Part shown: piece by piece, positions 1 through 44,226 of the stretch
Layout: each line of letters opens with the position of its first letter
How positions within the stretch are numbered: the first letter of the stretch is position 1
NCBI GenBank assembly: GCA_900128585.1
Contig: LT642175.1
Span: forward strand, 1 to 44,226
Direction: 5' to 3'
Length of the DNA stretch: 44,226 nucleotides
DNA from: Stramenopiles sp. TOSAG23-3
Lineage: Eukaryota
Translations under genes and position numbers: made by a program
Notes under the pieces: model-generated
Databases searched by the model: none
Told to the model about the DNA's origin: nothing
Seen by the model: the letters and a program-made list of their open reading frames with translations, nothing else

Positions 1-226
1 AGATATATTATTATATTATTATTTATGATAATAAGTTTATATAAAATATATGATAGACTTCACAAAGGCAAGACAGATGATATTAAAATATTTATGTTCT
101 TAACAACATCCATTAAGATTATGACGGCGATCGGAATCATCATCGTACAGGTTTAAGAGTTTCTTATAATAACCAGTATTATTTCATTCGTCCTTGTTTT
201 CTTCCCTCCCTCTCTCCATCATCCGC

Positions 227-655
227 ATGTTCTCGAGTCTTTGTGTATTGGCAAAACGCTTCGTCCGCCCTAGTGCCGTTTCCAACCTTCGGGCACTATC
301 GAAGCGGAATGCTTCGTCGGCTGGCGAAGCGATTAAATTCACAATAATAGATGGCGACAAGGAAGAATTTGAGGTTTCGTTGAGCCCCGGCGAACATTTG
401 CACGATGCGGCGATCGACGCTGGCGTCGACTTGGAGTGCGCGTGCGACGGGGAGGCCATGTGTAGTACGTGTCACTGTATTTTTACAGAGGACGTGTTCT
501 CGGCCTTGCCCCCGATTTCAGAAGAGGAGGAAGACATGCTAGATTTAGCACTTGGCTTGCAGGACACGTCGAGGCTAGCGTGTCAGATCAAGTACCAGCC
601 AGAACTTAACAATTGCATCATTACCCTCCCCGATGAAGTGGCAGACTACTACTGA
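227..655 (+). CDS. FDX2: Mitochondrial adrenodoxin-type [2Fe-2S] ferredoxin (Yah1/FDX2-like)
   Basis: ATG at 227; basic Ser/Arg-rich presequence-like N-terminus; ACDGEAMCSTCH, EEEDMLDLA and SRLACQI motifs typical of the adrenodoxin family. Confidence 0.92.
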   Translation: MFSSLCVLAKRFVRPSAVSNLRALSKRNASSAGEAIKFTIIDGDKEEFEVSLSPGEHLHDAAIDAGVDLECACDGEAMCSTCHCIFTEDVFSALPPISEEEEDMLDLALGLQDTSRLACQIKYQPELNNCIITLPDEVADYY

Positions 656-1026
656 GTTTTTTTAAGCACGGGCGGCCCGCGGTTTGTGCGAAGGGGAAGA
701 GGAATGGTGAGGAGGAAACGTCGCGTTTTGGGGTGTGGGATTGTTTTTACGTAATTTAAAAGTCACGTACACGCATTTTGCAGTAGATTTGTTCTTCATT
801 TTTACCAAAAACTTGAATTACAAAATAATAATAATAAGGAGAAACACTTTTTTTATAATCTTTTTTTTCTTTCCTCCTTTTTCTCTTTTCCAGTTTAAAA
901 AAAAATTACTCATCGAGACCGAAAAATTTCATTGGGATATTGTTTCTACAAATAATCAGCTTCCCGAATATTTTTGGTCGGGGCATCGAAACGACGGGCC
1001 ACTCCTCCCGCCACCATCCGTTTGCA

Positions 1027-3492
1027 CTAATCGTCATCTTCTTGCTCGGTCATGCGGTCTCCCCATGCTACGTTGCTCTCGTCGTTGTCATCGAATGCTT
1101 TAAAATTGTCCCTCGCCGAGCTTTGGGCCCCGGTTGCCTCCGCAAAGGCGTTGGCGCGAGAATTGTTTGCTACCGGCTTCGAACTACCGTTCGACCCGGG
1201 CGCACTAGTCCTACTTGCAGGAGGAGATTTTTTCTTTATAATATCGGCAAAAGTTGGACGCCCACCACTCCCGTTCGCGCTATTGTCCGCGCTCCCCCAC
1301 CGCGAGCCACCACTGCTGGCCGGCGCGCCCTTTGCGCCATCGCTGTCTCCCACACTACCATCTAATTGCGAAGACGCCGACTTTTTTTTGTCTTCTTTCC
1401 TATCTTTGGCTTGGTCGGCGCTCGCCTTGGCGGCACTGCTGCTTCGGCTACGGCTGCTGCCGCTGTCTTCCTTGTCGCCCGCCGAATTCCTCTCCTGGAG
1501 CTCTTTTTCCTTTTGCACCCTGGCGCGCTCGCGTTCTTCGGTCAACTCTGGCCTCTCCCAACCCCTCCGTGGGGCCGGCACGCTCGGCCCGGCTGCCGGC
1601 GTCACCACGGACGAGCCCTCTCGCTGGCCCGCGCCCCTCGCCTCCTGGTTGCCGGAGCCGCTCCTCTCCCGGCCGCTCGCCCCTTGGGGCTTTCCACCCT
1701 TCGCCTTGCCCTTGGGCTCCTTGCCCCGGCCCTTCTTCGCCGCGTCCTTCCCGCCCTTCGCCTTCGCGGGGGCCGCCGCGGGCTTCACGGGGACGTTCGC
1801 CGTCTTGGCCACTGTCGCCGCCCACGAGAAGGTTTTGGTGTCGGCCGCCTTGGCGCCGGCCGCCGGGGCCGCCTCCTGCGCGGGTGGGGCCGCTGCCGTG
1901 GAAGCGTTCTGCTCCGCCGTGCTGACGGCCCCTTCGATGACGGCTTTCACCGTGGACGACGCGGCCTTCTTCGCGTTGCCCGCGTCCTCAACGTTGCTCT
2001 TGAGACGAGAGAACGCTTCCATCTTCGCGTCCTTCGCGTCTTGGGGCGGCGGGGAGCGGGTCGCGGACCCGTCCCCGCTCCCCCACGTCGGGTTCGCGGA
2101 CGGCGCCTTGGTCGTGCGCCCGAGGGACGGAAAGTCCGACGCGCTGTTAAAATTGATCTTCGTGTTCTTCGATCCCCTTCGACCTTTTCCGTCCTTCCCA
2201 CCAGAGTTCGACTTCGACTTGCCTTGGGAGTCCTGGGACTTCTTACTATCTTTGTTACCACCCTTCCGCTTCGAGCGCTTCCCACTACCGTCTTTCGAAC
2301 TGTTCCCGGCCATGGCCCCGTCCCCTTTGTTGCCTCCCATGCCCGGGGCGCCTTGCATGTAAAATTGCCCGCCCCCGGCGCCATTCTGTTGGTTGTACCG
2401 CTGGCCGTTTCGCCCGCCGTTGCCATTGCCCTGGTTGCCCCCGCGGCGCCCGCCCGAGCCGTTGTTCCCCTGGTTCCGGCCGCCGCCGAACCGCTGGTTG
2501 GAGCCCCCGGCGCCCCCGTAGTTGTTGTAGTTGCCGTTGTTTCCTGAGCCCCCACGGTTACCGCGCTGGCCGCCGCCCATGTTCTTTCCCTTGCCCCCCT
2601 GGTAGCTCATCTGGGGTCGGTACATTTGAGGCGGCGCATTCATGTACGCCCCGCCGTTCATGTACGGCATCCCGTTGTTCATGTACTGCGGCGGGCCGGG
2701 CATGGGCATCCCGTTCATGTACCCGTACAGGGGCGGCATGCCGCCGCCCTGCATCGGGGCGAACATGGCGGGCATGTTGACCTGCTGCGGGCGGTAGTGG
2801 TTCGAGTTCGGCGCGTTGCCGCCGGCCGACGCGGCCCCGGGCCCGGCGTGGCCCTTGTCCGACAGGGATGACTGGCCCTGGGACGACGAGCCCTTGGGGG
2901 TCACGGAGCGCAGCAGGCTCTCGGTCTTGAGCCCCCCGCGGACGGGCTTCCCTTTGAACTCTTTCCCGAGCAGCCCGAGGAGCGCCGTCTTGGCGGCCTC
3001 CTCGTTCTCCAAGCGAACGAACCACACGTCGTTGACGTCGCTGCGGACGCTGACCGCGGTCGCGCCAACCTCGGCGAACAGGGCCTTGATGTCGTCCGCC
3101 GGAATGTCGGACGCGATGTCCCGCAGGATGATGGTGTTCCGCTCGAGGGAAAAGTTCGGCTTGACCAGGTAGTTGTCGCCGGACACGGTCAGCGAGACCA
3201 GCTCACTCTGCTTGATCGCCTTGACCACCACGGTCACGTCCTTCGTCAGGCTTGCGATCTTTGGGAAGTTGTGGATCGTGTTCACCGGCACATTCAGCAG
3301 GTTGTCCATCTGGGACACCAAGTACCCGTCGTTCTGCAGGTTCTCCCGCGAGAGGTAGAACTCCACCTGCTTCTGCACGGCGGCCTCCAACGCTGCGCCC
3401 GTCAGCTTTGGCCCGGCCTTGTCGGCGGTCGCTTCGCTCCCGCCCGTTTCGCTGAGGCTCAGCTGTGCAGTAGAACTGGGTGCAACACTCAT
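1027..3492 (-). CDS. LARP4: La-related RNA-binding protein, LARP4-like (La motif + RRM-like + long low-complexity tail)
   Basis: QKQVEFYLSRENLQNDGYLVSQMD La motif; RNTIILRDI...NDVWFVRLENEEAA RRM-like domain; DFPSL and FADII motifs resemble LARP4 C-terminal conserved motifs. ATG at 3492. Confidence 0.85.
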   Translation of the reverse strand: MSVAPSSTAQLSLSETGGSEATADKAGPKLTGAALEAAVQKQVEFYLSRENLQNDGYLVSQMDNLLNVPVNTIHNFPKIASLTKDVTVVVKAIKQSELVSLTVSGDNYLVKPNFSLERNTIILRDIASDIPADDIKALFAEVGATAVSVRSDVNDVWFVRLENEEAAKTALLGLLGKEFKGKPVRGGLKTESLLRSVTPKGSSSQGQSSLSDKGHAGPGAASAGGNAPNSNHYRPQQVNMPAMFAPMQGGGMPPLYGYMNGMPMPGPPQYMNNGMPYMNGGAYMNAPPQMYRPQMSYQGGKGKNMGGGQRGNRGGSGNNGNYNNYGGAGGSNQRFGGGRNQGNNGSGGRRGGNQGNGNGGRNGQRYNQQNGAGGGQFYMQGAPGMGGNKGDGAMAGNSSKDGSGKRSKRKGGNKDSKKSQDSQGKSKSNSGGKDGKGRRGSKNTKINFNSASDFPSLGRTTKAPSANPTWGSGDGSATRSPPPQDAKDAKMEAFSRLKSNVEDAGNAKKAASSTVKAVIEGAVSTAEQNASTAAAPPAQEAAPAAGAKAADTKTFSWAATVAKTANVPVKPAAAPAKAKGGKDAAKKGRGKEPKGKAKGGKPQGASGRERSGSGNQEARGAGQREGSSVVTPAAGPSVPAPRRGWERPELTEERERARVQKEKELQERNSAGDKEDSGSSRSRSSSAAKASADQAKDRKEDKKKSASSQLDGSVGDSDGAKGAPASSGGSRWGSADNSANGSGGRPTFADIIKKKSPPASRTSAPGSNGSSKPVANNSRANAFAEATGAQSSARDNFKAFDDNDESNVAWGDRMTEQEDDD

Positions 3493-4360
3493 CGTTAAAC
3501 AAAGAAAACTCTCGAACAAACAGCAGTCTGTCAAAATATAGAATTCAAGAAGAAGAAGAAAAAAACGTGTGCAACCGGACTGACAAACTATGCAACAACC
3601 TCTTCAGCACGCGATGACTTTTGGTTGGTGGTGACGTACGTATATATATTGGTTCTGCCTTCTTACTTTTCGCTGGTAAACAAAAATAAAAATGCAATCT
3701 TTCGTCTTATATATAAACAAATGAAGTTCTGGACAATAATCTTCCGCCGTGTTATAAACCTTCTCTTTTCCCGTCTGCCTTACATATACACTCTTCCTTT
3801 GTTCCCACTCACTTGATGGTTTACTTTCCTCGTTCACCACCGAACCTGTTAGTTGTTTTTAATTTATTTCTATTATTTCTTTCTCGCAACAAAAAATTAA
3901 ATTATCTACCTACGTCATTTTACTAAATAAGGTATTGTATATTTTATAATATATACTAATGATAAGTAAATACAATACTTATATAATAATAATATGTATT
4001 TAAACTTTCCTTAATACATTTCGCTATTCCAGAATTAAAGCATTTCTTTTCTTTTATCTTTTTTTGTGTTGTTGTTGCAACTCTTCATTTAAAACCCATA
4101 GTATTTCCCTTCTAAATAAAAATTGTTTGTGGTATGAAATGTGGCTATGGATGGAATTCATTCAATCACTTTTTTCTATTATTTCTTTTATTTTGTACTT
4201 CGCTTATACTCTTAAGACTACGATACATAAGGTACACTCTTTAAGCTGAAAGTAATTAAATAATACACACCATCCACCCATTTTAAGAACATTTAATAGA
4301 ATAGGAATAGCGTTACTTCATTTAAATACCCTTTTCACCTATTATTTATTTATTTGCTTT

Positions 4361-4442
4361 TTGCCTTGCTTTTGCCTTGCTTTTGCCTTGCTTTTGCCTT
4401 GCTTTTGCCTTGCTTTTGCCTTGCTTTTGCCTTGCTTTTGCC
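4361..4442. repeat. Perfect 11-bp tandem repeat (TTGCCTTGCTT) x about 7.5
   Basis: Read directly from the sequence. Confidence 0.95.
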
Positions 4443-5912
4443 GGTATTTAATTAAAAAGAGAACCAACCTTTTAAACCCTTTTCTTTTCTTTAAATTAAA
4501 ACCAAACCACCTTCCTTCCTCCTCTCTCTCCTTCTTTCTCTCCTTCTCTCTTTCTTACTCTCTTTGCTTTCTTATACTCTCTCCTTATACTCTCCTCTTC
4601 TTGATTTTGAGAGACGGACTTATCTTATTTCGTTTAGTCAGAATGGACTTTTAAGTAAGTATTTAAATGCCTCCGATACTGTGTTCCTGTATGGAACCAA
4701 CCTGTGACCCACTTCTTTCTTTCTATTTTTTTAATTTTAATTCTTTCTTTCGCGCAAGCCAAGCCAAGCCGCCCTTCAATCAATCAGCCCACCCTATCAT
4801 AATGGTAATTTGTGCCCTCGCTATCTATGTTATTTATAAAAAGAACATCAAAATACTAAAACAATTGAGAATAAGAATCAACATATTATATACTATTATT
4901 ACCTTTACGATAATCCATTAATATTCAATAATAAGGGTTTGTTCTTGATACTTGCTTTGGTTCGACAACCATTCATTCATTTAAATTATTTCTTCAAAAA
5001 AGAAAGAAAGAAAGAAAGAAAGAAAGAAGGCCTCGGAAGAGTCGGAAGGAGTAGAAATATAAATAATGTTAGAATAAGGGTATTATAATTAACCCTAATG
5101 GTAACATTATTATCAATACCCTATTCATAACACATTTATGAAGAAACGACAACTTCCTTCACCAAAGTCCGAATTTTAAATGTACATCGGGTTATAATAT
5201 TACTATCGATTGTTGAAAATGTCCGTTGTTGATTTTTTTTTTAATTATTCGATAATTTATTTCGTCGGTCGGTCGGGACAACAACAAAATAAGTCATCAT
5301 TAAGGATATCTATATATATATGATAATATATGCTATGTGGATGTAAATAGAGGTATATTTTATCCCTTTTTTTTCTTCTATTTAGTTATAATTATATATG
5401 AATAAATGATTTCATCTAAATCCCTTTAGACATATAGCCTTATCATTCCAAATGGTCTTACATCGTTATTCCTATAGACACGTATCCTTAATGGTGGTTT
5501 ATTTTGTCTCTCTCCAGCCAAATTATAATTTCGGAAGAAGAAGAAAGAAGAAGAAGAAGGAGGTCACCACTACTTAATTTATTATTTAATATATTTTTAC
5601 AATAGGAGGATGAAACTTCCACCCGTTGTACTTATAATTAAATGATGTAATGTATTTTCCTATCAATACAAAATAGTAGTAGAAGAAAAAGAAAGAAAGA
5701 AGATGAAGAAAGAAGAAGAAGAAGAAAAAAATATCGATCATCTTTTTTTTTGCTATTGCCCATCCCCATGCGTGAGCAATTACTATAGTAAATATATTGA
5801 TTATGTTTGAAGCAACAGAAAGTGTGTTTAAACTTCCGATCGACCTGACGCAACGGTACAATCGGCAACGTCAACAACGCACAGCGAACAATACCAACTA
5901 AATTTAGAAACC

Positions 5913-7487
5913 ATGACGACTCGTATGTTGGACAACTGGGCCAAGCGGTCTGCGAACGCGGCGGCGAGGCGGAAATCTGGGTCTGCCGAGCTGGAACGGA
6001 AGAAACGCAAACAACAAGCCTTGGAGAGGAAACGTCTTGCCCAACGAAAGCAGGTGGTCAAGGTCAGAAGGGGGCAATGCCACCAGAACAGCAACAATTC
6101 TGAACTGCAGGCCTTTCTGAAACGGGTCAATATAAGCAACAAGCACAAGCTTGGAAAGTCGGGCAAACTGAAACGGGTGAACCGTCACCCTGACCCGCGC
6201 AACAAGCAAGACAGGCAGGAGGCGCGCGAACGGTACAACAAACTGCTCGAACAAAACGTCGAAGGGTCGAATGCACCGTCCCAAACCCGTTCGCGCCAAC
6301 AGGCCACCCCGACGGCCATCTTAACCGGGAAAGAGGCGCCCGAGTCGAATTTTTACGTGAAGCGAAAGGAGGGCTCAAAAACGAACGAGTGGGCAATGCT
6401 TGGAATTTACCAAGCCGAGAAGAGTGGCGTGGACGCAACGTCGAAGGAACGAAAGCGCCGTGTGGAGGCACAAAAGGTGGAAGCATACTTAAAGAGGCAA
6501 GAGCAGAGCAAGTACGTGGAGATGAAGAAAGAGCAAGAGGACAAAGCCTACTGGCTAAAGTACGAAAGAGCGCAAAAGAAGAACTGGTTGAAAGAGCAAA
6601 AGCTGGTGAAACAGAACAATTTAGAAAAACATAGAGTTATTCAGGTGGAGAGAAACAAGCAATTAGAGCACCAGAAGCGGCGGTTGCAGGCGGAACGGGC
6701 CCGTCGCCACAAGGAAGAAATGCAGATCGTGAACCGACAAAAGCGAGAGGTGGAACGAGAAAAGCTAGAAAAGATGAAAGTCATAAAGCAGAAAGAAAAA
6801 GAGCTGGAAGTCATCAAAAATGAAAACGCCCTCATACAAATTCAACGCGAAAAGCAAAAGCAAGAGATGTGGGCGGAGGAGGCACGGATCGACGCCCAGT
6901 GGACAGAGATCCTGGACAAACAAGAGCGGGCCAGGGAGAAGCGGTTGCAGGACCTTTATGACCGACAGCACAAACTGGTGGCCATCGGGCAACAGACCCA
7001 GAATAACGTCGCGGCAGACCTGGCGAAGGAAGCCGCCCGTATCAAGCGGCACCAAGACGCGCAGATCCGGCGAGAAAACGAGAAAGCGCTCCAGAAGGAG
7101 CAGATGGCAAAGCAGCGGAAGATCGAGATGATGAAGTCCATCGATGGCGCCGTGGCCCGAAAGCGACAGGAAGAAGAGACACAGCGCCGCAAAGACTTGG
7201 AGTTTGGCATAAAAATGAACAAAATCGCAAAGGAGAAGCTAGACGCGCAAGACGCCAAGTTCAGCCTGCGGCTGAAAGCAAAGGAGGACTACCGGCGGGA
7301 TTTAGTGCGCCAAATTGCTGGCGACAATGCAAGAAAGGCGGAGGCGAGGGCCGCCATGGACGTCATTGAAAGGCAGATCAACACCTCCCTGATCAGAACT
7401 GTCAAGGACAAGTTCGAAAGGGAAAACAGATGGATGAAAATGCCAAAGAGTAACGCAAACATTAAACTGTCCCAAATTCCTTTGTGA
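5913..7487 (+). CDS. Long charged coiled-coil protein, trichohyalin/TPH-like; possible axonemal protein
   Basis: 524-aa ATG ORF, E/K/R/Q-rich and helical throughout with sparse Trp anchors (NEWAML, EMWAEE, QWTEIL). Family assignment is inference. Confidence 0.7.
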   Translation: MTTRMLDNWAKRSANAAARRKSGSAELERKKRKQQALERKRLAQRKQVVKVRRGQCHQNSNNSELQAFLKRVNISNKHKLGKSGKLKRVNRHPDPRNKQDRQEARERYNKLLEQNVEGSNAPSQTRSRQQATPTAILTGKEAPESNFYVKRKEGSKTNEWAMLGIYQAEKSGVDATSKERKRRVEAQKVEAYLKRQEQSKYVEMKKEQEDKAYWLKYERAQKKNWLKEQKLVKQNNLEKHRVIQVERNKQLEHQKRRLQAERARRHKEEMQIVNRQKREVEREKLEKMKVIKQKEKELEVIKNENALIQIQREKQKQEMWAEEARIDAQWTEILDKQERAREKRLQDLYDRQHKLVAIGQQTQNNVAADLAKEAARIKRHQDAQIRRENEKALQKEQMAKQRKIEMMKSIDGAVARKRQEEETQRRKDLEFGIKMNKIAKEKLDAQDAKFSLRLKAKEDYRRDLVRQIAGDNARKAEARAAMDVIERQINTSLIRTVKDKFERENRWMKMPKSNANIKLSQIPL

Positions 7488-8470
7488 TTGCAATTACCTC
7501 TTGCCTTTAAAAACACACTTTAGATGAAGAAGTACAACTCGTGTAATGAAATTGTTTGTAGTATAGTATTATTATATCAATTCAAGTACTACTATATATA
7601 AAGAAAATAAGTAAATACTACCAAGGGTACCATAAGAAAACGAGGACAGAGGAGGAGTAATAACAAATTAGATTCTTTTCTTTTTTTATCCTATCTATTA
7701 TCACTATTCTTTAATAGCCCATAAAGTACAAAATCTCCCTCACACCTATAAATAATAAAACGAGTGAGGAGTGAGGAGAGACGAAACAATTTTTTTTGTC
7801 GTTATTTTTTTATCAGTATTAACATAAGAATAGCATTATTTATTCCTTCTTCTATCTGATAAAAAATAGACGACAGCATTGTTAGATAGAAGAAGACTAG
7901 CATCATTATTATTTATATTAATTTAATGAAAAAAAACTAACAATTATTAACAGAAATACAGTAACACAGCGTGAAGAAGAAAAAATAAAAAAATAATAAT
8001 AAAATAATAATGGGCAAAAAAAATAATAATTATTATATTATTATTTAATTATATATTTATTATTATTATATATACAAATACCAAGGTAATAAAGAGAAGA
8101 AGTAAATTCAACAATCAACGAAGAACCCCCCCACACCCAAAGCAACAATTCACTTTTCCTTGTTATTAATTATTGATGGGGAAACAAAATGCCCCCACAT
8201 TGCAACGGTTTCAAATACGTTAGAGGAAGAGACATGTATACATAGATTGACCGAGAACGATATCGTTATTAAACAAAACTGAAGTATTTGTAGCAATATA
8301 TCAAAAATTACTTAGATCGGTGTATCTGTACGTTCGTGAGTGAGTCTTCATTCGGAGTGTGTACTTGTGGGGGCTTCACTTAGTCTGAGCGCGATACGGT
8401 TTTGGGGTTGAACGAAGTTTACTTTTACACGCCAAGGCATTTCAAACCTCAGTATTCGATCGATAACACA

Positions 8471-9961
8471 ATGATGGAAACCAACAGTTGGGCCAATTTG
8501 AGCGCGCACACCGTTGACAATTTGACCCCAGGGAAGAAGGCGGCGTTGAAGCCTCTTTCGGCGAACTCTTCGGCGTCCAAACACAACATTGACCAGCAGA
8601 TTACCTTTAAACGAAAACAAATAGTACAAAACGGCGACAAGAAGACACCCTTCCGCGAGACCCCGCGCAAGAAACATAGCAAATCAGCGCGCAAGAAACC
8701 CTCTGCTCTGAAATCTTTGACGAAAGCCAGAACGAAAATAAAACAGCGTCGAGCATCAAAACATACCCCAAAGAAACCATCCTTTGAAATATACGAAGAC
8801 AGGCCTGCAGTCCCGGAGTGCCCACCGTCCCCTGGGCCCCCGCCTCCCCCGCCACAGCAACGAGGGAAGGAGGCTACGCATGCAAAAAATCCGTTTGAAA
8901 CGGTCAATAGAGAGCAAAGGCCCCAGAACTTTCCGATAACACCGGGGTTTGGGCCCCCTGCCCAACAAAAGAATAGTACACGTAAACAGCCTGTGACGTT
9001 CAACTTTACGTCCCCCGCCCGGGCGAATTCGAGCGCCCGTCGAAGTACTCACCGGTCAGAGAAAAAGCGTGCTCGAGTAGAGCATTACAACGTGATAAAT
9101 ACTGACTCTCGCGAGGGATTGGCGAGACAAGAAAACGTTGAATCTGCGTTTCAAAAGATCGGACGGCGGGCTCACCACCAACACTTGAAACAAGCGTTTT
9201 CGATGTTGCTTCGAAACGCGTTCTCGAAGACTCGCAAGGATAGAAGAAATCACGACCTCATGCAACGCGTGCAGAGCACACTGGCGGAGTCCCAGTCTAC
9301 TGCGCAAAGGATCGTTCAGAACAACGTTTTGATGCTGCAAGAAAAAATAAAATCCATGTCAAGCCGTCTAGAAGAAGAAGCGAGTAAACATTCGCGGCCC
9401 CGGCCGAGGGAGCAAGAGCCAATGCCGGAAGAAGAAGTAGAGTTCCATTACCCTTCCATGAAGTATGAAGCGCCGATGCACGTGTCAACGGGAAAGGAGG
9501 CATGTGCAAACAGCAGGCCAACGAACCCCGGGCGCTCCCATGCGGCAGCGGAGAGTCGCCCTACAGCAGAGAGTCGACAGTCTTCGAAATATTATAACGC
9601 CCTAGACGTTTTCGAAAGCGTCATGGACAATAAAGAATTCGTTAGCGAAGAGGACCAGGACTTAGTGATGGAAAACCTGAAGTCTGTCTTGAATGCCACG
9701 GGCCTCAACAGCGTGGAGAAAACAAGAAGGCCAAACACTCCCTTGTGCGGGTTTGACCTGCCGGAGGACAAGGAGATCCTGTTGGAAGCGATGAACGTTG
9801 CATCTATTCGCTCAAAAATTTTGAAGCAAAGCTCGGAGAGTAAGATTATTCGCTGGAAGTTCAGGTATTCAAAGCCGAACAGCAAGAGCACCGAAGAGGA
9901 CACCACCAACCCGACCATGTCGACAGCTGTTGTGATTCAAAACGAGCCGTCCAAGAAGTAA
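8471..9961 (+). CDS. Hypothetical, largely disordered basic protein with ABBA-like and D-box-like motifs
   Basis: Long ORF with coding-like GC bounded by AT-rich flanks; first ATG at 8471; FEIYED, KAALKPLSAN and several S/T-P-x-K/R sites. Confidence 0.75.
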   Translation: MMETNSWANLSAHTVDNLTPGKKAALKPLSANSSASKHNIDQQITFKRKQIVQNGDKKTPFRETPRKKHSKSARKKPSALKSLTKARTKIKQRRASKHTPKKPSFEIYEDRPAVPECPPSPGPPPPPPQQRGKEATHAKNPFETVNREQRPQNFPITPGFGPPAQQKNSTRKQPVTFNFTSPARANSSARRSTHRSEKKRARVEHYNVINTDSREGLARQENVESAFQKIGRRAHHQHLKQAFSMLLRNAFSKTRKDRRNHDLMQRVQSTLAESQSTAQRIVQNNVLMLQEKIKSMSSRLEEEASKHSRPRPREQEPMPEEEVEFHYPSMKYEAPMHVSTGKEACANSRPTNPGRSHAAAESRPTAESRQSSKYYNALDVFESVMDNKEFVSEEDQDLVMENLKSVLNATGLNSVEKTRRPNTPLCGFDLPEDKEILLEAMNVASIRSKILKQSSESKIIRWKFRYSKPNSKSTEEDTTNPTMSTAVVIQNEPSKK

Positions 9962-10108
9962 AGCCCCAAACGATTGTGCACGTGTAACACTGTTTTTCGT
10001 AAAATATAATTATTTACGAGAGTACGCTTTAATACTTTTGACGAAACGTGGGTGCGGCTGTGTTTTCAGTTTTAATCTGCAATATCAAATCGGATAATGA
10101 ATGGAGCA

Positions 10109-10174
10109 CACAAGAGTATATTTGATTAAATTTTACTAAAGGAATAAATAGCAGCCAATAGTTTTTGTTTTTAA
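10109..10174 (-). repeat. Dispersed 3'-gap repeat, internally deleted copy
   Basis: Minus strand TTAAAAACAAAAACTATTGGCTGCTATTTA..TTAGTAAAATTTAATCAAATATACTCTTGT matches the head and a distal part of the 28223-28412 copy. Confidence 0.75.
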
Positions 10175-10204
10175 TCTATCTTATTTGTTTTCCATAATGA
10201 AAAT

Positions 10205-11614
10205 TTATTTGTTACACTCGCCGTCGTCCTTTGGGGAGAACGGGAATCGGAACGGCCGCTGCCCCACATTTATTCTAACCATTTCGTCTTTTTCCAAAGA
10301 AAGCGCAGGGTAAACCCCGGGCTTCAGCTTGTCCACAGGAACTTGCATGGACCCCAAAAGGCTTCCGTTTAAGAAAAACTTTAACGATCCCTCCTTTGCA
10401 TTAATGAAACAGCCAACAATGTCGTTTTCTTTCCAGCATGATTCTGAATTACCAAATGGTGACGTTTCTCCGGAATGCCACAGCTTTTTGCGTTTGCCAT
10501 CATACCCCCACGAATTCGCGTCATCTCCCACCCCGTCCCCATTCGCATCGTCCCCTACGAATAACGTAGTCGCCCATCCGATTTGCATAATGCCGTTCGA
10601 AACCAGCTCTACTTCGTAAAACTTACAACCGTCGTCCACACTAGCCCACAGCACCCCCGCCGTTCCGTAATTACTGCACCCCTGGACCTCTCCCGTTTCC
10701 CCAAGTGCCAGCTCGCCGCGCAGGCATGAAACAATGACCTTTCCCGCCGTTCCAACAGCGCCAGCTGGCTCTGCAGTCCCTGCAGATTCCCCTGACGCAA
10801 TGGCCCCTTCCGTGCGTTTCTTCTTCTTTCGCTTCTTACGACGAAACCCGGCAAGGACGGCAGATGCCACGTCGTTGGCCCCAGCTTCTGAGAAACTTCC
10901 AGCGGAGGGCCCCAGAACGGCACTACTTGAACCCCCAACGCGAGATTGGATGCCTGACCCGCTTCCCGCCTTCCCACCTTCCCTTCGGTCGCCTTTGTTC
11001 ATGGGCCTCTTTCGTTTTTGACTCGACGATCCAAACATACCAGACCACTTTGGGACCTCCCCATGCCATCCCTCGATACCAGACGATGCCCCCGCTTCAA
11101 ACTCCTGAAACGCCTGCTTCGCCGCCGACCCGAAGCCTTTGCTTTTCTTCTTGTTGTTTCCGTCTTGGGTTTTGTTCTGGTCGCGCTTTAACTTGTTCCA
11201 TTTTTGCAGGTTCTTTTCGTCGTTGACGTGCCGCAGCCTCCGCCCGTTTAAGTCCCTGCACGATCCAAAATTGGTAACCTTCTTGCCCGTGCGCTTGCGT
11301 CCCTCTTGCTTTAGCAAGGCCCCAAACCCACCTTTGCCGCCTATCAGTCCACCCCTTAAGTAGCACCGAATGTCCAAGTGCGTGGACTCCGACTGCTGCT
11401 GCTTCAGCAGGTCCACTGTTAGGGGGCTAAGCCCGACGCAAAAGCGGACAGACTTCGCCGGAAGACCCATGGCTGTTGGAAAAGCGGACCTCAAACGACC
11501 GGCCAAGTAAGCGTGCAGGGCGCCATCATTCTCGTAAATACCAGACGCCGTGCCAGGCAATCCGAAGGCCTGGGCCTCCTTGCCACAATAATGCAAGTGA
11601 GCTTGAAACTCCAT
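10205..11614 (-). CDS. SDE2: SDE2 homologue (ubiquitin-like N-terminus, GG-KGG cleavage site) with C-terminal SPRY domain
   Basis: GGKGGFGALL...TNFGSCRDLNGRRLRHVN is the Sde2 signature; FYEVELVSNGIMQIGWA..GVGDDANSWGYDG..DIVGC..FFLNG..YPALSL..NVGQRPFRF is a SPRY domain. Confidence 0.9.
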   Translation of the reverse strand: MEFQAHLHYCGKEAQAFGLPGTASGIYENDGALHAYLAGRLRSAFPTAMGLPAKSVRFCVGLSPLTVDLLKQQQSESTHLDIRCYLRGGLIGGKGGFGALLKQEGRKRTGKKVTNFGSCRDLNGRRLRHVNDEKNLQKWNKLKRDQNKTQDGNNKKKSKGFGSAAKQAFQEFEAGASSGIEGWHGEVPKWSGMFGSSSQKRKRPMNKGDRREGGKAGSGSGIQSRVGGSSSAVLGPSAGSFSEAGANDVASAVLAGFRRKKRKKKKRTEGAIASGESAGTAEPAGAVGTAGKVIVSCLRGELALGETGEVQGCSNYGTAGVLWASVDDGCKFYEVELVSNGIMQIGWATTLFVGDDANGDGVGDDANSWGYDGKRKKLWHSGETSPFGNSESCWKENDIVGCFINAKEGSLKFFLNGSLLGSMQVPVDKLKPGVYPALSLEKDEMVRINVGQRPFRFPFSPKDDGECNK

Positions 11615-12020
11615 TGAATGAGAGAGGAGATGGAAAGATAGATAAAAAGGTAGGGACCGATTTTGTCCTTGTGGCGTATTATGGCTATCCTGCGTAATAA
11701 TACAGTGAAAATAAATTATTATGATTTTCTTTCATTCTTTCCACTGTCGTTGGTTTCCCTGTTTCACTTTTCTTTTCCCCAACCGGACGGACCACCATCC
11801 AATCCAATCCAACCCAAAAAAAAAACATCTTCCTTCCTTCCTTCCTCCTTTCCTCCTCTTCTATTTTTATTATTATACCTACTACTACTAGCTACTACCA
11901 GCAGTATTATTATGTATATAAATAATAATAATAAAAAATGTATAAAATATTGATGACCTCATCATTCTATTGTACTGCTATATTATAATATAACACATCA
12001 CCACCATTGAGTTTGTTTGA

Positions 12021-12113
12021 GAAAAAAAGAAGAAAGAAAAAAAGAAGAAGAAAAAATAAAAAAAGAAGAAGAAAGAAAAGAAAGAAAAGAAAGAAGAAGA
12101 CAAGAAGAAGAAG
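12021..12113. repeat. GAA/AAAG purine tract
   Basis: Read directly from the sequence. Confidence 0.85.
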
Positions 12114-12415
12114 ACCCCATCCATCAAATAATGGTCGGTGGTGATGGAGTTAGGTTTACAATTTAGATATATATTATATATAATATAATAATAGCACTGA
12201 ATTGTATTGAATGGTGTCTAGCCCTGTGTTATAAATGTTATATACGAATAGTGAGTCATTAATAGTAGGAAGAGAGTACAAGAAAGGAAGGTGAAATTCG
12301 ATTGTCTTTTATCAGCGTTTACATAGTAACTATAGTTAAAGTACATTAAAGTAAAAACACACCACCACACTATCAGATGTATAAAAATTAATATTTTATA
12401 TACAAATACCTCCTT

Positions 12416-12554
12416 TTTTTCTTCTCTTCTTCTTCTCTTCTTCTATCTTTTATCTTCTTCTTTCTTCTCTTCTTTTTTCTTCTTCTTCTTCTTCTTTCTT
12501 CTTCTTCTTTTCTTTCTTCTTCTTCTTCTTCTTCTTCTTCTTTTTTTTCTTCTC
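12416..12554. repeat. CTT pyrimidine tract
   Basis: Read directly from the sequence. Confidence 0.85.
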
Positions 12555-12750
12555 GAAAGCCGGGCGGGGGGACGGGCTGTATGTGGTACGGCGGTACTCT
12601 AATCTGATCAACAATTTTTTATTAATGAAAGAGGAGGTAAAAGGTTTTTTTCAGCAAATTTTCGACAGTTTAATTGAAAAGAGAAACAGAAGAAAAAGAA
12701 GAAGAAGAAAAAGAAGAAGAAGAAAAACAAGAAAAAGTTACTCACCCACC

Positions 12751-14382
12751 ATGAACTTTTCGTTGCTTTCTCGAAACTTCGGTGTAGTTCGCCATGGTCA
12801 CCCTGGACGTTGCATTGCTCGCTCCTTGGCTTCTTCAAGTGGGCCTACGCCTACACAAATAAAGACAGCATTTATGAAAGATTTGGAAGAAGAGAAACAA
12901 GCTGCCCTCCTTGGCGGCGGTGAAAGGCGGGTCGAAAACCAGCACAAGAAAGGGAAGCTGACTGCCCGGGAAAGGTTGGAGCTGCTGCTTGATGACGGAT
13001 CCTTCCGAGAGTACGACATGTACAAAAGTCACCGTTGCACCGATTTTGGAATGGGGGAGGAACAATACCCAGGCGACGGGGTGGTAACCGGCCACGGTTT
13101 GATCAATGGGCGACCGTGCTATGTCTTTTCCCAGGACTTTACCGTGTTTGGCGGAAGTCTTTCAGAAACGCACGCCGAGAAAATTATGAAAGTAATGGAC
13201 AAAGCCATGCTCACGGGCACGCCTGTCGTCGGCCTCAACGACTCCGGCGGCGCGCGTATCCAAGAGGGGGTGGCATCGCTAGGAGGCTACGCGGACGTGT
13301 TCCAAGCAAATGTGCTCGCGTCCGGGGTGATTCCGCAGATCTCAATGATTATGGGCCCGTGTGCCGGTGGGGCTGTGTACTCCCCTGCCATGACCGATTT
13401 TATTTTCATGGTCGAAGACACTTCGTACATGTTTGTAACGGGCCCGGACGTCGTGAAGACGGTGACGCACGAAGAGGTGACCCAGGAGGAGCTTGGGGGG
13501 GCCAAGACGCACACCTCCAAAAGTGGGGTTGCCCATGGATCGTTTGCGAACGACGTCGAGGCAATTCGCCAATTACGGCGGTTCTACGAGTTCCTACCAT
13601 TGAACAACACCGAAGGCCCCCCGGTAAGAGAAGATGCGTCGGATTCCCGCTCTCGCGAAGTTCCGCTGCTCCAGAACATTGTCCCCGACGACCCCAACGT
13701 GCCCTACGACATGAAGACCATTGTCCACGGGGTGCTGGACGATGGTGATTTTTTTGAAATCATGAAAGACTATGCGAAAAACATCATTGTAGGTTTTGGC
13801 CGCATGGAAGGGAAAACTGTAGGTGTTGTCGGGAACCAGCCGAGCGCTTTGGCCGGCTGCCTGGACATCAACGCAAGCACAAAGGCGGCACGGTTCGTCC
13901 GATTTTGCGATGCTTTCAACATCCCCATCGTCACCTTCGTTGACGTCCCCGGGTTTCTTCCAGGAACGGCCCAGGAATACTCCGGCATCATCCGCCAAGG
14001 GGCGAAACTGCTGTACGCGTACGCGGAAGCGACGGTGCCAAAAATTACCGTCATTACTAGAAAGGCGTACGGTGGCGCGTACGACGTCATGGCGTCAAAG
14101 CATTTGCGCGGCGACGTGAACTATGCATGGCCAGGCGCGGAAATCGCAGTTATGGGAGCTAAAGGTGCGGTTGAAATTATTTTTCGTGGTAAAAATATTG
14201 AAGAGAATACCTTGGAATATTCTAAAAAGTTTGCCAATCCAATGTCGGCAGCCCGGCGCGGGTTCGTTGACGATATAATCGATCCGCAGACTACGCGCAC
14301 GCGTATTTGCGAGGACCTTGAAATTTTAGAAAACAAGAAACTGGAGAACCCGTGGAAGAAGCACGGTAACATTCCTCTTTAA
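12751..14382 (+). CDS. PCCB: Propionyl-CoA carboxylase beta chain, mitochondrial
   Basis: [69 protein letters not shown] and the KKHGNIPL terminus; presequence-like start at ATG 12751 (CACC ATG). Confidence 0.97.
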
Positions 14383-14673
14383 AAGTGTTTTGTCGAAAGA
14401 AAACACCCCACCGCGGGTTGCACAACTTTTTAGCTCGCGTCGAGCTTCGTTGAAAGTTCAGAAGGTATGCGGGTAAGATCTTAATTCGCACTTTACGTGA
14501 CACCGAGAAGAAGCATTTATAAATCGCGGTAACCGTAATTTTAGTGTTTGTACTTCTTCGTAATTAGTAAAAGCAGTTTGTCAGTATGATAGTGCGTTTT
14601 TTTTATTTTTAAAATTTATATTCGATTACGCACACTAACCCAAACGACCCTCTCCCGATACTCCAACCCAGAA

Positions 14674-14886
14674 ATGGCAAATTCCCTGTCTGGTTTGCAA
14701 GAGATTAGAAAACGAGCGCCTCCAAAACATTCACGACGCTGCTTGGAAATTCACACAGGGGCCATTTCACTTTTGAGTGAGGCACCGGATGAGGAAGTTG
14801 ACTACGGGTCATTTGACATCGACGCAAATCCAAATACCGATTCGGATCATACACGGAGTACACCTGAGAATGATAGTCAAGACTAA
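14674..14886 (+). CDS. Possible small acidic-tailed ORF or exon (70 aa)
   Basis: ATG preceded by a CACTAAC branch-like box (14633-14639), a pyrimidine-rich stretch and CAG (14669-14671). No recognisable domain; its 3' end overlaps the dispersed repeat. Confidence 0.3.
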   Translation: MANSLSGLQEIRKRAPPKHSRRCLEIHTGAISLLSEAPDEEVDYGSFDIDANPNTDSDHTRSTPENDSQD

Positions 14887-15017
14887 GTGTATATATTGAT
14901 TAAAAATCACCGGAGCAGAGGAGCAGATGTAATGGACAAAAGGAGCAAATTCAATTTCGCGGTACATGAGGAGAATAAATTTTAATTACTTCAACAACAG
15001 CCAATCTTTTGTTAAAA
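14863..15017 (-). repeat. Dispersed 3'-gap repeat, long copy A
   Basis: Reverse complement of 14930-15010 aligns without gaps to 28231-28311 (69/81 identical by hand count); gapped similarity continues to about 14863. Confidence 0.9.
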
Positions 15018-15123
15018 TGTATACACCAAAGGCCAAACGTTTTCACGTGTGCCTAAATCATACAGACGTACGTACACCAACCCACATGTTTCTACAGGAA
15101 TTAAACGTTTTAGAAATCCCGGG

Positions 15124-16056
15124 TCAAATGACCAAAAGTTCTCGCAGTAAATTTTGCGCGATAAAACATGCCTCGGGGGTACCAAACAGCTTAAAATGTC
15201 TCAATCCGTCAACTTCCTCCCCGGAGAAGATCAATTTGGCCCCGCTGGTACTTTCTAGGTGCTGCAGTCTCTTCCCGTATTTTCCAATCACTTTTCCTAC
15301 CATATTTGCCTGCAGCTGCCCCTGAAACTGATAAAAACTGTCGCTATTTATATGACAGGAAGGCGGGTATACAAACCCATATCCGAAACCTTCTGCCCCC
15401 CAACTGTCCTTGTTCCCGCCATTTACAATTACAGAACCGTCGGAGCACGTCTCTGGGGTTGAATACTTCGTAGAATTTGTAAACGATATGCGAAGGATCA
15501 AAACCACTGCCTGCGTAATCGATTCAACATCACCGTAAACATGAAAAATAGCCTCGAGCCCAGAGTCGGGAGTAACTTGAATTTCTGCTCCTGAAACCCG
15601 CTTGATTGCTTTTATACTCTTTCCTTGCTTTCCTATTATTGCACCTACATGTGTACTTGCGACTATCAATTTAAAATGCAGATGCTTTTTTGTGCCTTTT
15701 CTCCCTTTCCTCGTGCACGTGTAATCTTCCACCGTCGCTCCTATTGCACTTACAGCGCTTGCCACTGAGTGCCAGCTGCCTGACAACTTCAGTACTCGTT
15801 CGCCCCGGGAATAGCGTTGCTGCACCCTCTGGGAGACACTTAAATTTGTGCCGGTGGCAGCTTCGAGCGACCTTATATTTACACCATTTTGACCCTTAAT
15901 AGCACCAACAACATAGTCCTGCAGTAAAAGTTTTGCCTCAACCGTTGTGTCTTTTGGGAACCCATTTTCTGAAAGAAATATAGCCAGACTGCTCGGCAGA
16001 CTATCGTTGCGCTGGCTAGCTGGGACAAACGGTTTCGAGCTAGCATCCAGCTGCAT
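15124..16056 (-). CDS. Triple KH-domain RNA-binding protein with N-terminal PAM2-like motif
   Basis: Three GxxG-loop regions (VGAIKGQNGVNIR, VGAIIGKQGKSIK, VGKVIGKYGKRLQ); begins MQLDASSKPFVP. Start chosen at ATG 16056; the frame is open upstream into an N gap. Confidence 0.85.
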   Translation of the reverse strand: MQLDASSKPFVPASQRNDSLPSSLAIFLSENGFPKDTTVEAKLLLQDYVVGAIKGQNGVNIRSLEAATGTNLSVSQRVQQRYSRGERVLKLSGSWHSVASAVSAIGATVEDYTCTRKGRKGTKKHLHFKLIVASTHVGAIIGKQGKSIKAIKRVSGAEIQVTPDSGLEAIFHVYGDVESITQAVVLILRISFTNSTKYSTPETCSDGSVIVNGGNKDSWGAEGFGYGFVYPPSCHINSDSFYQFQGQLQANMVGKVIGKYGKRLQHLESTSGAKLIFSGEEVDGLRHFKLFGTPEACFIAQNLLRELLVI

Positions 16057-16236
16057 TTTGTCCCAAAAAAGCTTGGCTGTACGAACACGAACCAAAACGA
16101 ACTCACTGGTTTTAGAAATGCCAGGGCTTTCGAAACGGTTCTTTGGCAGTCCCTGCTTTTCCAATCGTTTCAGTGTTCCTAGTGGTATTTTCAATTTATT
16201 TGTTGTTTTGTTGTTTGTTGTTCTAATACTTGCTTT

Positions 16237-16272
16237 NNNNNNNNNNNNNNNNNNNNNNNNNNNNNNNNNNNN
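16237..16272. other. Assembly gap (36 N)
   Basis: Run of N in the sequence. Confidence 1.
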
Positions 16273-16559
16273 TATTACTAAAACTACCCCGGGCGGCTTT
16301 TTTTCGAGTGAGTGTGTACTGCTCCCGGTCCCCTGCCTGTACCTTTGTATTTTGTCTATTAACACCGCATCAATATCAAACAGGTCTAAAGAAAGAAAAA
16401 AAGAAGAAAATGAAGAAGACGAAGACGAAGACCTGAGTGTAATATCTCTCGATGAATGATATATATACGAGGAGTAGTAGGGATATATTTTTACAAATTT
16501 AAAATATTATTATATATATAATTGTAACCACAGTATCATTTCCATTGGCTCACTATTCT

Positions 16560-19500
16560 TTAATTACAAAAGCCATGTAAAAACAACGAAGAATCAAAAT
16601 CCAAGCAAACTGTGTCGAAGTAATGGGAAAATCGTCTTTTCTTTGAAATTTTCCGTCGCATATTCTCTAGCATATTCATTTTTCGAACTATTCCAGCATA
16701 GAGAAGCACATTGTGTCGGCAGAAACTCCCTGGTGCCACCCCTACGGTTCGCAATGGCAAGGAACCCTCCATGGTCTCAACAAGCTCTTTGCCCCTGGAT
16801 TGGGCCTTGTAGAACAATGCGTTGCTTGGCTCAACTCCTGCCAAGTTCAACAACGCAATTTCCTCGTTCCAAATCGCGTGTCCTTTTACGGTATTTTCGT
16901 GCAGTGCATAGGGTTCTGGTTCCCGTTTTGCAAACAACTGAAAATCTGCTAATTGGGCACCGCGTAAACTACGGCCAATATGTTCGCCCAGCACGTCTTC
17001 GTTGCGAGGCTCAGTCCTGACCATTGGGTTTTCGTGCCAGGCCCTTGGATTTTGGAGAAGCCCCCACTCTTGGCGAAATGTTTTTCCCTCGGGGCCTTGG
17101 CACGTCTCTCGCCTTGGCCGTGACACAATGTCAACGAACGACATGGACTCATAAAACTGGACGAGCTTGTTCAGTTCAGTGGCAGAATCGCTGCCTTTGC
17201 TGGCGTCAGCCGCCGTTGTGGCGTCCTTCGTTTCGCTGCCCGCAGTGGTACCAGGCACCGGCGTTAGAAATTCATACTGTGCGATTCTTTCCCCCGGTGA
17301 CAAAATGTAGTTCGTTGGTGGGCTGGCGCTGAAAAAGTTCTGGCAGACGACTACCATTGGTCGTTTTGCTTTCTTTATGATTTTTCCAGTGGCGGCGAGT
17401 GATTTTGAATGGACACAAACCCCATTCACATGCGTCAAATACCACCCTGGGGAAATTATTGTGTTCTTCATTTTCGAACCTGTAAATCTATCATTTGATA
17501 TTCCCTCGATTTTCAGTCCATCTTCATTGTCTGTTTCTAGCAAAGTTAATCCTAGCGGGCCACGCCCTTCAAAGCGAACTTCTACCGATTGGTGCCTGCG
17601 CGCTGGGAGAAGGCTAGGAACCGTTTCCTCTTGTTCCTGCGCATCAATGGGCAAGGCACCATGGTATTCAGGGCATTCGGCGACCGCGTCTAGGTCCAGT
17701 GCCGGCCCCAGGTCCTTTCCGAACAACGTGCCAAACATCCGGAGGCTAAAGGGGTCAATTTCCAAGTCTATGATGGTATTAAGTTCCCTGAAAAACTGTA
17801 AAAATTCAATCGAACCTTCCGCTCCGGGGTCTTCTGTCTCTTTTGTGCGACGGAAAAACTCCTCAACCGGCAACTGTGCCCCTTCGGGTAAGTTTAAAAC
17901 AGGCTTTAACGAAACTTTGGAATTGGATTTCCCCCAAAATTGAAGAGTAAGAATGATTCTTCGAAGATCGCAGTGAAACAAACAGGTCATAAGATACAAG
18001 TTGACTACATCAAATTTCAAGCCCTCGGCCACGCATACCAAGTGAGCTTCCTGGAGCACCTCTGAAACTGGCATCTTGGCGAACGGGATGGTTTTGATTT
18101 TCATGTTGGAAAGCTTTTCGGTGATCGTGTTTGCAGTCAATATAATTGGCCGCTTGCTCCGTTTGGCCAGGTTCTGCACGGCAGAAAAAAATCCACGGTC
18201 CCCGGCGTCTTCGAACATTGCTACGTTGTCGACTTCTTCAAACAAAATGATCGACGATTTACTGGCGTGCGACTTTTGCTCAGCTTCTTTCCCCGCGCGC
18301 TGCTTGGCGTTTGAGTTGCGCTTCTTTGCCACTTTGCGTTTCTTGGGTTCGGGGGGCAGGCTGCTGTCAGAAACCTTTGCAGGATCGGGCGCTCGGATAC
18401 CAGGTAGTCGATGGGACTGCGTGGCCTCTCCAAACAATTGCAAAATTTTAGAGCGTCCGCGAGTCGAGCTGGCATTCACTTCAATAACTTCGTACCCTAA
18501 CTCCGCAGCGCAGGCGTATACAGCCGCACTTTTCCCCGCCCCGCAAGGCCCAACCATAAGCACAATTGAGCTGTTTTCTTCCTCTTCGTCCGAGTCGGAG
18601 TCGTAATAGTAGTCCCACGAACTACAGCTGGATTCATCGCGTGTTTTTTGAAAATCTTTCAACCATGACACAAGTGACGATGCAGCAAAGGCGTTTCCGC
18701 ATACCTCTGAGGAGCGCATAGGGCGGTACTTGTGCGACCACATGTCGTCGGAGCGGGAGTTATTTCCGCGCCCACCGTTCGGTGGGGGGTCGGCCTTCTC
18801 TGCCGAAACCACCTTGCGGCTTTGAAGCTTCTTTTCGATGGCAGTTCGGGCCAATTTAAAGGTTTGCCCCCGCGACACGGCCGGCAGGGCCTCGACCTTT
18901 CGCATACTATTGGCAAACAAAAGCATTTGATCTAGCTGGCGTTGTACATCTTCCCGTTCAAGGTACACCGGGATTTCCCCTAACGTGGTCGGCAGAGCGT
19001 CCTGTGCAACCTCCGGCACGGCCTGGTTGCCCTTACCCTCCTCCCCGAGGATGGACGCGATCTCTAGTTTTTCGTCAAACCACCTGCACAGTGGGATGCC
19101 GGCCGCATCCCCCGCCGTGTCAAAAGGGGGTTCTGGGGTCTCCAACAGCGTGCCCTGCGGAACGGATACCTTTTCGGCCGGTCGTTCTTTGCTGATCAGA
19201 ACTTTGCCTAATTCGGGGTGGTAGCAGAACGAGGGGTCGGTGAGGCTCCAACTCACGGGCCTTGGCAACAGAGACTCGTTTTGCACCGACGGCAGCCCCG
19301 CTTTCGCGCTATTGTCAACGACGGAGGCTGCTTTCTTTCGAGCGGCCTGCGACCGATCGGCCACAGTCTTAAAAAATGGGTTTATTGCCTTTCCTGCAAA
19401 GAAATTTGCGTGATCCTGCCGCTGCTTCATTAGATCTTTTCTAAGCGTCTCCTGGGCCGTCCGAGCGACAGACTCGCGCCGTTTCCTTTTCAAAATGGCC

Positions 19501-20363
19501 TCCTTCTCGCCTTTCTCCTTCATGGTCAAAAAGAAGTTTTCTGTCTCTAACAGGGCGTCCTCGCGCGCAGCGCCGGTCAGGCCTTTAAGGGAGACACGCT
19601 TTCCGGGCATTTCCGTCGCCGGCGGGGGAGCGGCGTCGCTTTTCTCCGTGGTCTGTGGGGCGGCGGCCCCCGCCTTTGCGACTCGTTTCTTCTGCTTTTG
19701 CCCAAACATGCGTTCGAAGCCAGAAGTCTTTTTCTTCGGTTTCAACCCTCCCTTCGCTTTCTTATTCGTTTTCACAAAAACGCTCGCGATGGTCTTTCTT
19801 TTTTTCTGCGACGCCAAGGTGCATGCCCCTGCAACAGCGTTGCCCTTCTGTTCGTTCTTCGCCTTCTGCTCTCCCTTTGCATTAAACCCTTTCGTTTCCT
19901 CTTCCAACCGCACGTTCACCACGTTTTCCCGCCCTGATGCTGTGCTCTCTCTCACTCGAGACGGCTTTACCGTCTTGGGGGAAACAAAAATTTGATTCTC
20001 TTTTTCTTTCGCCGTCGACGTTTTGTACGCTGCAGTCAACTTTCTGACGTCGGTGTAAAAATTTTGGTCCCCCATCTGAACGCCTTCGTCTGTATATACA
20101 TCGGCGTATAGGCCGGTGAAACTTTGGAACGAGAGGGTCGCCTCCGGGTGGACTAGCGTTTGAAAAACCTCCAGCGGTAGTTTGGAGTCGTTTGTAATCT
20201 CGTACATGGTCGCAAACTCTTCGTACTTGAGCGACGCTTTACTAGATTGCGCGTACAAATTAAAAACGGCCCGCAGTTGAGCGGTGGCCTGGTCCGTAAA
20301 CGCGTTGGCCTTCGTGTTGAAAAACGCGGCTTGCCCCCCGGCTGGCGCAGTTACCGTCTCCAT
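16560..20363 (-). CDS. ATAD5: ATAD5/Elg1 RFC-like PCNA unloader large subunit, with PDZ-like insert
   Basis: MWSHKYRP (RFC box II), GPCGAGKS Walker A, AVYACAAELGYEVIEVNAS, IILFEEVD...DRGF and KRPIILTAN, which fit Elg1/ATAD5. First ATG at 20363. Confidence 0.88.
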   Translation of the reverse strand: METVTAPAGGQAAFFNTKANAFTDQATAQLRAVFNLYAQSSKASLKYEEFATMYEITNDSKLPLEVFQTLVHPEATLSFQSFTGLYADVYTDEGVQMGDQNFYTDVRKLTAAYKTSTAKEKENQIFVSPKTVKPSRVRESTASGRENVVNVRLEEETKGFNAKGEQKAKNEQKGNAVAGACTLASQKKRKTIASVFVKTNKKAKGGLKPKKKTSGFERMFGQKQKKRVAKAGAAAPQTTEKSDAAPPPATEMPGKRVSLKGLTGAAREDALLETENFFLTMKEKGEKEAILKRKRRESVARTAQETLRKDLMKQRQDHANFFAGKAINPFFKTVADRSQAARKKAASVVDNSAKAGLPSVQNESLLPRPVSWSLTDPSFCYHPELGKVLISKERPAEKVSVPQGTLLETPEPPFDTAGDAAGIPLCRWFDEKLEIASILGEEGKGNQAVPEVAQDALPTTLGEIPVYLEREDVQRQLDQMLLFANSMRKVEALPAVSRGQTFKLARTAIEKKLQSRKVVSAEKADPPPNGGRGNNSRSDDMWSHKYRPMRSSEVCGNAFAASSLVSWLKDFQKTRDESSCSSWDYYYDSDSDEEEENSSIVLMVGPCGAGKSAAVYACAAELGYEVIEVNASSTRGRSKILQLFGEATQSHRLPGIRAPDPAKVSDSSLPPEPKKRKVAKKRNSNAKQRAGKEAEQKSHASKSSIILFEEVDNVAMFEDAGDRGFFSAVQNLAKRSKRPIILTANTITEKLSNMKIKTIPFAKMPVSEVLQEAHLVCVAEGLKFDVVNLYLMTCLFHCDLRRIILTLQFWGKSNSKVSLKPVLNLPEGAQLPVEEFFRRTKETEDPGAEGSIEFLQFFRELNTIIDLEIDPFSLRMFGTLFGKDLGPALDLDAVAECPEYHGALPIDAQEQEETVPSLLPARRHQSVEVRFEGRGPLGLTLLETDNEDGLKIEGISNDRFTGSKMKNTIISPGWYLTHVNGVCVHSKSLAATGKIIKKAKRPMVVVCQNFFSASPPTNYILSPGERIAQYEFLTPVPGTTAGSETKDATTAADASKGSDSATELNKLVQFYESMSFVDIVSRPRRETCQGPEGKTFRQEWGLLQNPRAWHENPMVRTEPRNEDVLGEHIGRSLRGAQLADFQLFAKREPEPYALHENTVKGHAIWNEEIALLNLAGVEPSNALFYKAQSRGKELVETMEGSLPLRTVGVAPGSFCRHNVLLYAGIVRKMNMLENMRRKISKKRRFSHYFDTVCLDFDSSLFLHGFCN

Positions 20364-21625
20364 TGCCTGCCCTGGCCTACTGATCTTCTCCAAAAATACG
20401 AGCAAGGAGGAGGATAAGAAATGAACGAGCTATCCACACTATCTATGTCGTGTGTACAGAGACGAGATGGTTTGTGCGGGTAAACGTTCGTTTTGGTTTT
20501 CCTGTGTAGATTGAAATATGAAACTATTATCAAAATAAACCTTACCAATTACTAAATTGGTAGACCGACCGACGTATTTTTTTATTTTAATATAATTATT
20601 TATTATTATAATAATAGTCCGTCTTTCTTCTTCTACCGTAATAATATAATATTAATAAAAATAATAAAAATTTTATTATTATTTCTTATTCTTCATGTTG
20701 TGAGGCTGTTATGGTAGTTGAAAAAAAAAGAAGAAGAAAAAAGATGATATGCGCCTTTTTTTTTGTACTGTGGTGTGTATTTACTCTGTAACTCTGTATT
20801 AAGTATTACATAAAAAAAAAAGAAATAAAAATAAATAAATAAATAATAATTGACTTACTATACAAATCCAACTATTTAGACTACAGGTATACAATAGGAC
20901 AATAGGTAATCAAAAGGTTTTCTTCTTTTATATTTTAGATTATAAAATATTACTACAATATAACTTCCTATAATGACAATGCTTTTGTCTTTGTTATAGA
21001 ATATAGAGTACCGTAGTTGATTTAAATAGGATAGAAAGTTATTTAAACTAAATCACTAAACTGTACATATCTGTATTTTAAACTAGATATAAGTATCATA
21101 CAGTGAAATAATAAGTTAGACTAGTTATAGATAAAGTACACTACTTTTGACTTTTGCTTCTTTCTTTCTTTCTTCTTTAAAAAATTTGATATAATTAATA
21201 TAATCTATACTGTAGTATATATAGATATACCATTGGAATAATTATATTTTAAAGTTTTACCGCGAAATTCAAAAAACGTCCAAATAATATATTTATACTT
21301 GTATTTTGTATACTATATATAGGATATATTATAATGTGCCGGGATTATTCCACTCCTATTGAATTTAGTATTAAAACTCATAAACTATAAATAAATACAC
21401 TCTAAGGAATTAGAGGGAATACTACTACATTTTAAATTATTTTACTATTTTTAAACTATACAAAGAGAAGGCAATAGCACTATTACAAAGACGTAATAAA
21501 ATAATACTGAATTTATGTTATTTTATACTATACTTAATTTTGAGTTGTAGTAGTCTAAAATGAATTATAGTTTGTTTTAGTCGTCGTCCTAGCTTGTGAT
21601 CTTCTTGTTTTTGGCTTTTTGAATT

Positions 21626-21805
21626 GAAGAAGAAGAAGAAGAAGAAGAAGAAGAAGAAGAAAAAGAAGAAGAAAAAGAAGAAGAAAAAGAAGAAAAAGAA
21701 GAAGAAGAAGAAGAAGAAGGGAAAGAAGAAGAAGAAAGAAGAAGAAGAAGAAGAAAGAAGAAGAAAGAAGAAGAAAGAAGAAGAAAGAAGAAGAAAGAAG
21801 AAGAA
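21626..21805. repeat. (GAA)n-type microsatellite/purine tract
   Basis: Read directly from the sequence. Confidence 0.95.
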
Positions 21806-22215
21806 TCATCCCATCCCCCTCTCCACACGACCCAACCCGAACAAAAATAATTTTTAATAAAAATAATAATAATAATAATAAAACAACAACAACAACAAGA
21901 TGATGATGGTGGATCTTCTTCTTCTTCGATCGCGATCGATGCTTTCTTAAGCTAAGCTGCTTCCTTGGCTTTTGCTGCTTGAATGAATACGTTGTCATCC
22001 ATTCAAACGCAATAGTTCTTTTCTTTCCCTCTCCTGCACGAATAGAATGTACGAGGCGTCCTATCCAGAAATTTGGTACAAGGCATGTTTGAAGGCACGA
22101 ACCGAAAAATAAATTAATTAAGCATTCCCATTTTCTTGTGAATTGTTATTGGCAGTGGGTGGGCGTTTGCTTGTTTTTTACAAAACGTATAAGGGGTTGC
22201 CGTTGTGTTCTAAGT

Positions 22216-23205
22216 ATGAGCGGCACGGCAGGGGATACGGGCGGTGCGGACAGTACGGCCGCCCCCTCGTCTGTGGGGGGTCATGCTTACCTTCGTGAAA
22301 ACAGTTTTTTCACGTTTTCCCCCCTCGACATGATCGATGAGATATGCGTCGAGGCCGAAGGGAACATATGCGACGTGTTCGACGAGTTGGAGAGAGAGAT
22401 CGTTTCTTTGGCGGGCACTGTGACGCCGAACAAGTTGGGGATAATTTTCCAGGAACAAAACAAAACCCCGCCGTCCGTTTCCGGTGATATTGCGTTTCGA
22501 GAAGCCCTGGCCATATGCAAAGGTTCGGGTATGAGCGTAGAGCTAGACCATATTACGAAGGCGGACCCGCTGTTTTGCAGCACGGTCCGGGCGGGGGTCG
22601 ACCGGGGAATGGAAAAGGTCAACGCGGTCTACGATAAGTATATGGACAAGTTCGAAATGTATATATTGCGGAATATTTTCCCCGTTCCCCGCGGGCTTGT
22701 CGTCGATGCCGAGGACGACCCGTTGCACAGCATGCAGGTGCAGAACGAGACCTTGCTCCAGTCCACGTCGGAAGACGAGCGAAAAGTAGATGAAGACAGG
22801 TACCATTTGCAGCAAAGCATCATTAAATTACGGCGAGAATTCAAACGAACGTCCCGTGCGAGGGCAGTCGTCCGGGCAGAGATTGAAGACTTTCACCGCC
22901 ACGTACCGTTGCTCCAGAACTCTACATCGGCCATTGTGGACACGGGGGAGCCCTTGCGAGACGTTGTTTCGAAGCTATTGTCCCGGTCTCAAGCCGTCGT
23001 CCAGTTAGAGGGGAGCCTGAAGGTCACAGCAAGCCAGTTGAAAGAGAAGGGGCCGAAGCAAGTTGTTCTCGCGGGGAGAAAGCGACGGTTTTCAGAGATG
23101 TTTGAAGAAACGCGTACGATTCAGTCCCGCTTTTTGAATGCAAAGGACGGGGTGGGGGAAGCGTCCGTTGGGTCTGCCGTAGAACTAAGAAAATATTTAT
23201 CCTAA
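22216..23205 (+). CDS. MIS12: Kinetochore protein Mis12/Mtw1 homologue
   Basis: FFTFSPLDMIDEI and MDKFEMYILRNIFPVP match the two conserved Mis12 blocks; C-terminal coiled coil. ATG at 22216. Confidence 0.85.
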   Translation: MSGTAGDTGGADSTAAPSSVGGHAYLRENSFFTFSPLDMIDEICVEAEGNICDVFDELEREIVSLAGTVTPNKLGIIFQEQNKTPPSVSGDIAFREALAICKGSGMSVELDHITKADPLFCSTVRAGVDRGMEKVNAVYDKYMDKFEMYILRNIFPVPRGLVVDAEDDPLHSMQVQNETLLQSTSEDERKVDEDRYHLQQSIIKLRREFKRTSRARAVVRAEIEDFHRHVPLLQNSTSAIVDTGEPLRDVVSKLLSRSQAVVQLEGSLKVTASQLKEKGPKQVVLAGRKRRFSEMFEETRTIQSRFLNAKDGVGEASVGSAVELRKYLS

Positions 23206-23429
23206 CGGTATTTTTATAGTTGTGTACGCTGTTGTACGGCGACGAAGCGTGCGTTGAAGACAAAAGCGTGGAGGGCATGATGTACTAACATACGGTAAAT
23301 ACCCAGTGTGAATCACCTCCATACGTTACAACAAATTACATTAAAAATATACTCTGATGATTACTACTTATGAAGCGTATGATACATTACACAGACGCGC
23401 TACAGTGCTACGTTGGCCTCACCTTGGCC

Positions 23430-24042
23430 CTAGTCTTCTTTGCCCGGGTTGTTGGCAGCCTGTTCAATCTTTTCTTGCAATGCTGCGTTTTCCTTCTTCA
23501 AACGAGCGTTTTCAGACTTCAACGCCTCAACATCCACGCCAGCAGGGGCGCCTAAATACCTTTTGATGTACTCCACAGCGTTAGGTGGGCGTTCTGGTTC
23601 TTCGTAGAGTCCTACAAGAACTGTTGTTTGCGTAAAAGAGATGCGGTTAGTGGACATGTTAAAGCGAACGAGAGAGGGGGGGGGCGGGGGGGGGGGGCAG
23701 AGGGTTTACTTACCTTTGGTGAGGGCATCGATAACGCCACTCTTTTCCAGGTATTTCCTGAACTCTTCTTTCTTTGTGTCTGGTGTCTGCAAGGAGTAGA
23801 AGTAAGGGAGGCGGGGGTTAGCTAATGAAAATGGAGAATAATGAAGGTGGGAGCGATTTGAAGATCGACAGTGGAAACGTGCGTGGCAACACAAACGCAA
23901 AATGGAACGTGTGTGCTGCCCATCCATTCGTTCGTTCGTTCGTCCATTCGCGCGTGCCCGTCCGTCCGTCCGTCCGTTCGTCCGTTCGTCCGTTGAGTGA
24001 GAGAGGTGGGACTAGTTATATACGTACTTGGTAGGAACTCAT
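23430..24042 (-). CDS. MYCBP: c-Myc-binding protein / AMY-1 / FAP174 homologue; 3 exons (24042-24028, 23786-23714, 23620-23430)
   Basis: Spliced product MSSYQTPDTKKEEFRKYLEKSGVIDALTKVLVGLYEEPERPPNAVEYIKRYLG...; introns GTACGT..TTGCAG and GTAAGT..CAACAG, each with a CTAAC branch box; splicing restores the frame. Confidence 0.95.
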
Positions 24043-24807
24043 CCTTGTGTTTGTGAATTAAATATAGGCTCTTAAATATATAAAGTTGAACAATATAAAC
24101 AGTTGTTTCTGACTGACCAATTAAATTGATAAACTAATTTCCTTTCAAATTATACCTTTCCTTCTGTTCCATTAGAAAGTTAGACTTCATATAGTTTAAA
24201 AGGACTCGTTCCACTGAAAGAGAGGTTATATTATTATATAGTTAATCTTCTTCTTCCTTCTTCTTCTTCTTCCCTCCTCTTCTTCTCTTTTGTTGTTCCA
24301 CCACTGTAGTACGGTAGTATTATCATTATGTTCCTTTTTTTTCTTCTTAAAATAATTTAATTTTTTCCTTTTTAAAAAACAACAACAAAAGGAAGAACAA
24401 AGAAAGAAGAGAAGAAGACAGAATTATTTACAGGCCTGTGTCTATGTTACTTCGTGTATATAGAAACAAACGGAAAGTCGAAAAAAAATTGTCGTTTTTT
24501 ATTTATATGAGAACCTTTGCTGTCTCCATATTAAAGGTGTAACAGCTAAAGGAGCCGAAAATAATTCGAACGAAAACAAACGGAAAAAAAAATAATAACA
24601 TAAACAGAGCATTAACGAAATCATTATTTTTTCTTTCTTTCTTCATTTCCCTATATAAATCTTATAGCTAAAACTTCAATTAACTACGCCCTCTTTCTCT
24701 TCGGAGCTTCTATTTTTAGGGAAACAGTTTCAATTTTAACATATTAGTGTTAATGATAGGGTATGGAGCGTTTAAAAACCCCTACGTAAATTTTCCTGGT
24801 TTACACG

Positions 24808-26196
24808 TTACACCCCTACGTCTAGAAGGTCCACCCCGCCCCCGTGTGCGATCGTTTCCAAACTGCGCTGATGGATTATAAAGGCACCATAACTGTACTT
24901 CTTTTTTATCTTGCTGTACGCCGCTTCCCTTTCCACTTTGCTCAAATCAGCGCGAAGATTTGAATCAAGCTCTTTTTCCATTTGTATCACCTTCAGACCA
25001 TCGCTTATTAACTTCAAAGCGCATAAAATGCGAACCAGCATGACCGGGAAAAAGGGGGCAGTGGCAATGATCATGAAACTAAAATAATTGTGTGGGGACG
25101 AAAAATTGGGTGCCATTTCGAGCCCGCTCAACACATACTCACAAAACAAGCAAACCCCTGTAGTTATTAGAAATACCATCTCCCATATCGAGGAACGTCC
25201 GGCAAACAAATCACGATAAGATAAACGACAGATCCGTGACAAAATTATGGACGAGGACATAACTAAAATGACCTCTCCAGCTTGGAACATTTTAAAAATT
25301 GATTGCAAAGGGACAGGAATGTAGTCCTCGATTGCCGCTTTCAATTCAATCTTTGTATACAACTCCACCACGGTAGTATTGTCTGTTACCGTGTCCGTGT
25401 TGATGTACATTAAGTTGATGGGCTCGTCTGGGCCCATCATTGCAAAATACGACCTGGTGCAGTTGTGGTAAAATTGTTCGTTGGGACCAGGGGGTTTCGT
25501 CCCAGGCATGAGCGCGCACATGTTGTTGTACAATGTAGTCACCGACAAAATTTGGGCTACTGCATCGGAAGCCAGAAGCAGTAAAAGTGGAAATGCGCCT
25601 AAATACCGAATGCTTAGCTGCGATGCTAACAAAGGCAGTTCGTCGTTGTGCTGGTATACCAGCGCCTGCCCAAACTTAATCATGGCCCTGCCAAAAGAAA
25701 ACAGAAATAGTGGGCAGACGACCCCGATAAAAATCCCATGAACCGTCCACATAAAATGACGACGGACCACGTAATCGTATACGATTAAACCCCAAAATGC
25801 CAAAACAACAAAAACGGTGATCATGATGTAAACATGATGCTTCATTTGTTCCCCCAGTACAAGGAGGCGAGACAATGTGACTACCATAATCTGAAGAAGT
25901 AGTACAGGCAGAAACAAGTATAAATCGATTAGACCGTTCGTAAAATACCTCACCCCATAATAAATCAGCCCAAGAAAAACCATCAATCCATACATTGCAA
26001 ACGCAAATCGTTTTGCGCTCTGGATGTGCGCTTCTAAAATAAGCTTTTTCCATTTTCTCTTGTTGTCCCACAAATTTCGCAAATCCTCCCTGTGTTTTTC
26101 CACAAGAACTTTCCATTTTAACGCATAGTTTCCGACTGCCATCGATGGATTCCCCTGCGTTTCATTGAAAGGGCGAACACGGCTTTCTGAACGCAT
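24808..26196 (-). CDS. Uncharacterised multi-pass membrane protein
   Basis: Long ORF with many hydrophobic segments and a luminal-type loop containing N-x-S/T sites and two Cys; start uncertain (ATG 26196 or 26142). Confidence 0.75.
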   Translation of the reverse strand: MRSESRVRPFNETQGNPSMAVGNYALKWKVLVEKHREDLRNLWDNKRKWKKLILEAHIQSAKRFAFAMYGLMVFLGLIYYGVRYFTNGLIDLYLFLPVLLLQIMVVTLSRLLVLGEQMKHHVYIMITVFVVLAFWGLIVYDYVVRRHFMWTVHGIFIGVVCPLFLFSFGRAMIKFGQALVYQHNDELPLLASQLSIRYLGAFPLLLLLASDAVAQILSVTTLYNNMCALMPGTKPPGPNEQFYHNCTRSYFAMMGPDEPINLMYINTDTVTDNTTVVELYTKIELKAAIEDYIPVPLQSIFKMFQAGEVILVMSSSIILSRICRLSYRDLFAGRSSIWEMVFLITTGVCLFCEYVLSGLEMAPNFSSPHNYFSFMIIATAPFFPVMLVRILCALKLISDGLKVIQMEKELDSNLRADLSKVEREAAYSKIKKKYSYGAFIIHQRSLETIAHGGGVDLLDVGV

Positions 26197-26621
26197 TTCA
26201 ACCACAATGTTTTTCTGTTCCAAACACAAAGCAAAAAATAATACACAAAAGACCCGGTTGGCGTGGCAAATTGCTTCAAACGGTACCCAATTATGAAGAC
26301 GAAGTGCAAGGGGTGTAAAAGATCATTCACAAAAAGGTACTCATTCTTAATTTTTACATGTCCAGTATAATCTATATATGTAACGGAATTGATGTCGTCA
26401 TAAAATAAATAACCCACACCACCACACACCCCCCCCCACGCCCCCGCACCACCATTCTTCATCCCATCTCATACTTATAATATGTATACTTTGAATAATA
26501 AATCCCTATGAATAAATGTATAAATATGATTGACACTAACCAACCATACAGCATACCAGCCTATATGAGATAAGCCTGTTTCTATTTATAAAGCAAAAGC
26601 GATTCGCGTCACGTCGTTCGG

Positions 26622-26657
26622 GGGAGGGAGGGAGGGAGGGAGGGAGGGAGGGAGGGA
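26622..26657 (+). repeat. (GGGA)9 tract, potential G-quadruplex
   Basis: Read directly from the sequence; followed by (TTAA)5 at 26677-26696. Confidence 0.9.
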
Positions 26658-27434
26658 TCCTTGCTATTCAGTTCTATTAATTAATTAATTAATTAATAAT
26701 GCTATTGCGATATACAGCGAAGTACTTTTTGTGTTTCAAAAATATAAGTTGATGAATAGAGACTCCTCCTGTTATTCTTTGTTAAATAAATTAATAATAA
26801 ATAATTATTAATTATTCTTCTTCATATTATTATTTATTTTATTTCTTCCATCATCCTGTATAGTATTTATAGTATTAATATTAATAATAGTAGAATGTAT
26901 ACGACACAGGGAGGAGAGGTGTACCGTAGAGAAGAGGAAGAAGAAGGAGTGTTGTTGTATTTCGTCGTCGAGAGAGAAGAGAGTATAATAAAAAAAAAAT
27001 AATAATATTATTATTTTTTTTTATTATTATATTAGGGAAGTTCGTTAGTTATTATAGTTTGTTTGCGACGAAACAGACAGCATATTGTGATTAAAGCAGA
27101 AGAAATACCAAGACATTTTTTAATCCCTTCTGCCATTTAACATATCAGTGTGTCTTGTCCTCATTTGATACAGTCAGTATTGGTCAGCGTTTTAAACGGT
27201 TCATTTTTTGTTTTTTTCTTCTTGTTCGTTGAAAAAAAGAGCACATATATTTGCTTAGGGTGAACGTCCTGTCCTGTCCCACCTACAGGAAAAGACAGAG
27301 GGAGTTTGTGAGCTTTGGCAGAAAATTGGTTCGGCGAGAAGCGCGTTCTAACATTCCCGGTGAAAGAAATATATTTTAGTCGGGTGAATTAGTTACAGTG
27401 CCGCTATACACCGTCAACTTTTTCCAGTATCAAC

Positions 27435-28217
27435 ATGGACCTGGGGAACGCCGCACAATCGGCGGATATGCAACTTCTCTTCCAGAGGTACGCGGCGCAA
27501 ATGGCCCAGTTTCCTCAGTCTGCTAGCAACGTAGGAGGCCCAAGCACGTCGTACCAAAACAACGTTAGAGAAGGCGACGCACCGCTGGAGGAAGATGTGG
27601 GCATGCCGGCATCGTTCGGTCTTGCCCCGTTACCGGACGACGGGGGGGCGGACGATGGAGGGAACGTAGGAAATAGTAATAGTGCTTCAAGCGCAGACCA
27701 AGACCAAATTGGTCAATATTTTTCAAACACAAGTGCCCCGTGGATGGCGTCGGCGTCGAGGCACGTCCTCCCCGCCGGCTCCACGGAGGATGAACCGGTC
27801 TACGTCAATGCGAAGCAATATAAACGCATACTCCTTCGCAGGGAAGCTAGAAACAAACTAGAAGCAAAGTTCAAGTTGAAGCAAGGGCGAAAGAAATACT
27901 TGCACGAATCCAGACACCGCCACGCTTGTCGGCGGCAGCGCGGCCCAGGGGGGAGGTTCCTGTCGGCGGCGGAGAAAGAAGCATTGGCGAAAGCGGAGAG
28001 CCAGGCGGGGAGCAAAGATAGTGGTTCGAAATCGAAAGGCGATGTAAGCAGGGGGGAGAAAACGCCACAGAAGACAAAAGGTCGGGGTGGTGCGTCCAAA
28101 AGTAAAGTTGCAGGCGGCAGTTCGGGAAAAAAGAAGAGAACCAAACTAAGCACGGAAGGGGGCAAGAAAGCCGATAAAGGAAGCGGCGGGAGCAGCCCGA
28201 AGAAGCGAAGAGTGTAA
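27435..28217 (+). CDS. NFYA: CCAAT-binding factor subunit NF-YA/HAP2
   Basis: [24 protein letters not shown] and [22 protein letters not shown] are the two NF-YA core helices. Confidence 0.97.
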
Positions 28218-28222
28218 TTTTC

Positions 28223-28412
28223 TTAAAACAAAAAAATTGGCTGTTATTTAAGTTAGTAAAATTTAGCTTTCTCATGTACCGCGAAAATGAATCTGCCCCT
28301 TTTGTCCATTAGAGGTTTACCTTCCTTCAATGTACTGCGAACGTTTCTCTGCTCTCGCCTTGTGGTTTTACTAATCAATATACCCTTGTCACTTAGTGTT
28401 GACTATTTCAGG
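28223..28412 (+). repeat. Dispersed 3'-gap repeat, long copy B
   Basis: Starts 6 nt after the NF-YA stop; aligns to the reverse complement of 14863-15017. Confidence 0.9.
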
Positions 28413-28598
28413 ACTAAATTGGTGGGAACGTGCCATTATTTGCATTTTTTAAATACGTGTATATTTATTGTAATTAGCACGAAATATAATTTTGTGATTC
28501 TTAAAAATTCTTGATACGATTGAGCGAATAATTCGTAAGAACGTATGAATCTTAAGAGTATGGTATGTACAGGAGGAGGCCTAGCCACCGCACAAATT

Positions 28599-29315
28599 TC
28601 ACCCAATTTTCATCTCCCTCGACCGGGACAGGAACTTGCTTATTCGTGATCTATGTGCGGGGAAACTTAACCACTCTTCGTGCGCGTCGGATTCGCCGAT
28701 CGGGCGTAGCAAAAGTGAGAACTCTCCCACTTCGTTGTCCTGTTCCACGTCCACAATGATTGCGGGGCGCCAAATGTCCCTGTGGTTTACTGTGCAGTGT
28801 TTGCCGACGCTATAGTGGGACGAAAGGAAGTCCACCAACATGCCACGACGGTACGACAGGGTGCCACCAGGCTCCTCCGTCTGGGGGCTTCTGGACAGCA
28901 AGGGCACTGTTTTCGCCGCACTGGAACCGTGGCGAGAGTTCGACTGCCGAATGTATCCTATTCCTTTTGAGGAAGACGAACGAGAGTCTGAACCAAGCAA
29001 CTCCGTGTGATAAAGGGACGTTAGGTCATCGGGAAGTCCAGGCCTCTCCACATTTCCACTGTATACATACATGCCTTCCTTCTGATTCACCGTGTGCCGC
29101 CCTGGCCGCGCTACCCGCTCTTTGCACGCCTTTGTCCTCATAGCAAAGTGTTGAATCTCTCTACATTCGGAACACACCACCACTATCGCCTCTTTGTTCC
29201 ACGTGTCATCAACTTTTGCGACCTGCCCAGTGCGCCAGTGACCGCTGCTATCACGGTAATCCACTAAACTGTCCCGATAAAGCCTGTTTGAACTTTTCGA
29301 AACCGACTCGCCCAT
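28599..29315 (-). CDS. Hypothetical protein with two Tudor/Agenet/chromo-barrel-like segments
   Basis: RDSLVDYRDSSGHWRTGQVAKV and RGMLVDFL...IWRPAIIVDV...EEWL...SRI patterns; first ATG at 29315. Fold is inferred. Confidence 0.65.
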   Translation of the reverse strand: MGESVSKSSNRLYRDSLVDYRDSSGHWRTGQVAKVDDTWNKEAIVVVCSECREIQHFAMRTKACKERVARPGRHTVNQKEGMYVYSGNVERPGLPDDLTSLYHTELLGSDSRSSSSKGIGYIRQSNSRHGSSAAKTVPLLSRSPQTEEPGGTLSYRRGMLVDFLSSHYSVGKHCTVNHRDIWRPAIIVDVEQDNEVGEFSLLLRPIGESDAHEEWLSFPAHRSRISKFLSRSREMKIG

Positions 29316-29863
29316 GGGATGGACACTTCTCGCATACAAAATCCACCAACGCCGACTTGGTTTCCGGGATATAACTTCCTGCTTTCTGGATTTCTTTTCT
29401 TACTACACCGACACTGCTACTTTCCGGTCTTGTAATTACTATGCAACTTGCAGAAGTAATTTTGGTGTGGTACAACGTACAACTAACAAGCATTGTGCGT
29501 GCAACGACGCGAAGAAGAAGAAGAAGGTCGAAAAGAAAGAAGAAGAAGAAGAAGAGAATAATAAAATAATAATCTCAGCAGCAGCAGCAGCAGAGGAGGG
29601 GTTCCTTGGTTCCTCCTTGGTGGTCGTCTGGTGGTTCCTCTTCTTATATTTTTTAATAATAATATAATATATTGGACTTATACAAAACAACAACAAGCAG
29701 ACAACAACAGGGGGGTTGTGGGAAGAAGAAGAAGACAAAAGAAGAAGAATGAAAAGAAAAAAAAATAAAGAAGAAAAATATAAATAAGAAAAATAAATAA
29801 ATACGTTATTGGTAGACGTACGGTACAGGAAAACGATTAGAAACGATCCATGTGTACCACCAT

Positions 29864-32017
29864 TTATATTTGTTTTCGGCGTGTCATGATTGAGGTCCCT
29901 TTGACTTTGCTTGAAAGATTGCCGCGTAGCTTGTCTATGTTTCCAAAGCCCCATGTTGACATCATTGCCGCCAACCGCATGGAGCCATCAGGGTACAATC
30001 GTTCGTATCCGTTTCTGCCCAACGCAAAGAAAGACACTTCGACAAGCAGTTCAACAAATTCTGGGAAATACAGCCGCTGCTCCAACAAACTCCTTTGTTC
30101 GTTCAACCTTACCCCAACCGCTTGTAGAGGGGGTGGGGTCGGGTTAACCGCACTAGGCCGGGGCATCTTACGCGAGCTTTTCTTCCGAAAAAACGATTCC
30201 ACAATGTCGTACAGCTCCGCCTTAGAGACCAGTGACGGTATGACGTCGAAGTCAGAAAACATCGACTGCACTTCTGGGGGGCAAATGTGGTACTTCAGTC
30301 TCTCGATGTTAGTGTAATGCTGGACGACATTGGCAACGTCGGAATCGCGCAGGAAAATAAAATCTGGAAAGGCCCCGTTCAGATCCTTCCGGCTACATGC
30401 CCGGTATGTGCAAAACACGGTGGCCAAATTGAGCAAATTAATTTCCAAAATATCCATTGCGTCCTGTGGCAAGGGAAGCCGAATGTCTGGTTTAAGCGCT
30501 CGCAGTGATGAAAACGGCGATATAAATCGCTTTGAGCAATACGATCTACGAACGTACTCTGCTATAGTTGGCTGCCATACTGAGTTTGTAGCCTGAAAGC
30601 CCGCTGGGCGGTGGGGCATAAACATGTTCGAGCTCTTGCGTTGATTTCTCAACAAGGAGTTGGAAGGTGCTACTGTTGCGACTTGCTCCACCCTGACAGG
30701 TTGCTGGACCTTTTTTTGTGGCGGAGGCTTCTTGCGATTTCTCTTTATCTCCGCTGCCTTTTGTTTCAAGCGCACAACATACTCGTTCTTTGTCGGTGTT
30801 CGTTTTGCTTCTTGGTTCAGCGCCTTGAAGCTAAACGGGGATCCATGGACTAGCATATCGTTGCACCAAATGGAAACGACACACGGGGGCAATTTTCCAA
30901 GGTCCACCAACTTGCCTCTCTGGATCAATTTCTTGCGCATTTGCTTGATGTCGTCCCGCAAATCCAAGGAGCACATGTAAGTCCCATTTGGGTTCGAAGA
31001 TGCATCACTCGTGACAGACTTGACAACATATACACTTCCCTCCTCGGTGCGAACAACGATGCTATCGTCTTGGTGCCTCTGCGGGTTCCTGTATCTGTCA
31101 TGCGCTGCTATCTTGAAGCGAATCAACCCTTCGGAGGGTGTTTCGTTCGGGATTTGCACTACGCTGACTTTGTCGGATTGGGTCAAAGCCGGCAGTATGT
31201 TCGGGTACCACGTGCCATTGTTCGTGTTTGGAAATGGTTCGTAATGGCGATTTTTCAGCAAAATTGACAAAATGTATTTTCCAGCAAGCGTTGCCATATA
31301 CCTGCAGATGTAAGCCCCTGCGTCTGACGTTGATTGAACGTCTAGCTCAAAAATGCAGCCCATGGAATCCTTCAACAGGACCATAAAACAGGATTCGTCC
31401 ACACAGTCGGCAACTGTTTCCGGCACCATGATTATTACGACTGCTTCGTCGCCTGCGAACACGCTTAAAATTCCAGATCCACTAATTTTCCATGCTGCAT
31501 TGTCTATCTTGCTGGTATCGGTTTGGCACTCCCACCCTAAACAAAAATGCCTGGACTTCAAACCGGCCGACGACCTCAAATTATAAACCCACTCGTCCAA
31601 GTCGTACTTTGTGCCAATAATAAGGTCCAACTCTCCACGGTATGGGTGCGTAATTCTTATCGCAAAATATTTTTGCCCCGTCAACTTACTGTGTTGGGTA
31701 GCTATTAGGTGGGGGACAATATCACAGTTGTCTATTGGAATCACGTTGTCGGCGCCGTTGCTGTCTTCGCTCTTAAACACGTACAGCTTCGGTCCCGCCA
31801 GACAACACCACTTCCTGGCCATTTGAGTGGAATCGTCGTTCACTCCTCCTCGCAACGACAGCCATCCGCTAAAAGTTATCTGGTTTGGGCTAACAAATGG
31901 TTGAATGGGCGCGTACTGAAATGGATCTGACTCGACAGAGAAATACCCTTTGCTACCAACGTAGACGCTTCGAAGGTGGCTTTTATCGTTGGTCTGCGAC
32001 GGGCTAAGAGCGCTCAT
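29864..32017 (-). CDS. PH domain + filamin-type Ig repeats + C-terminal helical (EF-hand/p25-like) region
   Basis: FSGWLSLRG..RKWCCL..LYVFK..DLDEWVYNL (PH); SGSGI..GAYICRY..AGKYILSI and DRYRNP..NGTY..VHGSPF (filamin); LYFPEFVELL near the C-terminus. ATG at 32017. Confidence 0.8.
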   Translation of the reverse strand: MSALSPSQTNDKSHLRSVYVGSKGYFSVESDPFQYAPIQPFVSPNQITFSGWLSLRGGVNDDSTQMARKWCCLAGPKLYVFKSEDSNGADNVIPIDNCDIVPHLIATQHSKLTGQKYFAIRITHPYRGELDLIIGTKYDLDEWVYNLRSSAGLKSRHFCLGWECQTDTSKIDNAAWKISGSGILSVFAGDEAVVIIMVPETVADCVDESCFMVLLKDSMGCIFELDVQSTSDAGAYICRYMATLAGKYILSILLKNRHYEPFPNTNNGTWYPNILPALTQSDKVSVVQIPNETPSEGLIRFKIAAHDRYRNPQRHQDDSIVVRTEEGSVYVVKSVTSDASSNPNGTYMCSLDLRDDIKQMRKKLIQRGKLVDLGKLPPCVVSIWCNDMLVHGSPFSFKALNQEAKRTPTKNEYVVRLKQKAAEIKRNRKKPPPQKKVQQPVRVEQVATVAPSNSLLRNQRKSSNMFMPHRPAGFQATNSVWQPTIAEYVRRSYCSKRFISPFSSLRALKPDIRLPLPQDAMDILEINLLNLATVFCTYRACSRKDLNGAFPDFIFLRDSDVANVVQHYTNIERLKYHICPPEVQSMFSDFDVIPSLVSKAELYDIVESFFRKKSSRKMPRPSAVNPTPPPLQAVGVRLNEQRSLLEQRLYFPEFVELLVEVSFFALGRNGYERLYPDGSMRLAAMMSTWGFGNIDKLRGNLSSKVKGTSIMTRRKQI

Positions 32018-32271
32018 TGTTGCAACTCGCAAGTTCCTGCCAAAACGAGTATTACAATGTTCACTTGCCTAGGTTAACACCGGCTCATAAAGTCTCTTTT
32101 GCAATATTTTGTATGCGACAATATGTAGGAACGCTGCTGCCGCGTTTATTTAATTTATCTCCTTTATGGGCACTGGAATGGAGAACGTAGAGTGTGGATT
32201 AAAACAAGGAAATCTCCTCCTACCGTCTGTTGTCACAACATCACATCATAATCATTATATTATCATTTTAC

Positions 32272-32577
32272 GAAGAAGAAGAAAGAAGAAGAAGAAGAAG
32301 AGGAAGAAAATTAAAAAAGAAGAAGAAGATAAAAGAAGAATTAAAAGAAGAAGAAGAAAGAAGAAGAAGAAGATGATGAAAAGAGAAGAACAGCAAACAA
32401 CAACAACAACAAAAACAAAGAAGAAGAAGAAAGAAGAAAGAAGAAAGAAGAAAGAAGAAGAAGAAGATAAAAGAAGAAGATAAAAGAAGAAGAAAGAAGA
32501 AGAAGATAAAAGAAGATAAAAGAAGAAGATAAAAGAAGAAGATAAAAGAAGAAGAAGAAAAAGAAAGAAGAAGAAGA
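32272..32577. repeat. Long GAA-rich tract with recurring GAAGATAAAA units
   Basis: Read directly from the sequence. Confidence 0.9.
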
Positions 32578-33222
32578 CCCGTAGTAGTAGCGGCGGGGGC
32601 GTCTCATATAATAGAGGTTGAACAACAGAACAACAGTAAAAAAACAGAAAGTACAGACCTGTACCAAACCGAACATCTTATTAATATCATATTATTATAT
32701 TATTAATAATATTATTATAGCAAGGTAGCAACAGCATTGCAACATTCCAACTCGAAAGTAACTCCTTCCTTCTGTCCTCCTCCCTTTTTGTTGAGTTTCT
32801 TCTTCCAACTGCATGCTATTAGCTATATGACTGCTATGCACACGTACGTAGTAATAATTTGTTGTATTATTATTGTACTTATTGGATAATTTAGATTATA
32901 GCTATACATAGAGACTATAGTAATAATAATAATTATATTATTTTTTTTCCTTTTTTTTTTTTATTATTTATTTTATAATAATACCGGTAATAAAGAGAAG
33001 AAGATTATAGGGAGGAGGAGGGTTGGTTGCAAGTGGACACAGTATTTTGTTGTATTACTACGTGCATAATTTTTGTGTACTAACTCGGTTTTCTTTGAGT
33101 TCCTCCGTGCAAAATGTTCATGCCAAGATTCCTAGGTCAAAGAGTAAAGGCCTTGATTTTCTTGTGACCATTGTTACTTGACGCAGAAAAGCACTTGTAT
33201 CTTGCATATACCTGGTACTCTC

Positions 33223-33723
33223 ATGGAGGAGTCAAGAGGACCAGAGAAAAAGGTTTCCCGGACTGTTCTCCGCACCATGGCAAAGATGAGAAAGTTCATG
33301 GCAAAGAACCGGATGGGGATGCAATATATGTTTACAAAAATGGACGTGGACGACAGTGGCACTCTTGATAGTGAGGAGTTTTATGAGGGTATGGTGAAGT
33401 ATATCAAGTCCACATTTTCAAGAGAGGACTTGATTGATATTATAAATTTTATAGACGAAGACGGCAATGGGGAAATTTCCTTTAAAGAGTTAGACTCGGC
33501 CATACGCGCTACCGACAAAAGTAGGAACGACCGTCTGCATTCGCGCAAATCAAAAGTTAGACACATAGGATTCGGCGTTTTGAACTCGAGAGAAATAGAG
33601 AAACGAGTCGGGATTGCCTCTGAACAGAACTATGGGTTAGATAAGGAAAAGTCACTGAAGACAGAAATGAAGAATTGCAGAAAGTCAGTCTCTGGTTTCC
33701 TTCGAAAATCTCCTATGTTTTAA
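33223..33723 (+). CDS. Small two-EF-hand calcium-binding protein
   Basis: Canonical loops DVDDSGTLDSEE and DEDGNGEISFKE; ATG at 33223. Confidence 0.85.
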   Translation: MEESRGPEKKVSRTVLRTMAKMRKFMAKNRMGMQYMFTKMDVDDSGTLDSEEFYEGMVKYIKSTFSREDLIDIINFIDEDGNGEISFKELDSAIRATDKSRNDRLHSRKSKVRHIGFGVLNSREIEKRVGIASEQNYGLDKEKSLKTEMKNCRKSVSGFLRKSPMF

Positions 33724-34350
33724 AATGTTTTGTTGGGTGTGTGCTGTTTTTTTGTGGGGGGGGGGGGGGGGCCACGTGTTAGATTGAAAATGGAAGCTTG
33801 ACACTTGAAACCTATCGTTTTCGTTGACCAAAAAAAAACAACAACTCATTATTATATTAATAGGAGCCAAAATAGTATAGTATAGTATTATACATGTACA
33901 GTACTTTGTGGCTTACTATACGTATACTAATATTTATACATTGACATAGTACCAGGTACTGTGTTTTGTATTGTATTACTATTCTTCTTGTTGAAAAAAT
34001 GCATGAGTTGATTATTAATTTATAACAACAACACGGTGGGTGGTATAGCAGCCGCCTACCTATATAATAATAATAAAATAATATTAAAATAATGGATCCA
34101 CCCACCAACAACACCGCGCGACGAACGAACGACGAGACGAGACGACGAGAAGAAGATCAATAATATAAAACCAAAACATGGAAATTGATTTTAGGCAGAA
34201 AGGAAGTGTGGGGGTGTAGAGAGTAGAGAATGAGGGGGCGGGGTTTAAAACGAAGAGGAAATTCATTTCACACCACTGGATGATTGAAAAGTTATTCTTT
34301 GTAAGTAAAAATAGACTTTATTTTTACAGTGTTGGAAAAGTTTTGACAAT

Positions 34351-35106
34351 ATGGGAAACGAAACATCTTCGGAGTTTTGTGGCTATCGTGTGCTGTCTGT
34401 CCAGCCGAGATCCCCTGGGGAGGAGGCAGGTCTTTCGCCCTATTTCGACTTTATTGTCGCGGCCAACAACACGCAGCTTTTGAGTGAAGACGGCACTTTT
34501 CTAGATATTATTGCGTCCCATTCAGGAAAGAATCTGGAACTGATAGTTTACAACTCGAAACATGATACGACAAGAATGTGTACGATAAAGCCGAGAAACA
34601 ACTGGGGCGGACGGGGTTTGCTGGGCATCACTATACGGTTCGACTCGTTCGAAAATGCTCATGAAAATGTGATTCACATAATCAATGTGAAGAAAAATTC
34701 ACCAGCAGAGCGCGCCGGAATTAAACCCGATGAAGATTATATTTTAGGTACGCAAGAAGTAGTTTTCCATGACATGGATGATTTGGCATTATGCTTCGAA
34801 GCAAACATAAACAAAGCCATCGAAATATACGTTTACAACTCGGTTTCGAAAGACGTGCGAAGCGTGAGCCTCACCCCACGCTCCGACTGGGGCGGGTACG
34901 GACTCTTAGGTTGCGATGTTGGGCACGGTTATTTGCACCGTTTGCCCGTCAGTGATGACACGTTTTCTGCGGCATCGGGGAACAACGTTCAAACGATAAT
35001 GGGACCGGGAAAGCTTCTAGAAGAGCGCCAAGATGGGACCAAGGTGGTAGAGTTGTCCTGGAGGCTGGCGCACGGTGCTAAAGCAATGCTTTACACATCT
35101 CCGTGA
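34351..35106 (+). CDS. GORASP2: Golgi reassembly-stacking protein GRASP55/65 (Grh1) homologue
   Basis: MGNETS myristoylation-type start; GYRVLSVQPRSPGEEAGLSPYFDFIV, WGGRGLLGITIRF and WGGYGLLGCDVGHGYLHRLP. Confidence 0.95.
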   Translation: MGNETSSEFCGYRVLSVQPRSPGEEAGLSPYFDFIVAANNTQLLSEDGTFLDIIASHSGKNLELIVYNSKHDTTRMCTIKPRNNWGGRGLLGITIRFDSFENAHENVIHIINVKKNSPAERAGIKPDEDYILGTQEVVFHDMDDLALCFEANINKAIEIYVYNSVSKDVRSVSLTPRSDWGGYGLLGCDVGHGYLHRLPVSDDTFSAASGNNVQTIMGPGKLLEERQDGTKVVELSWRLAHGAKAMLYTSP

Positions 35107-35162
35107 TGCGAAAACACGACGCAGAGGTGGGAAAGTTTAAGATTTAACGTACGAAGTATTGT

Positions 35163-35270
35163 TTTTACTAACTCGGGAAAATAGCCATTAAGAGTTCTTA
35201 CTATTCTTTAATTGTTTCACTGTCCATACTGATATGGTAATGATATAACAGCCAATTTTCTTGTTTTTAA
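35163..35270 (-). repeat. Dispersed 3'-gap repeat: well-matching head (35245-35270) plus a degenerate second fragment (about 35163-35190)
   Basis: Minus strand TTAAAAACAAGAAAATTGGCTGTTAT, then GGCTATTTTCCCGAGTTAGTAAAA resembling GGCTGTTATTTAAGTTAGTAAAA of copy B. Confidence 0.75.
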
Positions 35271-35439
35271 TGAATAGTGGGATGCTTATGATATCTTAAC
35301 TAAAGATCTGATCTAAAATAACAGGCATCTTTTCAGTAAGATAAGCGTATGAAAAATTTAATGAAAATAAAACGTTGATAACTTGAAGCTGTTAATTCTC
35401 TTACGTGGAAGCGTGTGTCGTCCTCTTCGACGAAACGAC

Positions 35440-38430
35440 TTACCCGGCTTTGTTTACCACAACAGTGTAGGTCTTCGAGTTTCTCTCGAACTTTTTATAA
35501 AAGTGGAAAATGCCAAAAATAACAACCAAACACAGCGCCGTAAGTGCCATCATTGCCAACGGCCCTTTTAGCACTAGACTGGATGAGGATGATGCGCCCA
35601 CGTCTTTGGACCCAATTTCTCCCATGTCGTCGTCGGTAATTTTGGCATTGCCACGAACACTTTTGGCTCCGGGGGCTCCAGGCACCACCTTCGCGGCATT
35701 GACCCCGCCGGCCAACTCGAAGTATTTCTCAGTTTTAAACTCTGCGTCTTGGCACGGCTTGGACAATTTTTTGAATTGTTTTTGCAGACACCGTCGCGAG
35801 CGTCCTCCTCCCGGCTTGACGCCGTTGCAAAATTTCTTGAAATCCTCTTTGCAGTTTCTTGACAGAGCCATGTTCGTTCTAGCATCCTGCAGCTGATAGC
35901 GCATCACAGAGTAAATGCTAGCTCGGCATTTCGACGGACCCTCCCCCGTCAATTTTTTGATGTTGTCTGCCAAGCAGTTCGTAACTGTCGCCGGATCGCT
36001 AAATGCACGATCTTTGCAATATGTTTGAACGTATTCCTTGCAATGTCTACGTACGTGAAAATTGCGTTTCCAATCGCGAGATTCCCTCACCATAGATTTA
36101 GACAGGCGTACTCGGCACATGGGAGAGAGATCCTTCGGGGAGTCGACCAGTGCAGCGAAAAGGCAAAAACGGACGTTTCCGTCCCCGACGGATGCACCGC
36201 TGCAAAGTTTGTTGATCCCACGTTTGCATGCCTTGAACAGCACTGCGTCCACCTTGATGTTTCTGGATTCGTTCAATATCTCTTGCTCCACAGCGTCGGC
36301 GCACTTTTTCAACAACTGCTTCTTGTCGTGCTGCTTTTTCAAGCACGCCTTCGCTTTCCCGTTATCCTTCTCGGCTAATTTCCCAGCGTCTTCACTTTCG
36401 TCCCCGCCTTCGGTGCTTCGGGCCTTTCCTTTAATATTTTCCGGCAACTTAATTTTGCACAAGTTCTCTAAATCGCCCTTGCATTCTTGTTTTAGCCATG
36501 GCTGGGCCATGATATCCTCGGCCTCGTCGGCCATTTCTTTAAATTCTGCGTCTTTACACTTTTTTCCCAACTTGTCCATGTTCTTGCGAAGACAACGGTG
36601 GGTTCGTCCCTGCCCGGGTTTCACGTCGCTGCAAAACCTTTTCAAGTCTTCTTTGCACGCGCTGGCAACTGCCGGGGCGGCAGAAATTGTTCTGGCGGCT
36701 GCGCGCTTTTCAATAATAACTTGGGACTTGCATGGCGCGCGCATCTTCTTGTCATTGATGTTGTCCTTCAGGCACCTCAGCTGCTTGTCGTTTTTGACCT
36801 CGGGACACAGCTGTTTCAGTTCAGCGCGGCAAGCGCTAAAGAGTTTAGATTTAAGCCTAATGTCTTTTGCCTCCAATTCCAGCTCCTTGAATTCGGCCCT
36901 CTTGCACACGGCGCTCAACTTGTTTAAGTTGTTGCGCAGGCATGCTATTATTTGCCCGGCAGCCGACGACCCAGCACCGCCGCCGTCCGCCATACTTTTC
37001 ATGCACAATTCGCTGATATCGCTCTTGCAGAAACGCACCAATTGGGGTTTCGCCGAGACGGTCTGGGCTTCCTGCACTAATTCTTCCAGCTTAGCATTCC
37101 GGCAAGTCCCTGTCAACTTCTTGAAATTTTGTCGGAGGCACAAACTGTCCCGGCCCTCTCCCCGCGCGACAACGTTCCCCGAGGCGTCCTTGACTTCCAC
37201 GTTCTTTCCGCAAAAACGTTTTAAGTCTATTCTGCATTTCGTTCGAATTTTGTAGTTGTGCCCCGCAAACATAGCGCCGAGCACGATGTCTTTTCGCAGC
37301 ATCTTCCGGCATTCCGAGGATACGGACCGATCGCTTACGTGCGATTTCAGACACTCCAACACAGTGCCTTTGCCCGGGGGCAAATCTTTGCAGAACTTTT
37401 CGGTTTCACGAACGCACGCTTTCTTCATCCACGGGTTCAGGCGCACCGAATAACCCTGGAGTTTCAATTCCTCAAACTCGGCCTTTTTGCACGGACCGCT
37501 CAACCCTTTCAAGTTGTCTTTCAAGCACTTCAGCGCTTTCTCGCTGTCAATATCTTCCTTGCCATTGAGATCGATTTGGCAGAAATTCTTCAGATCCATT
37601 TTGCATGCTGTCGACAGGTTGTGTTTTGCCCGGATGTCTTTGGACTCCGAGACAATCTGTTTAAACTCTGCGTCTTTGCACCCCGGCGACAAACGCTCCA
37701 ACGACTTCCTTAAGCAGGCATGCGTTCTCCCGTTGCCAGGTTTTACGCCTTTGCAAAACTTCTCCAAATCCGACTTGCAGTTGGCATTGATTCCGGGCAA
37801 AGAGAGCGCATTTTTGGACCCCATGCGGTTCTCCTTGGCCAGCACCTTCCGACAATCATCGCTGATGCTCGGACCACCTTTCCGTATTTTCTTGTTGTTC
37901 AGGCACGCCCACACCGCACCCCTTCCGTTCGGCAGCGACCCGCAGCTCTTTGCAATATCAGCCGCACACTGTCCCCACAGTGCTCGGTTCAAGCGGACAT
38001 CGATTCTTCTTATCCTTTGCTCGAGTTCTACAATGCCCCGGCACTCTTTCTGCAACGCCCCTAAATTTTTTTCCAGGCAAAGTATAACGTCGCCCTTGAA
38101 ATCGTTGCAAAACTTCGCCGTATCCGAAGCGCACTTCTTTTTTACCAAGGGGTTCGCCCGTTCGCTCTTGCTCTCGTTCATAAAGTGCTGAAACTCCGCA
38201 TCAAGGCACTTTTTGCTCAACTTATGGTAGTTCTTCTTCATGCAGAGATCCAACGCCAAACCTACTTTCATACCACAATATTGCTTGTGATCTTCCCCAC
38301 AAGCATCTTTGTTCGCCGCCCCAACGATAGACGCAATGTTCGCGGGGCCACTCTGCGCAGTCGCAAAAGTGGTACATACGGCGACAAGGGTGCCCAGAAA
38401 CCCCAACAAACGAAATGTTGTACTCTTCAT
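35440..38430 (-). CDS. GLG1: Golgi apparatus protein 1 (GLG1/MG-160/CFR)-like type I membrane protein with tandem Cys-rich repeats
   Basis: Signal peptide (MKSTTFRLLGFLGTLVAVCTTFA); many CxxDxxxFC..PGxG...CL......L...C repeats; one C-terminal TM segment and a short basic tail. Confidence 0.9.
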   Translation of the reverse strand: MKSTTFRLLGFLGTLVAVCTTFATAQSGPANIASIVGAANKDACGEDHKQYCGMKVGLALDLCMKKNYHKLSKKCLDAEFQHFMNESKSERANPLVKKKCASDTAKFCNDFKGDVILCLEKNLGALQKECRGIVELEQRIRRIDVRLNRALWGQCAADIAKSCGSLPNGRGAVWACLNNKKIRKGGPSISDDCRKVLAKENRMGSKNALSLPGINANCKSDLEKFCKGVKPGNGRTHACLRKSLERLSPGCKDAEFKQIVSESKDIRAKHNLSTACKMDLKNFCQIDLNGKEDIDSEKALKCLKDNLKGLSGPCKKAEFEELKLQGYSVRLNPWMKKACVRETEKFCKDLPPGKGTVLECLKSHVSDRSVSSECRKMLRKDIVLGAMFAGHNYKIRTKCRIDLKRFCGKNVEVKDASGNVVARGEGRDSLCLRQNFKKLTGTCRNAKLEELVQEAQTVSAKPQLVRFCKSDISELCMKSMADGGGAGSSAAGQIIACLRNNLNKLSAVCKRAEFKELELEAKDIRLKSKLFSACRAELKQLCPEVKNDKQLRCLKDNINDKKMRAPCKSQVIIEKRAAARTISAAPAVASACKEDLKRFCSDVKPGQGRTHRCLRKNMDKLGKKCKDAEFKEMADEAEDIMAQPWLKQECKGDLENLCKIKLPENIKGKARSTEGGDESEDAGKLAEKDNGKAKACLKKQHDKKQLLKKCADAVEQEILNESRNIKVDAVLFKACKRGINKLCSGASVGDGNVRFCLFAALVDSPKDLSPMCRVRLSKSMVRESRDWKRNFHVRRHCKEYVQTYCKDRAFSDPATVTNCLADNIKKLTGEGPSKCRASIYSVMRYQLQDARTNMALSRNCKEDFKKFCNGVKPGGGRSRRCLQKQFKKLSKPCQDAEFKTEKYFELAGGVNAAKVVPGAPGAKSVRGNAKITDDDMGEIGSKDVGASSSSSLVLKGPLAMMALTALCLVVIFGIFHFYKKFERNSKTYTVVVNKAG

Positions 38431-38547
38431 GTGCATATATATATAATAATACAAATAATAAAATATCCTAGGAGTACACGTGTGTATACATATATGGAGA
38501 AAACGAAACAGTGCAAACAAAATGCAAATTGAACGTTGGATATTCGC

Positions 38548-38597
38548 TCTATCTCTCTCTCTCTCTCGTACACATACTCTCTCTCTCTCTCTCTCTC
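38548..38597. repeat. Interrupted (CT)n microsatellite
   Basis: Read directly from the sequence. Confidence 0.85.
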
Positions 38598-39721
38598 ATT
38601 TCTTCTCTGATTGTCGTTTGACCACCACAGATTATTTATACTACTTACCTCCTCCCTCCTCTCTGTCTTTACTACTATTATTATACGATGTGTACACCCG
38701 TATTTAATAAAAAAATAATAATAATAAAAAATAATAATGTGCGAAGAAGAAGAAGAAAGAAGCAACAACAAAAAAAAAAGATATAATAAGAATAATATAA
38801 AATGCTAGTAAGGTAACTTAAACTATTTAATAAGAATTGTTATAAATATAATTACAAGAATAATACAATATTATATCTTAAATAAATGTAGTATTTCTGA
38901 TACTACTGTATTTGTCTGTCCTTAATTACTATAATTTTTTATTTTTTTAGTTCAGTTCTTCTTCTTGTTTTTTTTTCTTTTTTTTTGATTGGTGGCACAG
39001 GATCTTCCTTTCTTTCAGAAGAACGGCTAACTATTACTATTAATAATAATAACCTGAAGAAAAGAAGAAGGATGAAATATTTATTTATATTTTATTTTTT
39101 TGAGTATAATTTAAATTATAGTAATAGTATCTACATTATACTTACTAATTGTATTTTATAATGTTTATAAAGAATTGCCTATTTAATCTTTTTTTTAAAT
39201 ATAATTTCCTATATAATATAAATTACAAATATCGTATACTTGTTTTTTGTGGTTAAATTACAAAAAATTATTATTATTATTATAATATAACAACACATAT
39301 AGTCATTCCATTCTTTCTTTCTTCCTTCTTCCTTCTTCTTCTTCTTCTTCTTCTTCTTCTTTTCTTCTTCGCGAAAAAAATAAATATAAATAGACTCTTA
39401 TTATTACAGCAACACAGCAATGAGAGAGAGGTTTCCTCCATATAAAAAAAAAATATTATATACAAAAAAAAAATTCCACAACAACCCAATTTATTACTAA
39501 TGTGAATAAAAATACAAAGTGAAACGTTGTGCATGTTTTGTACAGTGAAATTACAATCAGTTAGTTGCACACGTTGTATTTCTTCGTTTTTTGTAGTCAC
39601 ACTTGAGGCTTCCGTTCAGACCGACGACCAAGGAGGAGTTGAATACACGATTGTCTGTGCGTAACTGTGCTGAGCTTCCTTAGGCTGCAGTACTTACATT
39701 GTTGCTTCGTAGCGTGTTGCA

Positions 39722-42070
39722 ATGAGGAAAAGAAAAGGCGGCCAAAGCCGAAAAGAAAAACGAAAGCGGAAAAGGGTGGAGAAAAAGAGCAAAAAACATG
39801 CGTCTTTTCTGGCCCGACACAAGGCAGGACCTCTGGCGGAGGAAGGTGGCAGTGAAAACGTTGGAAAAGTCTCACCGGGTCCTAAAAATAACAGCAAAGT
39901 CGCTCGGAAAGTTCAGCGCACACAGCCAGAGTATTTCCTCGAAGATCCCGACGACAGAGAAATAGCTTATTTAGAAAAGCGCCTGGGGCTTAAGAAGAGC
40001 AGTGGAGAAAGCAATGGCAGCAAGCTGCGAAAAGAGCTCACACAGGAGGATGGCTTTGATGAAGAGTTTTTGGAATGGCTGGACCGTGCTCCGAAATCTC
40101 TCTCTGCCGACGCAGGGGAGACTGTGGACACCCCGGCACAAAAATCAACGGTGTGGACGCGAAACGTTGACGATGAACATAGTCGAGCGCCTCGGCACAA
40201 AGAGCTTTCTCCTGAAGACGAGGAAATCCAGTACCTTGAAAAAAAATTGGGTATGCACAAAGGGACCGGTGCGGGGAAACTTGAGAAAGAGCTGAAGGGC
40301 GAAGATGGCTTTGACGAAGAGTTTGTGGACTGGATGACACGGTCTTCCTCCGTTGGTAACCACGGCGCCGAAGAGAGTGTAGAAATCGTTCCCCAAATAG
40401 TACAGGCGGGCAACGAGCTGTCAAGCGAAACGGACGGCGACAGCGACGATTCAGCCGATGGTGATCGCTTTTTGTACAATGCCGCCCCGAGCGCTGATGA
40501 CATTTACGGGCAAATAAAAGTAGTGGCAGGGCAAAGCACGGATGGAACGCCAGGCGACAAGTACATCCCGCCACACTTACGTGGCAGGAAGAAAAGCGCG
40601 GGGTCTGTGTCAAAGCCCCTTGAGCGGCAAGTTCAGGGGCTTCTAAACCGGCTTGTCATTGAAAACATAGAGACCGTTTCCACTAGCATGTGCGAGCTAT
40701 ACGAAGAAAATAGCGTGGCTGCCGTAAACGAGGTGTTGGTGTCTGCAGTAGTTGCTTGCGCAAAAGACCAGTTGAACCCCCTGCCTTTCTCTGCGCTAAT
40801 TATCGCTTTGTCCGTCTCTGTTCACGGTGGCATCAACACCTTGTCGGCGTTCGTTGAGCGTGTCACCGACGATATCGTTCTTTCAATGTCACAGACGGGA
40901 ATGGATTACAAGAAGGACGAATCAATGTTCCTGTATGTTCTGATTAGCCAACTGTACCTTCTCGATGGAGTTGCGTGTACTCTGGTCGCCGACATCGTCG
41001 CACGGCTGGCAAAATCCATGTCGACCGTGAACGTGTACCGCTTGCTATCGATCCTTGGCTCGTGTGGAAGAAATTTGAGGAAAAAGTCGCCAGGGACTAT
41101 ATCCCTTGTTTTTGACAATGCTCAAGAGCTGGTGGGCAACAGCAGCGACGACACACAATCCCAACAACGGATATGTGTTCAGGCGTTGTTTGATCGCATC
41201 ATTGCACTGAAGAACAACCGTGATGCCCCGTCGGCATCTGAGGTAGAGAATGTGTCGAGGGTTAAAAAATGGTTGTCTAGTTACAAAAAAAAGACCCATG
41301 GCGAGCAAATCCCAACGCTGCGCCTCAACTTAAAAGACATTGTTGACCGAGAAAAGAGTGGGCGGTGGTGGATTGTTGGGGCATCTTGGAAAAAAGATAC
41401 CGACGGAGAGAGTGGCCGGCCCGAACAGTTTGGTACAAAAGCGACAGGGTCTTCGAAAGCTGTTGGGAGAAAAGAAGTTTTTGGTGCAATAATGGGGGGG
41501 CACGACGTCGAGGATTCTTTGAATAAAGTCCTGAAACTGAAGTTCAAGAGCAAAGTGCAGGAACGAACCATCATGCTCACCGTTATAGATTGCAATTGTC
41601 GTGGAAAGCAGTACAACCCATTTTTTGCTCTGCTTGGGGCACGATTGTGCCAGGTAAACCCAGATCACAAATTTACCCTCAAAGTGCAATATTGGGACTT
41701 TTGGAAGTCTTGTGAAGAAAAAAGCATTCGGGTCATTTCCAACAGTGCTAAATTCTTTGCTCACATGATCGCAAATTTTGTTTTGTCTTTTGCAGTTTGC
41801 AAAGTTTTAAGTTGGAAAAGCATGGACGAAAAGCTGAAAATATTTTTCAACGTTGTCTTCGAAACGCTGCTGCGTAACTGCGATAACGCAACATTGTTTT
41901 CAATTTTTGATAGAATCACTTCGAACCGGGAAGACCACCAATCGGTTAAGTCTGGGTTGAAGCACCGCTTTAAATACTTCGTGATGGACAATAAACGAAG
42001 TGTTCGAATGCAAGAGGAAAAGGTTGGAATTGTCTTGAAGGGGCTTAACAAAGGAATTAGCGGGCTATAA
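39722..42070 (+). CDS. NOM1: Nucleolar MIF4G/MA3 protein NOM1/Sgd1
   Basis: EIAYLEKRLGL, KYIPPHLR, RQVQGLLNRL, GRWWIVGASW, RKEVFGAIMG, YNPFFALL and FTLKVQYWDF. Confidence 0.92.
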   Translation: MRKRKGGQSRKEKRKRKRVEKKSKKHASFLARHKAGPLAEEGGSENVGKVSPGPKNNSKVARKVQRTQPEYFLEDPDDREIAYLEKRLGLKKSSGESNGSKLRKELTQEDGFDEEFLEWLDRAPKSLSADAGETVDTPAQKSTVWTRNVDDEHSRAPRHKELSPEDEEIQYLEKKLGMHKGTGAGKLEKELKGEDGFDEEFVDWMTRSSSVGNHGAEESVEIVPQIVQAGNELSSETDGDSDDSADGDRFLYNAAPSADDIYGQIKVVAGQSTDGTPGDKYIPPHLRGRKKSAGSVSKPLERQVQGLLNRLVIENIETVSTSMCELYEENSVAAVNEVLVSAVVACAKDQLNPLPFSALIIALSVSVHGGINTLSAFVERVTDDIVLSMSQTGMDYKKDESMFLYVLISQLYLLDGVACTLVADIVARLAKSMSTVNVYRLLSILGSCGRNLRKKSPGTISLVFDNAQELVGNSSDDTQSQQRICVQALFDRIIALKNNRDAPSASEVENVSRVKKWLSSYKKKTHGEQIPTLRLNLKDIVDREKSGRWWIVGASWKKDTDGESGRPEQFGTKATGSSKAVGRKEVFGAIMGGHDVEDSLNKVLKLKFKSKVQERTIMLTVIDCNCRGKQYNPFFALLGARLCQVNPDHKFTLKVQYWDFWKSCEEKSIRVISNSAKFFAHMIANFVLSFAVCKVLSWKSMDEKLKIFFNVVFETLLRNCDNATLFSIFDRITSNREDHQSVKSGLKHRFKYFVMDNKRSVRMQEEKVGIVLKGLNKGISGL

Positions 42071-42173
42071 AAGAAGAAAATGGGGGGGGGTTAACATGAA
42101 GCAGCGTTAAAATAAATTCTAGTTAGTTAACCATACGACGTATATATGGTGTGTATTATACGAATTATAATGT

Positions 42174-42253
42174 ATGAGGAAGCTAAATTTAATTATCATA
42201 CTAAAAACAAGAAAATTGGCTGTTTTAATTTTAAAGCCAATTTTCTTGTTTTA
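42174..42253. repeat. Dispersed 3'-gap repeat with inverted duplication of the head (18-bp perfect stem, 42204-42221 / 42235-42252)
   Basis: AAAACAAGAAAATTGGCT-13 nt-AGCCAATTTTCTTGTTTT; adjacent ATGAGGAAGCTAAATTT matches the reverse complement of AAATTTAGCTTTCTCAT in copy B. Confidence 0.9.
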
Positions 42254-42407
42254 TAAATTTTCTTTAAAATATTTGAAATATAAAAAAAACAAATTATATA
42301 GTTTTCAAATATATATTTTTTTCAATTGATCTTAGCTTAAAAACAAATTATCATTTGTTTTTCATACTTGATTAAGTGATTCAGAACTCACAAATCTAGG
42401 TATTTTT

Positions 42408-43458
42408 TTATAACGCAATACTCCGACGACATGTTGAGCCCATTACCCCTCTCCCATTTTTAAATGTAGTCGATGTGTTGTCAAAACTTCCTCCTGGGCT
42501 CTGGCCTTTTCTGGCAAGGGACATTGTTGGGCGCCAAATCGGCATTTTTACTACTGGGATTGCCCCGTCGTGGCCTAGTGGGGACAACAGGTTGTGACGT
42601 TTGGACGGCGATCTTTCTGGACTTGTACGGAGGTGGTTCATTCTCTTTAGGGGCGATTTTCTTTTCAGGAGAGCGCCCATGTACGTGTTTTGTTTTGCCC
42701 TTGACCATTCTCTAAAGTGCTGCGATTCGTAATTCAGCATGTAGTGTGGCATTCACACGGATCAACCTCATGAAAGGGTTCAAACGACCACACATTTCAG
42801 CTTGCCCTGTCGATTCATCGTTGGCATTAACAAATGATCCGATCATGGCCCCGGGTCGACCGTAACGGCGGTTGCGAAGCCTCAAGCCCAGCGGAAGGCG
42901 TGGGAAAATGACATCAAACTCGCCGATATGATTGTCGTCGGGGACATACTGGGGTACCCTTTCGGCCTCTTCGGTCGGAGCGGCAACTACGACTCTCGAC
43001 ATCACTCTCCCTCTGCCACTATTCCCACCTTCTTCATCGTCTTCCATAACTTCCCGCACCATCTCCACCCTGGGCTTCGGGGGCGGGGGGGCAAACTTCA
43101 GCACTTTCCGCCGCCGGTCTGTTTCCGATCGGTCGTAATCCAATATTATATGCAGGTGCCTCATCCATTCGTATTTCGGCGCCAAGGTGTCGTTATATTT
43201 GTTGTCATCTTCTACGAACCCACGTCGTTTGCGAACTTTCATGTGGCCCTCAAGCAACTCGCACACGTCGTTCACTGAACCCACAATCGATGCGGTTTTC
43301 AAGAATTCGCTCAAGGCAACTATTTTAATGTAGTCTTTCGCTACGTTTATGCGAATGGTAAGGGTATGGTTCAACCGTTTGAAATAGACATGCTCTAGCT
43401 TGACTACATCGACGGGAAACGTCTCCGCCTCGTCGCCCGCGTTTGCGCCCGATGCCAT
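42408..43458 (-). CDS. Hypothetical protein with truncated PDZ-like domain; frame break near 42750
   Basis: ORF from ATG 43458 to stop 42712 has FDVIFPRLPLGLRL..GQAEMCGRLNPFMRLIRVN; coding-like sequence continues in another frame (42752-42408). Confidence 0.6.
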
Positions 43459-44148
43459 CTCTCCAACTGTGTAAGAATAGCCCAAGGCTTTAAATGTGCA
43501 CTGTGTGAAAACGTGCTCCTGGTATAACAACAGATCCAACAAAATGCAACAAAAAGCTCACACGCCACAGAAACTAATGGGGTTTCATTTCTTCTTTGTA
43601 TAAAAGCGATGCGCCTCTTCTTCTTTTTTCCTTTTGTGTGTGTTTTTATATTATATATATATTTTATTAATAATTGTTTATTATTATATTTTATACTATA
43701 TATTATTATTATTTTTACTCTACTTCCGCCGCCCCGTACCCCGTATACGTATACACATATTCTATTAAATACTCCCTCCTCCTCCTCTCCTTCTTCTTCT
43801 TCTTCTTCTTCTTCTTTCTTCTTCATTCACATCTCATAAACGGATCTATAGTCGTCTCGACTAATTAAAATATAAAGAAAGACGACGATTGATTATTAAC
43901 TTATAATAGGCAAATACCAAGTAAAATATAATAGTTCACATATTGAGACTCATATATTCGTCTTTGTATTTTTTATATAGAGCCAATATATTAACTATAA
44001 CAACTATGGGGAGACTAACGTAAATAAATTAATAGCAGTAGTACCATCTATTATTTAAGTCAACGCTCTCGAGTCCACGACCTCGTACATTGTACATACA
44101 CTACTATTACTATAAATAATAAAAGAAAGACTTTAAAAATTTAATAAT

Positions 44149-44226
44149 GAAGAAAGGGAAGAAGAAGAAGAAGAAGAAGAAGAAGAAGAAGAAAGAAGAA
44201 GAAGAAGAAGAAGAAGAAGAAGAAGA
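44149..44226. repeat. (GAA)n microsatellite running to the window end
   Basis: Read directly from the sequence. Confidence 0.95.

Follow-up and report, generated by a model that had tools for sequence, protein, structure and literature searches.

Truncated copies of a probable R2-like retroposon lie behind genes in a stramenopile genome

Copies of the R2 retrotransposon have a specific 3′-end, with no obligatory poly(A), and are often truncated at their 5′-end. L1, in turn, makes use of an APE-type endonuclease and of poly(A) priming. LINEs with a restriction-like endonuclease mostly insert in one repeated target, such as the rRNA genes or microsatellites (PMC4640811). Leishmania SIDER1 and SIDER2 are described as large families of truncated, degenerate retroposons located mainly in 3′-UTRs (PMC2323293, PMC5689007, PMC11520807). 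Other mobile elements live in gene-dense genomes by inserting in places where they do little harm; examples are the TRE elements of Dictyostelium and the Ty1 and Ty3 elements of yeast, which insert near tRNA genes (PMC5006619, PMC6101501).

The repeat family analysed here, for which no description was found in the literature searched, is closest in machinery to R2 and the other LINEs with a restriction-like endonuclease (R4/Dong, NeSL, CRE/SLACS, HERO and Utopia). The core of its open reading frame (ORF) is predicted to match the C-terminal zinc-knuckle and PD-(D/E)XK endonuclease of R2Tg and R2Bm. Like those of R2, its copies retain a specific 3′-end that need not carry poly(A), and many of them are 5′-truncated. 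The family differs from this group, however, in using many sites behind genes, defined only loosely by their A/T content, and in that its endonuclease is followed by ∼300–400 disordered residues; no reverse transcriptase was recognized in its partial ORFs. Given the predicted endonuclease module and the signature of retroposition, the family can be filed as one that would work like an R2-type LINE, although a single specific target was not found. With L1 copies it shares a variable 5′-end, target-site duplications of variable length and an A/T-rich nick of the TT/AA kind; unlike L1, its endonuclease has a predicted fold of the restriction-like type, and most junctions have no poly(A) tract. 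In genomic placement the closest analogues are the SIDERs, since both are truncated, degenerate and located behind genes. SIDERs stem from a different retroposon lineage, with no sequence relation to this family, and of the two they are the ones with demonstrated roles in mRNA decay and translation. As is the case for the elements that occupy safe havens, the family is confined to low-harm places of a gene-dense genome; TRE, Ty1 and Ty3, however, are directed to Pol III genes through contacts between proteins that are known, while the haven of this family would be the 3′-flanks of Pol II genes.

The window, that is, the whole stretch of 44,226 nt that was analysed, is eukaryotic, with long and mostly unbroken ORFs whose Pfam domains are those of eukaryotes (La, SDE2/SPRY, carboxyl transferase, KH, Mis12, NF-YA, PH/filamin, GRASP, Cys-rich FGFR repeats and MIF4G/MA3), separated by AT- and GAA-rich spacers. 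Gene order, as deduced from stop-to-stop ORFs and Pfam matches, defines seven convergent, six to seven divergent and four tandem gaps. A previous reading of the sequence alone (hereafter the sequence-only reading) had described a dispersed element of ∼190 nt present at five sites, only between convergent gene ends, in five of the seven tail-to-tail gaps, and had counted 69 identities in an ungapped 81 nt alignment of its two long copies. This alignment was reproduced: the inverted pair 14930–15010/28231–28311 is 85% complementary over 81 nt. The 21 nt motif AAAACAAGAAAATTGGCTGTT had four matches in the window at up to three mismatches, compared to none in 100 shuffled sequences, and ATTGGCTG was found at five sites (1.39 expected), all five inside the claimed copies. 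A profile of the tail, built from 99 copies from outside the window, gave matches in the window at E values below ∼1 at 35270−, 28223+, 42202+, 42253−, 15005− and 10159− (position and strand), and no credible match outside these six known sites; the divergent gaps gave none, as had been claimed. The motif is present in five of the seven convergent gaps. The convergent gaps at 656–1026 and 23206–24807 lack the motif, as do all four tandem gaps. Convergent gaps account for 0.305 of the intergenic length of the window, so that the chance of all six motif copies lying in them would be ∼0.305^6, roughly 8e-4 by our own arithmetic.

The 9.9 kb surrounding the copy at 28223 were found in many public sequencing runs labelled as marine or seawater metagenome. 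Apart from X1 and X2, at least half of the sampled words of this region were contained in twelve rows, which came from seven studies. The genome paper on Bathycoccus prasinos reports that this species has no transposable elements, which makes it an improbable source. Four runs (X1, X3 and the RNA libraries X15 and X20) were aligned to positions 27300–29450 at a likeness of at least 80%. Run X1 yielded 230 aligned records and X3 927, almost all of them on 28164–28451. The summed depth over 28236–28307 was 206707 in X1 (40–57 in the flanks), 17432 in X3 (∼6 in the flanks), 659 in X15 (∼4–6) and 58.6 in X20 (∼4.7), values that do not equal copy number and that support only the statement that copies are very many. 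Hundreds of distinct copies were present in the sequencing runs. Family sequence was also present in RNA libraries; in the RNA-run records 11, 14 and 21 the element was located inside longer contigs, which show neither strand, ends nor levels. The RNA contigs of X15 and X20 provided no cover at 28092–28163 nor, in places, over the gene flanks.

A motif scan (19 nt) of metagenome contigs identified at least 119 loci (L001–L119), which may not be from the species of the window. Twelve of the 119 (L004, L022, L025, L029, L032, L051, L061, L069, L076, L080, L085 and L112) proved to be unrelated bacterial sequences containing the 19-mer by chance, and were left out on the basis of the bases that follow it, not of taxonomy. 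In these loci the 19-mer sits in conserved bacterial sequence, mostly in contigs from gut metagenomes. A few further listed loci were also chance matches and were excluded by the same means.

The copies recognized in the window are listed in Table 1. All five sites originally reported were recovered, while the extents of several copies had to be corrected, namely the end at 28406, the copy at 14622–15013 and that at 35244–35268.

Table 1. Copies of the repeat family in the window
Copy	Position	Strand	Evidence
Short degenerate tail fragment	10124..10172	+	45 nt, 82%, E 3e-5; profile E 1.1 (weak)
Longest window copy: last ∼88 codons of the ORF, ∼130 nt of 3′-UTR, tail	14622..15013	+	ORF repeats, loci coverage
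5′-truncated copy, 3′-UTR only	28223..28406	-	Profile E 2.5e-9; up to 66 loci matches
Tail-only copy, ∼25 nt	35244..35268	+	AAAACAAGAAAATTGGCTGTT with 0 mismatches; profile E 1.9e-9
5′-truncated copy: body 42163-42195, tail 42232-42253	42163..42253	+	Alignments to L097, L101, L113, L115
Tail-only copy nested in 42163-42253, in opposite orientation	42204..42224	-	Profile E 1.4e-7

The copy starting at 28223, the sense strand of which is the minus strand of the window, has its 3′-tail beginning 8 nt past the stop codon of the NF-YA gene (28215–28217). The loose ends of reads and contigs at this copy lose agreement upstream of ∼28223–28232, while those downstream of 28406 agree with each other and with the longest window copy. 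Since the loose ends past 28406 share the family consensus, the copy at 28223 is cut short at 28406. The unit of ∼190 nt initially taken for a whole element (28223–28412) is thus a truncated fragment, its parent exceeding 2.7 kb. The coding part of the longest copy, whose limits replace a previous extent of 14863–15017, lies inside an open frame at 14593–14886, and the copy is bounded by a putative target-site duplication (14611–14621 and 15014–15024) identical at 9 of 11 positions. Within 35163–35270, the interval reported before, only the ∼25 nt tail is clearly of the family; TAATGA is present on either side (35238–35243 and 35268–73), a 6 nt repeat that by itself is weak evidence. The degenerate fragment lies 34 nt from the stop of the SDE2/SPRY gene. 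No convincing target-site duplication was found for this fragment or for the copy at 28223–28406. The copy located downstream of NOM1 is split by the inverted, tail-only copy nested in it, and the four loci to which it aligns carry the uninterrupted form. The tails of these two copies form a perfect inverted repeat of 18 bp with a 13 nt spacer.

Among the listed loci, the 112 motif instances with sufficient flanking sequence were compared. The motif end was constant and the other end variable: past the motif came one of several different bodies, a second motif or, often, no recognisable sequence beyond 17–30 nt. The number of listed loci covering the segment 14383–15123 rose from 1 at ∼14603 to 48 at ∼14983, a gradient of 5′-truncation. 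Target-site duplications were searched for as an exact recurrence, downstream, of the upstream flank, the flank 25 nt further out being used as a control. Among the listed loci, duplications were found in 24 of the 112 instances at k = 10 (3 of 112 in the control), in 36 at k = 9 (control, 7) and in 54 at k = 8 (control, 14). Given a control of 7/112, some of the duplications of at least 9 nt in this AT-rich sequence are due to chance. The 36 instances with a duplication of at least 9 nt enclosed inserts of 16–674 nt, 19 of them no longer than 60 nt. Duplication lengths varied from 6 to 15 nt. The two ends of the duplication-bounded copies were unrelated, with neither LTRs nor terminal inverted repeats, and the junctions of tail and flank mostly lacked poly(A). 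Ends, target-site duplications and terminal inverted repeats were the features that the sequence-only reading had proposed to define; the last of these are absent. Nested insertions were common in the family; for example, a copy of 296 nt at L028 6189–6484 is inserted in the 3′-UTR of another copy and has a 15 nt duplication on both sides. Reconstruction of the 36 empty sites showed A or T at positions −3 to −1 in 34–36 of them, followed by an A-rich stretch at +1 to +4. Beyond this the empty sites shared nothing, indicating no single specific target.

One constant end, one variable end and duplications of variable length are together the signature of target-primed reverse transcription. The constant end is where the RNA has its 3′-terminus, so that the sense strand of the element is the complement of the conserved ‘head’ described in the sequence-only reading. 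Read on the opposite strand, the head ends in ...AACAGCCAATTTTCTTGTTTT-3′ and is, in the related copies, the 3′-terminus of the element. The five sites probably hold 5′-truncated, dead copies of an R2-like non-LTR (LINE-type) retrotransposon, whose reverse transcription we infer from the structure of the copies. The parent element, of more than 2.7 kb, would contain a long ORF with a zinc knuckle and a restriction-like endonuclease followed by ∼300 disordered residues, and a 3′-UTR of ∼130–190 nt. Its enzyme would nick A/T-rich DNA, and reverse transcription would be primed at the nick on the specific 3′-end of the element RNA. Reverse transcription would usually stop early, keeping the tail and losing the 5′-side to a variable extent, down to ∼17–30 nt. 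The copies are concentrated in gene 3′-flanks.

The position of the motif relative to genes was analysed in the listed loci, for which gene calling was crude, every non-overlapping ORF of at least 180 amino acids being counted as a gene. Genes were present on both sides of 73 motifs, of which 52 were in convergent, 20 in tandem and one in divergent gaps; where only one flanking gene was present, 44 of 51 motifs faced its 3′-end. Counted by gaps, the motif was present in 41 of 71 convergent, 14 of 85 tandem and 1 of 41 divergent gaps, which represent 29, 47 and 24% of the intergenic length of these loci, respectively; the loci were picked for containing the motif, so these counts are not unbiased frequencies. 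Ascertainment would nonetheless hardly account for the near-absence of the motif from divergent gaps. In tandem gaps, 19 of the 20 motifs were located in the half nearer to the 3′-end of the upstream gene. The placement rule is a location behind genes, and not between convergent genes as such. Convergent gaps have a 3′-flank on both sides, which accounts for the convergent-only pattern of the window. The claim that the repeat occurs only between convergent ends holds for the window, and the excess in convergent gaps and the near-zero occurrence in divergent ones extend to the listed loci; in this wider sample, however, tandem gaps carry copies as well, next to the 3′-end of the upstream gene.

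The availability of nick sites was considered as a cause of this bias and discarded. The motif TTAAA/TTTAA occurs 11.6 times per kb in the convergent gaps of the window and 9.2 times per kb in the divergent ones, densities similar enough to indicate that site availability is not the cause. We lean towards purifying selection against insertions in promoters in a compact genome as the origin of the 3′-flank bias, active targeting being the alternative. It is conceivable but doubtful that an R2-like LINE has abandoned a single repeated target and homes actively to the zones where transcription of Pol II genes terminates, a safe-haven strategy that would be new, and that its thousands of tail fragments, some of which form perfect hairpins, now serve the host as bidirectional terminators or insulators between the closely packed convergent genes of this cosmopolitan marine picoeukaryote.

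In tandem gaps of the listed loci the orientation of the motif was the same as that of the gene in 9 cases and opposite in 11. The motif thus obeys no rule of orientation, which speaks against strand-specific processing and does not support the 3′-end signal suggested in the sequence-only reading. More generally, the repeat could be a 3′-end, termination or mRNA-regulatory signal of the host, either original or exapted, kept in position by selection. The strong 3′-flank bias is what such a signal would produce; conservation within the element is highest in the tail motif, the inverted tails at 42204–42252 would give an 18-bp hairpin in a read-through transcript, and the Leishmania SIDERs offer a precedent. 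The finding of the element inside longer contigs of RNA libraries fits this explanation too, although these contigs cannot show transcript ends. Nevertheless, a host signal appears unlikely: besides occurring in both orientations, the motif is carried by only five of the seven convergent and none of the four tandem gaps of the window, the copies are truncated at arbitrary points and nested in each other, and the element folds no better than shuffled sequence.

The open frame at 14593–14886 (+) encodes a C-terminus (...DEEVDYGS...ENDSQD, followed by the stop codon) that recurs in many loci, in some of them with stops. The ORF family had 31 database relatives, all 31 unnamed. Longer forms of the ORF, of 744, 776 and 851 amino acids, were present on contigs of 2.5–2.9 kb and are still partial. 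A single 5′-truncated copy at L028 3570–5279, flanked by AAGATA, joins the endonuclease region, the C-terminus, the 3′-UTR and the tail. A profile of the ORF compared against 1.84 billion representatives matched 287 clusters at E ≤ 0.001, nearly all of them short fragments. Pfam assigned no family to the 744–851 amino acid partial ORFs (zf-primase and Flt3_lig appeared only below threshold) and detected no reverse-transcriptase domain in them; these ORFs stop short of the 5′-part of the element. Sequence searches of the PDB with P0034, A1 and A2 were blank apart from a chance match to TRAF4 (E 1.2), no match was obtained for the ∼390 residues that precede the knuckle of P0035, and a scan of viral contigs for ORF relatives produced 93 pattern matches, none of which was confirmed. 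In the Atlas, the nearest clusters were unnamed, and the zf-RVT and Prp8 clusters scored 0.75–0.88, under the reliability line of 0.9.

A structure model of P0035 made from 7 sequences was not usable (mean pLDDT 35.9), while an AF2 model of P0036 made from 107 sequences had residues ∼40–300 mostly at pLDDT >90. VIA-align of this core gave as top match R2Tg (9dou_A; Z 9.6, rmsd 3.5, 179 aligned residues, chain positions 1199–1390) and, as second, R2Bm (8ibw_C; Z 9.0, 170 aligned, chain positions 920–1107); a Z of 9–10 is only modestly above the best Z of 7–8 typical of models without a clear match. In each case the aligned region is the C-terminal zinc-knuckle and restriction-like endonuclease of the R2 protein. 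Lower scores were obtained with the endonuclease-like domain of Prp8 (Z 7.1–6.2) and with viral (influenza and bunyavirus cap-snatching, Z ∼6–6.8) and restriction PD-(D/E)XK nucleases. Foldseek likewise ranked R2 proteins first, at E values of 0.24–0.5, none reaching 0.001. The alpha/beta core, which is preceded by a conserved Cys/His block (CPC..C..H..C..H), itself contains two conserved blocks, GNQADG and EHWDVHF. The core of the ORF thus folds, in this model, like the R2 zinc knuckle followed by a predicted PD-(D/E)XK endonuclease, a likeness of fold only. The residues that follow the core are disordered and rich in Ser, Asp and Glu.

The lack of a reverse transcriptase in up to 851 amino acids of partial ORF, and a disordered, Ser/Asp/Glu-rich C-terminal segment of ∼300 amino acids unlike that of known LINE proteins, would be in keeping with another origin: the copies could be retro-copies of a multi-copy host mRNA, mobilised in trans by an unrelated LINE, the ORF being unconnected to transposition. 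The predicted R2-like fold of the core speaks against this, as does the fact that the ORF family itself exists as hundreds of diverged fragments (the 287 clusters mentioned above). Further, junctions mostly devoid of poly(A) fit a priming specific for the 3′-UTR. A host mRNA origin is therefore very improbable.

The acidic tail of P0033–P0036 and of L028:5280–6122 contains repeated blocks in which hydrophobic residues are followed by acidic ones (for example TLVV-SS-DEDT), which we take to resemble SUMO-interaction motifs. The last ∼70 residues of the ORF (RQRAPLK..RCLEN...DEEVDYGS) are the best conserved part of its tail. Two gene calls in the databases, P0039 and P0062, join fragments of the element ORF to host enzymes, one of them DUF229/sulfatase-like and the other FAE1/type III polyketide synthase-like. 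These fusions are probably gene calls that read through into insertions in the 3′-flank.

Inverted pairs of the motif are present at 42204–42252 of the window and in L105 and L030, an arrangement that a DNA transposon or MITE family with the 21 nt motif as its terminal inverted repeat would generate. In most copies, however, a single end carries the motif and the opposite end varies; the duplications are not of a fixed length, and the inverted pairs correspond to nested insertions, each with its own duplication, as in L030. Such a family is consequently a highly implausible source of the repeat. Small non-coding RNA genes, as the sequence-only reading had suggested, or promoters located between convergent genes can be dismissed almost entirely: the CCAAT on the other strand of the motif and the element sequence in RNA libraries point that way, but Rfam 15 had no matches and ARAGORN found no tRNA genes in the whole window, the folding z-scores of 28223–28412 (0.24 and 1.20 for the two strands) were no better than those of shuffled sequences, and the copies are cut to arbitrary lengths. 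The absence of Rfam matches and of tRNA genes, and the protein-coding sequence carried by the longer copies, also set the family apart from SINEs, which have a Pol III promoter head derived from tRNA, 7SL or 5S RNA. Given the origin of the sequence, the resemblance of the motif to a CCAAT box and to an E2F site may be coincidental. The idea of a mobile element residing in terminator zones was the suggestion of the sequence-only reading that fared best: the target-site duplications, the nesting, the hundreds of copies and an ORF with a predicted R2-like endonuclease fold agree with it, with the amendments that the element is a retroposon and not a MITE with terminal inverted repeats, and that it prefers 3′-flanks in general and not convergent gaps.

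Other repeats were observed in the window. A second short module, AAAACAAATTATA, often continuing as ...TAGTATGTTTTAAGACTC, is located at 42286–42298 and 42340–42361. With up to one mismatch, AAAACAAATTATA had four matches in the window (0.2 expected), and 35 exact matches were found in 26 of the 119 listed loci, often beside the main family. This module may be the tail of another retroposon. In a divergent gap, positions 5192–5552 (366 nt) align at 70% to L007 6627–6974, the sole match between the window and the listed loci that involves neither the family nor simple sequence. This stretch may be a conserved sequence of promoter regions, or else a further repeat. GAA/TTC microsatellites are located in divergent gaps (12407–12553, 21617–21812, 32269–32597 and 44143–44226), their strand alternating between gaps, and these long tracts dominate the output of the repeat finder for the window. 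The divergent gap 3604–5831 also contains, at 4348–4453, an 11 nt tandem repeat, TTTTGCCTTGC, in ∼9 mostly perfect copies. A run of 36 N (16237–16272) is present inside the KH-domain ORF, which is separated from the upstream AAA-ATPase ORF by a gap of 54 nt, unusually short for separate genes.

Retroposition, an ordinary mechanism, would thus explain the presence of a repeat between convergent genes. What is unusual is that an endonuclease module of the predicted R2 type belongs to a dispersed and very dense family (six copies in a window of 44 kb), that many of the copies are ultrashort (17–30 nt), and that gaps bearing promoters are avoided almost completely. The family has practical consequences as well: because of it, assemblies of short reads are interrupted in almost all convergent gaps, gene calls such as P0039 and P0062 are contaminated, and protein databases contain hundreds of orphan ‘hypothetical proteins’. 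If the bias towards 3′-flanks were due to selection, the family would constitute a natural map of the places where insertions are tolerated; if integration were targeted, it would represent a mode of life not seen before in retroelements of gene-dense genomes.
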